Assembly (NCBI GenBank): GCA_050250895.1
Contig: JBFWNU010000003.1
Coordinates: forward strand, 554,842 to 618,841
Length of the DNA stretch: 64,000 bases
Direction of reading: 5' to 3'
DNA from: Vulcanimicrobiota bacterium
Lineage (GTDB): Bacteria > Vulcanimicrobiota > Xenobia > Xenobiales > JADMJV01
Numbering within the stretch: position 1 is the first letter of the stretch; every line of letters starts with the position of its first letter. The notes beneath the pieces are model-generated. The model did not search any database. It saw only the letters and a program-made list of their open reading frames with translations, and had not been told where the DNA came from. Of this stretch, positions 1 through 64,000 are shown one piece after another. Position numbers and translations under genes: made by a program.

Positions 1-417
1 GGAATAGGGGGAACTGCGAGGCTTGTAGGCGCCCCCGCGCAACACGCTGGCACCGGCTTCGTAGACCAATTTGGCAATCTCGAGCATCGGCTCGCGGCCC
101 TCGACCGAGCAGGGGCCTGACATGACAATGACCTGGGGGCCACCGATCACCAGTCCGCTTTTGCCCAGGGGCACACGGGTCGTCTCGGGCACCGCCTCGC
201 GCGAGGCGAGTTTGTAGGGGCGCGAAACCCGGATGACCTTGGAGACGCCGGGAAAGAGGCCCACTTCGCGGGGGTCGGGTAGTTCGGTGCCGATGACGGC
301 CAGCACCGAGCGCTCGGCGCCCACGACCGAACGGGTCTGCAGGCCGCGACGTTGCAGTTTTTGTTCGATCCACTGAATCTGCTCGTCAGTGGCGGTGGGA
401 TGCAGGACGACGATCAC
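1..417 (-). CDS. aroF: 3-deoxy-7-phosphoheptulonate (DAHP) synthase, type I-beta, with N-terminal regulatory domain; runs off the window start
   Basis: Manual translation from GTG at 417: MIVVLHPTATDEQI...RPYKLASRE...GPCSVEG...LRGGAYKPRSSPYS. The start overlaps the upstream stop (GTGA). Confidence 0.92.
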   Translation of the reverse strand, partial: MIVVLHPTATDEQIQWIEQKLQRRGLQTRSVVGAERSVLAVIGTELPDPREVGLFPGVSKVIRVSRPYKLASREAVPETTRVPLGKSGLVIGGPQVIVMSGPCSVEGREPMLEIAKLVYEAGASVLRGGAYKPRSSPYS

Positions 418-953
418 GACTTGAAGGTCTTCACCAGCTCGCGCATTTTGTCATGCAGGGCCTCGATGGTCGAGTCGTTGTTGATGCGGTGCTCGTAGGT
501 CCACTTCTCGGAGGCGCGGTCGGAAAGATGCTCGTTGACCGGGCCAAATCCCGGCCGTTCGATGCGCACCAGGATGCCACCGTGGCGCCGCACCAATCGG
601 GCCTCGTTGGGGAAGCGCGTGTCGGTCACCACGGTGCGGTCGTCAAGCTTGCGCTCGGCCAGTTGCACCCACAGGTCGTGGCTTAGGATGTTGCGACCCA
701 CTTCAGTGCCCATGGCCTGAGACAGACGGCGCACCTCTTCGTTGGTCTTGACTGCCTCCCAGCCGCCGTCCCGCTCCATCATCTCGGACAGGCGGATGAA
801 GCCCGCTTCTTCTTTGACATAAGGATCGAGCGCGATGATGGCATCGCGAATGGGGTCGGCGATGGCCACTCTCTTATAACCGAACTCTTCTACTAAAACC
901 ACGGCCGCCGTGTCTTTGCCGACACCGGCGTAACCACACAATCCGATAAGCAC
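414..953 (-). CDS. Deoxynucleoside monophosphate kinase (phage-type dNMP kinase family)
   Basis: P-loop GYAGVGKDT; motifs ADPIR, RRLSQAMGTEVGR and VVTDTRFPNE. Confidence 0.8.
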   Translation of the reverse strand: MLIGLCGYAGVGKDTAAVVLVEEFGYKRVAIADPIRDAIIALDPYVKEEAGFIRLSEMMERDGGWEAVKTNEEVRRLSQAMGTEVGRNILSHDLWVQLAERKLDDRTVVTDTRFPNEARLVRRHGGILVRIERPGFGPVNEHLSDRASEKWTYEHRINNDSTIEALHDKMRELVKTFKS

Positions 954-1053
954 CGCTCACCATTCAAGCCCGAGGCTGCTCCCCCTGCCCACGGCGTCTA
1001 CTGTCTGCCGTCTCGGGGGAGGGTATTGAGGAGCCGCGCTCAATTACTCGATC

Positions 1054-3171
1054 GTGGCCCCCGAGAAACCGAAAAAGCGACGAAAATCCGGCTGTCTGAA
1101 AGTGCTCGGTTGCCTCTTCTGGCTGGCGCTTGTGGCCATGGTGGCGGCCGGGGTGGGAGCAGCCTTTCTCTATCAGAAGTACAGCCAGGGGTTGCCTTCA
1201 GTGGCGGGGCTCGAGAACTACAAGCCGGCCGAGACCACCCGCATTCTCTCCTCAGACGGCAAGGTGATCGCGACCCTGTTCAAAGAGAACCGGGTCTATC
1301 AGCCGTTGGACAAAATCTCTCCCCACGTGGTTAAAGCGTTGCTGGCCATCGAAGACTCGCGCTTCTACGACCACCCGGGAGTCGACCCGGTGGGGGTGGT
1401 GCGGGCCGTCTATGTCGCCACGACTTCGGGCCAGGTGCGTGAGGGTGCCAGCACCATCACCATGCAGCTGGCTCGCAACCTCTTTCTCAACAACGATGCC
1501 ACTGCCGAGCGCAAGATCCGAGAGATGTTGCTGGCCCTTCGCCTCGAGAAAGAGTACGACAAGAACAAGATTCTCGAACTTTATCTCAACCAGGTCTATT
1601 TCGGAGCCGGCGCTTACGGCATCCACTCGGCCTCGCGACTCTACTTCAACAAAGGCTGCGAGAACCTGACCCCGGCCCAGGCGGCTCTGCTGGTGGGGCT
1701 GTTGCAGGCTCCCTCGAGCTTTTCTCCGCTGGTCGATGCCAAAGCCGCCCGGGCCCGCCAGGGTCAGGTGCTCAACCGCATGCTGGGGCTGGGCTTTCTG
1801 ACCAAGGAACAGTATGATCGGGCCGTGGAGCAGGCCGACGCCATGACCTTCAAAGAGGTCGAGCAGCGACGCTTCGAGGTGCTGAAGTATCCCTACTTCA
1901 CCAGCTACGTCATCAAGGAGCTATCGGAGCGCTATCCTGAGGACACGCTTTATCGAGGCGGGCTCGAGATCACCACCACCCTCGACCGCGAACTGCAGGG
2001 CCGAGCCGAGGAGATCCTCGAGGCTCGGGTGCATGAGTTGGCCAACGTGCTCAACGTGGATAACGGCGCCCTGGTCATGGTCGAGAACGAGAACGGTTAC
2101 ATCCGGGCCATGGTGGGCGGGGTGAATTGGAGCGAGAAGGACCAGTTCAACCGCGCCTGGCAGGCCCGGCGCCAGCCCGGCTCGTCGTTCAAAGCGGTGG
2201 TCTACTCCACGGCGCTCGAAGAGGGTTATACTCCCGACAGCGTGGTGGATGATTCGAAGACCAGCTACAACGACGGTTGGGGCAAGGACTGGACTCCCAA
2301 GAATTCGGACGGTCGCTTCTTGGGTCGCATCACCCTGCGCCAGGCCTTGACCGGCTCGCGCAACGTGCCGGCCGTCAAGGTGTGTTCGCAGGTCGGGGTC
2401 GATCGGGTGGTCAGCATGGCCTATCGCATGGGCATTCGCGGCAAGATCTCGCCGAGTCTGTCCATCGCCCTGGGGGCGGTCGAGGCCACTCCGCTCGAGA
2501 TGGTCGAGGTCTTTTCGATCTTGGCTAACAGCGGGGTCGACCGGCGGCCGACGGCGGTCAAGCTGGTCAAAGCTCCCAACGGGGTGGTGCTCGAGGATAA
2601 CCGCAACCGCCTGGGCGACAACGTCATGAACTACAACTCGGCCCGCGGCATGATCTCGATGCTGCGCGGGGTGGTCGAGCAGGGCACCGGGACCAACGCC
2701 CGCGTCTACGGTCACGCCATCGCCGGCAAGACGGGCACCACCGACAGCTATCGCGACGCCTGGTTCTGCGGTTTCTCGGCTTACTACACGCTGGCCGTGT
2801 GGGTGGGCAACGACGACAACACGCCCATGTGGCGCTCTTACGGCGGAGACCTGCCGGCTACCATCTTTCGCGAACTGATGACCTATGCTCTTTCAGACAA
2901 GAAGCCCCGCGACTTTCCGGCCTATGAGGCTCCGCGCAAGAAGAGCAAAGATGTCTCGCCCCAGGTCCAGGTCACACCCACGCCAACGGTAGAGGAACGG
3001 CCGGAGGAAATCCCCGAGGAGCCGGTCGAAGAGTCGTTCGAGGAGCCGCCTCCGCCTCAGGAGGTCGACCTCGACGATCCCCGATGGACCGAGCCCGAAG
3101 CCGTTCCTGAGCCCACGCCCGGAGTCATCGAAAACTCCCCTTCGGAAGGTAACGATTGGTTTACTGAATGA
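1054..3171 (+). CDS. Class A penicillin-binding protein (PBP1A family, transglycosylase/transpeptidase)
   Basis: N-terminal TM helix; EDSRFYDHPG, GASTITMQLARN, RKIRE, SxxK (SSFK), SxN (SRN) and KTG motifs. Confidence 0.95.
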   Translation: MAPEKPKKRRKSGCLKVLGCLFWLALVAMVAAGVGAAFLYQKYSQGLPSVAGLENYKPAETTRILSSDGKVIATLFKENRVYQPLDKISPHVVKALLAIEDSRFYDHPGVDPVGVVRAVYVATTSGQVREGASTITMQLARNLFLNNDATAERKIREMLLALRLEKEYDKNKILELYLNQVYFGAGAYGIHSASRLYFNKGCENLTPAQAALLVGLLQAPSSFSPLVDAKAARARQGQVLNRMLGLGFLTKEQYDRAVEQADAMTFKEVEQRRFEVLKYPYFTSYVIKELSERYPEDTLYRGGLEITTTLDRELQGRAEEILEARVHELANVLNVDNGALVMVENENGYIRAMVGGVNWSEKDQFNRAWQARRQPGSSFKAVVYSTALEEGYTPDSVVDDSKTSYNDGWGKDWTPKNSDGRFLGRITLRQALTGSRNVPAVKVCSQVGVDRVVSMAYRMGIRGKISPSLSIALGAVEATPLEMVEVFSILANSGVDRRPTAVKLVKAPNGVVLEDNRNRLGDNVMNYNSARGMISMLRGVVEQGTGTNARVYGHAIAGKTGTTDSYRDAWFCGFSAYYTLAVWVGNDDNTPMWRSYGGDLPATIFRELMTYALSDKKPRDFPAYEAPRKKSKDVSPQVQVTPTPTVEERPEEIPEEPVEESFEEPPPPQEVDLDDPRWTEPEAVPEPTPGVIENSPSEGNDWFTE

Positions 3172-4241
3172 GCCGAGCCGAGATTCGGGAAAAGGTGGAA
3201 CTGGCCCCCATGACCACTTTGGGGGTAGGTGGGGCGGCCGACTACTTTACCGAGGTTCGCAGCCCGACCGAGCTGCTCGAGGCCATGCACTGGGCCAAGC
3301 ACAAGAGCCAGCCGGTCTATCTGATTGGGGGCGGCAGCAATCTGCTGGTGTCGGATGCCGGCTTCTCGGGACTAGTAGTCCGCTATGGCGACGACCGGAT
3401 CGAGCGCCTCGAGGTCGATGGCGACCGGGTCTGGCTGCGGGTGGGAGCGGGCCGCAACTGGGATGAACTGGTGGCTCAAACCGTCGCCTGGAATCTGGCC
3501 GGGATCGAGTGCCTGAGCGGCATTCCCGGGATGGTGGGAGCGGCCCCCATTCAGAACATCGGCGCCTACGGCCAGGAGGTGGCCGACGTGATCGAGTCGG
3601 TCGAGGTGATCGAGCGCTCGACCGGCGAGCTGCACCTGATCAGCAATCGGCATTGTGGCTTCGGCTATCGCGACAGCCACTTCAAAGGCAAGTGGAACGG
3701 GCTGTATGTGGTGGTGGCCGTGCACCTCAAGCTAACCGAAGGGGGCTCGCCCACCATCCGTTACGGTGATTTGACTCGCCGGCTTGGGCCGGGGCGGCCC
3801 ACCCTGCAAGAGGTGCGCGACACCGTGCTCGAGGTGCGCCGCTCCAAGTCGATGGTCTATGATACCAGCGATCCCAACCACCGCAGCGCCGGCTCGTTCT
3901 TTACCAATCCGATCGTCGAGGAATCGCTGGCGGATTTGGTCGACGCGCGCTTCGCCGAGGACTCGATGCCACGCTATCCCGCCGAAGGAGGGGTCAAGCT
4001 TTCGGCCGCGTGGCTGATCGAGCGAGCGGGCTTCGAAAAGGGCTTCGTGTTGGGCGAGGCGGGCTTGTCCACCAACCACGTATTGGCTCTGATCAACCGC
4101 GGCGAGGCCACCGCCGAAGACCTGTTGAACCTGGCCAAACTGGTGCGCCGCCAGGTGCGCGAGCGCACCGGAGTGACCCTGGTGCCCGAGCCGAACCTGC
4201 TGGGCTTTGGGGCCGAGGCCTTCGAGCTACTGGGCCGTTAG
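3168..4241 (+). CDS. murB: UDP-N-acetylmuramate dehydrogenase
   Basis: GGGSNLL, GIPGMVGAAPIQNIGAYG, FGYRDS, SAGSFFTNP, LSAAWLIE; ATGA overlap with the PBP gene. Confidence 0.95.
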   Translation: MSRAEIREKVELAPMTTLGVGGAADYFTEVRSPTELLEAMHWAKHKSQPVYLIGGGSNLLVSDAGFSGLVVRYGDDRIERLEVDGDRVWLRVGAGRNWDELVAQTVAWNLAGIECLSGIPGMVGAAPIQNIGAYGQEVADVIESVEVIERSTGELHLISNRHCGFGYRDSHFKGKWNGLYVVVAVHLKLTEGGSPTIRYGDLTRRLGPGRPTLQEVRDTVLEVRRSKSMVYDTSDPNHRSAGSFFTNPIVEESLADLVDARFAEDSMPRYPAEGGVKLSAAWLIERAGFEKGFVLGEAGLSTNHVLALINRGEATAEDLLNLAKLVRRQVRERTGVTLVPEPNLLGFGAEAFELLGR

Positions 4242-4245
4242 CTGC

Positions 4246-4411
4246 TCGGCGCTTCGCGCCGCGCCGCTGGGCCGACTCCTGATGAGCGTCGGCCCGGCCG
4301 CGGCTTGACGGGAACGACGAGAGCGTATGTTCAGGGGATTGGACTGAGGCGTCAGCGGCGCTCTCGTCGCTCCCTATCGGCGCTTCGCGCCGCGCCGCTG
4401 GGCCGACTAGA
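4246..4411. mobile_element. 131-bp structured non-autonomous element: full copy 4281-4411 preceded by a tandem partial copy
   Basis: 32-bp direct repeat at 4246-4277 and 4377-4408 (period 131). Stem GTCGGCCC/GGGCCGAC. 100/127 nt identical, without gaps, to 41772-41898 (manual count). Confidence 0.75.
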
Positions 4412-5507
4412 GAGCGAAATCGCGCCAGGGGTCGACCAGGGGAGCCTGGTTACCGGCCATCCTCACGCGCACCAGATCGGCCTCGCGGTGCAGTCCGTGC
4501 CGCGAGAGCATCTCGAGAAAGAGCTTGCCCACCTCGCGTTCGAAGCTCGAGCTGAGCTTGCACAGTTCTCCCCAGGCTTCTTGAGCCTGAGTGTAGTCGC
4601 CCACCAGCGAAGCCGCCCAGGCGATGCCGTCGAGGGCCAGACAACGGCGGGAAGGATCCGAGGTCAGGAATTCGGCGGCGGCCATGGCGCGCAGAGCCGA
4701 CTCGCCGTCACCCTCGCGAATCTTGGCCAGGCCCAGCTCCATGGCCTCGTCCCAACTGGTGGGCCCGGCCGGTCCGGCCCCGGTGTGACCCTCCATCTGC
4801 ATGCCCAGGTCACGACTCCAGGCCGACCAGGGGTCGATGGGACCCCCGGATTGTAGCGAAAGCGCCGAGCGCTCCCAGCCGTGGCCGCGCAGTTGGCCGG
4901 CCAGGAACTCGAGGCTGGCCGAGTCCGGAGGAGTCTGGCGCCAAAGACCTTCGCACTCGCCAAAGGCCTCGGCCGCTCCGGCATAATCGCCGATCACGAA
5001 GCAGGCCATGGCGATGGCATTGAGGGCCAGCGCCCCGCGTCCACCTCCGTGCTTGGCCGCGCTCGAGAGCGAGAAGGCCGCCCGCTGGCCCTGACCGGCG
5101 GCCAACTCGTCAATGGCTTCTCGCATGGCCATTTGCCAGTCCGAGGCACCGTCGTCGGCGGCCGCCGTCTCGGTGGCCTCGAGGGCGGCCGTCTGTTGCC
5201 AATCATTGAAGGGATCGAGCAGTTCGCGGGCGGGGGCCAGACCGTTGCCGGTGAGCACCTGGTTGAACTCGGCCAGGGCGGCGGTTTGCTCTGGTTGGCT
5301 GGCCTGACCCCAAAGCTGACGGGCCTCGTCCCAATACTCCTGGGCGGACTGATAGTCTCCGTCCCGGGCCGAGACCATGGCCATCAGGTTCGAGACGACT
5401 GCCTTCTGCGAGTTCGAGTCGGCTTGACCGTGGGCGTGGGCCAGCCAGCGCTCAGCGTTTTGACCCGAGGACTGCAATCCCCAGTTGGCCGATTCGGTCC
5501 AACTCAT
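4407..5507 (-). CDS. Hypothetical helical protein with three internal TPR-like repeats
   Basis: Three segments with A..GDY..A.E.[WF]....LW and a terminal DP[FW]; ATGA overlap with the upstream hydrolase. Confidence 0.7.
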   Translation of the reverse strand: MSWTESANWGLQSSGQNAERWLAHAHGQADSNSQKAVVSNLMAMVSARDGDYQSAQEYWDEARQLWGQASQPEQTAALAEFNQVLTGNGLAPARELLDPFNDWQQTAALEATETAAADDGASDWQMAMREAIDELAAGQGQRAAFSLSSAAKHGGGRGALALNAIAMACFVIGDYAGAAEAFGECEGLWRQTPPDSASLEFLAGQLRGHGWERSALSLQSGGPIDPWSAWSRDLGMQMEGHTGAGPAGPTSWDEAMELGLAKIREGDGESALRAMAAAEFLTSDPSRRCLALDGIAWAASLVGDYTQAQEAWGELCKLSSSFEREVGKLFLEMLSRHGLHREADLVRVRMAGNQAPLVDPWRDFAL

Positions 5508-6106
5508 CTTTCGGGTTTAGACGGGTTCTCGCGCAGAACCTTCCGGGCGAAGGCTGCGGCGGCTGAGGCGGCGGCTTCTAGATGCGCGTCGAGGGTGTAG
5601 CCTGACTTCTTTCGGGGTGTTAATGAGTGGTCGCCGTCAGTCATGAATTGCACCTCGACGGCGGGAGAGAGCGTATAGCTCTCTATCTCGGCTCGAGTGC
5701 CAAAGGTGTCGCGCTCACCCTGGAGGATGAGCGTGGGCGTGGTCAGGGACTCGAGGTGGGCCGTGCGCAGCTTTTCGGGTCGGCCGGGTGGATGGAAAGG
5801 GTATCCGAAGACGATGACGCCAGCCACTCCCAGCTCGTCGGCCGCCATGGTGGCCATTCGGCCCCCCATCGACTTGCCTCCGATAAAGAGCGGTGGTGGG
5901 TGGGCGGCAACTTGCTCGGCAAAGGCCTGGCGCAGCACCGGCTCGCGGTCCGGGGGTTTGCGGCTGCGGCTGTCGATGGCCCTCTGCATGTAGGGAAAGT
6001 TGAAGCGGATCACATCAAAGCCGTGTCGTTCGAGCGCCTCGGCTGCCTGGACCATCCAGTCGGAGTCGGCCGAGGCGCCGGCCCCGTGAGCCATCAGATA
6101 AATCAC
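5504..6106 (-). CDS. Alpha/beta-fold hydrolase (KANL3/Tex30-like)
   Basis: HGAGA, nucleophile elbow GKSMGG, QGERD and GDHSL. Confidence 0.9.
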
Positions 6107-8991
6107 GGCGTGCCGTTTTGCAAGAAGGCTCGGATCGCCTCTTTGAGGCGCACGGTTTCGGCTTCGAGCTGTTCAAAGGCCAGGTCCGAACCGTCCAGGC
6201 GTTCATCCCGCCCCATCTCTTCCAGGCGGCGGGCTACCCGTTCTACGTCGCGGGCGTCAAAGGCCGCCACCGTGCCTTTGAAGGTGTGGGCGGTGGTGGC
6301 CAGGGCCAGAGCCTGTCCCCCCTCGACCGCCTGGCGCACGCCAGCCAGCTGCTGGTCGGCGAGTTCGAGAAACATCTCCATCACCATCCTGAGGTTTTTG
6401 GGGTCACCGCCTACCCGGGCCAGGCTGGTCTGGGGGTCGAAGGCCTGCTCGGCGGAGCGCGGCGTGGTGATAGGGGACGCGACCGGCCGGCGGGTGCCCT
6501 GGGTCAACCGCTCGGCCGGCAGCAGTTCCACCAATGCTCGAAAGAGGGCTCCCTCGTCGATGGGCTTGGACAGATAGCCGTCCATCCCGGCCTTCAGACA
6601 GCGTTCGCGGTCGCCTTTGAGCGCGTGGGCCGTCAGGGCGATGATCGGAGTGCGCACCAGACCCTGCTCCTTCTCGAGAGCGCGGACCCGGGCGGTAGCC
6701 TCCAGGCCGTCGACCCGGGGCATCTGCACATCCATCAAGATCACGTCAAAACGCTGACCCCTCACCAGCGGAGGCACTTCGCTGCCGTCGTTGGCCAGCA
6801 CTACGCGGTGGCCGCGACTCTCGAGCAGGATGGTGGCCAGCTTCTGGTTGACCGGATTGTCCTCGGCCAACAAGATCTCCAGGGGACAGATCTGGACCTC
6901 CTCTTCCTCGTTCTCCTGGGTCGAGGCGGTGACCGGGCCGGCGCCCATGGCGCAGCTCAGGGCGTTGAGCAGTTCCCAGGCGTGGACCGGCCGGGTCAAC
7001 TGAAAGACTTCGCCCAGCTTTTTGCTGGCTCTGGCCTCGGGCTCGAGCCTGGCCGGATTGAGCAGCATCACGGTGGGCATTGCCTTGTGAGCCCGCACCT
7101 GGGCGGCAAGCTCGAAGCCGTCGCGGCTCGAATCGCATACCAGAAGGTCGAATTTTTCGACTCCCTCGAGGGTCTGGCCGGGCTCGGGAGCCTCGGCTTC
7201 GAGCCCCCAATGGCGCAGGGTCTGTTCGAGGTTGCCACGGGCCGTGACATTGTGACACAAGACCAGAGCCCGCCGGCCCTGCAACTCTTCGGGCACGGCC
7301 GGAAGTTCTTGGGATTCAACCTCGAGGCGAGCCGTGAAGCGAAAAGTGCTGCCGTTGCCGGGCGTGCTCTCGGCCCAGACCTCACCGCCCATCAGAGCCA
7401 CCAGCCGGGCGGTGATGGCCAGCCCGAGGCCCGTTCCTCCATACACCCGGGTAGTCGAGGAATCGGCCTGCTCGAAAGCTTTGAAGACGCTCTTGAGTTT
7501 GTCCTGAGGAATGCCGATCCCGGTGTCACGAACCGAGAACAGGAAGAGCGCCTGGTTCCCGTCTTGCTGTTTGACAGCCACCTGGACCGCGACTTCGCCT
7601 TCTTCGGTGAACTTGACGGCGTTGCCGACCAGGTTCAAAAGCACTTGTCGTATACGAACCGGGTCAGCCTTGACGTGGTCGGGCACGGCCGGGTCGAAAC
7701 AGACCACCAGCTCTAGCCCTTTCTCGTGAAACTTGGGACTCAAGGACTTGAGGATGCCATCCACCTCTTCCCGTAGCGAGATCGAGACCGGCGCAATGTC
7801 GAGCGCTCCGGCTTCGATCTTGGAAAAATCGAGAATGTCGTTGATGACTCCCAGTAGCGATTCGGCTGAACTCGAGACTGCTCGCAGATATTCGCGCTGG
7901 ACCGGAGTAAGGTCGGTGCGCAGGGCCAGGCGAGTCATGCCGAGGATGCCGTTCATGGGTGTCCGGATCTCGTGGCTCATGTTGGCCAGGAACTCGCTCT
8001 TGGCCCGGTTGGATTGGACGGCCGCCTCGCGAGCGGCAAAGAAGTGGGCCCCCAGCAGGGCCAGCAAGACCATCACCAGGCCCAGCAAGGCAGAATAGCG
8101 AGCCGTGAGCACGTCGCTGCGGGCCCAGAAAAACTCGTCAGGGCGCGTCACCAAAAGGGCCCAGCCTCCTGAATAGTCGGCCCAGGGTAGCGAGAAGAAC
8201 TGGTCATAGACACGTCCCTCGGGAAGTTTGCCCTGACTCAGGAGTTCGGCGTCAGAGGTGCTGCCACTCTCGTGGTCGTGCACCACCGGCATCGAGAGCA
8301 AAGCGGTGCCGGTGACGGCGTTGACCATTGCGCACCAGTTGGGACCCATGCCGGTCCGCAGGTGGAACGCCCACAGGACCACGGTCACGTCGCCCAGCAG
8401 TTCGCCCTCTTCGGAATAGATCGGCATGGCATAGAGAATGCCGTCGGACTGCACCGGGCGGGCCCTGTCGTAGACTGGGAACAGGCTGCTGGTCAGGCCC
8501 TTGCGCTTGCGTAGCTCGCCGGGCGGATGGGGGGCTAACTGGGCGAAGCGCCCTGGCAATTCGGCCAGGGCCTCGCGCTCGCCCTGGTGGATTCGGGATT
8601 CCGGCTGGTCGCGTCGGCTCAGGCGCGTTTGGCGGTCAAAGTTCAGCCAGATCTCAGATTGAGGTTGGTAACGGTTGACGTAGACGCTCAGCACCGGCAG
8701 GCGAGGGTGAAGCTCGAGCCAATCCTTAAGGCGGACCTCGAGGTCGGGCGGGGGAGCCCCGCCGGTCTCGAGAGCACGGGCCACCTCGGGATCGACGGCC
8801 ACCGAAGCCAGACCCGATTGCAGCTGATGGAACTGAGCGCTGAGAGCCTCGCGACTGACCGAGGCCCGCAATTGGCATTCGTTGGCATAGTTGACCTTGG
8901 AGGCGTCGAGGTTGATCTTATAGACGACCAGGATACCGATCAGCAGGGCCAATCCCAATAGCTCGACCCAACGCAAGCGGCGGGTTCTCAT
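6103..8991 (-). CDS. Hybrid sensor histidine kinase (2 TM, HisKA, HATPase, degenerate REC, REC, Hpt)
   Basis: [50 protein letters not shown]. Confidence 0.95.
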
Positions 8992-9049
8992 GGGTTCGTT
9001 TTCGCCTGGGCGAAGGAGGCGACCTTTCGGATGCGAAGGCCCGCAGGGG

Positions 9050-11446
9050 ATGTCGGGATTTCGCCATATCTTCCGCGGTTGGCTGGCAATTGGCCTCGGC
9101 CTGCTGCTTTTTTCCTCAGGCCAGGCCCAGGAGCGCCTGGGCGACTATCAGGTGGAGTTTTTGGATGCTTCCACTTTTCGCTTTGCCTACAAGGTTCCCC
9201 TGAAGGCCGGCGACTATCTGGACCCGGAGGGCCTGCGCAGTTTCGCTGGTAGCCAGGTCGAGCGCCGGCCCGGGGGGCTGGCGACCTCGGCCTGCCAGCT
9301 GCGACTCGAGGGCTCGGAGCTGATCGTCACCAGTCAAGGCAAAGTGGTTACCCGCTTGCGACCGACCGAGGACGGCGTCTGGCTTTTGCCTGAGGGCCGG
9401 CCCTTCTTGTACGGATTGGGCGAGCAGTTTCCTTACGATCGTTTCGGCCAGTTCGACGGCGATTGGCGCGGTCGTTTGCGGTCCGGTGGTCCCTACGGCA
9501 ACGAGATGCAGTCCTACTATGGAGGAGCTGTCGGCAACGCCCAGTTTCCCGTGCTCTACGCCGTCGACCCCGAGGCTGCCGATTGGATGCTGCTGCTCGA
9601 TAACCCCTACGGGCAGCAGTGGGATTTTCGCCAGCGGCCCTGGCGTGTCCTCAGCCTGGGCGGGCCGTTGCAAGGCGTCCTGTCGGTAGACGAGCTGCCC
9701 GCCTTGCGGCGTCGCCTGATGCAGCTCACCGGTCGCCCTCCGGTGCCGCCCCGCAAAGCCTTTGGACTGTGGGTTTCGGAGTATGGCTTTGACGACTGGG
9801 CCGAGATTGAAGACAAGCTGGCCAGCCTGCGGGCCCACCAGTTTCCTGTCGATGGCTTCGTGCTCGACCTGCAGTGGTTTGGAGGCATCACCACCGATTC
9901 GGGCGATACGGCCATGGGCAAGCTTACCTTCGACCTGACCCATTTCCCCGACCCGGCCGCCACCATCGCCGACTTCGCCCGCCGTCACCTGGGAATCATC
10001 GCCATCGAAGAGGCTTATGTGGGCGAGAATCTAGCCGAGCATCGCGCCCTGGCCGAACGCGGCTATCTGGTGCGGGCGCCCGGTCTGACCGACCAGCCGC
10101 TCTTGATCAACAAGACCCCCTGGTGGGGGGTGGGCGGCATGATCGACTACACCTCGGCGGCGGCCGCCGGTTTCTGGCACGATTGGAAGCGCCAGCCCCT
10201 GGTCGAGATGGGGCTGACCGGCCATTGGACCGATCTGGGCGAGCCCGAGATGTATCTGCATCAGCGCCCGGACGGTAGCACCGAGACCGGCCTCTACGCA
10301 GGCGACCAGCCCGAGGCCGCCGTGCACAATCTCTTTGCCCATCGCTGGGCTCGTAGCATCGCCGAGGGCTACCGTCGCCATCAGGTGACCCGGCGGCCCT
10401 TTATTCTGACCCGCACCGGCGGCCTGGGCATCCAGCGCTTCGGGGCCGCTCTGTGGTCGGGCGACATTCCGACCCATTTTGGCAGTCTCGCCTCGCACTT
10501 CAATGCGGCCATGCACCTGGGATTGTCGGGGATCGACTATTTCGGCTCGGACGTGGGTGGTTTTTACCGGCGCGCCTTCAAAGGCGATCAGGCCCAACTC
10601 GACGATCTCTACACCCAGTGGTTCGCGGCCGCCTGCGCCTTCGATGTGCCCATCCGGCCCCATACCGTCAATCTCGAGAACAATCGCGAAACCGCCCCTG
10701 ACCGTATCGGGGATGTCGCGAGCAACCTCGAGAACCTGCGCGAGCGTTATCGTCTGCTGCCTTACTACTATTCGCTTGCTCACCAGGCCCGGCGCGTGGG
10801 GGACCCGGTCTTTGCCCCCGTCTTCTTCTATGACGCCGTTCCCGAGGGCCAACGCGAGCAGGTCTACACGATGGGCGACGAGCGCTTCATCGGGGCGGAC
10901 ATGTTGGTCAAGCTGGTGGCTTCGTCGGGGGCCAGAACGGCCAGCGTCTATCTGCCTCCGGGAGGCTGGTTCGACTATCACACCGACACCTATCATGCCA
11001 GCCAGGGCACCACCCTCGGTCGCTATCCTCTCTATCGCCAGGGGCGCTTCCAACTGCCCCGATTCGTGCGGGCTGGGGCCATCATTCCCACCGCCGATAT
11101 CGAGGCTCCCGCGCACACCGACGAGGTGGCCCAGGCGCCTCTGCTGGTGAAGGTGTATCAGGGGCCTCCGGACAGCTCTCGCGAGTTCGTGGTCTCTCAC
11201 GACGATGGGGTCACCCTCGACGGCCCCGTCCGCCAAACCACCTTCCGGGCCAGCTACGGTCAGAGGTCGGCCCGATTGCAGGTGACTTCCGCCGGCAGGG
11301 CCGTCAGGGTGGAATTCTTCCCCACGGGGTCGAACAGGTTGTCGGGTGTCACCATCGACGGAGTCTATCAGCCTGCCAGTCAGGGGCCACTGGTGATCCG
11401 CGAGGGCGACCACCGTATCGACTTCGAGTTGGAGCCGTCGCGATGA
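9050..11446 (+). CDS. Glycoside hydrolase family 31 (alpha-glucosidase-like), probably secreted
   Basis: Signal-peptide-like N-terminus from ATG 9050; [18 protein letters not shown] and SDVGGF. Confidence 0.9.
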
Positions 11447-11841
11447 ATCGTCGGAGGGGATCCTCCACCATCGAGTTTTTGCTGGCCGTGGCTATCGTGG
11501 CCCTCTATGGCCTGGGACTGCTCGGTGTGGCCGGTCGGGCGGCCATGGCCGAAGAAGACGGACGCTTGCTGTCGGTGGCCGAACAGATGGCCCGCACCCA
11601 GATCGAGAAAGCCGTCTGGGAGGCCAACCAGCCGGGCGGCTTTCAAGCGGTGGATAATGTCGGTTTCACGTATCTCGACTCGGGCAAGCGACTGATCTAT
11701 TCTCGCCAGGTGACCGAGGTCGACAACCGTCTAAAGCAGATCAAAATTCGCGTCTTTCGCAGCCAGACTTCGTCCAGCCGGCCACTACCTCAGAATGAAG
11801 AACCGATCTTTCAGATCGCTACGCTGGTGGGTGGGCCTTGA
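11443..11841 (+). CDS. Type IV pilin/pseudopilin-like protein
   Basis: Class III signal-like RRRG-SSTIEFLLAVAIV. Confidence 0.7.
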   Translation: MNRRRGSSTIEFLLAVAIVALYGLGLLGVAGRAAMAEEDGRLLSVAEQMARTQIEKAVWEANQPGGFQAVDNVGFTYLDSGKRLIYSRQVTEVDNRLKQIKIRVFRSQTSSSRPLPQNEEPIFQIATLVGGP

Positions 11842-12374
11842 GCAGGCGGGCTTATAGCCTGGCCCCGGCGGTCATCATCGGGCTGCTCTTGATGGTCGTC
11901 ACCTACGTGGCCTTCAAAAGCTGGCGCAACCTTAGCCAGGAAGGCCGTGAGGTGGTACTGCATCGGCGTCAAAGCCAGGTACTGCTGGCTGACCTGGGCA
12001 ACCAGCTGGTTGGCGGCTCGCATTGTTACTATGGCTACAAGGGCAAGTTCGGAGAGCGCGACTACCAGGTGGGCGGGCTCGGGGCCAGGGGCTCCCAGGC
12101 GCTGGTGGCGGTACCCGAGCCAGACGGACAGTACACCATCATCGGGGTTCAAACCCAGGACAACCAGGTGGTGGTGGCCCGCACTGAAGGGGTCGAGGCC
12201 CAGGACCCGGCCGCTATCGATCTCGCTGCCCTCAAAGCCAAGGAGAAGACCTATCAGACGGGCAGTATCGACCTGCAGGTGCGCAGTCTGGGCAGGGGCG
12301 AGGCCCTTCTACTCGAGATTCCCGACCCCCGGGAGACCCTCAAAGCTCTGATCTGGCTGAGGAACGTCCAGTGA
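11838..12374 (+). CDS. Degenerate pilin-like protein
   Basis: RRA-YSLAPAVIIGLLL N-terminus; translationally coupled on both sides. Confidence 0.55.
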   Translation: MSRRAYSLAPAVIIGLLLMVVTYVAFKSWRNLSQEGREVVLHRRQSQVLLADLGNQLVGGSHCYYGYKGKFGERDYQVGGLGARGSQALVAVPEPDGQYTIIGVQTQDNQVVVARTEGVEAQDPAAIDLAALKAKEKTYQTGSIDLQVRSLGRGEALLLEIPDPRETLKALIWLRNVQ

Positions 12375-14026
12375 GACGACGACCCCGAGGCTTTCTTTTG
12401 ATCCTGGTGATCGCACTCTTGCCGGGGATTCTCTTTCTGGCCTACGTCATCAATCGCTCGCTGGCCCAGGAGACGGTCACCGCCCAGCAAGAACTGGCCC
12501 GGACCCGCGCCTTCTACCTGGCCGAAGCGGGTCTGGAGGTGGGCTTTCGGGCCCTGGCGGCCGAGAACTTTCGGGCCGCAACGTTGGCCCCGGACGGCTA
12601 CCACCTGGCCGATTCGGACCTGCGCGAACTGGCCTGGACAAACCGCGTCGAGAGCCGTTTCCCTCTCCGTTTCGACAAGCGGAGCGGATACTATTACTGG
12701 GTCTCGGACCCGGATTCTCCGCAGTCTTCCATGAACGGGTCGCAGGTGCCCGAGTCTTTTCGATTCGCCATCTTCTTCCCTGACGAAACCCACTATGTCA
12801 TCCGCTCCGAGGGCACCTTCGCCCACCTGACGGCGGCCCAGGAGCTGCGAGGCAGTCTCGCCCCGGTGACCGATTTCGCCGTCTTTGATGCCGGCGATCT
12901 GAGTGATTTCGTACTCGACGCGGATCAGTCCATCAAAGGCCGCGTCCACGCCAACGGAGACCTCTATCTCAGGCCGGGCCAGAAGAGCCTGACCATCGAC
13001 GGCTCGCTTGCGGCCGGTGGCCGATTGGTGCGTTTTCGCGATGCCTGGCAGCGGCCCGACGCGGGGGGAACGGTCAAGGTCGGCGGGCAGGTGATGGCCG
13101 GCAAGAGCCAGTCGGCCCCAGGCAAAGGCAAGGCCTTCGACTCGTTCCATCCAAAGTTCACGGCCGAGGCAGAAAAGCGCTTCAAAGGAGCGGTCAGGGA
13201 CGGGGTCGGGCGGTTGTATCCTCCCGACCCGTCGGCCTTCGGGCCGGGCGGCTTCTATGCTCGCCAGGCAGGGCTGACCATCGACCCCGAGGCCGAGACC
13301 AAGGGCGTCACTTCGGCCAGCTTCTACAACCCCGCCGAAGAGCACGAGGTCAAGTGTCGCGACCTGGACCTGACCGCTCTCGAGCTGCCCGAGAACGGCC
13401 TCATCTATAGCCCCGTTCCGGTGCGCCTGCGCGCAGGCCAAAAGCTGTCGGCCCCGCTGACCGTGGTGGCGCCCACCATCTACACGCTGGGGTCCTTCAA
13501 TCGAGACAAGCCGGTGCCGGCCGCCCTCATCGCCCGTGATCGGGTCTATCACCTGAGTTCCAAGTTCGCCGACCTCAAACAGGGCAGCAAGGCCCCGGCC
13601 CGGGCCAAAGAGGCCGGCAACGCCCTAGCCATCCACTCCCTGGTGGTCGACGGTGTGCCCACCGTGGATGAACTTAAGTTCGTTGGCTCCTACAACGGCC
13701 AGGCTGCCCCCCCGGTCAAAGCTAACGTGCGGGCCAATTCGCAGGACTTTCTCGAGGACGTGAGCGGCCTCCAGGTGGTGCGGCGGGGCACGGTGGCCCA
13801 CTTTCAGGGAGCCCGCATGGCCGACTTCAAGAATTCGGATCTCGACGAGGGTAAAGCGGCCTGGGTAATGCGCACCTTTGCCAACTATAGCAAACTAGAC
13901 TACGGCTACGATGCCGCCTTCGCCGAAAACCCGCCGCCCTTCGTGCCCCGGCTGGCCAGCCGCGACCGCTGGTTTGACCTGGGCCTGCGCCAGACCGGCT
14001 ACAACTACAAAGGCCGCAAGCGCTAG
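12371..14026 (+). CDS. PilX-like minor pilin
   Basis: RPRG-FLLILVIALL without Glu5; AFYLAEAG, GRVHANGDL and C-terminal YGYD...PPF. Confidence 0.75.
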   Translation: MRRRPRGFLLILVIALLPGILFLAYVINRSLAQETVTAQQELARTRAFYLAEAGLEVGFRALAAENFRAATLAPDGYHLADSDLRELAWTNRVESRFPLRFDKRSGYYYWVSDPDSPQSSMNGSQVPESFRFAIFFPDETHYVIRSEGTFAHLTAAQELRGSLAPVTDFAVFDAGDLSDFVLDADQSIKGRVHANGDLYLRPGQKSLTIDGSLAAGGRLVRFRDAWQRPDAGGTVKVGGQVMAGKSQSAPGKGKAFDSFHPKFTAEAEKRFKGAVRDGVGRLYPPDPSAFGPGGFYARQAGLTIDPEAETKGVTSASFYNPAEEHEVKCRDLDLTALELPENGLIYSPVPVRLRAGQKLSAPLTVVAPTIYTLGSFNRDKPVPAALIARDRVYHLSSKFADLKQGSKAPARAKEAGNALAIHSLVVDGVPTVDELKFVGSYNGQAAPPVKANVRANSQDFLEDVSGLQVVRRGTVAHFQGARMADFKNSDLDEGKAAWVMRTFANYSKLDYGYDAAFAENPPPFVPRLASRDRWFDLGLRQTGYNYKGRKR

Positions 14027-15498
14027 ACCTCGACCACCACGCCCTGGCTCTCGACGCCCTGGCGGCTGGCGGCAGCGATGGCCCAACGGCCCGGACCCAG
14101 CTCCAAGCTAGAGTTTTCGCCCGGCTCGATGCGATCGAGTTTCCAACCGTCGCCGTCCTGGCGATAGACGGTCCAGGCCCGCAGGGCCTGCTGGTCGCGA
14201 TTGCGCAGCTCGATTTTGCCCTGGCTCTGGCTCACCTCCGGGTGGGCCATCGTCTGGGCGCGCGCTTTCGCCATGACCGGGGTCAAAGCCGGCTCGGCGT
14301 AGAGCTCGTTGCGGAAGGTATCCGCAATGCCCTGGCGGTTCTCCATCAGGGGGGCGATGTTGTACCAGATGTTGCCCTGGCAGCCTGCCTCATGCTTGGC
14401 TCGAGAAAGGGCCACCTGCTGGCGAAACTCGTCGGGGGTCCAACGCCGGCCGCTGCCTAGCGCCGAAAGGTTGTTGCCGGCGAAGATGTAGCGCCCGCCG
14501 CTGGTGTGGTCGGCCCACCAATTGACCAGCGGCTCATAGGCCTGCGCTGTCTGGGTGGTTGGCCAGTAGAGTTGGGGAGCCAAATAGTCGACCCAGCCTT
14601 CATCCATCCAGTGCTGGGTGTCGGCATAGAGCTTCTCATACTGGTCAAAGCCCCGGATGCCTTCGGGCCGGTCGGGAGCCGGCAGCCCGAACGGAGAGAT
14701 GCCGAAACGAACGTTGGGATTGACCTCGGTCACCGCCTGGTTGACTCTCTGGATGGCCTCGTTGACGTTCTGGCGACGCCAGTCAGCCCTGGATAGGGTG
14801 CCCCCACCCCGGCGATACTCGTTCCAGGTGCGGCTGTCGGGAAAGTCAACGTTGGTAGGGTACGGATAAAAATAGTCGTCAAAGTGGATGCCGTCGATGT
14901 TGTAGCGGCCGGCCAGGTCCTTGCAGACATCGACCAGGCGCTGCTTGACCACCTCGGCCCCGGGGTCCATCCATTTGTAGCTGTCGTAGCGGTGGACATG
15001 CTCGGGATGGTCGACGGCCAGATGCGGCGAGACCTGGCGACGGGCCGCCGCCTGAGCCCGATAAGGGTTGAGCCAGGCATGCACCTCGAGGTTGCGCTGG
15101 TGGGCTTCTTCGACCAGGAAGGCGAGCGGATCGTAGCCCGGGTCCATGCCCTGGACCCCCGTCAACGAACTGCTCCACGGCTCGAGATCCGAGCGATAGA
15201 GTGCATCACCTTCGGGTCGGACCTGGAAGAAGATTGAATTGAAGCCCGAGTCTTTCAGGCGGTCGAGCATAGCCACCAATTCACGCTTTTGGGCGGCCGC
15301 GCCGCTGCCGGCGTGACCGGGAAAGTTGATGTTCCAGACGGTGGCCACCCAGGCTCCGCGCAACTCGCGAGTGTGGTTCACGTTGACCAATTGGGGCTGG
15401 CTCAACTCTACCCGGTCGGCAGGCTGGGCAGACCCGGCCTGGGGGCGCGGTCGATGCAGTGGCTTTGGCGTGCTAGGCAGAGCCGGACGGATCCTCAT
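14023..15498 (-). CDS. Glycoside hydrolase, GHL10/DUF187 (YddW/DigH-like)
   Basis: ELRGAWVATVWNINFP, FQVRPEGDALY, HAWLNPYR, DGIHFDDYFYPY, DYLAPQLYW. Confidence 0.92.
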   Translation of the reverse strand: MRIRPALPSTPKPLHRPRPQAGSAQPADRVELSQPQLVNVNHTRELRGAWVATVWNINFPGHAGSGAAAQKRELVAMLDRLKDSGFNSIFFQVRPEGDALYRSDLEPWSSSLTGVQGMDPGYDPLAFLVEEAHQRNLEVHAWLNPYRAQAAARRQVSPHLAVDHPEHVHRYDSYKWMDPGAEVVKQRLVDVCKDLAGRYNIDGIHFDDYFYPYPTNVDFPDSRTWNEYRRGGGTLSRADWRRQNVNEAIQRVNQAVTEVNPNVRFGISPFGLPAPDRPEGIRGFDQYEKLYADTQHWMDEGWVDYLAPQLYWPTTQTAQAYEPLVNWWADHTSGGRYIFAGNNLSALGSGRRWTPDEFRQQVALSRAKHEAGCQGNIWYNIAPLMENRQGIADTFRNELYAEPALTPVMAKARAQTMAHPEVSQSQGKIELRNRDQQALRAWTVYRQDGDGWKLDRIEPGENSSLELGPGRWAIAAASRQGVESQGVVVEV

Positions 15499-15582
15499 GG
15501 CTGAACTTTATCTCGGCGGAAATTCCATGGCTTTGCCGGGTTGTTAAAAGGTGAGTGGGGTGCGTCGGCGGAAAGCCTGCCG

Positions 15583-15819
15583 ATGCAGAAGTGTCCCAAG
15601 TGCGACCACAAGATGGAACCCGGTTTCGTCATCGATTTCAGCCGCACCGCAGTGCGCCAGTCGGTGTGGCACCCGGGCAACCCGACCCCGGCCGAAGACA
15701 AGGTGTTCGGCATCAACCTGGCTCCCGAGGATGCCATCGAGTTTGATGCCGAGGCCTGCAAGCCGGTGGTGACCTGGCGCTGTCTCGAATGCGGCTACCT
15801 GGAGTTTTACGGCTACTGA
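15583..15819 (+). CDS. Small zinc-ribbon protein (CxxC...CxxC)
   Basis: MQKCPKCDHKMEPGF...WRCLECGYLEFY. Confidence 0.75.
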   Translation: MQKCPKCDHKMEPGFVIDFSRTAVRQSVWHPGNPTPAEDKVFGINLAPEDAIEFDAEACKPVVTWRCLECGYLEFYGY

Positions 15820-15820
15820 C

Positions 15821-16273
15821 ATGAGACGGCTGCCCATCGACCTCGACGAGGTCGCCGAAGCGCTCACCTGCCACGTCGTCGACTTCACCTGGTATCTCGA
15901 TACCGACACGGGGCGGGTCTTCTTGCTCGACAACCTGACCCTCGAGGCGGTGGAAGAGGGTGACATCGACGACCTGCCCGACGAGGATCTGGGCATCGCC
16001 CGCAGCATCCTATCCGGCGAGCCCCGCTACCTGCCGGTAGACGAGCCTGGCTGGGACCCCTACCAGATCATGGACGAGTTCATCGGAACGGTCGATGATT
16101 TCGAGCTGGTCGATAGCCTCAATGAAGCCATCGCCTCGCCCCAGGCCTTTCGCGAGTTGCTCGAGGAGTATCCCAAGTGGCACAAGCGTTGGGAAGAGTT
16201 CGAAGAGCAACGCAGCCTCGAGATCGCTCGCGAATGGCTTCGCCAGCACGATATCGAGCCGCTTTCGCTCTAG
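15821..16273 (+). CDS. UPF0158 family protein
   Basis: WYLDTDTGRV, YQIMDEFI, AFRELL and AREWL; acidic composition. Confidence 0.8.
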   Translation: MRRLPIDLDEVAEALTCHVVDFTWYLDTDTGRVFLLDNLTLEAVEEGDIDDLPDEDLGIARSILSGEPRYLPVDEPGWDPYQIMDEFIGTVDDFELVDSLNEAIASPQAFRELLEEYPKWHKRWEEFEEQRSLEIAREWLRQHDIEPLSL

Positions 16274-16584
16274 CTCCAGTGGCGAGCCTGGTTGGCCTCT
16301 TCCTTGGCGCGCAAGGCCGCCTCCAGATCGACGCCGAAGCGATTGGCCAGGTCGAGCAGGTAACTCAGTACGTCGGCCATCTCCTCGGCCAGGCCCGAAT
16401 TGGCCGGTCGAGCCGACTCGGCGAACAGGCCACGCTCGTTGCGAATGGCCTTGGCCAGTTCACCGACTTCTTCGCTAAACAGCAAGAAAGTTTCGAGGTC
16501 GTCGGCCTGGTCCCAGCCGCGGGCCCGGCAGACCTCGGCCATGTAGGCCTGCAGGGTGGGTAGATCGGCTCCATCAGCAAACAC
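16270..16584 (-). CDS. MazG-like nucleotide pyrophosphohydrolase
   Basis: EEVGELAKAIR...EEMADVL. Confidence 0.85.
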   Translation of the reverse strand: MFADGADLPTLQAYMAEVCRARGWDQADDLETFLLFSEEVGELAKAIRNERGLFAESARPANSGLAEEMADVLSYLLDLANRFGVDLEAALRAKEEANQARHWS

Positions 16585-16631
16585 GAGGCCACCTTCTTGA
16601 AATCGAGGGCGCGATCCTATACAGTCCCCGC

Positions 16632-18287
16632 ATGCGAAAACTGTCGATTCTTCTTCTGCTCATGTTCTGCTCGGGCACGGTTCTGGCCGACCCGACGGCC
16701 GATTTTATCCAACTGCGTGACGCCTATCTCGAGAAGGTCAAGCCCCTCGAACGAGAGGCCAACGACGCCTGGTGGCAAGCCAGCACTACCGGCTCGGAAG
16801 AGGCCTACGCCCGCCGCACCAAAGCCGACAACGCCCTGGCCGCCCTGCAGAGCGACCGCGAGGTGTTCGCCAAGCTCAAGGCCCTCAAAGCCCAGGGCCT
16901 GCCCGACCCCGGTCTTCAGCGGCAGTTGACCATGATGTATCTGGCCTTCTTGCCCAAGCAGGCCGACCCCGAACTCAATCGGCAGATCAATGCCCTCGAG
17001 GCCGACGTGGAGAAGATCTTCAACACCCACCGATCCGAGGTCAACGGCCAGCGCCTGACCGAGAACGACGTGCGCAAGATTTTGCACGAGACCAGCGACA
17101 CCAACGAGGCCAAAGCCGCCTGGACCGGCTACATGGAAGTCGGCAGTAAGGTGGAACCCAAGCTCAAAGAGCTGGTCAAATTGCGCAACCAGGTGGCCCA
17201 GAGGCTGGGTTTCGAGAACTACTTCCAGCTCAAGCTGGCCCAGCAGGAATTAAGCCAGGACGAGCTGTTTGCCATCTTCGACGAACTCGACGAGTTGACC
17301 CGAGGCCCCTTCGGTGAACTCAAAGCCGAGATCGACGCCCACATGATGAAGCGGTTCTCGCTGACCAGGGACCAGTTGCGTCCCTGGCACACCGACGACC
17401 TGTTCTTTCAAGAAGCTCCTCACCTGGCCACCGTCAACCTCGATCAGATCTACGAGGGTCGCGACCCGGTGAAGCTCTCTGAGCAGCACTACGAGAGCAT
17501 GGGGATGAGGGTCGAAGCGATCATCGCCCGCAGCGATCTCTACGAGAAGGAAGACAAGAGCCCTCACGCTTTCTGCACCAACATCGACCGGGGCCAGGAC
17601 ATTCGCGTGCTGTGCAACGTCAAACCCAACGCCAACTGGATGGACACCATGCATCACGAGCTGGGGCACGGTGTTTATGACCAGTACATCGGCAAAGACG
17701 TACCCTTTTTGCTACACGAGCCGGCCCACATCCTGACCACCGAGGGAATGGCCATGCTATTCGGGGCCCTGACCAAGAATCCCGAGTTTATCAAAGACGT
17801 TGTGGGTGTCGACGACCCGGCTCTGTTGGCCGAGTCGCAGCGCAGCCTGCGGGCCGAGAAGCTGATCTTCTCTCGCTGGACCCAGGTGATGCTTCGCTTC
17901 GAGCGCGGCATGTACGAAAATCCCGACCAGGACCTCAACGCCCTGTGGTGGTCGCTCAAGAAGCAATATCAGAACCTCAATCCGCCCGACGACCTGAGCG
18001 GTGCCGACTATGGAGCCAAGCTGCACATCGTGGGAGCGCCTTGCTATTACCACAACTACATGCTGGGCGAACTGTTCGCTTCTCAGGTGCGGGCCTACGC
18101 GGCCAAGAAGTATCTGGGTCTGGACAATCCCCTCAAAACCAGCTTCTATGGGAATAAAGAGGCGGGAGAGTACTTCCGCGATCAGATCTTCGCTCCCGGC
18201 AACACCTATGATTGGCGCGAGTTGACCAAACGGGCTACGGGCGAGCCGCTAACGGCTCGTTACTACGCCAAGCTCTACGTCAAGTAG
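16632..18287 (+). CDS. Secreted zinc metallopeptidase (M2/M3 type, peptidyl-dipeptidase-like)
   Basis: Signal peptide; HHELGH, TTEG, KLHI and YYHNY. Confidence 0.88.
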   Translation: MRKLSILLLLMFCSGTVLADPTADFIQLRDAYLEKVKPLEREANDAWWQASTTGSEEAYARRTKADNALAALQSDREVFAKLKALKAQGLPDPGLQRQLTMMYLAFLPKQADPELNRQINALEADVEKIFNTHRSEVNGQRLTENDVRKILHETSDTNEAKAAWTGYMEVGSKVEPKLKELVKLRNQVAQRLGFENYFQLKLAQQELSQDELFAIFDELDELTRGPFGELKAEIDAHMMKRFSLTRDQLRPWHTDDLFFQEAPHLATVNLDQIYEGRDPVKLSEQHYESMGMRVEAIIARSDLYEKEDKSPHAFCTNIDRGQDIRVLCNVKPNANWMDTMHHELGHGVYDQYIGKDVPFLLHEPAHILTTEGMAMLFGALTKNPEFIKDVVGVDDPALLAESQRSLRAEKLIFSRWTQVMLRFERGMYENPDQDLNALWWSLKKQYQNLNPPDDLSGADYGAKLHIVGAPCYYHNYMLGELFASQVRAYAAKKYLGLDNPLKTSFYGNKEAGEYFRDQIFAPGNTYDWRELTKRATGEPLTARYYAKLYVK

Positions 18288-19134
18288 ACTCTTCCAGCCG
18301 ACGGAGCCTCTCCTCCAGGGCCGCCGCGTGCTCGCGGGCGGCCCTTGCTTCGGCCTGGGCCTTTTCGGCTTCGGCCTGGGCCTTTTCGGCTTCGGCCTGG
18401 GCCTTTTCGGCTTCGGCCTGGGCCTTTTCGGCTTCGGCCTGAGCCTTTTCGGCTTCGGCCTGAGCCTTCTCGGCCAGGGCCTGGCTTTGGGCCGCCCGTT
18501 CGGCTCCTGTCAGGAGGAGGTTGCCTTGCTCGTCGCACCACCGCAGCCAGGTCGCCTGGTAGCCTTCGTACTCTCCCTCCCAGGTCGTAAGACCGAGCAG
18601 GGCATCGGGAAGCCATCCCGGCGTCAAGAGGTCGATGTAGCTTCTGCCATTAAGCTGGTAAGCGCGCAGAGCACGACTGCCGTAGCGTTTGAGGGGGTCA
18701 TAGATGATGTAGTATCCGATGCCCTGTTCACCGTAGGTTTTGAACTTGCGTTCGGTTTCTCCGCCTTTGGTGTTGGAGACGATTTCGATGACGATGTCTG
18801 GCGGCTTACCATAGACCCACGTCATGTAAGCTCGGTTGCCCTTCTCCCAAATGTCTGCAGGGAGGCTCACGTCCAAACTGACCATGACATCCGGTACCAG
18901 TGCGGGATTCTTCGGCACGAAGAAGAGGCCGACGTTGGCAAAGGCCACAAACGGCCGTCCCTGCCGCATCTCGTCGCTCCAGGACTCATATAACGACCCC
19001 GCCAGCAGCCGTTGCTGCTTTTCGGAGAAAGGGTTATCCATCGGCTCGTCGTCCTCGGTGATGAGGTGCGAGATATCGGGGACGGGTGGATAGTCGTCCT
19101 GAATGGCTGGGTCCACGGCGGGCTCCTTCGGCAT
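18280..19134 (-). CDS. Uma2 (DUF820) family endonuclease with coiled-coil tail
   Basis: PDVMV, GKPPDIVIEIVS, YYIIYDP, WLRWCD; AEKAQAE repeats. Confidence 0.9.
   Translation of the reverse strand: MPKEPAVDPAIQDDYPPVPDISHLITEDDEPMDNPFSEKQQRLLAGSLYESWSDEMRQGRPFVAFANVGLFFVPKNPALVPDVMVSLDVSLPADIWEKGNRAYMTWVYGKPPDIVIEIVSNTKGGETERKFKTYGEQGIGYYIIYDPLKRYGSRALRAYQLNGRSYIDLLTPGWLPDALLGLTTWEGEYEGYQATWLRWCDEQGNLLLTGAERAAQSQALAEKAQAEAEKAQAEAEKAQAEAEKAQAEAEKAQAEAEKAQAEARAAREHAAALEERLRRLEEST
18347..18472. repeat. In-frame 21-bp tandem repeat x6 (encodes AEKAQAE heptads)
   Basis: Unit GCTTCGGCCTGRGCCTTYTCG at 18347, 18368, 18389, 18410, 18431 and 18452. Confidence 0.95.
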
Positions 19135-19300
19135 CTTTCGAGTATATCACGATGCCGGCGATGCCGGCAGAGGGGAGCCACGCTGCGCGTGGGGAGGGGA
19201 GCGGAGCAAGCTCCGGGATGGGAGCGAAGCTCGCCTTCGGCTCGCTTCGAGAGGGATTTGGCGGCCCTCGGCGGGGCCATCAACGTGGCCCGCAGTCGGT

Positions 19301-21064
19301 CTAGGAGCCCGTCAGGGCCGCCTTTAGGCGGGCGGCTTCGGCGGTGTCATTGCGGGCTTGGGCCAAGCCCAATAAGCGGGCCAGCACCTGCTTGTCTTGA
19401 GGATAGTGCTCGCGCAGGCGTTCGAGGTGAGCGCGGGCCAGCTCGGCCTTGCCGGCGCCCAATTCTGCGTCGGCCAGATTGGTGAGCAGCTGATAGAGCA
19501 AGCGGAGATCGCCGTCCTGGGTGCGGTCGAAGGTCTCGACGGCCTTGCTGAGGACCGCCTCGGCTTTGGCATACTTGGAAGCAGCCAGATAGACCCGGCC
19601 GAGAGCCGCCTGGCGACGAATCATCTCCGGGTGGTCGGGACCCAGTGCCTGGATGCGGCGGTCGACTAGTTCGCCGTAGTAAAGTTCGGCCTCGGGATAG
19701 CGCCCTGACTCTTCCGCCCGCAATCCGAGCGTGTTGAGTCGCTCGATGACCGAAGGGGCGTTGGCCCCGTGCAGGGTGGCGTCGGCTTCGGCCTGCTGCC
19801 AGTGGATGTAGCGGTCGCCGCTGAGCACGATGCCATTGGGCATCGTGATCTGCAGACGGGCCAGCCGTTCGCCTAGCGAACTCCAGATGCTCTGGGATTG
19901 CTTGTAGAACTGGTCGGCCACCGTGACCTTGCCGAGCTTGCGCAAGAGCAGCGAATACTTGTAGAGAAAGTTGGCGTGCTCGGGGTCGTTGCTGCTGGTC
20001 TGGCGCATCCAGTTCATCTGCAGCCATTGGCCGATATGGGCGGCCTGGTTGAAGTGACCATGGCGAGTGTTGAGGTCCATCAGTTGTTCGAGCAGAGTCA
20101 GCGAGGCCACTCGGCTGACGGGATCGAGTTCTTCGCGATAGTGGAACAGTTGATGGAGGGTGTCGAGATATTCGCCCCACAGCGTCTTCAGCAGGGCTTT
20201 CCAGGCCTGGTTGCGGACGATCTTCATGCCCGTGAGGTCGGTGGTCAGGGCAGGGTCACACACGATGGCGCGGCAGCCTTTCCACTTGATGGGGACCGCG
20301 TGGGTCAGGCCGTGGCGCACCACCACGATCTCGGAGTGGCGAGGAGCGCCCACCGTCATCACCGCCGAGAAGGGTCCGGGGGACGGTTTGACCAGCGACT
20401 GGCCCTGCCCGGGCGACTGGGCAATCAGGGGCAGGTCGGGATTGTGCAGATGGCGCCAGGCCAACCCGTCGGTTAGCCGGATGGGGCCGCTCAGGCACCG
20501 CCCGTCGAGTTCGATGGGTATCGGGGCGTAATGGCAGTGTTTGGCTAGCAGATCCCGCTCGGGAGCCTCGACGGAGCGGGCGAAGAAGCCTTTCTTGCGT
20601 CGCTCGAGCCGAATCACCGTGGGACCCTGGCCTGCGTGTTTAGCGGTCGAGGGAGTCTCGGGCAGGAAGTCGACTCGAAGCCCGGCCTGTTCGAGCACCA
20701 GGGTCTCGAGCTCGAGGCTCCGGGCGGCATTGACGGCCAGGGCCAGGTGGCGCGCCTGCTCGTTGCGGTCATCGAGCAAATAGCTGTAGAGGCGGAGGAG
20801 TTCGTCCTCTTCCAGGCGTCGCGTGTCGGCCTCGAAAGTCAGGCTACGCTCGTGTTGGTTGATGCGAACATAGGTGGCGCCACCCGCCACCAACGAAGCC
20901 ACCAGCGGTAGAATGTACTGCTCGGGTTTCTCAAGGCGATAGCGAGCCAGCATCTCGCGGGCCCGCTCGGGATTGAAGGTAAACGAACCACTTGACTCGA
21001 CCGCACCGCCAGTTCGGTACTCGTCGAGTAGCGACTCGAGATAACTCTCGGCTGGGGCATGCAC
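19301..21064 (-). CDS. Hypothetical protein with degenerate GHKL/Hsp90-like N-terminus and C-terminal TPRs
   Basis: GSFTFNPERAREML N-terminus; GRYPEAE, LGPDHP and LGRVY TPR motifs. Confidence 0.7.
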   Translation of the reverse strand: MHAPAESYLESLLDEYRTGGAVESSGSFTFNPERAREMLARYRLEKPEQYILPLVASLVAGGATYVRINQHERSLTFEADTRRLEEDELLRLYSYLLDDRNEQARHLALAVNAARSLELETLVLEQAGLRVDFLPETPSTAKHAGQGPTVIRLERRKKGFFARSVEAPERDLLAKHCHYAPIPIELDGRCLSGPIRLTDGLAWRHLHNPDLPLIAQSPGQGQSLVKPSPGPFSAVMTVGAPRHSEIVVVRHGLTHAVPIKWKGCRAIVCDPALTTDLTGMKIVRNQAWKALLKTLWGEYLDTLHQLFHYREELDPVSRVASLTLLEQLMDLNTRHGHFNQAAHIGQWLQMNWMRQTSSNDPEHANFLYKYSLLLRKLGKVTVADQFYKQSQSIWSSLGERLARLQITMPNGIVLSGDRYIHWQQAEADATLHGANAPSVIERLNTLGLRAEESGRYPEAELYYGELVDRRIQALGPDHPEMIRRQAALGRVYLAASKYAKAEAVLSKAVETFDRTQDGDLRLLYQLLTNLADAELGAGKAELARAHLERLREHYPQDKQVLARLLGLAQARNDTAEAARLKAALTGS

Positions 21065-21080
21065 ATCCCACTACTTCCAG

Positions 21081-22142
21081 ATGTTCGGGCTCTCTTCCCG
21101 GTTGTTCGGGAGGAACGCTGCAAGCCCCGGCAAAGCGGCTGGCGTGGCGGCCCGCGACACCATACCCGGTCAGCTCGACCTTTTCGGGGACGAAGAAGAG
21201 CCGGCTCCCGAGCCGACCGGGGTTACGGCCCATCCGGCCACCGCCGACCTGGTCGAGTTGGGGCGACGCCTACCCGACCATCTTTACCTCGGCACTTCCT
21301 CTTGGAACTTTCCCGGCTGGAAGGGTCTGGTCTATGGCGCCAATTCTCCTGATAAGCACCTTTCCGCCGAGGGTTTGCCGGCCTATTCACGTCATCCGCT
21401 CTTGGGCACGGTGGGCCTCGACCGCACCTACTACGGCCCCCTCGAGGCCGGCCAGTTTCGCCATCTGGCCCTGAACCTACCCGAGCGTTTTCGCTTGCTG
21501 GTGAAGGCGCATGAGGACTGCAGCCTGGCGCGCTTTCCCAAGCACAAGCGCTACGGCCGCCGAGCCGGCGAGAAGAACCCGCTTTTTCTTGACCCGGTCT
21601 ATGCTCGCGAGATGGTGGTCGAACCCGCCCTCGAGGGCCTGGGTCCGCATCTAGGGCCGATTCTCTTTCAGTTTCCCCCGCAGAACATCGCCGAGTTCGG
21701 CGGGCCGGTCGGCTTTGCCCAGCAACTCTATTCCTTCCTCGAAGCTCTGCCCGACGGGGTGCTCTATGCGATCGAACTGCGCAATCCCGAGCTGTTGACC
21801 CCGACCTATGCGGCCGTGTTGGATCGGCTCGAGGCCAACCACTGCTTCAACGTCCACCCTACTATGCCCGATCTGGCCCGCCAGCGGGCGGTGGTGGGGG
21901 AGGGTCCCGCCCTGGTGGTGCGCTGGATGCTGGGCCAACAGCAAGCTTACGGAACGGCCCAGAGCCGCTACGCTCCTTTCAACCGGGTGGTCGACCCCGA
22001 TCCGACCAGCCTGGAAAGCATCGCCGGCTTGTGCCGCGAGGCCATCGAGACAGGTCGGCCCGCCTACGTCGTCGCCAACAACAAGGCCGAGGGCTGCGCC
22101 CCCCTCAGCCTCGAGCGACTGGCCCGGGCTCTGGCCAGATAA
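21081..22142 (+). CDS. DUF72 domain protein
   Basis: LGTSSWNFPGW, DRTYY, GPILFQFPP, YAIELRN, NNKAEG. Confidence 0.9.
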   Translation: MFGLSSRLFGRNAASPGKAAGVAARDTIPGQLDLFGDEEEPAPEPTGVTAHPATADLVELGRRLPDHLYLGTSSWNFPGWKGLVYGANSPDKHLSAEGLPAYSRHPLLGTVGLDRTYYGPLEAGQFRHLALNLPERFRLLVKAHEDCSLARFPKHKRYGRRAGEKNPLFLDPVYAREMVVEPALEGLGPHLGPILFQFPPQNIAEFGGPVGFAQQLYSFLEALPDGVLYAIELRNPELLTPTYAAVLDRLEANHCFNVHPTMPDLARQRAVVGEGPALVVRWMLGQQQAYGTAQSRYAPFNRVVDPDPTSLESIAGLCREAIETGRPAYVVANNKAEGCAPLSLERLARALAR

Positions 22143-22148
22143 GCATAC

Positions 22149-22170
22149 TTTCAGGCCGGGCGGCTAGGTT
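22149..22170 (+). promoter_or_regulatory. Promoter motif TTTCAGGC-N8-TAnnnT upstream of the P450 gene
   Basis: Same motif and spacing at 30065-30086 (+) and 58606-58627 (-). Confidence 0.5.
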
Positions 22171-22181
22171 GGTCAAAAAGC

Positions 22182-23906
22182 ATGATCAACCATCTCACTC
22201 ACTCAGGCGGTTGCCCGTTTCGGCGCGACCGCGTTAACCCTGGCACGCTGGCCGAGACCGCCGAGCAAGCCGACTTGCAGGCCCGTCATGAAACGCGAGG
22301 CCTTGACTTCTGGCGGACAAAGTGGAAGCCACTGTCGCCCAACGAGGCCATCGAGATGGCCGCCCGTTATCGCCACTTCGAGGCTCGCGACGGCCAGGGC
22401 AACTGGTCACCCATTCGCTCCTTCGAAGAGCTACAGGGGTTGATCACCTCGCTCGAGCAGCAGGCCGCGTCGCTCGAGTCGCTGGGGCAGACGGGCCAGG
22501 CCACCGCCGAACGTGCGGCCGGACTGGTCCGCGAACCTCAGGAGCCTGCGGTGGGACTGCTCGACTTTGCTCGCGGAATGTTGGCTCATCGCGACAGTCC
22601 GGTGGGCTTTCTGCAAGAGTTCCATGCCCGCTACGGCAACCGCTTCAAAGTGAACACTCCCACCCACGGCAACTTCGTGTTTGACCTGGATTCAGAAGTC
22701 TTGAAGGAGGCCCTGCGCAACACCGACGGCGGAGAGGATAGCTGGGAGAAGTGCCCGCTCCAGGGCCACGGAGCCGCCTTCTTGCTGGGCAAGAAGAACA
22801 TGTTTCTCAGCAGCGGCGAAGACTGGGCCGGCGTCCAGGGCGCCCTCAAGAGCCACTTTTCGGCTCGCACCATCCACGGTCCCGAAACCACCGCTCTGCT
22901 CGAGTCCATCTTCGACGATCATCTCGACGACCTGGCTGCCCGGGTCTCGGCGGCGGATGGGCAACTCGAGATCGACCCCCGCCTCGAGATGCAGTTGCCC
23001 ATCCTCGACGTGGCCTTACAGCTGTTTCTTGATACCAAGCTGAGCAAGGCCGAACTGGTCGAGCTGCGTGAGGCCTTTAACACCCAGATGAAGTCGCTTC
23101 CCATCGAGACGGTCAACCCCTTTCCCGTCAGCCTCCAGCATCTTCCCGGCCAGGGCGAGCTCAAGCAGGCCCATCAGGTTCTCAACCGCGTGGCCGACCA
23201 GATCGTCGCCCGGGCCAAGCAAGAACGCAAGCCCGACTCGATCGTCACTAGCCTGCTCGAGGTCAACGACCCTGCCACCAGCCAACCGCTTAGCGATGAG
23301 CGCCTGCGCCACGAGGTGCTGTCACTGATGGAGGCCGGCCATGAGACCACCGCCACTTTGCTGGGCTGGACCATGACCCTGCTCGCGCGCGAGCCCGGGG
23401 TCTATGCCCACCTCACGCAAGAGGTCTCGCAGGGCTTTGACGACGACGGCGTGATGAGCCTCAAGGAGGTGCGCGGCCTCGACTATGCCGGGCAGGTAGT
23501 GGACGAGTCGCTGCGCATGTATCCGCCTTTCTATCTGTTCATGCGCCGGGCCAAAGAGGACACGGTGGCCGGGGGAGTCGATTTCAAGCAGGGCACGACC
23601 CTGGTCTCGACCCTTTACAGCGCCAACCGCCGTGAGGACGAATGGGGAGTCGAGAAGACCGGCTTTCCGGCTCATGAATTCCACCCCGAACGCTTCGGGC
23701 AGGGCGGCGCCAGGCCGTCGATGGCTTTCGGCACTGGCCGGCGCCAATGCCTGGGCCAGGCTCTGGGTCGCCTCGAGGCTGGCATGATGCTGGCCAAGTT
23801 TGCCGAGCGTTTCGAATTGGCCAGCGAACACGAACCCATCAAGCTACTTTCGGACCTTTCCATCCACCCCGAGAACGGCCAGGTGCGCGTCAGTCTGCGC
23901 GCCTGA
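22182..23906 (+). CDS. Cytochrome P450 with about 120-aa N-terminal extension
   Basis: AGHETT, ESLR, PERF and heme ligand FGTGRRQCLG. Confidence 0.93.
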   Translation: MINHLTHSGGCPFRRDRVNPGTLAETAEQADLQARHETRGLDFWRTKWKPLSPNEAIEMAARYRHFEARDGQGNWSPIRSFEELQGLITSLEQQAASLESLGQTGQATAERAAGLVREPQEPAVGLLDFARGMLAHRDSPVGFLQEFHARYGNRFKVNTPTHGNFVFDLDSEVLKEALRNTDGGEDSWEKCPLQGHGAAFLLGKKNMFLSSGEDWAGVQGALKSHFSARTIHGPETTALLESIFDDHLDDLAARVSAADGQLEIDPRLEMQLPILDVALQLFLDTKLSKAELVELREAFNTQMKSLPIETVNPFPVSLQHLPGQGELKQAHQVLNRVADQIVARAKQERKPDSIVTSLLEVNDPATSQPLSDERLRHEVLSLMEAGHETTATLLGWTMTLLAREPGVYAHLTQEVSQGFDDDGVMSLKEVRGLDYAGQVVDESLRMYPPFYLFMRRAKEDTVAGGVDFKQGTTLVSTLYSANRREDEWGVEKTGFPAHEFHPERFGQGGARPSMAFGTGRRQCLGQALGRLEAGMMLAKFAERFELASEHEPIKLLSDLSIHPENGQVRVSLRA

Positions 23907-23939
23907 GGGAATGGGCCCGCCGAGGGCGAAACGGGGGCA

Positions 23940-24278
23940 ATGCGTTACCTGGTCATGCTAGTCACTCTCACTTGTTGGCTGGTCGCCTGTGGCTCCAAGC
24001 CGACCCCCCAGGTGCCGGCCCCGCCCATCCAGGGCCCAGGGGCGACCACCGTCGAGGTCAACCAGGCTGGCCAGCGAGTGGTCAAGATGACCTTTCGAGA
24101 GGAAGAATATCAGGCCTGGCGGCGCGAGCTCGGGGACGAGGCATTCACCAAAGAAGGCTGGACGGCCACCCAGGTGCGCGGCGGGGGCTGGACGGTCGAA
24201 CGGGTTCTGCCCGATTCCGACGAGACGCGATCTGACCCGAGCACCCCTGCCGAAGCCGAGAGCCCCAAAACGCCTTGA
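23940..24278 (+). CDS. Small lipoprotein
   Basis: Lipobox LVAC; stop overlaps the next start. Confidence 0.65.
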   Translation: MRYLVMLVTLTCWLVACGSKPTPQVPAPPIQGPGATTVEVNQAGQRVVKMTFREEEYQAWRRELGDEAFTKEGWTATQVRGGGWTVERVLPDSDETRSDPSTPAEAESPKTP

Positions 24279-26641
24279 CCCGCTACATCTACGGCCTGCA
24301 AGAACTCGATGCGTCGATGGTCGAGCTGGTGGGCGGCAAGGCGGCCAATCTGGGCGAACTTCTCAAGCTGCCCAGCGTTCGGGTGCCCGACGGCTTCTGC
24401 GTCTCGACCGAGGCGTTCGAGGCCGTGGCGGGGTCAGCCCTCCCGGCCGCCTCCTTTCCCCCAGACCTGGCCGAGCAGATCCTCTCTAGACTGAGCCCGG
24501 GGCAAGCCTATGCGGTGCGCTCGAGCGCCACCGCCGAAGACCTCCCCACCGCCTCCTTTGCCGGTTTGCACGATAGCTTTCTCGACCTGGGCCGTGAGGC
24601 GGTCCTCGAGCACATCAGCAAGTGCTGGGCTTCGCTGTTTTCCCCACGGGCGGTGGCCTATCGAAGCCAGCACGGCTTCGACCATGGGCCGGTTCGCCTG
24701 GCCGTCATTGTCCAGCAGATGGTGGCCGCCCGGTCGGCCGGAGTGATGTTCACTGCCGACCCCGTTAGCGGCGACCGCCGGGTAGTCTCCATCGAGGCCG
24801 GGGCCGGTCTGGGCGAGGCGCTGGTCTCGGGACTGGTCACCCCGGACCGCTACCGGCTGCGCGACGGTCAGGTCATCGAGCGGCAAGGCGAGCTGTTATC
24901 GGCTGACCAGCTCCTGCAGCTCGAAGGCATCGGTCGGGCCATCGAAACCCACTTTGGATGTCCTCAGGACATCGAGTGGTGCCTTGATGAGGACGGCTTC
25001 TGGGTGGTCCAGAGCCGGCCCATCACCACGCTTTTTCCGGTGCCCGAACGAGACGACCAGGACTACCACGTCTATCTCTCGGTGGGTCATCAACAGATGA
25101 TGACGGCGCCTTTTCGACCGCTGGGGCTCTCGGTCTGGCAGATGCTGGCCGCGCGCCCGATGTACGCGGCCGGAGGGCGGCTTTTCGTCGACGTGACCCA
25201 GGCTCTGGCGTCGGCCGGCCGGTTTGCCCTGCTCGACGCGATGGGCCAGCACGACCCGCTCATCAAGACCGCCCTCGAGTGGCTCATCGAGCGCGACTTC
25301 GAGCCCCTCGAACCGGCCCCCCGGGGCGAGGCTCCACCAACCCCGCCCGACCCCGACCCGGCCGAGGCTGGCGAGTTGATCGAGCACATCCAGGCCGGTG
25401 TGCAAGAGCTGGCCGAGAGCATCCAATCCAGGTCGGGGCCAGAACTGTTCGACTTCATCCGCCAGGACATCCAGCAGCTCTTGCAGCGTCGCCTGGCCTC
25501 GCGCGGCCTTGTCCTCATCATGGCTGCCATCGAAGCCTCTCGTTGGCTCAACGAGAAGATGGACCAGTGGCTGGGCGAGAAGAACGCTGCCGACCTCCTT
25601 TCCCAGTCGGTGCCCCACAACGTCACCTCCGAGATGGGTCTGGCCCTGCTCGATGTGGCCGATGCTGTAAGACCTCACCCCGAGGCGATTGCGGCCCTCG
25701 AGCAAGCCGGCGACGACTTTCTAGAAGACCTGGCCGAGCCCGAGCCTCGCCAGGCCGCCCGGGAGTTTCTTGACCGCTTCGGCATGCGCTGCGGAGGAGA
25801 GATCGACCTCACCAACCCGCGCTGGAGCGAAGAGCCCTCCAGACTGGCGCCCCTGATTCTCGCCAATGTCAAGAACTTCGAGCCAGGCGAGAGCAAGCGG
25901 CGCTTTGACCAGGGCCTGGCTCAGGCCAGGCGTCAAGAACATGCGTTGCTCGAACGGCTGAGAGTGCTACCGGACGGTGAGGCCAAAGTCGGCGAGACGC
26001 GGCGAAGGATCGGCCTGCTCAGGAGCTTCCTCGGCTATCGCGAGTATCCCAAATACGCCATCGTGAGTTGCCTGTTCCTCTACAAGCAGGCGCTGATGAA
26101 AGAGATCGACGAGCTGGTCCGCGAAGGCGTGCTGAGCCAGTCTGAGGATGCCTTCTTTCTCACCTTCGACGAACTGGATCAGGTGGTGCGCAGCCGTTGC
26201 TGCGAGACCGACATCGACCGGCGCAAAGACGAGTTCAGGCGCTTCGAGAAGCTGACCCCGCCGCGCGTGCTCACCTCGAATGGCGAGATGGTGACAGGCT
26301 CCTACAACCACCAGAACCTGCTCTCCGGGGCCCTGGTCGGACTGGCTGTTTCGGCCGGTGTAGTCGAGGGTCGGGCCCGGGTTCTGGCTCGCCTGGACGA
26401 GGCCGAGCTCGGCCCTGAGGACATCCTGGTGACGGCCTTTACCGACCCCAGTTGGACTCCGCTGTTCGTCTCGCTCAAAGGGTTGGTAACCGAGGTCGGA
26501 GGGTTGATGACCCACGGGGCCGTCATCGCCCGGGAGTATGGCTTGCCAGCGGTGGTGGGAGTGGTCGATGCCACCCGGCAAATCCAGGATGGACAACGTA
26601 TTCGTGTGCATGGCACCCTGGGCTATGTCGAGTTGCTCTAA
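24275..26641 (+). CDS. rph: Rifamycin-inactivating phosphotransferase (PEP synthase-like)
   Basis: GGKAANLGEL, AVRSSATAED, VYLSVGHQQMMT, GYREYPKY, MTHGAVIAREYG; C-terminal phospho-His domain. Confidence 0.88.
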   Translation: MTRYIYGLQELDASMVELVGGKAANLGELLKLPSVRVPDGFCVSTEAFEAVAGSALPAASFPPDLAEQILSRLSPGQAYAVRSSATAEDLPTASFAGLHDSFLDLGREAVLEHISKCWASLFSPRAVAYRSQHGFDHGPVRLAVIVQQMVAARSAGVMFTADPVSGDRRVVSIEAGAGLGEALVSGLVTPDRYRLRDGQVIERQGELLSADQLLQLEGIGRAIETHFGCPQDIEWCLDEDGFWVVQSRPITTLFPVPERDDQDYHVYLSVGHQQMMTAPFRPLGLSVWQMLAARPMYAAGGRLFVDVTQALASAGRFALLDAMGQHDPLIKTALEWLIERDFEPLEPAPRGEAPPTPPDPDPAEAGELIEHIQAGVQELAESIQSRSGPELFDFIRQDIQQLLQRRLASRGLVLIMAAIEASRWLNEKMDQWLGEKNAADLLSQSVPHNVTSEMGLALLDVADAVRPHPEAIAALEQAGDDFLEDLAEPEPRQAAREFLDRFGMRCGGEIDLTNPRWSEEPSRLAPLILANVKNFEPGESKRRFDQGLAQARRQEHALLERLRVLPDGEAKVGETRRRIGLLRSFLGYREYPKYAIVSCLFLYKQALMKEIDELVREGVLSQSEDAFFLTFDELDQVVRSRCCETDIDRRKDEFRRFEKLTPPRVLTSNGEMVTGSYNHQNLLSGALVGLAVSAGVVEGRARVLARLDEAELGPEDILVTAFTDPSWTPLFVSLKGLVTEVGGLMTHGAVIAREYGLPAVVGVVDATRQIQDGQRIRVHGTLGYVELL

Positions 26642-26657
26642 GCCGATGCTCAAAGTA

Positions 26658-26684
26658 AATGACCCGCGAGATTCGCGGGTCATT
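26658..26684. other. Perfect hairpin after rph (possible terminator or operator)
   Basis: AATGACCCGCGA-GAT-TCGCGGGTCATT; no clear U-tract. Confidence 0.4.
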
Positions 26685-27000
26685 GAGGTCCGTATGGTCA
26701 TCTATGAGTGCCGCAAGAGTCCACGCCAATTTCCTCTTGCGACTGGACACGACTTCGATTGTGCAGGAGGGTCGTCGTCGTGTCCGCTGTATGTGCCCTT
26801 AGCTTACCCCGCGCAAGTCGGACAGAGCGTGGAACGGGCCAGGGATTGTTGATTTACTGTTGCAGGCGTGTTAACAGCTTTCTCGGGTCGGGACGGTCGC
26901 AAACGGAGGCTGGCCAGTCGGAGCCCCGCCAAAGCGCGATGTCACCCGCGAGCACGAAGAAGCTCGCCATCCGGGCTAAGCCAGTGGGGCTTGGGTGGGG

Positions 27001-27648
27001 ATGACCCTCGAGCAGATAGCCGCGAAGATCGCCGCTGGCGAGTGGGATGGGTTAGCCGAGTTGCTTCGTCCGCACGCGGCCGCCGACGACCTGGAAGCCC
27101 AGTACTTGCTCGGAAGCCTGCTACTGACGGACTGTTCCGCGTCGAATCTCGAGCTGTTGGGCTGGCTGGACCGGGCCGTTTCCAAGGGGCACGCGGGAGC
27201 ACTCTATCTGAAATCGATGCTGGGGGAGGTCAGTGAGGATTCGTTGTGCACCGGCGGGCCCCAGACCGACGAGCAACGAGAGCTGCTGCAAAGAGCGGCT
27301 CAACTGGGTTGGGCTGATGCCCAGAGAGACCTCGGCTGCCTGCTCGCGACGGGAGAGGGCGGGTTCGCCCAGGACGGTGAACGAGGCCGCTACTGGTATC
27401 AGCAGGCGGCCGAGCAAGGCCACTCTGATGCTCAATACAATCTGGCCATCATGCTTCTGGCTGGCGAAGGGGGTCCCCCCGACCCGGTGGAGGGGATGCG
27501 GTGGCTTGGCCTCGCTGCCCGCGCGCCCGATGGTGGCTACTTTGCGGGGGTCGCCGCCGACATCCTGAGTGCGGGGGCCTTCGGCGTAAGGCCAGACCCG
27601 CAGCGGGCGGCCTTCTATCGTCAGCTTGAGAGCAACTCTCACCGCTAG
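27001..27648 (+). CDS. Sel1-like repeat protein
   Basis: AQYLLG, AQRDLG and AAEQGHSDAQYNLA. Confidence 0.8.
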   Translation: MTLEQIAAKIAAGEWDGLAELLRPHAAADDLEAQYLLGSLLLTDCSASNLELLGWLDRAVSKGHAGALYLKSMLGEVSEDSLCTGGPQTDEQRELLQRAAQLGWADAQRDLGCLLATGEGGFAQDGERGRYWYQQAAEQGHSDAQYNLAIMLLAGEGGPPDPVEGMRWLGLAARAPDGGYFAGVAADILSAGAFGVRPDPQRAAFYRQLESNSHR

Positions 27649-27699
27649 GGTTGCCCGGCGCGGCGCTCACTGGAGGTCCGGTCTGGACGGCCGGGGAAT

Positions 27700-28314
27700 T
27701 TGAGTTGGATGAGGACCGTCGGGATCAGAAGGCCGGGAGACGGCTGGTTTTACATCCTGCGCGATCGCTTCTACTTCGTTTGGCTGTCGACCCTGGTCTT
27801 TTGCCTTATCGCCGGCATCTTCCGCTGGGAGGATCTATTCTATCTGGGGTTCGTGCTCTTCCTCGCGCTTTGTCCCGTCGGACTGAGCCTGGCTGTTCTC
27901 TACCTCTATCGCAACGTGACCTGTGAGTATTGGGCCTATGACCTGGAACTGGGGCAGGTCTTGCGCGTGGCGAATTGGCCCGCTCGCTATCGGCTGGTGG
28001 CTCGCGTGGATGAGCTGACCGAAGTGGTGGTGGCCGCCGAGGAGACAGCGGCCGTCTGGGTGGCCGATGGCTCAAATCGCAGCGCCGAGCAGGTGGTCTA
28101 CCTGCTGCGGGGCTTGCTGCCGCCACTGGCTGTGTCGCGCACAAAGTTCTCGGAGCGCCTGCTCGTCGGGCCGGACGGCCGGGCGACTTTTCTCGCCTAT
28201 GACTACAATTGGGCCTGGCTGCGGGCGGCGATGGGGCTGGGAGTCTCCTTTAGCTGGCCGGCCCTGTTGTTGGGCGGGTTGACGTTGCCCGGCTTTTTGA
28301 TGGTGGGTTACTGA
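27700..28314 (+). CDS. Hypothetical membrane protein
   Basis: ORF with 3-4 hydrophobic segments. Confidence 0.5.
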   Translation: MSWMRTVGIRRPGDGWFYILRDRFYFVWLSTLVFCLIAGIFRWEDLFYLGFVLFLALCPVGLSLAVLYLYRNVTCEYWAYDLELGQVLRVANWPARYRLVARVDELTEVVVAAEETAAVWVADGSNRSAEQVVYLLRGLLPPLAVSRTKFSERLLVGPDGRATFLAYDYNWAWLRAAMGLGVSFSWPALLLGGLTLPGFLMVGY

Positions 28315-28567
28315 GACCGTCTTCCAGCTGGAAGTACCCTCGTCCTCGCCCGTTGCGAGAAAATGTTGTGGTATCCTAATATTTGCGCACCGAGAGATTG
28401 TTCCGGTTGGAGTCCAACCTCAAAACATCGCTTCTAAAGTCCCCAGAGACCCTGTCCGGTATCCTGGCGCCAGAATGCTTCGCAGAACGGATTTTGGCGC
28501 CGCAAGGCCTTCTCGCGGCCACCTGCGAGTCGCCTCGAAAAACCCGTAATCAAGCCGTTTTCTTGCG

Positions 28568-28596
28568 TTGATCGGGATGGCGATCTTGAGTAAAAT
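28568..28596 (+). promoter_or_regulatory. Sigma70-type promoter of the HNH gene
   Basis: TTGATC-N17-TAAAAT, followed by SD GGAGG and ATG at 28637. Confidence 0.6.
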
Positions 28597-28636
28597 AGGA
28601 GTATCCCTTGATTCTTCTTCTAACCGGAGGTCGGCT

Positions 28637-29824
28637 ATGTCTTCAACGCTAACTGGGCTTTCCCAAACACTGCAACAACTCTCTCACCAGGAACTGCACC
28701 GGCGAAACCAACAGGCTAGCCAGCGCTCCTTTGGCTGCGAGTGGGAGCTGGCCGCCCACCTTCTAGCTACCGAGCGCAGCGGTCTCTACCGTCACATGGG
28801 TAGTGGAAGCGTGGTTGGCTACGCCATCAATCATCTCAATCTGCATCCCCAGAAGGCCGGTGAACTGCTTAGCCTGGCCAGGGTCTTCGAGCAACTGCCT
28901 CTGATATCAGAGGCCTTTCGCGAGGGGAGACTTTGCTGGAGCAAGGCCCGTGCTCTCAAGCGCATCACCACTCCCGAGAACGAGGCTGAAATGCTCGAAT
29001 TTGCTTTGAAGAACAAGGCCCAGGCAGTCGAGCGCGCCGTCGCTCTGACTCCCGCCCAGCATAAGCGTGGCCAGGCTTTGAAAGCCTCCCTCGAAGCACG
29101 TCAGAGTCAGCCCGCGCTGACCTTCGCTGAACAACGCACCGAGGCAGTTCACAAGCCAGCGCCGCCCCCCGGGCCAGAGGCTCCGAAGTTGAGACAGGTC
29201 GTCCTGCTGATGACCTCCGAGCAATACGCCATCTATGAGCAAGCCAAGAGAATGGTCGAGGCCCGCCAGGGCAAGCGCGTCAGCAAAGAAACGGCTGTGA
29301 CCGAGATGAGCCGAGCCCTTCTCGCCTCGGCAGACAACCGCAGCAAAGTGCGACATCAGGTCATTGTTCACGTGAACGGTGAGACCGGCCAGGGCTTCTA
29401 TGATACCGATCGAGGACTGTTGCCAGCCGAGCCTGCGGCCGTTGACGAGGCGATGAAGCAAACCGGCATCGTGGTGTCCGGGGCCCCCAGCGTACTTCCA
29501 GCTGGAAGTACTCAGGCCGAACAGTTGCCGTTGCTGCCGAGTCGCTCCCAAGGCCGTACGGGCATTCCGGTGGGTTTGGTGCGAGCGGTCTACGCCCGCG
29601 CTTTCGGCCGCTGTGAGCGATGCTCGTGCACAGGCGGCAATCTGGTAATTCATCACGTCCGTGCCTGGTCCGATACCAGGCGGCATCGGCTGGAAGATCT
29701 GGAACTGCTGTGCCCGGGTTGCCACGCCAACGAGCACGTCAAAGACTATGAAAGTCGGCCCGAGTGGCAGGCAGCGCGAGACGCGGGGGTGCAGCGCCGG
29801 CGCATCAGGTCGCGCTCGGGGTGA
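28637..29824 (+). CDS. HNH endonuclease with DUF222-like helical N-terminus
   Basis: C-terminal RCERC...IHHV...LLCPGCHANEH; N-terminal LPLISEAFREGRLCWSKARAL. Confidence 0.85.
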   Translation: MSSTLTGLSQTLQQLSHQELHRRNQQASQRSFGCEWELAAHLLATERSGLYRHMGSGSVVGYAINHLNLHPQKAGELLSLARVFEQLPLISEAFREGRLCWSKARALKRITTPENEAEMLEFALKNKAQAVERAVALTPAQHKRGQALKASLEARQSQPALTFAEQRTEAVHKPAPPPGPEAPKLRQVVLLMTSEQYAIYEQAKRMVEARQGKRVSKETAVTEMSRALLASADNRSKVRHQVIVHVNGETGQGFYDTDRGLLPAEPAAVDEAMKQTGIVVSGAPSVLPAGSTQAEQLPLLPSRSQGRTGIPVGLVRAVYARAFGRCERCSCTGGNLVIHHVRAWSDTRRHRLEDLELLCPGCHANEHVKDYESRPEWQAARDAGVQRRRIRSRSG

Positions 29825-30095
29825 CGTCGCCCGGTGCCTTGTCACCGCCGTCCGGGGCGCCTTATTGGCCGCGCTTCGCCCCTGGACTGTCTTCCATCTG
29901 GAAGTACTCGCGCGAATAGTGTTGTGTTCGACTGCGCTGGGCGCCTGGCAGGCTTAGTCGGCCAACTCATCGGGGGTTACGCCGTTGCGGCCCAGGGGCA
30001 TCCTCGCTAGACCAAAGACATCGACATTTGGATAGACGCGCAACGACTGATAGTTTCAAGCTTCTTTCAGGCGGTGCGGCTAGGCTGGCAATACC

Positions 30096-31196
30096 ATGCC
30101 AATCACTTTCACTCATCGTGCGGTATCGCTCGAGCAAGCCACGCGCGTCACCCAGCAGGCCAGCACCGACAAGCATATCCTGTGGGCCTTCGACCCCGAG
30201 GATAGCTGGGAAGGCGAAGGCGGCGTGTGGGGACCCGAACCCCGCTTCTTTCCCTCGGCCGACGGCTCGAAGCTCATCCTGGGAGCGGGCAATCGCCTGG
30301 CCGTGCTCGACGCCGGCACTGGCAAACTCGAGTCCGAGCAGAAGTCGCAACTCTACTTCAACGATTGGCAGACCTTCGATCCCAAAGGTCGCTATCTCTA
30401 CAGCTCGGACGACAAGGCCATCAAGGCCCTCAAGGTCTCTGACGGCAAGGTCAAGTGGACCTGTCGCTCCCACAACGACGAGTGGTTCGGTCGCACCGCC
30501 CCCTGCGTGGGCTCCGACGGCACCGTCTATGTGGGCACTACCCGTGGGTCGGTGCTGGCCCTCGATGGCGAGACGGGCAAGAAGAAGTGGAAGATCAGCA
30601 CCGGCATCTACGGTCGAGCCGTGCCGGCCATCGACAAGCAGGGCCATCTCTTCGTCGGTTTTCTCGGCGTGTCTGGCGATGAGAAGGTGCCTATTCTGGC
30701 CCTCGACCCCGCCGACGGCAAGACTTTGCGCAGTCTCGATGTGCCCAATCTCAGCGACGAATTGCTGATCGGGCCGGATGGGTTGTTGGTGACCCAGACC
30801 ACCGAGAGTTTCGACCTCAAGGCGCTCGACCCGGTGACCGGGGCCGAACGCTGGAGCTTTGACCCTCCTGACCAGGGCGGAGTGCGCTCGTTTGTCAAAG
30901 GGCCCAGGAGCGAACTCTGGGTGTCCACTTCCGAGGGCACCCTCTATCGACTCGACGGCCAGGGTCAGGTGGCTGACACCATCGCCACTGGCGAAGACCT
31001 GCGCGGCGCTCCCACGATCACTTCTGACGGGCGCATCTATGCCCGCACCTTCGACAACGAGGTGCTGGCCGTGGTGCGCGACACGGCTGCCTATCAGAGC
31101 AACCACTTCACCGTCACGGCCGAGCCGAAGAAGCAACTGGTGGATGACGGGGTCACCATCACCATCGCCGGCATCGAGATCCCGATCGGGGATTAG
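30096..31196 (+). CDS. PQQ-like beta-propeller repeat protein
   Basis: Repeats DGKVKW, DGETGKKKW and DPVTGAERWSF; no signal peptide. Confidence 0.8.
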   Translation: MPITFTHRAVSLEQATRVTQQASTDKHILWAFDPEDSWEGEGGVWGPEPRFFPSADGSKLILGAGNRLAVLDAGTGKLESEQKSQLYFNDWQTFDPKGRYLYSSDDKAIKALKVSDGKVKWTCRSHNDEWFGRTAPCVGSDGTVYVGTTRGSVLALDGETGKKKWKISTGIYGRAVPAIDKQGHLFVGFLGVSGDEKVPILALDPADGKTLRSLDVPNLSDELLIGPDGLLVTQTTESFDLKALDPVTGAERWSFDPPDQGGVRSFVKGPRSELWVSTSEGTLYRLDGQGQVADTIATGEDLRGAPTITSDGRIYARTFDNEVLAVVRDTAAYQSNHFTVTAEPKKQLVDDGVTITIAGIEIPIGD

Positions 31197-31332
31197 GCGC
31201 GGCACCTCTCGACGGTTGGGGCGAAGGTCCAGACCTGAGGTGATCCTGGAGTGACCAACCCGCTTTATGCGGCTCAGAAAGAACTCACGGGAATCTGGCC
31301 AGTTCCTCATTTAACAGACGTAGAATGAGGGC

Positions 31333-31641
31333 ATGGACGCCCTGACCAACAAACGTCAAACGACCCGAAAGCGAATTGTCGTGTCGGTTAAGGGCCTCGC
31401 TCTAGCGTCCTCAAGCGTAGCTTCCCTCGACTTGAGTCGAAACGGGCTGAGGCTGGCTCCGGCTGAAGGGCTGAGGCGGGGCCAGTACGTCGAACTGGTG
31501 CTTAAGTCGGAGCGGTTCGAGGTGTTCGTGGGCGGGGTCGTTCGCTGGCTGGCCGATGGGCATGCCGGCATCGAGTTTGTGGGTCTCTCTCGCCAGTCAG
31601 CCTTGAAGCTCAAGGCAGCCCTCGAGGCTTCGCCCACCTAG
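31333..31641 (+). CDS. PilZ domain protein
   Basis: RxxxR (RQTTR), DLSxxG, VRW...GIEF. Confidence 0.8.
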   Translation: MDALTNKRQTTRKRIVVSVKGLALASSSVASLDLSRNGLRLAPAEGLRRGQYVELVLKSERFEVFVGGVVRWLADGHAGIEFVGLSRQSALKLKAALEASPT

Positions 31642-31669
31642 CGGGTCACTCAGCTCCTCTGACGAAGAG

Positions 31670-32092
31670 TTGGCCGTGGTCCTGATCGAAGACGGCAGCA
31701 ACCAGCTGAGGTTCGAAGTGCTCGAACGGCTCGAGGTGCCTCAGGCCAGCGGCGACCTGCGGGTGCGGCTCGAGGTGCGTTCGCAAGGCTTTAGCGGGGT
31801 TCACACCGTCTGGTTTCAGGCGCACGCCTTTGACCAGTTCCTGGTCGCTCTCGACGACCTCGAACGTAGCCGTCGCGGCGAGGCCGTTTTGGCGAGTCTG
31901 AGTGACGAAGAGTTCAGGCTGACGCTCTTCGCCCGGGACCCGGCCGGGCACATCCAGGCCGACGGCCACCTGACTCAGGCCGACGGGAGACGGCCCAAAG
32001 ACCTCTGGAGCCGCCTCGGGTTTGCCCTCGAAGTCGATCCCACCACTCTACCCCAGTTGGCCGAGGACTTCCGCGCGGAAGTCCTCGGCTAG
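31670..32092 (+). CDS. Hypothetical protein, WapI-like immunity family
   Basis: FSG...FLVAL..L...GEAVL...D.AGHI...DPTTLP pattern. Confidence 0.5.
   Translation: MAVVLIEDGSNQLRFEVLERLEVPQASGDLRVRLEVRSQGFSGVHTVWFQAHAFDQFLVALDDLERSRRGEAVLASLSDEEFRLTLFARDPAGHIQADGHLTQADGRRPKDLWSRLGFALEVDPTTLPQLAEDFRAEVLG
32060..32089. repeat. Perfect 30-bp palindrome
   Basis: GCCGAGGACTTCCGC-GCGGAAGTCCTCGGC. Confidence 0.95.
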
Positions 32093-32688
32093 CTTCACGA
32101 TTCTGAAGCCATAGCGAGCTTCTCCTTTTGCTTGAGCAGCCAGGCCGCGTGGGCGGCCGGCGAACGCGGGTCGCTGGTGTCCACGCTGCAACTCCAGGCG
32201 TCCTCGTTCCCACGGGCCCCATGAAGGTTCCCCCGGTAGAGCGACGCGACTGCGGCGTGCGGGTTCGGGGAACCTCAAGACCAAGAATACCAGGGTCGGG
32301 GTTGACCGTCGGTGAGATTTTCCCTAAAGCTCGGCCGAAAAGCGTCGAGTGTTTCGCCTAGGACCGCTGCCGCTCTACCAGGTCGGGCTCGACTCTGGGG
32401 CCCCGCCGGCAAGACAAGATTTTGGCTATGCGGACGAGCCTCCGGAAGCTAGCCCGGACGACCAACGTCCGCCGGTCCAATTCGGGCTGGTCCCGGCCCA
32501 GGATGTCGCCTCCTGGGTCGAGGCTCATCCCGCCGAGCATGATGCTTTCAAGAGTGCGTATCCGCTCTGGTGGAAACGAACCAGCCAAGACTTACAGCGC
32601 TAGGCTCGGCAGCATCGACTTCCGCGTAGAAGTCCGTTTGGTGATGCCCGTCACCGAAATAGTTTACCAACCGGTCTATTATTCGGCT

Positions 32689-33780
<1,092 letters not shown>

Positions 33781-33813
33781 CCCTTCGCCGCCAGCCTCAG
33801 GCTGGCGGTGCGT

Positions 33814-35504
33814 TCAGGGGTGGCGAATGGTCACGAAAGCGGCTTGCTCGGTCCAGGTCAGCTGGCCATAGACAACGTAAAGGGCCGTTTCTTCACCATC
33901 CCACTGCAGGCTGGAGCCGCCCTGGCTCCAGCCTTTGAGCGTGAGCAGGGGCTGCCATCGGGTTTGCTCACTCCGGTGGTGCTCGAGACCCTGGCGCCAC
34001 CAGCGCAGGCTGGTCAAGAGTTCCGACGTTTGCTCGGGGTCGATCGACTGGAAGTTCTCCAGGGCGGCGGCGTTGTTTTCGGCAATGGCTCGGGCCGCGA
34101 AGTTCAGCATGTGGTGCAGATTGCCCCAGGGGATGTCCTCGACGCTCGACTCGAGGTCTCTAAGCCAGCCCTCGATCTGGGGGCGAGCCTGGCCAAATTG
34201 CTCGAGCGGCAGGGGTTCTTGCTGAACCAGTTGCCAGAGTCGGTCTTGCAGGTCCCGAACGCCATGGAACTCGGACGGCAGTCCGTGGCGGCGGATGCCT
34301 GGCTGACCTTCCTCGGAGCGCGCCCGCTGCTCGACAGCGAACATGCTGCCGGCGCCGTCGCGCCGCGAAAAGAGCGTGCAGCGTTGCAGCAGGGTGGTGA
34401 GTAGCAGAACCTCGGCTGGTCGGCCAGTGGCGCCAGCGCGGCCTTCTCGGGCTTTGGCAGGTCCTGCAGAGCGTAGCTGTAGATCGCGCTCGCCAACGAA
34501 GCCCAGTCGGCCAGGCTCAACCCCTCGCCGGCTCGCTCTTTGAGTTCGGCCAGACTCGTCTCGAGCTGCTCGCGAAACGAGGCGGCGCCCGCCGTCGCGG
34601 CGGTTGCCGCCAGCAGCACCTGAGCGTCTCGTTCGGCCCGGGCCAGGAACGGCTCGGAGTTCTGCATGGCCGTATCGATGGCCACCGGTGGCGCGACCGG
34701 ATGCGCTCGCTGTTGCTCGAGCAGCTTCTCGAGCTGGGCCTCCCAGGTGGCAAGCTCCTGACCCGATAAAATCTGATGATAAGGGAGCATGCTTTTGGTG
34801 CGTCCCAGCCTGGTCAGGTTCGCCCTGCCGCCGGCCGTGAGGTAGGCGTCTCGCCGTTCGTGTACCCAGAACGAACCCGGGATGAGGACCGAGCCAGCGC
34901 TACGGCGCGCGAGGGCTCTATTCTGCTTGTCTAAAACTTTTTGAAGCGCGGCCAAAGCGGTCGGGTCGGACGCGTCGGGTCGCAGGCACAAAGCGGGCTC
35001 GACGGTCAGGCCCACGGCGGGATCTTCCGGCCACTTTTGGCGTCCGAAGTGGCTCACGGTGAGCGAAGTTTCGGCCGCCCAGGTGGCGCCTAAAGGCTCT
35101 TCGCGAACCTCAGGTTGAGCTTTCGAATAAACAACGGCAGAGGCCATCTGTCCGGGCGAATAGGCAAGCGACCAGACCGGTCTCGGGGCCTTGAAGGTAG
35201 GGGCCTCGAAGAAATAGAGCCGGCCTTCTGAGGGCAGTCCGAGCCGCTCGCAGGCAGGGCAGTCGGCAAGATCGAGTTGGACCAGGAAGGGCAGCAGGCC
35301 GCCGTCGGATTCGGGCCAGCTCACCTCGGAAGGAAGGTCCGGGACGCCTCCCCGGCGGGTTGCGCCCAGTTTCGTTTTTTTCTTGTTCGGGACCAGCTAA
35401 TAGCCGACCGAAAGATGCCCGCGGTTCTCGCTCAACCGGGCTCGCTCGGCCTCATCGGGGACTTTGGCTAGCAGGCTGTCCAGCAGCTCCGGCGGGATTT
35501 CCAT
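33814..35504 (-). pseudogene. DUF1963 (YwqG-like) domain pseudogene
   Basis: In-frame TAG at 35397-35399 before GATRRGGVPDLP..WP...LPFLVQLDL; frameshift near 34410-34430. Confidence 0.65.
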
Positions 35505-35565
35505 CTCCTTGTGTTTCACTGGCAGAGGACACCTCCCTCCCGTTGCCTTTCGCCGCGCTGGTGGA

Positions 35566-36303
35566 CTACTGAGCGGGGGACGGGGAGGTCGATACTTCCG
35601 CGCTGGCGCTGTCGAGCAGTAGCAGTCCCTCGCCGGCTTCATCGAGCTGGCCGAGCAGCTCCCCGTCGCGGTTCCAGGCGGCCGAGCGGCCACCGGCCAC
35701 GAAGTTGTCGCAGGGCCCGACGGCGTTGGACATTAGCACTAGCATCGAGTGACTGGTGGCGATCTCGGCCAGTCTGGCATGGGCCGCCGCGACCCCGGTG
35801 GTCGACTTGGCGGCGCTGACCAGATAGATCGTGGCTCGGTCGGAGGCGGCCTTGGAGGCGTGCCGCGCCACCGACAGCTCGAAGCAGATGGCCATGGCGA
35901 TGCGATTGCCCTGCATTTCGATGGGGCCAAGATTTGACCCGCACACGAAGAAGGGTCGCTCGTCGGCGTGGATATAGCGCTTGGAGTAGAGCAGCCGCGG
36001 TCCGTCGGGCTGGAAGATGACCATACTGATGCAGGTGCCGACCGGGGTGCTCGTGGGCAGGCCGACGCCCAGGGCCAGCTTCTTATCGCGACTCAGTTCT
36101 TCGAGCCCATCCAGGCGGGCGTCGTTGACGGTCATTGCCAATTGGCGAGCCGCCTGGGGCTCGTAGCCGGTGAGGGAAAGTTCGGGAAAGACCACCAGGT
36201 CGGCTCCCATGGAAGAGGCCACTTCTGCGAATTGGCAGTGCCGTTCCAGGTTGGTGGCGATGTCGCATTTGGCCGGCTTCATTTGAGCCACGCAGATCTT
36301 CAT
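35566..36303 (-). CDS. Carbon-nitrogen hydrolase (nitrilase family)
   Basis: FPELSLTGY, YSK and AICFE catalytic triad. Confidence 0.9.
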   Translation of the reverse strand: MKICVAQMKPAKCDIATNLERHCQFAEVASSMGADLVVFPELSLTGYEPQAARQLAMTVNDARLDGLEELSRDKKLALGVGLPTSTPVGTCISMVIFQPDGPRLLYSKRYIHADERPFFVCGSNLGPIEMQGNRIAMAICFELSVARHASKAASDRATIYLVSAAKSTTGVAAAHARLAEIATSHSMLVLMSNAVGPCDNFVAGGRSAAWNRDGELLGQLDEAGEGLLLLDSASAEVSTSPSPAQ

Positions 36304-36818
36304 GGTCCTCCGGTATTGCACGGTGTGCGCAACAGAAGCGGGCTTTCACGAAAGGAGGCATACGTCCTGGGTGGAGGGCGTTGTGGGAGTCCTTCCGAGT
36401 TTGCAGAATCCCTCGCCATGGATCTCAGAAGATGCACCTGCCAGGCCGGGCAAGACCCGACGGCGGCCATCGGAACGGCGCGAGATTGGTACCGCGGTCT
36501 CCAGGACGCCTTCTATCATTGTGATACCTGGAAAGGTGGCTTGCCGGCGGGATACAAGGCGTGGCACGCCGAGGAAGGGTTTCCCTCCTAGTTTTCGCTA
36601 GAGAATTCGCTGGTCGCGAAAATCAGGCTCAAGCCAGTGGGGTGGCCGAAAGATACGGAGACCCGCCACGGCCTCCTCTTCTCGGTTAAGCTGCCCCGCA
36701 GACCCGGGTTCTCAGCAAGGTGAGCGACCAGGGTGTCTAACCAAGCTTGGCTGGCCTGGGCTCGATGATAGGCGGTGAGTAACTCAGGACGGAGCTTGAA
36801 GCGTTGCGTCACCTCGAT

Positions 36819-37346
36819 CTACTTCTCCGGCGAGGGCTTCTCGAGGCCAAGCACCTGAATGATGGAGTCAAGCTCCAGCTTCTCGTCAGCGGACAGAGGA
36901 TCTTGGCTGATGGAAGTGACCATGATAAAGTCCAGACCGTTGCTGAGTTCCCACACCTGGAAGTGGGGGAACTCTTCGGTCGTGTAAAGCGCAGTGCCAT
37001 AGAGACCGAACTGGCAGGTGCCTGAGTCTGTAGAGACAATTTTGGCGCCCTTCTGTCCCACAAACCCCGAGGCGAGTTCGATCAGCTCCTCTTTGGTTGG
37101 GCGAGGCTCCTGGCCGGACCTATATATCGCGGCTGACACTTGCAGCACGTTCGCGCCTTTAGTGAAAGTTGGACGCCCTTCGTTTTGGTCGGAGATGTCC
37201 TTCCAGTCAGTGGGCAGCAACAAGCAGATGCCCTCCTCGGTCACGAACTTTTGGCGCTGAACATGGTTCGTGGCGGCCTTGGGGGCACAACCCATAGCGA
37301 GTCCAATGAGCAACAAAACGATGCCTGGCAAGCTGAATCTCGTCAT
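36819..37346 (-). CDS. Hypothetical lipoprotein
   Basis: MTRFSLPGIVLLLIGLAMGC lipobox-like start. Confidence 0.55.
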   Translation of the reverse strand: MTRFSLPGIVLLLIGLAMGCAPKAATNHVQRQKFVTEEGICLLLPTDWKDISDQNEGRPTFTKGANVLQVSAAIYRSGQEPRPTKEELIELASGFVGQKGAKIVSTDSGTCQFGLYGTALYTTEEFPHFQVWELSNGLDFIMVTSISQDPLSADEKLELDSIIQVLGLEKPSPEK

Positions 37347-37428
37347 AGTAGCAGGTTCGTCTCTGGCTGTGAGTCGGCCTGGTAACGAGGCTGAAAGGGT
37401 CAAGCGGCCGCGCGAGGAAGCCGAATCC

Positions 37429-38787
37429 GTGGACCCGCAATTGGCCAAGCTCTTCAAAGAGTTTCCCCTTCCTAAGGCGGCCGACCGTGAGCGCGCCGCG
37501 GGCGGTGACCTCGAGTTTGCGCTGCAAGCCTACCGACGGTTGGCGGCCAGCCAGGGAAGACAAAACCACTGGAGCGTCTGGGCCTTTCTGGTCGACAAGC
37601 TCGGATACGACTTCGACCAGCAGGTCGAGGAGATAACTAATAGCGACCGTCGATGGCTGGCCCTGTGGCTATTTGACACCGCCAAGACAGACCTCGCTGG
37701 CAGAGTCTATCGGCGTTTCCTGGACGATCCCGGGCGCTACGGGACCTTCGCCGCCGACAACGTAACCTATCTGAAGTGCCTGTTCAAGCAAGGCGAAATG
37801 CAGCAGTTAGTGCAGACCGTTGACGAACTCGAGGACCGTTTCGGGCTGACCCCGCAAGAGCTGTTCTGGGCTTGTCGGGCCCTGGTGGCGCTCGAGCGGC
37901 CAGACGACGGTCGCCGTCGCTTTGGTGAGATCGTGGCCAGGTATCACGGCATCGGTGAGAGTTGGGCGCTGGCCGCGGTCCTCGACCTGGAGTCGGGGCA
38001 AGGCGACGAGGCTTGGTCAAAGTTTCGCGAGGCGGTCAGGCTGGGTGTGAGCGAAGAGAATCGCCAGATGCTGGTCGAGGCCTTTGCGATTTCTCAGGAG
38101 GATTGGGAGGCGCTGCACTCTGAGTTGGCGATGGTTCAACAATCCTCGGAATGGGCTCAGGCCGGTCACGCCCAGGACCCTGGTGCGGTCATCGTTCCGT
38201 CGGAGGGGCCGAGCGTCCACCACTTTGGGGGGAACGATTTTTCGATGCCCGATTGTGCGGGGTGTGGGCATCCCATTCGGCAGTGGTTCTGCCTGGACCT
38301 GACTCAGGTTCCCGCCCTGCGAGAGCGCCTTCCGGCCTGGGAGAAGTTCCCGATGCTAGGCTGCATCGATTGCATGGTTCAACTTGGACGGCACGACTAT
38401 CGTCTCGAGGGCCAGCGGGTTGTCCTTGAGAATGTGGCGATCGATACCAGGAGCTTTGGCGAGGCCTATGGCCGGCTCGGGGAGCTGCCGCAGCGGCCAG
38501 CCCGGTTGGTGGAGCGGGAGCCGCTGGTCGACCCGACCGAGGAGGAGTTGGAGGCCTACTATGACCGGTGGCAAGAGCGACCTCAAGTTGGGGGTGTCCC
38601 TTATTGGATTCAAGAGCCTGAGCCGCCGGTCTGCCGCACGTGTCGGGCAGCAATGGTCTTCGTGGCGGCCATGGCTTCGACCGGGGACTTCGAGCCTTAT
38701 GTCGGCATCAACAACTGCTCTGGGTTCCAATACCATTTCGCCTGCGACCGCTGCAAGACGCTCAGTGTTATCGCTCAGAATACCTAG
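37429..38787 (+). CDS. TPR protein with C-terminal CxxC-rich DUF1963-like domain
   Basis: TPR-like helices; FGG...CAGC, VGGVPYWIQ...CRTC...M.F, CDRC...QNT. Confidence 0.7.
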   Translation: MDPQLAKLFKEFPLPKAADRERAAGGDLEFALQAYRRLAASQGRQNHWSVWAFLVDKLGYDFDQQVEEITNSDRRWLALWLFDTAKTDLAGRVYRRFLDDPGRYGTFAADNVTYLKCLFKQGEMQQLVQTVDELEDRFGLTPQELFWACRALVALERPDDGRRRFGEIVARYHGIGESWALAAVLDLESGQGDEAWSKFREAVRLGVSEENRQMLVEAFAISQEDWEALHSELAMVQQSSEWAQAGHAQDPGAVIVPSEGPSVHHFGGNDFSMPDCAGCGHPIRQWFCLDLTQVPALRERLPAWEKFPMLGCIDCMVQLGRHDYRLEGQRVVLENVAIDTRSFGEAYGRLGELPQRPARLVEREPLVDPTEEELEAYYDRWQERPQVGGVPYWIQEPEPPVCRTCRAAMVFVAAMASTGDFEPYVGINNCSGFQYHFACDRCKTLSVIAQNT

Positions 38788-38863
38788 CCAGCCTCAGTCC
38801 GTCTCGACAGCGCTGGGGTCGTCTCCCAGACGGCTCATCCGGTGGGGTTCTGCAAACCTGGGG

Positions 38864-39445
38864 TTAATCCCAGCCGAACAGGTGCTTCAATTCAGGATGG
38901 GCCCCCATAAAGTCTTGCGCGAGCTGGATGCACTCCGGGCTTGGCTCAGCGCTCACCTCGACCTGGTGAGCCTCTAGAAACTCGCGAACGCTCAGGAACA
39001 TCGTGGGGTTGCCCACAACCACTCGAGGGATCTTGAACTGAACGACGGCTCCCGCGCCAAGGTAATCGGGCATCAGGGTGGTGTAAAGGACTGTGTCGCG
39101 GTAGCTACCGAGTCGGCCCGCGCTTCTCAGGCAAGCGAGTTCGGCATAGCCGAGAGGGTCGGGGTCTTGAAGGCGCCGGTCGTGGCCCTGTCCCAATAGG
39201 GTTCCACCTCTGACCAGCAGGCAGCCGACAGGAAGACCTCCCTGCGAGAGCGCTTTCTTCGCCTCTCGAATGGCCAGGCGGAGAAAGCGCCCGTCCTCGG
39301 TGGTCGCGCGAACTCTCTGGGGCTGCTGCGCAGACCTGACTCGCGCGGCCCGGCCTGCCGAACTTACCTGCGGTGACACGATGTCTCGAAGTTTCTCCAG
39401 GAGTTCTGGCGGGATGTCTCCGTAATTCTGCTCGTCGTAGCCCAT
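38864..39445 (-). CDS. Cytosine/nucleoside deaminase homolog lacking Zn ligands
   Basis: GGLPVG, AGRLGSYRDTVLYTTLMP, VVQFKIPRVVVG; YAE and PDYLG in place of HxE and PCxxC. Confidence 0.75.
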   Translation of the reverse strand: MGYDEQNYGDIPPELLEKLRDIVSPQVSSAGRAARVRSAQQPQRVRATTEDGRFLRLAIREAKKALSQGGLPVGCLLVRGGTLLGQGHDRRLQDPDPLGYAELACLRSAGRLGSYRDTVLYTTLMPDYLGAGAVVQFKIPRVVVGNPTMFLSVREFLEAHQVEVSAEPSPECIQLAQDFMGAHPELKHLFGWD

Positions 39446-39498
39446 CTCGCGCAGAACGCGCTTGAGGCGACTATTCTTGTGCCAAATCGGGTTGTTCC

Positions 39499-40419
39499 AT
39501 GCAACTCGACCGGGTGGCCACCGACATCGTCCTGGCCAACGTTCGCGCGGCCCTGAGGCCGAGTCGTGCCAGGCTTCGCGAAGAGCTGCGAGCGCTCGGT
39601 GCGGAGGCCAGCCTGGCCAGCTTCCTCGAGCGAACAGGCCTCGACCTTCACGACCTCTATCGCGGCAGCAAGCCCGGCTGGGTGCAGTTGCAGCGCTCGG
39701 TCGAGCCCGAGGTGGAGCCCTTTCTGCGAGCGGTGGCTCGCCACATCCATCTCGACAGTCGCGTGCAATTGGCTTTTCTAGCGCGCCTACTGCAGCACTC
39801 CCAGGCCGCCAGCTCCACCGAAGAGAGGATGGTCTCCATGTTCGAGCGTGCTTTTGGCCCCGGTTGGCACGGCCACTCGATGGTGCGCGAAGAGCTCTCG
39901 GCTCTGGTGCCGGTGCTCGAGTCCCGCATCGATCACCTCGACCACCCCCTCGACGAGCATCCTGACGTTCCCCTGCGCGTGCACTGCCATTACTCCCTCG
40001 ACGAAGTGCTGGCGGCCTTAGAGGTTCCCTACCGCATCCAAAGTGGCGTTCACTACCACAAAGCCAGCGGATGCGACCTCTTCTTCGTGACCGTGCGCAA
40101 GAACGAACGAGACTACAGCCCCACCACGCTGTATCGCGATTACGCCGTGTGTCCCGAGATCTTCCACTGGGAGTCCCAGAACGTGACCCGCGAGGACTCG
40201 GCCACCGGGCGTCGCTATCAAAGCCATCGGGGCCCGACCCACGCGCTATTGTTCGTGCGCGAGACCGCCCACGACCAGCGCGGCTTCACCTCGCCCTACC
40301 TCTTCCTGGGGCCGGCCCACTACGTCTCCCACGAGGGCGAACGACCGATGGCCATCCTGTGGAAGCTCAAGTGGCCCATCCCGATCCAGTTCTACCGTGG
40401 CCTGAGGCTCGCCGCCTGA
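39499..40419 (+). pseudogene. C-terminal DUF3427 fragment of an SF2 helicase-type gene (5'-truncated)
   Basis: SGCSMQLDRVA start; DLFFVT.RK.ERDYSPTTLYRDYA...FHWESQ; FLGPA.YVSHEGERPM. Confidence 0.65.
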
Positions 40420-40461
40420 CCTCGGCGAGGTTCGTCCGGCCGAGCGGCGAATTCAGCTAAG

Positions 40462-41370
40462 ATGACCCGTCGCCCCAGATACGTCGAGTTGGCTCTTCTG
40501 GTAGCCGCGGTGGCGGTTTGGGGAGGGAAGGTCTTGGAGCCGGAAGCGGTACCGAGTCCCCAATCGCTACCGGCAAAGTCGAAACCGACCAACCTCTCGA
40601 TTCGAGGGGTCAGGCTGGGTATGTCCCGTGATGCGGTGGTCAAACTGCTCGGTGAGCCTCAGACCGAGAATGCCTACGAGTCTTATCCTGGTCTTGTCGA
40701 GGCTAAGTACGCTGTGTCCTCGGTATTTGGTGACCCGGAAGTGGTCTACGATCCTTCCGGTAGGGTGGTGGGCGTTTCGGGTGCGGCGCTTCAGTGGAAT
40801 TCCGGCAGATTGGTAGTGGGCGACTCCGAGAAGAGCATCCTAAAGTACTTTCCCGCCCCCTCAGCCCAACGTCCAGCATTCTATCACCCTTACTCCCCGG
40901 GCGAGTATGTCTACCCACGGGAGGATCTGGTGGTCGAGACCGATGTCGAGAGCATGTGGAGTTCCCCCCGAGTTTTTCGCGTCTCCCTGCAGGTCCCGTT
41001 CCTTTACTCGATGAGTTCTTTCTGGCAGTCTTCTGATGCGTCCGAGTTGCTCGCCGAAACCGGCCGGACCAGCAGGTCGCAGAACAGGAACACGCTGGGG
41101 AGTGCGGAGGTTGTCGGGTGCTTCTTCTGTGTCGCCATCCTGGACCAGCCGGCACTCATTCAAGAGGATCTTGGCTTCGGCGAGTCGGCAGTCTGCCCCA
41201 CCTGCAAGTGGTCGGCCTTGCTCGCCGGCGACAGGAACGAAATTACGACAGCCTATTTGCAGCAAGTCCACGACGCCTGGTTTCAACCCTATCAGACCTG
41301 CGCCGCCAGACTGACGCCCGGGTCGGCCTCGGGGTCGGGCGCTCAAACGCCTTCACCAGCCGGGAACTAA
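40462..41370 (+). CDS. Hypothetical membrane-anchored protein with C-terminal CxxC/CxxC module
   Basis: TM helix; LGMSRDAVVKLLGEP; GCFFC...CPTC...HDAWF. Confidence 0.55.
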   Translation: MTRRPRYVELALLVAAVAVWGGKVLEPEAVPSPQSLPAKSKPTNLSIRGVRLGMSRDAVVKLLGEPQTENAYESYPGLVEAKYAVSSVFGDPEVVYDPSGRVVGVSGAALQWNSGRLVVGDSEKSILKYFPAPSAQRPAFYHPYSPGEYVYPREDLVVETDVESMWSSPRVFRVSLQVPFLYSMSSFWQSSDASELLAETGRTSRSQNRNTLGSAEVVGCFFCVAILDQPALIQEDLGFGESAVCPTCKWSALLAGDRNEITTAYLQQVHDAWFQPYQTCAARLTPGSASGSGAQTPSPAGN

Positions 41371-41771
41371 CTGCTTGAACTTCCGCGCGGAAGTCATTTC
41401 GCTAGCGAACGAGCGGTGAACGGAAGTTAGCAATTCGCTCGACGGGACGGCCCACAGCCTCGCCGAAGTCGTCACGGCTATTGAACCCGGAGGATGCACG
41501 ACCGCGCCTTGTCTTGCGACGCCATCACGCCCAACTGCTGCGTCGCGCTCACCGCTGCGGTGCTCAAATACAACCAGTATTATCCGCTCCTCGCGGCGCC
41601 CGCTCCTTGCATTTGAGCGCGCTATCGCCGCAATCCGGCGGCCCGACTGCGCATCATCCGGGTTGACGATTCCTATGACTCACCCTGGAAAGACGCGCTA
41701 GTGGACTTCTTCCAGCCTTTCCTGGACTTCTTCTTCCCGGCTATCGCCGATGAGGTCGACTGGTCTCAGCC

Positions 41772-41902
41772 GATGAGCGTCACCCCGGCCGCGGCTTGAC
41801 GGGAACGATGAGAACGCAAGTCCAGGACGCTGAACTGGCGCGGGCGCGACGTTCCCATCATTCCCTACCGGCGCTGCGCGCCGCGCCGCTGGGGTGACTT
41901 AC
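41772..41902. mobile_element. 131-bp structured element inserted in the rpn gene
   Basis: Removing it restores the frame (CAG CCG GTC GAA). Stem GTCACCCC/GGGGTGAC. Homologous to 4281-4411. Confidence 0.85.
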
Positions 41903-42497
41903 GGTCGAATCCCTCGATAAGGAGCTGCGGGCCATCACTCGCGAGGCCGAGAAGGGCCCGCGCGAGTGCGACCTGTTGCTGCAGGTCGGTCTGCTCAACG
42001 GGCAACCCGGGTGGTTCTACTTCCAGGTGGAAGTCCAGGCTCAACATGACAAGCAGTTCGCCCGGCGGGTCTATGTCTACAACTACCGGGTCTTCGACCG
42101 GTTCGGTGAAGATGTCTGCTCGCTGGCAATCCTGGCCGACACCTCGGCCAGTTGGCGACCCGACCGGCACACCTGGCAGCGCTTCGGGTGCAGCCTCGAT
42201 TTCCGCTTTCAGACCGTCAAGCTGACCGACCTGCGGCCCCGCCTGGCCGAACTCGAGACCAGCTCCAACCCCTTTGCTGCTTTCGTCTCCTTCCATCTTT
42301 GGACCCAGGCAACCCGAGGCAAGCCCAGGCAACGCATGACGGCCAAGCTGAGTCTCACCCGAGGCCTCTACCGGAGGGGTCTGTCTCGCGACCAGATTCA
42401 CAAGCTTTGGAGGCTGTTGGATTGGTTGATGACCCTGCCACCTCCCTATGCTTTACAATTCGGAGAAAAGCTGGCAAAGTATGAACAGGAGGACGCC

Positions 42498-42752
42498 GTG
42501 CCCTACATTTGTATGTTCGAACAGAGGGGTATCCAGAAAGGCCTCGAGCAAGGCCGCCAGGAGGGCCTTGAGCAAGGTCTCGAACAAGGTCAACTCGCCG
42601 AGGCGCGGCGCACCGTGATGACGCTCCTAGCCGCGCGCTTTGGTCAGGTGCCAGTGGGGCTCGACGAAACGCTGGCTGGCCAGAGCGACCTCGACGAACT
42701 GCGGCGATTGGCTTTGCGGGCGGCGCAGGTGGAGCGACTCGAAGACTTCTGA
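42498..42752 (+). CDS. Putative internally translated small Rpn C-terminal protein (84 aa)
   Basis: AGGAGG at 42487-42492, then 5 nt, then in-frame GTG (MPYICMFEQRG...). Confidence 0.5.
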   Translation: MPYICMFEQRGIQKGLEQGRQEGLEQGLEQGQLAEARRTVMTLLAARFGQVPVGLDETLAGQSDLDELRRLALRAAQVERLEDF

Positions 42753-42755
42753 GGG

Positions 42756-44027
42756 CTAGCCCAGCCACCCGGCCAGGCGGTCGAAGGCCTCCACCAGACG
42801 GGGGCAGTGTTGCTGGACGAACTGCTCGTCGAGGTCGTCCACCTCCGGAGCGGCCAATAGGGCCCAGCGACCGTCAAAGTCGACGATGGCCAGGCGAGCG
42901 GTGAGTTCGCCGCTGGGGCGGCCGAAGTCGCTGCCGGGTAGGATGGCCACCCCCGTGTCCTCGAGCAGACTGCGGCACAGTTCGGTGCTGCTATAGAGGC
43001 CGCGGCCGGCCAGTTTGGCGGCCAGGGGCGTGAAGTCGGCGAAGAGATAGAAGGCTCCGTCGGGCGAGGGCACTTTGGCTCCGCAGGCGCGCAGGCGGTC
43101 CACCGAATAGGCGGCCACGGCCGAGAGGATGCGCCGCGATTGGGTGAGATAGTCCTCGATGTCGGGCCCGCCCGAGAAGGCGCGAATGCCGGCGCACTGG
43201 ATGGGCGCCGAGGTCGAGGTGAAGCTTTCGCTGGCGATCACGCTGACCGCCTCGAGCAGCCAGCGCAGGTTGGGCGGGAAGAAGAAGGTTCCCAGGCGCC
43301 AGCCGCCAGCTCCGCACCACTTGCTGAGCCCGCCCGAGACGATGGTGCCCTCGGGATAGAGGCTGGCCAGGCTCAGGTGCTGGCCGCGGTGATGCACCTC
43401 GCCGTAGATCTCGTCAGAGAGCACCAGGAGGCGATGGCGGCGGGCCACCTCGGCCAAGGCCTCGAGCTGGGTCTGGTCGTAGCTCGTGCCGGTGGGATTG
43501 TTGGGATAGTTGAGAATCAACAGGCGCGGACGGCCGGGGTCTTGAGCCAGGGCAGCGTCGAGCACTTCGGGCTTGAGGCGAAAGCCGTCTTCGAGCAAGG
43601 TCGGCAGCCAGTTCACCTGGCGTCCGGCGATCTGGGCTTGGGGCGCGTAGGAGACCCAGCTCGGGCTCGGCAGCAGCAGCTCGCCGTAGTAGGCCAGTTG
43701 CAGCAAAAACATGAGTTCTTTCGAGCCGGGGCCGATGACCACCTGAGAGGGTCCCCAGTCGAGGCCGTCGCGGCGCTGGTGATAGTCGGCCACCGCCTGG
43801 CGCAGCTCGGGCAAACCTTGCACCGGCGTGTATTCCTTGCGAAACGAGTGCTGCTGCAGGGCGTCGACTACGCTCTCGGGCACGGGGAAGGGCGACTGCC
43901 CCAGGCCCAGCTTATAGACCGACCGTCCCTCGGCTCGCAGCTGGGCGCACTTTTCGTTGATGGCCAGGGTGGCCGAGCGCTTCAAACCGCGTACTTTCAG
44001 GTCTAGATGGATGTCCGGATGGGCCAT
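42756..44027 (-). CDS. PLP-dependent aminotransferase class I/II
   Basis: NYPNNPTG, SDEIY, GGLSKWCGAGGWRLG, PDGAFY. Confidence 0.92.
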   Translation of the reverse strand: MAHPDIHLDLKVRGLKRSATLAINEKCAQLRAEGRSVYKLGLGQSPFPVPESVVDALQQHSFRKEYTPVQGLPELRQAVADYHQRRDGLDWGPSQVVIGPGSKELMFLLQLAYYGELLLPSPSWVSYAPQAQIAGRQVNWLPTLLEDGFRLKPEVLDAALAQDPGRPRLLILNYPNNPTGTSYDQTQLEALAEVARRHRLLVLSDEIYGEVHHRGQHLSLASLYPEGTIVSGGLSKWCGAGGWRLGTFFFPPNLRWLLEAVSVIASESFTSTSAPIQCAGIRAFSGGPDIEDYLTQSRRILSAVAAYSVDRLRACGAKVPSPDGAFYLFADFTPLAAKLAGRGLYSSTELCRSLLEDTGVAILPGSDFGRPSGELTARLAIVDFDGRWALLAAPEVDDLDEQFVQQHCPRLVEAFDRLAGWLG

Positions 44028-44096
44028 GAGAAACCGCCATTGAATTTCTTTCAGTCTTCTTTCAGCCTCGGCTGGTAGCCTCCTCAATTGGGAGGA

Positions 44097-44459
44097 ATGG
44101 AGTTTATGAGTGCAATAGAATCTGGCCTTCTCAAGGCCTGGAGTGTTTTCGTCAAAGTGGCCGTGCCGGTCGTCTTCGGAGCCGTGCTGGGCGCGTTGGG
44201 CCTGTGGTTGAGCCTGGGCTGGTGCGGCTGGCTGGGCTATCAGAAGGGCATGCGCCGTTGCCGCCGCAAGAGCCTGCCCGGCTATAGCGGGGTCGGCTAT
44301 CTGACGATCGCCTGGGGAACGGTGGGTTTTCTGTTCGCGCTGGTCGGCGCGGTGGTGGGGGCTCCGGCCGTCCTCTGGTGGACCTTCGTAGCCGGCGCCG
44401 CCGGCATGCGTCGGGCCGAGGCCGTGCGCATGCAAGCCTGTCCCATGGCCTGCGGCTAG
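44097..44459 (+). CDS. Small hypothetical membrane protein
   Basis: Hydrophobic ORF preceded by GGAGG. Confidence 0.45.
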   Translation: MEFMSAIESGLLKAWSVFVKVAVPVVFGAVLGALGLWLSLGWCGWLGYQKGMRRCRRKSLPGYSGVGYLTIAWGTVGFLFALVGAVVGAPAVLWWTFVAGAAGMRRAEAVRMQACPMACG

Positions 44460-44521
44460 CCCGGGAGGTCTTCTGGCCGGTCGAGAGAAGGCTTCCCTAT
44501 CACTCGGAGGGGGACCGCAAG

Positions 44522-44838
44522 ATGGCCTGGACCTGGACTCACCCTGAGTTGGGAACGTTCGTTTATGACGACGACGAAGAGTGCTGGTGCACAGAGTTCA
44601 GGGAGGCAGCCTTCGATCGCTTTGGCCCACCCGAGTCACCCTATAGGTTGCTGATACACACGATTTCCGAGCCCTGGTCTTTCGCAGTGACCTGACGCCG
44701 CCCCTGGTCGAGTTGCGCTTTCGAGCGCCTTTCGAAGATGAGCACGGCGTGGGTGTGCTGTCAGACGGTCAAACCATTGTGGGTCTGGGCTACTCTCACG
44801 ATGCGACCCCGTTCCTGGAGGCGCCCGCCGACAGCTGA
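44522..44838 (+). pseudogene. Frameshifted remnant of a DUF6985/DUF2004-like protein
   Basis: MAWTWTHPELGTF... stops at 44695; another frame continues PLVELRFRAPFEDEHGVGVL...GLGYS to TGA at 44838. Confidence 0.4.
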
Positions 44839-44911
44839 CGGCTCGTCTGTCCCAGGGTCGTCTGCTAGTCTGTCCCTTCCCGGAGTGGGGGGGAGCTGAT
44901 ATAACACACAG

Positions 44912-46315
44912 GTGACACCTTACCTGCGCATTCACGTTCCGGGGCAGACGACAGCCCTTTCCATCGCCGAGTCGATCGCCGGCCAGCTCGAGCGGGGACG
45001 CCTGCCTGACGGCGGGCGGTTGCCTCCGGTGCGAGTGTTGGCCCACCAGCTGGGCGTCTCGAAGAACACCGTTCAGGCCGGCTATGACGAGCTGGCCGCT
45101 CGCGGACTGGCCGAATCGCTGCATCGGCGCGGCGTGTTTCTGGTGAAGAGTCCCGAGCGAGCCGGGCAGGCTGCCCTGATCGAGCCTTCGATGCCGCAGC
45201 TGATGCCCCACCGGCTGCGGCCTTATCCGGGCCCCGAGCTGCTCAACCTGTCGACGGTCTTCATCGACCCCGAGCTGCTGCCGGTCGAGCAACTCACGGC
45301 CTGCTATCGGGCCGTGCTGGCGCGCGAGGGTCTGCCGGTGGGCTACCAGGCGCAAGGCTATCTGCCCCTGCGCGAGGCGATCGCCGAGCGGCTGCGCCAG
45401 CGAGGCATCGCCGTCGAGACTGATGAGGTCATCGTGACGGTCGGCTCCCAGCAGGCTCTTGACGTGACCTGCCGAGCCCTGGCTCATAAGAGCGTGGCCA
45501 CCGAGAACCCCGCCTATGCCATCGGCAAGCGGCTCTTCGAGATGAACCAGATGCAGGTGTACGGCCTGCCGCTCGATCCCTTTGACGGCCCCGACCTCGA
45601 AGTGTGGCGACGCGAGCTCAAGAAACATCGGCCGGGCCTGCTCTATCTGACCTCGAACTTTCAGAACCCGACGGGCTACTCCTATACCACCAGCGAGCTG
45701 CTGGAGCTGGCCGAGCTGTCGGCCGAGCTTGGCTTTGGCATCATCGAAGACGACTGGGGCTCGGATATGCTGAGCTTCTCAGAGTTTCGTCCGCCGCTAC
45801 GGGCTCTGGCCGGGCCAGGCATCTTGTATATCAACTCGTTCACCAAGAAGCTGCTGCCGTCGCTTCGCATCGGCTATCTGGTGGCCCACCGCAGCCTCGT
45901 GCCCACCCTGGTCGAGGCCAAGCGGGCGGCCTCGTTGGGCAATCCTTTGCTCGAGGAGATGGCCCTGTGCGAGTTCTTGCAACGCGGCTACTATGACACT
46001 CACCTGCGCAAGCTGCAGGTCGAGCTCGACCGCCGCTATCAGAACTGCCTCGAACTGCTCGACGAGCTGATGCCCGAGGGCTGTCGCTGGGGACGGCCCG
46101 GCGGCGGCCCGCTGGTCTGGCTCGAGCTGCCTCGCTCGGTCGACTTTGCGACCCTCGAGGCCCGGTTAGGCGAGCAGGGCGTGTGCTTGCGCAACGACCC
46201 CGAGCACTTCTTCGGCGAGCCCCACCTGCACGGCTTTCCGATCGGCTTTGCCCACCTCGCTCCCGAGCGCCTGGAACAGGGCTTGCGGGTGCTGGCCGCG
46301 GGCCTGACTCGCTAG
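44912..46315 (+). CDS. MocR/GntR-family PLP-dependent transcription regulator
   Basis: LPPVRVLAHQLGVSKNTV HTH; FQNPTG, IIEDD, SFTKKLLPSLRIGY. Confidence 0.93.
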   Translation: MTPYLRIHVPGQTTALSIAESIAGQLERGRLPDGGRLPPVRVLAHQLGVSKNTVQAGYDELAARGLAESLHRRGVFLVKSPERAGQAALIEPSMPQLMPHRLRPYPGPELLNLSTVFIDPELLPVEQLTACYRAVLAREGLPVGYQAQGYLPLREAIAERLRQRGIAVETDEVIVTVGSQQALDVTCRALAHKSVATENPAYAIGKRLFEMNQMQVYGLPLDPFDGPDLEVWRRELKKHRPGLLYLTSNFQNPTGYSYTTSELLELAELSAELGFGIIEDDWGSDMLSFSEFRPPLRALAGPGILYINSFTKKLLPSLRIGYLVAHRSLVPTLVEAKRAASLGNPLLEEMALCEFLQRGYYDTHLRKLQVELDRRYQNCLELLDELMPEGCRWGRPGGGPLVWLELPRSVDFATLEARLGEQGVCLRNDPEHFFGEPHLHGFPIGFAHLAPERLEQGLRVLAAGLTR

Positions 46316-46350
46316 TTTAACCTGCATCCACCGGGCTGCAACGCCTTCAA

Positions 46351-48275
46351 CGGCGGCGAGTTGTGCGCCGCACAGTGACGATTTGGGAGTGTACGGCGCA
46401 AGTGTGCGCCGCACAGTGGTCATGGTGGTGTGCACGGCGCACATCGGGCTGGCCCGGCCACGTCGGCAGGCCCTGGGCAAGCCAGTTTCGTCGGCGGCGG
46501 CCAGTTGCGGGCCGAGATGAACATAACCCGCCGCCGCCAGCCTGGGCTAGCTGGGTAGCCGACTTCCGCACGGAAGAGCAGCCTCCCCGAATACGGCGCC
46601 ACCTAGTGCCGTACCGCCGTCCGCCAGCCTCACCAGCCCGGCAGGCCCTGGACCAGCCAGGTGGGTCGGCGGCGGCGAGTTGTGCGCCGCACAGTGACGA
46701 TTTGGGAGTGAACGGCGCAAGTGTGCGCCGCACAGTGGTTCTGGTGGTATGTGCGGCGCACATCGGGCAGGCCAGTACGGCGCCACCACGTGCCGAATTC
46801 GGCACCACCTGGTGCCGTACCGCCCCCCGCCAGCCTGGGTAGCCCGGCCACGGTCGCGGGCCGAGCCCACTTCCGCACGGAAGAGCAACCTCCCCGAGTA
46901 CGGCGCCACCACGTGCCGAATTCGGCACCACCTGGTGCCGTCCCGCCCCCGCCACACCCACCGGCCAGCCGCACCCGCCGGCCCGGCCACGGTCGCGGGG
47001 CCAGCCGACTTCCGCACGGAAGAGCAACCTCCCCGAATACGGCGCCACCTAGTGCCGTACCGCCGCCCGCCAGCCTCACCAGCCCGGCAGGCCCTGGACC
47101 AGCCAGGTGGGTCGGCGGCGGCGAGTTGTGCGCCGCAAAGTGACGATTTGGGAGTGAACGGCGCAAGTGTGCGCCGCACAGTGGTTCTGGTGGTATGTGC
47201 GGCGCACATCGGGCAGGCCCGGCCACATCGTCAGGCCCTGGGCAAGCCAGTTTCGTCGGCGGCGGCGAGTTGCGGGCCGAGATGAGCATAACCCGCGGCC
47301 AGCCAGCCTGGGCTAGCGGGGCAGCCGACTTCCGCACGGAAGAGCAACCTCCCCGAGTACGGCGCCACCACGTGCCGACTTCGGCACCACCTGGTGCCGT
47401 ACCGCCCCCCGCCAGCCTGGGTAGCCCGGCCACGGTCGCGGGCCGAGCCCACTTCCGCACGGAAGAGCAACCTCCCCGAGTAAGGCGCCACCACGTGCCG
47501 AATTCGGCACCACCTGGTGCCGTACCGCCCCCGCCACACCCACCGGCCAGCCGCACCCGCCGGCCCGGCCACGGTCGCGGGGCCAGCCGACTTCCGCAAG
47601 GAAGAGCAACCTCGCCGAGTACGGCGCCACCACGTGCCGAATTCGGCACCACCTGGTGCCGTACCGCCCCCGCCACACCCACCGGCCAGCCGCACCCGCC
47701 GGCCCGGCCACGGTCGCGGGGCCAGCCGACTTCCGCAAGGAAGAGCAACCTCGCCGAGTACGGCGCCACCACGTGCCGAATTCGGCACCACCTGGTGCCG
47801 TACCGCCCCCGCCACACCCACCGGCCAGCCGCCCCCGCCGGCCCGGCCACGGTCGGGGGCCGAGCCCACTTCCGCACAAAAGAGCAACCTGGCCCGAGTA
47901 CGGCGCCATCACGTGCCGAATCCGGCGCCACCTGGTGCCGTACCGCCCCCCCCAGCCTGGGCAGCCCGGCCACGGTCGCGGGGCCAGCCGACTTCCGCAA
48001 GGAAGAGCCACTTCACCGAGTACGGCGCCACCACGTGCCGAATTCGGCGCCACCTGGTGCCGTACCGCCCCCCGCCACACCCACCGGCCAGCCGCACCCG
48101 CCGGCCCGGCCACGGTCGCGGGGCCAGCCGACTTCCGCAAGGAAGAGCCACTTCACCGAGTACGGCGCCACGTGCCGAATTCGGCACCACCTGGTGCCGT
48201 ACCGCCCCCCGCCACACCCACCGGCCAGCCGCACCCGCCGGCCCGGCCACGGTCGCGGGCCAGCCAACTTCCGCC
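46351..48275. repeat. About 1.9-kb mosaic array of palindromic modules (not CRISPR)
   Basis: ACTTCCGCA(C/A)GGAAGAGC x11 (some degenerate); nested palindrome around GTGCCGAATTCGGCAC x9 plus 2 short forms; triple TGTGCG(C/G)CGCACA module x3; periods 123-140 bp. Confidence 0.95.
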
Positions 48276-48303
48276 AGCCGCCCCGGCCAGCCCGATCGGA
48301 TGA

Positions 48304-48347
48304 GTCAGAATATGACAAAAGGTTTCTGACGATACCCCGACAAAAGG
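48304..48347 (+). promoter_or_regulatory. Candidate operator of the M24-ALDH-aldolase operon
   Basis: Inverted repeat GTCAGAA-N13-TTCTGAC; direct repeat GACAAAAGG at 48314 and 48339. Confidence 0.35.
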
Positions 48348-48370
48348 CAAGCCTTAGGAGGCCTGTCTTA

Positions 48371-49636
48371 GTGAGCGAAGTGAAGAACGAGATCTCGGCC
48401 GAGCTGTTTCCCGAGGCCGAAGGGGTAGAGGGTGATTTCATCCCGGCCGAGCATGCGGCCGAGCAGGTGTTTTATCCCGAGGTCTACTCACACAAAATCG
48501 TGTTTCCGGCCAGCGAGTATGCCGAGCGCATCGCGCGCCTGCGCGAAGAGATGGAGCGGCGCGGGTTGGCCGGGCTGATGGTGACCATCCCCGAGAATAT
48601 CTACTATCTGTGTGGGCTCGACCACATGGGCTACTTTGCCTACCAGGCCTTGATTTTGCCCAAGAAGGGCGAGGCGGTGCTGGTGACCCGGGCCATGGAG
48701 CAGGCCACCGTCTGGGACCAGGTCAACGGCGTGCGCCACGTGGGCTATAAGGACCACGAAGATCCGGCCGAGGTGACCATCGACGTCCTGCGCACGCTGG
48801 GTTTGACCCGTGGCCGGATCGGGCTCGAGAAGGCCGGCAACTTTCTCTCTTTTCGGGTGGCCGAGACGATCCTCGAGGGTAGCTCGTCGGCCTCGTGGGA
48901 GGATTCGTCCGAGCTGGTCAGCGAGTTGCGTTTGATCAAGTCTCCGCTGGAGTTGGAGTGCACCCGGCGAGCGGCGGCGGTGTCGGATGCCATGATGCGA
49001 GTGGCGATCGACACGGCCGGGGCGGGGGTCAACGAGCGACAGATCATGGCCGAGCTTTATCGCACCATGATCCTGGAGGGAGGCACCTATCCCGGCTTTG
49101 TGCCGTTGGTGCGCTCCACCCGCACCATCAAGCACGAGCATGGCACCTGGAGCGACACCGAACTCGAGCATGGCGATGTGCTGTTTCTCGAGATGTCAGG
49201 TTGTGTGCAGCGTTACCACGCGCCCATCGGTCGGTTGGTGTTCATCGGTGATTCGCCTCCCGGTACCCAGCGCACTCAGGAAATCTGCAACGCCGCCATG
49301 GAGGCGGTGCAAGAGCGCATCGCTCCGGGAGTGAAGGCGGGTGACGTCTATGGCGCCTGGCAGCAGGCGGTCAAGCAGGCGGGCTTGAGCTATCGTCGCC
49401 ACCACTGCGGCTATACGGTGGGCATCGGCTTTCCGCCCAGCTGGTCGGGTGGGGGAGTGCCGGTCAGCCTGCGCCCCAGTTCGGACATGGTGCTGCAGTC
49501 GGGCATGGTGTTTCACCTGATGTCGTGGCTGCTCGAGGCCGGCACCGGCGACTTTTTCCTGTCCGACACGGCCATCGTCACCGACGACGGCTGCGAGCTG
49601 CTGACCAGCGTGCATCGCTACGTCACGGTCAAGTAA
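48371..49636 (+). CDS. M24-fold hydrolase, ectoine hydrolase DoeA/EutD-like
   Basis: SD AGGAGG with GTG 48371; EMSGCVQRYHAP, GYTVGIGFPPSW, GMVFHLM; lacks the canonical prolidase metal ligands. Confidence 0.75.
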   Translation: MSEVKNEISAELFPEAEGVEGDFIPAEHAAEQVFYPEVYSHKIVFPASEYAERIARLREEMERRGLAGLMVTIPENIYYLCGLDHMGYFAYQALILPKKGEAVLVTRAMEQATVWDQVNGVRHVGYKDHEDPAEVTIDVLRTLGLTRGRIGLEKAGNFLSFRVAETILEGSSSASWEDSSELVSELRLIKSPLELECTRRAAAVSDAMMRVAIDTAGAGVNERQIMAELYRTMILEGGTYPGFVPLVRSTRTIKHEHGTWSDTELEHGDVLFLEMSGCVQRYHAPIGRLVFIGDSPPGTQRTQEICNAAMEAVQERIAPGVKAGDVYGAWQQAVKQAGLSYRRHHCGYTVGIGFPPSWSGGGVPVSLRPSSDMVLQSGMVFHLMSWLLEAGTGDFFLSDTAIVTDDGCELLTSVHRYVTVK

Positions 49637-49652
49637 CCTGAAGGGAGCAAAG

Positions 49653-51101
49653 ATGGAGACTCTCCAGATGTACATCGGTGGCGAGTGGGTCGACAGCCTC
49701 ACGGGGCAGACCTTCGAAGCCACCAACCCGGCCACCCAGGAGGTGATCGCTCACCTTCAAGAGGGCGGGCGCGAGGACGCTCGTCGGGCCATTGAAGCGG
49801 CCAATCGGGCTCGGCCGGTTGCCGCGCGCATGTCGGTGTGGGAGCGCTCGAAGATGTGTTTTCGCCTGGCCGAGGCCATCGAGCGCCATGCCGAAGAGCT
49901 GGCCCAGGTACTCACCCGCGACCAGGGCAAGCCGCTGCATGGCGAGGCACGTTTTGAGGTGTCCAAGGCAGCCGAGGGCTTTCGTTATGCGGGCGAGCAG
50001 GTGAAGTGGCTCGAGACCTCGGTCATTCCGGTCGAGGCCGCTAGCAAACGTGTCTTCTCGATTCGCCAACCGCGCGGAGTCTATGCCATCGTCACTCCCT
50101 GGAACTTCCCCTACAACATTCCGGTCGAATACATGGCGCCGGGGCTGGCGGCCGGCAACACCATCGTGTGGGTGCCTGCTCCGACCACCTCGGTGTGCGC
50201 CGTCAAGCTGATGAAGGTGCTCGAAGAGGCGGATGTGCCGCCCGGTTTCATCAACCTGGTGACGGGGCCGGGGCCGGTGGTGGGCGACGAGATCGTGGGC
50301 CATCCCGATACCCACGCGGTAGGTTTCACCGGCAGCCCCGAGACGGGGCGAAAGATTGCCCAGCGGGCGGCCTGCAAGCCATGTCTGCTCGAACTGGGAG
50401 GCAACGGCCCCACCGTGATTCTCGACGATGCCGATCTTGATCCCGCGGCCAGTGCCACGGCCCTGGGGTGCTGGCTCAACGCCGGCCAGATCTGCTGCGC
50501 CACCGAGCGCATTCTGGTGCACGAGCGGGTGCGCGACCAGGTGGTCGAGGGTCTGGTCAAGAGCGCCAACGGCGTGGTGCTGGGCGATCCCACTCGGGCC
50601 GAGACGACCATGGGTCCCCTCAACAACGAGCCCACCGCCCACAAGAACGACGGCCATATCGCCGACGCCCTCGAGAAGGGCGCCCGCCTGCTGGCCGGAG
50701 GCAGCCGCCAGCCCAAGCTCGGCTCGCCCCTGTTCTATCAGCCCACGGTGCTGGTGGACTGCAAGCCAGAGATGCTGGTCAACCATGAAGAAAGCTTTGG
50801 TCCGCTGGCTCCGGTGTTCACCGTTGGGGATGACGAAGAGGCTCTGCGGCTGGCCAATCAGTGCGATCTGGGCCTGGTATCGGCCGTCTTTACCCGCGAC
50901 CTCAATCGAGCCTTCAAGTTCTCGGAACGGTTGCAAACCGGCATCGTGATGGTCAACGAATTCACCGACTATTGGGAACTCCACATCCCCTTCGGCGGGG
51001 CCTCGGGCAAGCGCAGCGGAGTGGGCCGCATCGGCGGCCGCCAGGCCCTGCTCGAGATGACCGACCTCAAGACCATCTGCTTTGAAGTCGGCACCCTGTG
51101 A
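49653..51101 (+). CDS. NAD(P)-dependent aldehyde dehydrogenase
   Basis: PWNFP, FTGS, LELGGN, NAGQIC, EESFGP. Confidence 0.95.
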   Translation: METLQMYIGGEWVDSLTGQTFEATNPATQEVIAHLQEGGREDARRAIEAANRARPVAARMSVWERSKMCFRLAEAIERHAEELAQVLTRDQGKPLHGEARFEVSKAAEGFRYAGEQVKWLETSVIPVEAASKRVFSIRQPRGVYAIVTPWNFPYNIPVEYMAPGLAAGNTIVWVPAPTTSVCAVKLMKVLEEADVPPGFINLVTGPGPVVGDEIVGHPDTHAVGFTGSPETGRKIAQRAACKPCLLELGGNGPTVILDDADLDPAASATALGCWLNAGQICCATERILVHERVRDQVVEGLVKSANGVVLGDPTRAETTMGPLNNEPTAHKNDGHIADALEKGARLLAGGSRQPKLGSPLFYQPTVLVDCKPEMLVNHEESFGPLAPVFTVGDDEEALRLANQCDLGLVSAVFTRDLNRAFKFSERLQTGIVMVNEFTDYWELHIPFGGASGKRSGVGRIGGRQALLEMTDLKTICFEVGTL

Positions 51102-52108
51102 TCGACCTGCGCAGCGACACGGTCACGGCCCCCTCGCAAGCTATGCGCGAGGCGATGGCCGGGGCCGAGGTGGGTGACGACGTCTATGGCGAAGACCCCA
51201 CCGTGCGCCGCCTGGAAGAGACGGCCGCCGAGCGGCTGGGCAAAGAGGCGGCCCTGTTCGTGCCCTCGGGCACCATGGCCAACCAGCTGGCCATCATGGT
51301 CTGGACCCGCCCGGGCCAGCAGGTGCTGTTCGAGTCGCGCAGCCACATCGTGCTCTACGAGATGGCCGCTACCTCGCTGCTCGCGGGCGTGGCGCCCTAT
51401 CTGCTTCACACTGACGAGGGCTGGTTTTCGGCCGAGACGGTGGCCGCCCGCCTGGCTGCTCCCGAGAGCTATGGCTCGACCTCGACCACCCTGGTGTGCG
51501 TCGAGAATAGTCACAATCGAGCCGGCGGACGCATCTTTCCCCACGCCGAGCTGGTGCGGCTGGGAGAGTTTTGTCGCTCCAACGACCTGCGCCTGCATCT
51601 TGACGGAGCCCGTCTCTTCAACGCTGCCGTGGCCTCGGGCACGAGTGCGGCCAGCCTGGCCGAACCGGCCGACTCCTTAATGTTTTGCCTGTCGAAAGGG
51701 CTGGGCTGTCCGGTGGGCTCGGTGTTGTGCGGCCCGGCTGATTTCATTGCCCGAGCCCGCGAATTGCGCGCTCTGCTGGGCGGAGCCATGCGTCAGGCGG
51801 GCGTGCTGGCGGCGGCCGGTCTGCTGGCCCTCGACACGATGGTCGAACGGCTGGCCGAAGACCATCGCCGGGCGGCTCGCCTGGCGGCTGGGCTGGCCGA
51901 ACTTCCGGGCGTGAGTCCGCGGCGGGTCGAGACCAACATCCTCAACTTCGAGGTAGCCTCACCGGCGGCCCAGGTGGTGCAGGGCCTGAGGGCTCGTGGC
52001 GTGGCCGCCTTCGCCATCGACCACCAGCTGATCCGCATGGTTTGCCACTGCCACATCACTGACGCCGACATCGAAGCCACCATTCAGGCCGTGGCTGCAG
52101 CGGCCTGA
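51098..52108 (+). CDS. ltaE: Low-specificity L-threonine aldolase
   Basis: DLRSDTVT, GDDVYGEDPT, SGTMAN, HLDGAR, CLSKGLG. Confidence 0.92.
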   Translation: MIDLRSDTVTAPSQAMREAMAGAEVGDDVYGEDPTVRRLEETAAERLGKEAALFVPSGTMANQLAIMVWTRPGQQVLFESRSHIVLYEMAATSLLAGVAPYLLHTDEGWFSAETVAARLAAPESYGSTSTTLVCVENSHNRAGGRIFPHAELVRLGEFCRSNDLRLHLDGARLFNAAVASGTSAASLAEPADSLMFCLSKGLGCPVGSVLCGPADFIARARELRALLGGAMRQAGVLAAAGLLALDTMVERLAEDHRRAARLAAGLAELPGVSPRRVETNILNFEVASPAAQVVQGLRARGVAAFAIDHQLIRMVCHCHITDADIEATIQAVAAAA

Positions 52109-52149
52109 GGAGATTTGCAACCGACCGCGAACTTAGGCAGATGCTGTAG

Positions 52150-52734
52150 TTGCCGCAAGAGCAGAGAGTGGTCCTCAATCCGTGTAGCTGGGAGACCTAT
52201 CACCGCATCCTGGAAGAACACCAGGATCGGACCAGTCCGCGTTTCACCTACGATGAGGGAAGACTCGAGATCATGAGGCCATCACCCGAGCACGAGGAAC
52301 TCAACGAGGCGGTCAAGCAGATCGTTTCCCTGGCCTGTGAAGAGCTCGAGATCGAAGTTCGACCTCTGGGCTCGACCACCCAGCGTAGCCTCGAGCAGCA
52401 TAAGGGAGTCGAGCCGGACTCGTCTTTCTATTTTGGCCAAACCGACCGCGACCCGCATGTGGCGCCTCCCGACCTGGTGGTCGAGGTCGAGATCAGTCGC
52501 TCGGCCCTCGACAAACTTCCCATCTTCGCCGCTCTGGCGGTGCCAGAAGTCTGGCGTTGCGGTCGCGACAGCGTCGAATTTCTCCGCTTGTCCGAGACGG
52601 GGTATGAGGCCGTCGACAGAAGCGTTTGGCTGCCTGTGACCTCTGTCTGGCTGGCCCGGCAACTGGTCGCCCGCCCGAAGATGCCCCGTAGTCAGTGGCT
52701 CAAGGCCATGCGCGCGTCTCTGGCCGGATGTTAA
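52150..52734 (+). CDS. Uma2 family endonuclease
   Basis: SWETY, GRLEIM.PS.EHE, EPDSSFY, PDLVVEVEIS, VPEVW. Confidence 0.9.
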   Translation: MPQEQRVVLNPCSWETYHRILEEHQDRTSPRFTYDEGRLEIMRPSPEHEELNEAVKQIVSLACEELEIEVRPLGSTTQRSLEQHKGVEPDSSFYFGQTDRDPHVAPPDLVVEVEISRSALDKLPIFAALAVPEVWRCGRDSVEFLRLSETGYEAVDRSVWLPVTSVWLARQLVARPKMPRSQWLKAMRASLAGC

Positions 52735-52804
52735 CTTTCCGGTAACACCGGTGCGCAGCCGATAGGGGGGCAAGAGTTTGGGCCTGCGACCAGAAGTACG
52801 TGGT

Positions 52805-54499
52805 ATGAATAACGAAATCGGCCGCATTAGGACCACTCCCCAAGTCTATCGTGCGCAGGGCTCCGCTGGCCCCGCCCAGACCGCCGAGTCGTCCCCGGCC
52901 GTTACTCCGTCGGACGTCGCTGAAATCGGCAACTCGCCGGCGCCCGCCAAATCCCGGACTGCCTCGCTCAACATTAGCTTTCGGGTGCCCGCCGCCACCC
53001 TGGCGGCCACGGGCGGCCTGGCCAACCTCACGGCCGCCTTCGTGCTCGATAGCGAAGTCGACACGGTCAGTCGCACCTGGCAGCCCGAAGGCCAGGGCAA
53101 GGTGGTGGCCGGAGCCGAGGTGTTGAGTGTGCAGGCTAATCCGGCTGAAGATGGAGTGGCTCAGCGTTATATCGGCATCGCGGTCGGAGACGACCTGATT
53201 GCCAAGGAAGACCAGCACCAACCGCTTTACTTCGATGCTCAGGGCCAGGAGCAATCTCCCCAAACGTTGAGCCAGGCCATGCAGGGCCTGGGCGAGTTGG
53301 ACAAGCGTGATGCCGAAGTCCACTTTCATCTGGACGTCCCGATCGAGATCGTTGAAGGCGGAGTGGCCTCGACCCTGGCCCTGATCCCCTCGGACGAACT
53401 CGCCCCCGATGGCACCTGGAAACCCGGACAGGGCAGCCAGGCTCTGGCTCCTGAACTCTACACCGTAAACCTGAGCAACAAGCCCGAGGACGGCGTTGGG
53501 GTCGCTCACATGGCGGTACGAGGCAGCCTGGATGAGATCAACGCCAGCGGCCTCGAAGAGGTCGAGCCGCGGGCTCAGCGCTCTCTGACCGCCCGAAATC
53601 GCGTGGCCGCCGTAGGGTTGACCGAACAAGAGCCGCTCTCGCGGGGGCGCCTCGAACAAGAAGGTTTCACCCCCGACAGTGCTGCTGACGGCCTCAAAGC
53701 TTACGTCGAGGCCCTCGAATCCCACCCTCAGGGCCTACCCGCCGAGTGGGCGGCCAACCCCGACAATCGCAAACTGGCTGCCCTCTACGAATTCGTGTCG
53801 GCAGCAGGCACGGTGGGCCAGGCTCGCCAGACCCTGAGCCATCTGGCGGTCGAGTCGGCCAAGGTGGCCGTGGCGCGTGGGGGCGAGCCCGAGGCCGAAG
53901 ACATGCATCCGGCCGTTTTTCAGGCGCTCAAGCCCAAGCTCGAGATGTTGCTCGGCTCGACCGATCCGTTCAAGGCCTGGGCCAACGTCAAAGCCACGGG
54001 TGAGCGCACCACCATGCACACTCTCGATCGCCTGGCGGGGATGCTGGCTCCTTCCGGCTCGGGCTCGAGCGTGGTGGCCGGCAGCAAAGACTTGACGCTG
54101 CTCGCTACGGCCCGCCATCGGGCCCAGATGCTGCAGACCATGATGGCCGACAATCCCGACGCCCCACCCATGGCCCGCCTCGGCGTCAGGCCCGAGAACT
54201 TGACCCTGGGCGACCTCAAGCGCCAGTCCGACCTGGTGCTCGAAGGGTATCACGCGGCCCAGCAAAAGGGCCCTCTGGCCAGGTTCGGGCGTCGCGCCTT
54301 TGACACGGTGGTCGGGCTGGCGGCCCGGGTGGTGGCCGGCCCCATGGCGGCCGGTCTCTACAACACCGACAAGATGGCGGCGCAAGAACGCGAGATGAAT
54401 CGCGTGCTCGAACTGGCCATCAGCAAGTCCGACGAGGGCGACCTGGCCCTGGCCAGCTGGCTCCAGAGCGAACTCAAAGGCTCGGCTCAGAATTCGTGA
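52805..54499 (+). CDS. Hypothetical protein with a duplicated N-terminal domain shared with 55833-58172
   Basis: Long ORF; RVPAA...GGL...TW...AEVL and VP...TLALIP..E...GTW...LAPELY. Confidence 0.75.
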   Translation: MNNEIGRIRTTPQVYRAQGSAGPAQTAESSPAVTPSDVAEIGNSPAPAKSRTASLNISFRVPAATLAATGGLANLTAAFVLDSEVDTVSRTWQPEGQGKVVAGAEVLSVQANPAEDGVAQRYIGIAVGDDLIAKEDQHQPLYFDAQGQEQSPQTLSQAMQGLGELDKRDAEVHFHLDVPIEIVEGGVASTLALIPSDELAPDGTWKPGQGSQALAPELYTVNLSNKPEDGVGVAHMAVRGSLDEINASGLEEVEPRAQRSLTARNRVAAVGLTEQEPLSRGRLEQEGFTPDSAADGLKAYVEALESHPQGLPAEWAANPDNRKLAALYEFVSAAGTVGQARQTLSHLAVESAKVAVARGGEPEAEDMHPAVFQALKPKLEMLLGSTDPFKAWANVKATGERTTMHTLDRLAGMLAPSGSGSSVVAGSKDLTLLATARHRAQMLQTMMADNPDAPPMARLGVRPENLTLGDLKRQSDLVLEGYHAAQQKGPLARFGRRAFDTVVGLAARVVAGPMAAGLYNTDKMAAQEREMNRVLELAISKSDEGDLALASWLQSELKGSAQNS

Positions 54500-55443
54500 A
54501 CGTGCAGGCTGTAGCGGCCTTCGTCGTGCTTGCCCCAGTCGAGCCGGGTGAAAGCGATGGCCGTGCCGTCGGGTGACCAGCGCGGCGCGTACTCGTCGCC
54601 GGGCCGCGTGCTGATCGCTTTGACGTTCTGACCGTCGGCGTCCATCACGTAAAGGTCGAACTCGTCGCCTCCGGCCATGCTCGAGATGAAGGCGATCTTG
54701 CTGCCGTCGGGCGACCAGGTAGCGTCATAGACCCGCCCGGGAAAGCTGGTCAACTGTCGCTGCTTGCCGGTGGTCGGTTCGATGGTCCAAAGGTCAGAAT
54801 GCGGGATGACCCGGTCGTGGCGCTCGAACAGGATCTTATCGCCGCGGGGTGACCACTCTGGCGTGCGGTCTTCATACATCCCGCCCTCGCCGTCACTGAG
54901 CAGGCGGTCTTTCTTGCCACTGGTGTCGGTAATGCGCAACTGGAATTCGCCCTCGTTGTAGGTCTCGTAGGCGACCTGTTCGCCCTTGGGATCCCACGAC
55001 CAGTCGTCTTGCAACAACCCGCCCTGGCTTACCGGATGAGCCCCGCTGCCGTCGGCGTTGGCGATAGCCAGCCGATTCGGGCCACTGCCCTTCACCAACT
55101 GGTAGGCGATCTTCGTGCCCTGGGGGTTCCACTCGGGCTCGCGGGCGTCGTTGAGGATGCGCTCGAAGTTGCTACCGTCGGGGTCGCACAGATAGATACC
55201 CCAGCTGGCCGGCCGGCCCGCCTCGCGAGGCACGTGAGCCGAGAAGGCGATCTTGTCGCCCTTCGGGCTCCAGTCGGGATAGTTGACCCAGGTCGGTCGA
55301 GGGCTGAAGCTATCTTGTTCTGAGGCGTTGTCGCGGCTGGCGATGACCGTGTCGGAGCCCACCTCGGCGATGACCTGACGGCTGTCCGGGCTCCAGGTGG
55401 GGTGGCTGTTGGTGTTGGGGTAGGCAGTGGGGGCTAGCTTCAT
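54487..55443 (-). CDS. TolB-like PD40 beta-propeller protein
   Basis: Seven P.W[SND]P.G.[KQ]I repeats; SD AAGGAG. Confidence 0.88.
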   Translation of the reverse strand: MKLAPTAYPNTNSHPTWSPDSRQVIAEVGSDTVIASRDNASEQDSFSPRPTWVNYPDWSPKGDKIAFSAHVPREAGRPASWGIYLCDPDGSNFERILNDAREPEWNPQGTKIAYQLVKGSGPNRLAIANADGSGAHPVSQGGLLQDDWSWDPKGEQVAYETYNEGEFQLRITDTSGKKDRLLSDGEGGMYEDRTPEWSPRGDKILFERHDRVIPHSDLWTIEPTTGKQRQLTSFPGRVYDATWSPDGSKIAFISSMAGGDEFDLYVMDADGQNVKAISTRPGDEYAPRWSPDGTAIAFTRLDWGKHDEGRYSLHVHEF

Positions 55444-55569
55444 CTCTTTCTCCTTTATGTCGAAGCACGGTCGGAGGAGATGAGCGTGCTCATCCTAACC
55501 GCCCCCGCCGCCCCTGGTGCGGACAGTTTGTTAACTTCCGCGCGCAAGTAGGGGCCTGTCTGGCGAACC

Positions 55570-55836
55570 TTAAGCTCGGGCGACTTTGGACTTGACGACC
55601 TTGGTGATGAAGACGGCCAGGTCGGGAAAGTCGCACACCCAGGGGGCTGGCGACTCGAGGTAAGACTCGTAGGACTGGCGCCCATAGCCGGCCTCGTGGC
55701 GGCGGGCTTCGGGGTCGAGGGGGCCGGCTTCGACATGGACCTGGCCGCCATCAAGCTGGACCTGCACCAGCCATTCCTCGCCTACATGGAGCCCGCGCCA
55801 CTCCCACTCGTCGGGGGAGTAAGAGGTCACGCTCAC
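55570..55836 (-). CDS. Small hypothetical protein coupled to the protease gene
   Basis: GTG start overlapping the upstream TGA; 88 aa. Confidence 0.6.
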   Translation of the reverse strand: MSVTSYSPDEWEWRGLHVGEEWLVQVQLDGGQVHVEAGPLDPEARRHEAGYGRQSYESYLESPAPWVCDFPDLAVFITKVVKSKVARA

Positions 55837-58172
55837 GGGTTCTTGCCGGTGACCGACTGAAGCAGGGCGTAAACGTCGGGGTGGTTCTGCTTGAGCCAAC
55901 CTGGGCCTTCGGGGCCGTGAAGGGCGCTGAACTCTTCTTCGAGCGTGGGCAAAAACTCGATGCGCGATGAGCCATAGAGGCTCTGGAAGGGTCCTTTGGC
56001 CTCGGCCGTGCGAGCATAGGCAGCGTCGAGCATGTCGAGTTCCTTGTCGGTGGCGCAGTGGGACTCGAACAGGTGCCAGAACTCGTGCTCGACCATCTCG
56101 CGGCCGCGGGGGTCCGAGAGGAACTCTTCGCCGATGGCCAGATAGACCTTGCCCGAGGGGTGGTTGGCGAAGTTGGCCAGGCGCAGGGTCGAAGCATCGA
56201 TGCCGTCGCGCTGGGCGAAATCAAACACAGCCTGGACCTCAGCGTCTTTGGGAATGACCACGATCTCGACCGGCTTGCCGCGCTCGCGAGCGCGGCTGGC
56301 GGATTTCACCAACTCTTCGACCGGCGCGTCAGGGCCGGCGCCCAAGACCCTGGCTAGTCCCTCGCGCAGTTTGTCGGCCGAGACCGATTCGAGCACTTCG
56401 CTATAAGACGTGGCTTGCGAGAGGTCGGGGCTGCCATCGCGGGTGCAGTTGGCCACGAAACTCAGCGCGTCGGTGCCCAGAGTCTGGCGGGGCCCTCGCA
56501 TCCGCTCGCCGCAAACGCCTTCGAGGATCTCCCGCACCGTCTCGAGACTGGCCGCGCCGGCCGCGCTGATGGTGATGCCTGGAATACTAGTGTCTAGCGG
56601 CCAGGCCTCACGGTTGACGGGCTCGCTCGAGCGTGCTGAGGCCAGTTCGTCCATGATGTCGAACATGAACTTATCGCGGTTCGAGCGAAGGGCCGCCACC
56701 GAGGGAATCATGCCTTTGAAATCGTCAAGCTCATGGGGCTTGAGGGGCTGGCCGTCGGGTCCCAGCGGGCCCACACTCAGGTGCCCCTGGTCGTTGACAA
56801 AAACCTGCAGACCGTGGGCCGGATGGCCCATCACCGGATCGACGGTGGGATAGACCGTGAAGAGCCAGGCCGGGGCATCGGGACCGGGCGGGACGGGAGC
56901 ACCACTGGCCATCTTACGCAGCGTCTCCTCCAGCCCCAATCGCTTCGGGCTGCGGCCGTCGAGGGCGGAGAGATTGCCCTGTTTATCGATCAGGACCGCT
57001 GCTTTAGGGTCGAATTGGTAGCCGTTCGCGCGTATCGCCTCACAGGCTGCCGAGTTGAAAATCACCGGGCAGTCGCGGCCGCCCATCGGGGCGAGGTAGG
57101 GAGTGTCGGGTTCGGGCGTGAGGGTGCCTTCGAAGCGGTATCCCTCAGGGCAGACAAAGTCGAGCTTGCCTTCGGAGGTGGCCTCGATGCGTAGCTGTTG
57201 GTTAGGAAATCCAAAGCGCTCGGCCTTTTCGCAGTAGAGGGCATACGGCTTGGCCGATGAGCCGGTGGCCCGGGTATATTCGGTGGGGTGGCCAAGGGCC
57301 ATGTGAACCTGAGTGCCCTTGGGGTCGGGAGTGGCGACCAGGCCCTGATCGAATACGATTCCGGTGGTCGGCCCGAAAGTCTGGCGGAGTAGCTCGAGAG
57401 CTCCTCTGGTGAGTTCGACCTCGACCGGGTGGCCTTCGAGGTCGACCGTCTTTCGGCTTACTACCTGGCGGCTCTGGGCCTGGTCCCAAGCCTTCTCGGG
57501 GTCGCTAGCTTGGAGGGTTTGATCGACACAAAAGGTCTGCAGGACCGAGTGGGTGCCCGGCGCCAGCTGGTGATCCAGCGATTGCGCCGACAGGACCTCG
57601 GGGGCCAGGCCGTGGTTGGGTCCCTGCAACAGGGCGACGGTCATACCTTCCATGGCGGCCATCTGCTCGGTAGGGATGGTGAGAGTCGCCTGGAGGAACA
57701 GATCCTGGCCGCTCTTTACCGATAGATGCTCGGGGGCGCCCGCCTCACGCCAGCCGTCGGGACCGTGAAAAATGAGACCTGCGGCCGACTGAAGATTTTC
57801 GGGTAAAGAATCTGTCGTCACCGCCGAGATCCGAGTTTCAGGAACGCGACCCGGCGCCTGGTCGACGGGAGCCGCCATGTCGAGCACCTCTGGTGTCCAG
57901 GCTGGCTTGTCAGACTGCCAGCGACCGTCTTTGACCTCGGCCTCGGGCACGAGCGCCAGAGTCATCCCGTTCAGGCCGCCGACCATAGCCGCCGGCACCC
58001 GAAGCAAGACGTGCAGGGGAGTCTTGGGTACCGTGGTCGGTCCGGGCTGGCCACCAGAAAGCTCGACGGCCTCAGCCGGCTCGACGGGCTGCTCGACAGG
58101 AGTCGGACCGGCGGCGCGGGCCGTGACGAGCGGCTGGGGTCTGACGTAACCGGACTGGATCGGACTGGGCAT
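55833..58172 (-). CDS. Large protein with C-terminal HExxH zinc metallopeptidase domain (lethal-factor/PPEP-like)
   Basis: HEFWH followed by Y..S..EF; SD AGGAGG; no Sec signal. Confidence 0.7.
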   Translation of the reverse strand: MPSPIQSGYVRPQPLVTARAAGPTPVEQPVEPAEAVELSGGQPGPTTVPKTPLHVLLRVPAAMVGGLNGMTLALVPEAEVKDGRWQSDKPAWTPEVLDMAAPVDQAPGRVPETRISAVTTDSLPENLQSAAGLIFHGPDGWREAGAPEHLSVKSGQDLFLQATLTIPTEQMAAMEGMTVALLQGPNHGLAPEVLSAQSLDHQLAPGTHSVLQTFCVDQTLQASDPEKAWDQAQSRQVVSRKTVDLEGHPVEVELTRGALELLRQTFGPTTGIVFDQGLVATPDPKGTQVHMALGHPTEYTRATGSSAKPYALYCEKAERFGFPNQQLRIEATSEGKLDFVCPEGYRFEGTLTPEPDTPYLAPMGGRDCPVIFNSAACEAIRANGYQFDPKAAVLIDKQGNLSALDGRSPKRLGLEETLRKMASGAPVPPGPDAPAWLFTVYPTVDPVMGHPAHGLQVFVNDQGHLSVGPLGPDGQPLKPHELDDFKGMIPSVAALRSNRDKFMFDIMDELASARSSEPVNREAWPLDTSIPGITISAAGAASLETVREILEGVCGERMRGPRQTLGTDALSFVANCTRDGSPDLSQATSYSEVLESVSADKLREGLARVLGAGPDAPVEELVKSASRARERGKPVEIVVIPKDAEVQAVFDFAQRDGIDASTLRLANFANHPSGKVYLAIGEEFLSDPRGREMVEHEFWHLFESHCATDKELDMLDAAYARTAEAKGPFQSLYGSSRIEFLPTLEEEFSALHGPEGPGWLKQNHPDVYALLQSVTGKNP

Positions 58173-58253
58173 GGGAAATCCTCCTGCCCGAATATTATCT
58201 CCGAGTCAGGTTTGGGATTTGTGGGAGCGGCCGCCCCGAATGTTGCCGGAGTG

Positions 58254-58589
58254 TTAAAACTTGGCGATAAACCAGCCCGGTTGGTCGCCCTCGGGCTGGG
58301 GCAACTGGCCGGGAAAGTCGACCCAGGCGCCTCGGTCGTAATGAGGCAGCTCGATGGGCGTCTCGATGGGGAACGGGCCGGCCGGTTGGGGACACTCGAC
58401 CGGGATCTCGGGCGCGATGGTGGGCAAGGTCACGGGTTGGCGAGGGATGGCGATGGGCAGTTCGGTAGGCACCCGCACCACCTCATCCGGGCCGCCCGGA
58501 AACGAGGGGGCGATCACGGGAAACTGCTCGGGCTGGCCGGGCAGTTGAACGCGGCCGGGCACATAGGGCATAAGGGTGGTGTTGACCAT
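58254..58589 (-). CDS. Small proline-rich protein
   Basis: SD GGAGG with ATG 58589; P-x-x-hydrophobic-P pattern. Confidence 0.55.
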   Translation of the reverse strand: MVNTTLMPYVPGRVQLPGQPEQFPVIAPSFPGGPDEVVRVPTELPIAIPRQPVTLPTIAPEIPVECPQPAGPFPIETPIELPHYDRGAWVDFPGQLPQPEGDQPGWFIAKF

Positions 58590-58633
58590 AGGAACCTCCA
58601 GCCTCAGGATAGGGGAGGGGCCTGAAAAAAGCC

Positions 58634-59344
58634 TTATAGAGGAGTCATTCTCATGAGCAGCCGTTCGCGCCCATCGCGGGTTGGATTCGACGAGATCAAG
58701 ACCTGGACCGTGCCGTCTTCTGCCTGCACTTGAAAACGGCCGTACTGGCTGCGCGAGCCGTCGGCCACTTCCATACCCGAGAGCTTCTTGAGGTGGAAAA
58801 TCATGGGACGATACAGTTCCATGGGGAAGTGGTGCTCCATAAAGCCCGTCCAACGGCGCCCGCCGTCCCAGCGTAGCACGCTGACATGCTGATCGCCCGG
58901 CTCGACCTTGGCTTCGCTCAGTCCGTTCTCGAGGGCCGAGGCCAACACGGTTTCGACGCAGTTCTGGATGCTGGGCTCCTGGGCCAGACGCATCACTGCG
59001 GTGAAGCGCAGCCAGGGTTGAGCCCGGCCCAGGTGAAGATAGACGTTGCTCTGGTCAAAGACCAGCGAGATGGGGTGTTCTTTGCCCTCATGCTCGAGGT
59101 TGAGCTCGCCGATTTCGAGTTCGTCGATGGGAGTGACCTGGGCCAGTTCGCGATAGGCCGCGAGCAGGCGGGGCCCGAGTTCGGGACGGGCTTCGAGGCT
59201 GAGGATTCGGTCACCCTCGACCAGCTCGAAGACCCGCACCATCCGCTCTCCGGGCTCGATCGATATCTGAGTCGCCCCCGCCGCCAGGGCCGTCGAAAGG
59301 ATGGCTACAGCCAGGCCGCTGGCCGGTTTGGTGGACTCGTCCAT
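58634..59344 (-). CDS. Protein of two tandem PilB/GspE N2-like domains, no ATPase domain
   Basis: GATQISIEP and GLSEAKVEP...LKKLSGMEVA..SRSQYGRF...SSNPTRDGRERLLMR; no Walker A. Confidence 0.7.
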   Translation of the reverse strand: MDESTKPASGLAVAILSTALAAGATQISIEPGERMVRVFELVEGDRILSLEARPELGPRLLAAYRELAQVTPIDELEIGELNLEHEGKEHPISLVFDQSNVYLHLGRAQPWLRFTAVMRLAQEPSIQNCVETVLASALENGLSEAKVEPGDQHVSVLRWDGGRRWTGFMEHHFPMELYRPMIFHLKKLSGMEVADGSRSQYGRFQVQAEDGTVQVLISSNPTRDGRERLLMRMTPL

Positions 59345-59353
59345 AGCGCTTGC

Positions 59354-59800
59354 CTAGGGCCGCCCCAGCAGACTCCGCTTGGCCAGCACTTTGGTCAACT
59401 CGACCATTCCCATCAGACCCTGACCTTTGCCCATGGAGAGGTCCTTGCCGAAGATGCGCAGCACCAGGTCGGTGTCGATTTTGTTGATCTCCTCGGCCGT
59501 TTCACCCGAGAGGGTTTCATCGAGGATCACCGCCATCGCTTTGGCCGAGATGCCCTGGGGGTTCTCGACCGCGAAATGGAGTTTGAGGGTTCCGTCCGGC
59601 CTTTCTTCAATCCAGACGTAAGCCTCCGACTCGCATCGCTGCACCCGATGGGCCTCGGGAAAGGGCCGCTCGGCGATGGTGGGGGGAACCTCCTGGAAGC
59701 GATCGGCAAAATCGATCAGCATCATCAACCGATCATTGCGATCCTCGACATAAGAGATGTCTTCGAGCAGCTCCGCCACCCGAGGGGGATAGTCCGACAT
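59354..59800 (-). CDS. sufE: SufE-family sulfur acceptor
   Basis: RVQRCESEAYVW; TGATG overlap with the sulfurtransferase. Confidence 0.85.
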   Translation of the reverse strand: MSDYPPRVAELLEDISYVEDRNDRLMMLIDFADRFQEVPPTIAERPFPEAHRVQRCESEAYVWIEERPDGTLKLHFAVENPQGISAKAMAVILDETLSGETAEEINKIDTDLVLRIFGKDLSMGKGQGLMGMVELTKVLAKRSLLGRP

Positions 59801-60681
59801 CAGGGCTTTTCGATGGGCACGCCCACCAGGTTGCCCCATTCGGTCCAACTGCCGTCATAGTTGCGCACGGTGGGCCAGCCCAGCAGGTGGTGGAGAACGA
59901 ACCAGCTGTGGCTCGAGCGCTCGCCGATGCGGCAGTAGCACACGATATCGTCTTTAGACGACAGACCTTGCTCGGTCTCATAGATGGCCCGTAACTCGTC
60001 GGCGGTTTTGAAGGTGCCGTCTTCGTTGGCAGCCCGGGCCCAGGGAACGCTCTTGGCGCCCGGGATGTGGCCGCCGCGCAGGGCTCCTTCGTTGGGATAG
60101 TCGGGCATGTGCAGGCGCTCGCCGGTGAACTCTTGCGGGCTGCGCACATCGACCAGCGGTTTCTTGGCTTTGACGTGCTCGAGCACCTGGTCGCGAAAGG
60201 CGCGCAGCTTGCTGTCGTCACGCTCTTTGGCAGGGTAACTGGTGGGCTCGAACTTGGGGACCTCGCGGGTCAACTCGCGCTTTTCAGCCTCCCATTTGGC
60301 CCGACCGCCGTCCATCAGCTTGACCTTCTGGTGGCCAAACAGCGAGAAGACCCAGAGGGCATAGGCCGCCCACCAGTTGCTCTTGTCGCCGTAGAAGACG
60401 ATGGTCGTGTCGGGAGTGGCTCCGATACGCGACATCAACTGGGCGAAGCCGTCGCGGCCCAGATAGTCGCGCACCAACTGGTCGTTGAGATCGGCTGTCC
60501 AGTCGACCTGGACCGCTCCCGGAATGTGACCCGAGGAATAGAGCAGGATGTCTTCGTTGCTCTCGACCAGACGGATCGAGGGATCGTTGAGGTGCTCGGC
60601 CACCCAATCCGTCGACACCAGGATGTCCGGGTTGGCGTAGCCGCGGTCTGCGATTGCGATTTTCGTGTTACTCTGTGCCAT
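59800..60681 (-). CDS. Two-domain rhodanese sulfurtransferase (SseA/CysA-like)
   Basis: GHIPGA x2, [18 protein letters not shown]. Confidence 0.95.
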
Positions 60682-60715
60682 TTGGCCGCGCTTCGGCGCG
60701 CAAACGGCGGAACCT

Positions 60716-61306
60716 CTAGTAGGCGCCGTCGATGTAGACCTTCTGGTCGGGGCTGTCGAGCGTCACGTTGCGCACGGTGGTCGAGCCATCTTCCCAGCTG
60801 ACCGTGACCTGATAGGTCTTGCCGACCTCGGCGCCTTCGAACGAGCCTTCCTGACTCGAGAAGCCGCCATAGTTCTGGTCGCTCCGTTGGCGAGTCTTCC
60901 AATCACCTTTCTCGTGGATGGTGATTTCTTTGGGCTTGACGCCGTCGTTGCGGTTGCCGGCTACGACCGTCAGGTTGCCGTCGGCGCCGGTGGTGGAATC
61001 TTTGGGTTTGTCCGGATTTTGCGTGCCCGGAGGGCGAACTGCTTCGAGGGCCGCGTTGAGGGCCATCATGTCGGTCAAGAAACGACTGGTGTCGTTGAGA
61101 TAACCGGAGCTGTAGGGCGAAGGGATACCCGGGATGATGTCGAGGGGCTCGAAGCCCTGGCCCAGGCTGACCGTGTCTTGCCCGAAGGTGGAGGGCATCG
61201 AGGGCACGGTGCCCAGCATCTGGGACTGGACGCTCTGGAGCAGCGCCATGCGGCGCATCGCGATGAGATCTCTGGGGGTTATCGCGGCTAAGGTCGGCGG
61301 CATCAT
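60716..61306 (-). CDS. Hypothetical protein: low-complexity N-terminus and beta-rich C-terminal domain
   Basis: ORF between annotated genes; QDTVSLG motif. Confidence 0.6.
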
Positions 61307-61396
61307 TCTATCTATATCCGTCTCTCCTGAAAATTCACTGAAATCATGTCTCAGGAGGGGCCGCGAGGTTGTGAATCGGATGTAAACTGAGGGACG

Positions 61397-62098
61397 TTAG
61401 GTGCAGGTGCCTTCGCAACAGTAATAGGTGGAAACGCCAGAACTGCCTGCATCGTCTCGAGCGTCGTCGCAGGAGCGCCGACAGAAGTTGAAACCCGCCA
61501 TGGCCACACAGCCCGAGAACCCGCTGGTGCCGTCTTCGATACAGCCCCGAAAGCCAGTGTTGGCGTCATCCGAGCAGGTGCCGGTCGTGCAGTCTCCGCC
61601 GGCGCACATGCGCTCGGTCATGCAAAAGCAATTGGTGCAGGTGGGGCAGGCGGTCGCGCAGACACCGGCTCCGTCATCGCAACAGTTGGCGCAGGTGGTG
61701 GGCGGATCGCCGGTGCCGGGGCAGTCGCCGAAGTCCACCTCCATAAAGCAAGCCGAGGCGGCCGCCGCAGTCGAGGGAAGAACGACGGAAGTGATGATGG
61801 GCACGGCGGCGGCGGCCTGACCCACTTTCTTGAGGAAGTCTCGGCGGCTGGGGCCGGAGCGCACCTCTGCCAGCAGTCTCTGCTGGGCTAGGAGTTGCAA
61901 GGCGTGTTCGACGACTGCGGGCTCTAGCGATTGGGTGATCTCGTGCCAGGTCGCGCCCTGTTGGCAGTGGCGATAGACCTGGGCCAGGGTCGGGTTGAGC
62001 AGATGACACTGCGATCCGTGGGGAAGATAGACCAGCAATTCGTCGCCGAGTGCTTGGAGGACGGCGGGGCGAAGCGCGGGGAGATTTTCTGACATCAC
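61397..62098 (-). CDS. PqqD/RRE domain fused to a twin-arginine-like motif and a Cys-rich tail
   Basis: GDELLVY...HLLNPT...VYRHC; SRRDFLKK; VPIITSVVLPSTAAAAS; 20 Cys in the tail. Confidence 0.8.
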   Translation of the reverse strand: MMSENLPALRPAVLQALGDELLVYLPHGSQCHLLNPTLAQVYRHCQQGATWHEITQSLEPAVVEHALQLLAQQRLLAEVRSGPSRRDFLKKVGQAAAAVPIITSVVLPSTAAAASACFMEVDFGDCPGTGDPPTTCANCCDDGAGVCATACPTCTNCFCMTERMCAGGDCTTGTCSDDANTGFRGCIEDGTSGFSGCVAMAGFNFCRRSCDDARDDAGSSGVSTYYCCEGTCT

Positions 62099-62198
62099 AC
62101 CGACTTCGCGGCACGGCAGGACAGCCCTGCAGCCGCGCAGGACCCTACTGTCCGTGGGTGGTATCTGACTACAGGATGTTCCATGTCCGAAACCAGGG

Positions 62199-62867
62199 TT
62201 GGCTGTGAGCCTCGAGGTTCTCTACCAGGACGAGCATCTTTGCGTGGTGCTCAAACCGGCGGGTCTGGTGGTTCATCCCACCCGCGGAGCCGACGACCGG
62301 GTGACCTGCATGAGTCTGGTGCGCGACATGCTGGACCAATGGGTCTATCCCATCCATCGCCTCGACCGCGGCACCTCGGGAGTGCTGGTTTTTCCCCTCT
62401 CCTCGGAAGACGCCCGGGTCATCGGGCGCGCCTTTGCCGAGCACCGAGTCGAGAAGGTCTACTATGCCGTCACCCGGGGCTGGGTGGGCGAGGGGGTCGA
62501 GACCAGCGAGATCGACGGCAAGACCGCCGAGACGACCTATCGTTGCCTGGCCCGCACCGAGGTTGCTATCCCCGTCGAGCCCCATTCATCGGCCCGCTAC
62601 TCGCTGGTCGAAGCGCGTCCGCGTTCGGGGGTGCACCACCAGATTCGTCGGCACTTGCGCCGGGCCGGACACCCGATTCTGGGCGACACGCGTCACGGTC
62701 ACAAGGGCCACAACGAGATGGTGCGCGAGCGGTTCGGCTTCGAGCGTCTGGCTCTGCACGCCGGTAGGCTGGTGTTGCCTCATCCCCGCACCGAAGAGCC
62801 GCTCCTCCTCGAGGCTCCCCTCACGCCCGACCTGCAGCGACTGCTCGCGCAGCTTGGCCTGGTTTAG
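62199..62867 (+). CDS. RNA pseudouridine synthase (RluA/TruC family)
   Basis: KPAGLVVH, HRLDRGTSG, HQIRRH, GHPILGD, LALHA. Confidence 0.93.
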   Translation: MAVSLEVLYQDEHLCVVLKPAGLVVHPTRGADDRVTCMSLVRDMLDQWVYPIHRLDRGTSGVLVFPLSSEDARVIGRAFAEHRVEKVYYAVTRGWVGEGVETSEIDGKTAETTYRCLARTEVAIPVEPHSSARYSLVEARPRSGVHHQIRRHLRRAGHPILGDTRHGHKGHNEMVRERFGFERLALHAGRLVLPHPRTEEPLLLEAPLTPDLQRLLAQLGLV

Positions 62868-63346
62868 AGCTTGATTCGATAGGATAGAGCGACCTTCTGA
62901 GGGGGCAGGCTCAGAGCATAAGTCTTGCCATCGTACTCGATGGCAATCACCGCGACGAGTTCACCCTCCTGCGTGATCTTCAGGGCCCCGGTCTCTTGCT
63001 GGGCCACGGGTTGGCCGCTGACAAAGAACTGGCAGGCCCGCACATTGGCACTCCACTTCTGCCCGCCCTCTTCGCCCTTGAGGCTGATGATGCCCACGGG
63101 TTGACAAGAGCGCACCACGCACCGCGACAAGCGCAGGTTGCCATAGTTAGGTTCGGCGGCCCAGTGGACCTCGGCCTTCCAGTTCAGTTCGACCAGGCGG
63201 GGCGCCAGGTCGGCCACGGCCTTGGGCCACTGCTCGGGAGTGCCCCCTTGCAGCTGAAGAGGAGAGGCCGGAGCGAGATCCACCACCTGCTGGGCCGCGG
63301 CCGGACCCACCAACAGGCAGACAAGAAGAAGCAAAGCGCGTTTCAT
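62864..63346 (-). CDS. Hypothetical secreted protein
   Basis: MKRALLLLVCLLVGPAAA signal peptide; start placed at 63346. Confidence 0.65.
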   Translation of the reverse strand: MKRALLLLVCLLVGPAAAQQVVDLAPASPLQLQGGTPEQWPKAVADLAPRLVELNWKAEVHWAAEPNYGNLRLSRCVVRSCQPVGIISLKGEEGGQKWSANVRACQFFVSGQPVAQQETGALKITQEGELVAVIAIEYDGKTYALSLPPQKVALSYRIKL

Positions 63347-63429
63347 CAGCCACGATTCTGCTCGCCCCAGGTCACCTCCTGGCCGGTCCAGCTCCGCTCT
63401 CGGCCGGGCCCTCGCCTCGGCTTGTCGCC

Positions 63430-64000
63430 GGCTCGGCCGGGCTTGGCGTTTGGCCGGGGCGAGTACGGCACCAGGTGGCGCCGAAGTCGGCACGTGATGG
63501 CGCCGTACTCCTCGCCTTGCTCTTCCGTGCGGAAGTCGGCTCGCCGCCAGTTGGCCCGGGCCCGCCAGCTCGCCCGGACGGACAACGACCCGGGGTGGTT
63601 GTAACGCGACTTGCCCCGCTGGCTCGGCCGGGCTTGGCGTTTGGCCGGGGCGAGTACGGCACCAGGTGGCGCCGAATTCGGCACGTGGTGGCGCCGTACT
63701 CCTCGCCTTGCTCTTCCGTGCGGAAGTCGGCTCGCCGCCAGTTGGCCCGGGCCCGCCAGCTCGCCCGGACGGACAACGACCCGGGGTGGTTGTACGCGAC
63801 TTGCCCCGCTGGCTCGGCCGGGCTTGGCGTTTGGCCGGGGCGAGTACGGCACCAGGTGGCGCCGAATTCGGCACGTGGTGGCGCCGTACTCCTCGCCTTG
63901 CTCTTCCGTGCGGAAGTCGGCTCGCCGCCAGTTGGCCCGGGCCCGCCAGCTCGCCCGGACGGACAACGACCCGGGGTGGTTGTACGCGACTTGCCCCGCT
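63430..64000. repeat. About 190-bp tandem array (3 or more units, runs off the window) sharing the palindromic core of the 46-48 kb array, inverted
   Basis: GAGTACGGCACC at 63461, 63652 and 63842, followed by GCCGAATTCGGCAC...GCCGTAC and CTCTTCCGTGCGGAAGTCGGC. Confidence 0.95.

Follow-up and report, generated by a model that had tools for sequence, protein, structure and literature searches.

Several families of small, non-autonomous bacterial repeats occur within genes, among them the ERIC (IRU) and Correia sequences and the Rickettsia palindromic elements. The mycobacterial intergenic repeats of the MIRU type form direct tandem arrays, the ends of which overlap the stop codons of the flanking genes.

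The C-terminal domains of Rpn proteins carry four-residue repeats, the number of which varies between strains. As described by Zhong et al. (2023; PMC10327210), these domains are also made as separate translation products that act against the toxic nuclease of full length, and an Rpn protein has been found to protect against phages.

The window analyzed in this work is a stretch of DNA 64,000 nucleotides long. In it, a gene of the Rpn family is split by one copy of a lineage-specific, non-coding repeat of about 130 nt, which folds as a three-way junction. The features of the split gene, and a second locus of the repeat in the window, are as follows.

41473..41475, + strand: ATT in place of the ATG start codon of the paralogues (comparison of upstream regions)
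41482..41665, + strand: 184-bp repeat of a different family (blastn copies, contig joints)
41647..41772, + strand: N-terminal fragment of the Rpn-family gene, LRIIRVDDSYDSPWKDAL...DWSQP (tblastn, columns 1-42 of alignment A2)
41773..41903, + strand: 131-bp copy of the three-way-junction repeat (sequence, fold, repeat-family search)
41904..42752, + strand: rest of the Rpn-family gene, 282 codons and a stop (homologues, alignment)
4247..4408, + strand: second locus of the repeat in the window (blastn/nhmmer, ORF context)

The insertion site

The 131-bp insert splits the gene exactly between ...DWSQP and VESLDKEL.... The insert can be placed at 41771-41901, 41772-41902 or 41773-41903, because CG is present at both junctions. 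The upstream reading frame, ending in ...DDSYDSPWKDALVDFFQPFLDFFFPAIADEVDWSQP, enters the insert as MSVTPAAA and is terminated by the TGA at 41797-41799. The downstream frame opens past the TGA at 41895-41897, reads (LT)VESLDKEL... and stops at 42750-42752. Deleting the insert rejoins both frames into one.

The N- and C-terminal pieces, when used as tblastn queries, are found to be contiguous in the paralogues at C2:133532-132543 and C1:3789197-3790087. This is in agreement with alignment A2, in which the N-terminal piece ends at column 42 and the C-terminal piece begins at column 43. The alignment has eight homologue rows, six of which are uninterrupted; a seventh is the orthologue P0005, which starts at the junction. 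Compared with the six uninterrupted homologues, there is neither a gap nor an overlap at the junction. As these six cross the junction without a gap, no residue of the insert is needed by the homologues. The insertion lies between codons 42 and 43, with no target bases lost and a duplication or microhomology of at most 2 nt (CG). An earlier note on this DNA had described a precise 131-bp insertion sharing only CG between its junctions, and had made mobility depend on homologues not requiring residues encoded by the insert. The paralogues and the six gap-free homologues agree with the first of these statements, the shared CG (hence the three placements) was confirmed, and the homologues proved to have no need of the insert.

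The interrupted gene

The downstream piece, 41904..42752, contains the nearly invariant D...E-x-Q residues (alignment columns 65, 85 and 87) and has a C-terminal domain with four-residue GLEQ/GRQE repeats. The number of these repeats differs among the window gene and the homologues P0005, P0002 and P0003. The piece scores 19.4 bits against PF04754 (Transposase_31), below the cut-off of 21, and 18.7 bits against TIGR01784, below the cut-off of 52.1; an intact paralogue gives no Pfam match at E<=0.001. Two distant paralogues in the genome pass the PF04754 cut-off, with 26.8 and 26.3 bits. At E<=1e-5 there are 736 homologues, some of which are called Rpn family, YhgA-like, YdaD or DUF4351 by their sources and some of which carry PF14261 or PF04754. 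The source name of P0005 is Rpn family recombination-promoting nuclease, and the source names of P0005, P0010 and P0036 give Eremiobacterota. The window gene is accordingly classed, by predicted homology, as a divergent member of the Rpn family, an identification that holds at the family level. The designation "Rpn nuclease gene" in the earlier note is thus upheld at this level by the 736 homologues, though the Pfam and NCBIfam scores are below their cut-offs.

The N-terminal fragment has no usable in-frame start codon. It had been noticed before that no ATG, GTG or TTG is visible upstream; this is correct, and the ancestral start position now reads ATT. The paralogues have GGCTATGCC... in the start region and the window has GGCTATTGAA... 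(GGCTATT...). The 184-bp repeat sits directly past the position of the ancestral start codon and has 11 further blastn matches in the genome, for example C4:79492-79675 at 90% identity. Contigs of related strains have GA instead of this repeat (joint 41481>41666 in X1, X3 and X6); record 1 of X1 and record 24 of X6 run through 41000-41481, then GA, then from 41666 onward. Since the X1 and X6 contigs jump from 41481 to 41666, there are related strains that lack the 184-bp repeat. The gene has decayed further in the window strain since the insertion, with a change of ATG to ATT and the 184-bp repeat at its start.

Structure of the repeat

The window copy has a predicted folding energy of -72.1 kcal/mol (z = -3.4), and one of 200 shuffled sequences was as stable. 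From its 5' end it consists of the head ATGAGC, the stem P1 (GTCACCCC.../...GGGGTGAC), which encloses the long hairpin P2 and the hairpin P3 (CGGCGC-TGC-GCGCCG), and the 3' tail TTACG. The long closing stem brings the ends of the insert next to each other, as the earlier note had said. The family as a whole has the same plan: the closing stem P1 is GTCGGCCC.../...GGGCCGAC, P2 is long and variable, and P3 is CGGCGC-loop-GCGCCG. The inverted repeat that forms P1 is subterminal, with heads of 4-9 nt and tails of 1-5 nt outside it.

An RNAalifold prediction from 21 aligned units contains 32 pairs that form three helices around a junction. These units were taken one per locus from 32 near-full units, leaving out the extra units of arrays and two of the three copies in RHS fragments. 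Compensatory changes are seen in 11 of the 32 predicted pairs; for instance, columns 18/139 in P1 pair as GC in 13 units, AU in four and CG in three. This shows clear selection for the three-way-junction fold. The G.U pairs were also examined for the strand that folds; P1 has 25 in the top strand against 2 in the bottom strand, P2 has none against 12, and as the two helices contradict each other this indicator was rejected.

A search of the 64-kb window against Rfam 15 at gathering scores gave no matches. At E values of up to 10, the monomer and the dimer of the repeat gave noise only, with no hammerhead, twister, HDV or hairpin model, and the covariance models of group I and group II introns were not matched in the gathering or the E-value searches. 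The motif CTGATGAG, present in some of the linkers between units, was considered as part of a hammerhead and rejected: the linker is not conserved, the flanking stems pair together and Rfam is negative.

Copies of the repeat in the genome

In the 9.5-Mb, 63% G+C Eremiobacterota genome, blastn finds 43 matches to the repeat and nhmmer finds 45 at E<=0.01, 32 of them near full length. The nhmmer matches group into about 27 clear loci and two weak matches. A covariance model built from the alignment has 34 matches in this genome and none in 40 relatives, of which one belongs to the same genus and 14 more to the same family. Among 150 genomes of the phylum, the model gives marginal matches in two (at most 37 bits), the best of which was dismissed as an unrelated repeat having only the CGGCGCTTCGCGCCG hairpin in common. 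A two-block pattern had no matches in public collections of genome contigs and metagenome contigs; the 3' block alone had two, in Bosea and Hydrogenophaga, that are taken to be due to chance. The element does occur, tandem junctions included, in Logan contigs from metagenomes of sludge and wastewater. From this distribution, the family seems to be restricted to a single lineage, at the level of a species, within an uncultivated phylum. The genome of the same genus was tried as a reference for empty sites and found unusable, its syntenic region being 68% identical and differently spaced.

Seventeen of the loci are intergenic, a count that excludes nine copies in genes, one 5' fragment and the two weak matches. 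Most of them are head-to-tail arrays in which one to three full units follow a unit that is truncated to a variable extent at its 5' end; three consist of a solo 3' fragment. The units within an array are nearly identical, and arrays differ from each other by 10-25%. Linkers of 8-12 nt, differing between arrays, join ...GAC-T to ...TGAGC-GTC. At least two first units only seem truncated, being split by other repeats: one is made up of C3:389826-389863 and a part from 390404 onward, and the other, at C1:1539k, is interrupted by the same neighbour.

The 3' end of the arrays is constant (...GGGCCGACT) and, in 12 of the 17 loci, is overlapped by the stop codon of an opposite-strand ORF of at least 146 codons. 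The junctions with these stop codons are GACTAG (eight loci), GACTCAG (three) and GACTTA (one). At the other end, five loci have a same-strand ORF of at least 157 codons that terminates 2-29 nt ahead of where the matched bases of the array begin, and at two more loci, as read by eye, the stop lies inside a mutated P3 loop. The second locus in the window illustrates this arrangement. Here a 5'-truncated unit at 4247-4277, of which P3 and the 3' strand of P1 are left, is linked by 10 nt to a single full unit. The locus fills the gap between two convergent genes, with the TAG of the + strand gene at 4239-4241 and its 3' end overlapped by the TAG of the - strand gene at 4407-4409. A search of the literature on tandem bacterial repeats adjacent to stop codons found nothing that resembles the element.

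Copies within genes

The nine copies within genes represent six independent events, five of which are in the sense orientation with respect to the host gene. All six hit conflict genes: three Rpn genes, a DruE-like helicase, an HNH nuclease and an RHS fragment. Besides the window copy, these include the following.

C1:3788101-3788234, sense: copy in an Rpn-like gene, a decayed tandem duplicate
C2:141460-141593, antisense: copy in an Rpn-like gene, about 13 target bases replaced
C1:3792877-3793007: copy that splits a DruE-like (Druantia) helicase gene

The nearest relative of the gene at C2:141k in the homologue search, P0003, has an intact N-terminus (...WKDALTDFFQPF...). In the DruE-like gene, the N-terminal part matches the PADLOC models of DruE at 7e-75 and the C-terminal part continues the same profiles; a PDB search with the latter gave no matches. 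Both halves are open, with 1040 and about 897 codons. At the corresponding site, the intact homologue P0122 has the uninterrupted sequence ...CLSMA-SSR-PHDLYF...; the two junctions of the insert have CG or CCG in common. In two paralogous HNH-nuclease genes (PF01844), the site of the element is identical and lies between CPNP and HIWL.H.I; elsewhere the two genes are frameshifted, possibly owing to assembly errors. In three paralogous RHS-repeat fragments (PF05593), the unit is translated in frame.

By tblastn, there are about 13 Rpn-like loci in the genome. The three-way-junction element is present in three of them, and a second repeat family, which cleanly interrupts an Rpn paralogue at C1:2989207-2989347, in two. 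The element is evidently mobile, to judge by the copy at C2:141k compared with the intact P0003 and by the split DruE-like gene compared with the intact P0122. In this respect, the mobile repeated element proposed in the earlier note is supported both by the repeat family and by presence and absence relative to these two homologues. That note had also looked to a catalogue of targets for a preference for rpn or Uma2 genes. The preference for rpn is real (3 of about 13 loci); the other hosts are the DruE-like, HNH and RHS genes. Conflict genes may recur as hosts by being dispensable and often toxic, so that their disruption would be tolerated or rewarded, rather than through dedicated targeting.

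Fate of the interrupted gene

Contigs from two wastewater or sludge runs, at about 94-96% identity, cross the 131-bp insert. Record 24 of X6 spans 41666-42038 without a gap and hence carries the insert, record 1 of X1 enters it (41666-41893), and record 10 of X2 spans 41607-42687 with 21 gaps in 1081 nt. No sequencing run contains half or more of the sampled words, and no RNA runs were listed among the sequencing-run matches. The tail codon ACG of the insert is ATG in X1 and X6, owing to a C>T change at 41902, and this ATG is in frame with VESLD. The protein P0005, from an NCBI Eremiobacterota MAG, is annotated from this same position, its first residues, MVESLD, falling precisely on the junction. 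Of the 282 positions of the downstream piece, 274 are identical in P0005, which differs in addition by an eight-residue (two-repeat) indel and is counted with the related-strain contigs as carrying the insert.

The downstream 282 codons are thus still open in the window strain. The orthologue-like contigs differ from it by about 3.6-4% in DNA, and four of the six orthologue-type differences in 41904-42040 are synonymous. This suggests purifying selection on a gene that would already have carried the insert. The conserved downstream ORF suggests either that the knockout is recent or that the downstream part is still functional. The open halves of the DruE-like gene, and the sense orientation of five of the six events within genes, likewise weigh against plain inactivation.

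The empty junction, ...TCTCAGCCG joined to GTCGAATCC... (joint 41772>41904), is not listed in the contigs of four runs, which were available as assembled contigs only, a form from which rare excised variants drop out. Joints that skip the insert, 41772>41910, occur in X2, X3 and X6; they carry GTAACC and have flanks that are about 85% identical. By their likeness to C2:141394 (GCCGGTAACCTCT) these joints are assigned to the paralogue type and not to a product of excision. The search for empty junctions that the earlier note had recommended therefore covered contigs and did return skipping joints, but only at paralogue-level identity.

The insert shifts the reading frame and introduces a stop eight codons in. 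As a result, the full-length nuclease, which is predicted to be toxic, would no longer be made, and the insert probably acts as an insertional knockout. This corresponds to the simple inactivation that the earlier note had offered as one of its readings, and it is the one favoured by the evidence. It is rather unlikely that the full-length, RpnL-like toxin was lost while the remainder was kept, the downstream part being expressed and useful as an N-terminally truncated protein or as an RpnS-like antitoxin made from an internal start; such a product might, for example, neutralize paralogous Rpn toxins. The separately translated Rpn C-terminal domains that block the full-length toxin, described in PMC10327210, would be a precedent for this. 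The C-terminal repeats are present here as well, their two-repeat difference from P0005 corresponding to a 24-nt indel at 42563. The low number of substitutions in the downstream ORF (8 in 282 residues) and the in-frame ATG of X1 and X6, from which P0005 is annotated, also agree with a retained function. However, the window strain has no ATG, GTG or TTG at the junction, its first in-frame TTG being at 41976 and its first GTG near 42028, and the conservation may merely reflect a recent event.

Apart from knockout, the earlier note had proposed that removal of the insert from DNA or RNA restores the gene, and the evidence does not support this. A reversible switch in DNA, in which precise excision, by replication slippage across the hairpin between the CGs or by a recombinase, restores the nuclease gene in a subpopulation, is very improbable. 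The 14-17-bp stem does bring together ends that are bordered on both sides by CG, and presence and absence between strains are known at another locus (P0003 and the C2:141k copy). Nevertheless, repair of the junction would not revive a gene that has an ATT start followed by the 184-bp repeat, the orthologue-level contigs of two runs retain the insert, the joints that skip it are paralogue-like (GTAACC, about 85% identity), and slippage would have only a 2-nt repeat to act on, which is very short. Removal from RNA would make the insert a very small intron-like element, cut at the base of P1 by itself or by a host nuclease and ligase. The sense orientation of five of the six events within genes, the covariation that preserves the structure, and the restoration of the frame upon exact excision, in the window gene and (with the CG/CCG overlap) in the DruE-like gene, are what such an intron would predict, yet its existence is hardly credible. 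The repeat resembles no Rfam intron or ribozyme beyond noise, the C2:141k copy is antisense and has replaced 13 target bases, so that a ribozyme of the sense strand could not remove it, and the element is translated in frame within the RHS fragments. Furthermore, the head and tail beside P1 vary in length and sequence, the G.U pairs favour neither strand, and most copies are in intergenic arrays.

A broader proposal is distinctly improbable: a new structure-dependent mobile element that, independently of the usual transposases and reverse transcriptases, has as its homing sites the final bases of stop codons and its own 3' end, preferentially enters and silences Rpn, DruE-like, HNH and RHS genes, and can be removed at the DNA or RNA level, so as to act as a reversible lock on toxic defence genes. 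Homing to its own 3' end would then produce the arrays with a 5'-truncated first unit, and the removability of the element would keep the conflict genes intact in evolution. Should excision or splicing be demonstrated, this would be a new type of genetic switch. The knockout of a gene by a small repeat, which is the preferred reading here, is ordinary. With its copies in conflict genes, the family also offers a natural data set on whether small repeats have a preference for silencing toxic defence genes.

Mobilization of the repeat

The element encodes nothing and would have to be moved in trans. In the genome, which is 99.6% complete, there are no matches to the Y1 transposase of IS200/IS605 elements and RAYTs (PF01797), to TnpB (PF07282), to reverse transcriptase (RVT_1, PF00078) or to serine (resolvase-type) recombinases, with profiles whose controls scored as they should; the IS91 Y2 profile also gave no matches, but its control scored nowhere. 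The only IS110-family transposase (C10:4789-5220) was considered as the mover and rejected, since the repeat family in which it lies is another one and it has nothing in common with the element. No parent insertion sequence with the ends of the element was found by nhmmer or by the covariance model, both of which detect in the genome only units of at most 145 nt or fragments.

The clean junctions with 2-3 shared nucleotides, the variable bases outside P1, the insertions adjacent to copies of the element itself and the constancy of the 3' end in copies truncated at the 5' end would indicate a process guided by the fold, and not cut-and-paste by a transposase of the classical kind. In one possible route, the intermediate would be circular, or folded and single-stranded; it might be opened in the 8-12-nt loop that joins its ends, and might then be joined to the target by some enzyme through 2-3 nt of identity. 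Alternatively, the element might be copied in by a reaction primed at its 3' end. Since the usual enzymes are absent from the genome, such a route can be proposed with low confidence.

Comparison with known elements

The window gene resembles the Rpn toxins with an intragenic antitoxin, as described in PMC10327210, in the region of the N-terminal D-x-x-W-K motif, in the D...E-x-Q core and in the strain-variable, four-residue C-terminal repeats. It differs from the Rpn (YhgA-like, Transposase_31) proteins in being a divergent branch with profile scores below the cut-offs, and its activity is predicted here from sequence.

The inserted element is similar to MITEs in its size of about 130 bp, its lack of coding capacity, its tens of copies, its occasional presence in ORFs and the imperfect inverted repeat of 17-19 bp formed by its ends. 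As among such small repeats, one version is translated in frame, here in the RHS fragments. Unlike MITEs, the element has no terminal inverted repeats at its very ends and no target-site duplication of fixed length. Its junctions share only 2-3 nt (CG in the window, CG or CCG in the DruE-like gene), and at C2:141k 13 bases were replaced; it also forms head-to-tail arrays with a 5'-truncated first unit and with the 3' end on stop codons.

With REP, BIME and REPIN sequences the element has in common that it is a GC-rich extragenic palindrome found between convergent genes, directly past their stops, with compensatory changes. However, its arrays are direct and not alternating, and the unit is a three-way junction instead of a simple hairpin or a pair of hairpins. 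The genome of the element also has neither the Y1 transposase nor the TnpB of REP/REPIN systems and IS200/IS605-derived repeats, and neither the reverse transcriptase nor the self-cleaving ribozyme of retrozyme- and retron-like elements is found here. Group I and group II self-splicing introns would be expected to be several hundred nucleotides long, compared with the 131 nt of the unit.

The repeats of the MIRU type and the element both form direct tandem arrays with units of about 50-140 bp, whereas the arrays of the element lie between convergent genes, are made of strongly structured units, and have counterparts in single units that are clean insertions within genes. The anatomy of the element fits neither MITEs, REPINs, relics of IS200/IS605 nor retroelements, and the family is an undescribed variant of the small bacterial repeats with an unusual anatomy and choice of targets.

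Copies of the element inside other genes

The three-way-junction element, a structured repeat of ~130 nt, is also found within other genes of the source genome (G000; C1, C2 and so on are its contigs, and L043, L045 and L046 are regions extracted from it with their own numbering).

G000:C1:3790184-3796129 (L043 3684-9630), minus strand: DruE-like (Druantia) helicase gene of ~1940 codons, split by the element
L045 1740-3662 (G000:C2): RHS-repeat orphan fragment with the element; paralogues on C3 (L046 1402-3381) and C9

The element in the helicase gene is situated directly after helicase motif VI. The two halves flanking it are each still fully open, and a GTG within its closing stem, P1, shares the reading frame of the downstream half. 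In the RHS-repeat orphan fragments the element forms ~44 in-frame, stop-free codons between two YD repeats, one case in which the repeat is read as protein.

Element array and other repeats

Window 4247-4408: array of three-way-junction elements
Window 18347-18474: 21-nt tandem repeat, 6.1 copies, 98% matches
Window 47424-48274 and 63426-64000: tandem arrays of other repeat families, periods about 122-139 and 190 bp
G000:C10:4646-6197 (approximately): the genome's only IS110-family transposase gene, in a ~1.55 kb element

The array at 4247-4408 occupies the entire gap between two convergent genes. The plus-strand gene ends with a TAG at 4239-4241, and the stop codon of the minus-strand gene, at 4407-4409, overlaps the final bases of the element. 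Such abutment of stop codons was found at 12 of the 17 intergenic element loci genome-wide.

The tandem arrays at 47424-48274 and 63426-64000 have a GGTGCCGAATTCGGCACC-type hairpin in common, and related arrays occur at many sites in the genome. Short structured tandem repeats are unusually abundant in this genome. The IS110-bearing element on C10 is itself inserted into yet another repeat family, of ~25 copies.

The Rpn gene and its paralogues

Window about 41400-41470: leader common to Rpn-like paralogues
Window 41482-41665: second-family repeat of 184 bp, inserted where the element-split Rpn gene begins

The 184-bp repeat, which has 11 blastn matches elsewhere in the genome, has imperfect inverted ends (GGATGC.../...GCATCATCC) and is absent from the related-strain contigs. 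A shortened copy (C1:2989207-2989347) cleanly interrupts another Rpn paralogue.

A conserved leader of ~70 nt (...GCTAGCGAAC...GAAC..AGTTAGCAA.TC...CGACGGG...) precedes the start codon of the Rpn-like paralogues, and is found upstream of those at C2:133k, C2:141k, C1:3788k and C1:3789k. It is possibly a common promoter, operator or leader RNA.

Compared with P0005, an orthologue from an Eremiobacterota MAG, and with contigs of the sequencing runs X3 and X6, the window gene differs by a 24-nt indel at 42563, which corresponds to two 4-residue repeats in the C-terminal domain. The strains separated by this indel are closely related. Variation of the same kind has been reported for RpnS antitoxin domains.
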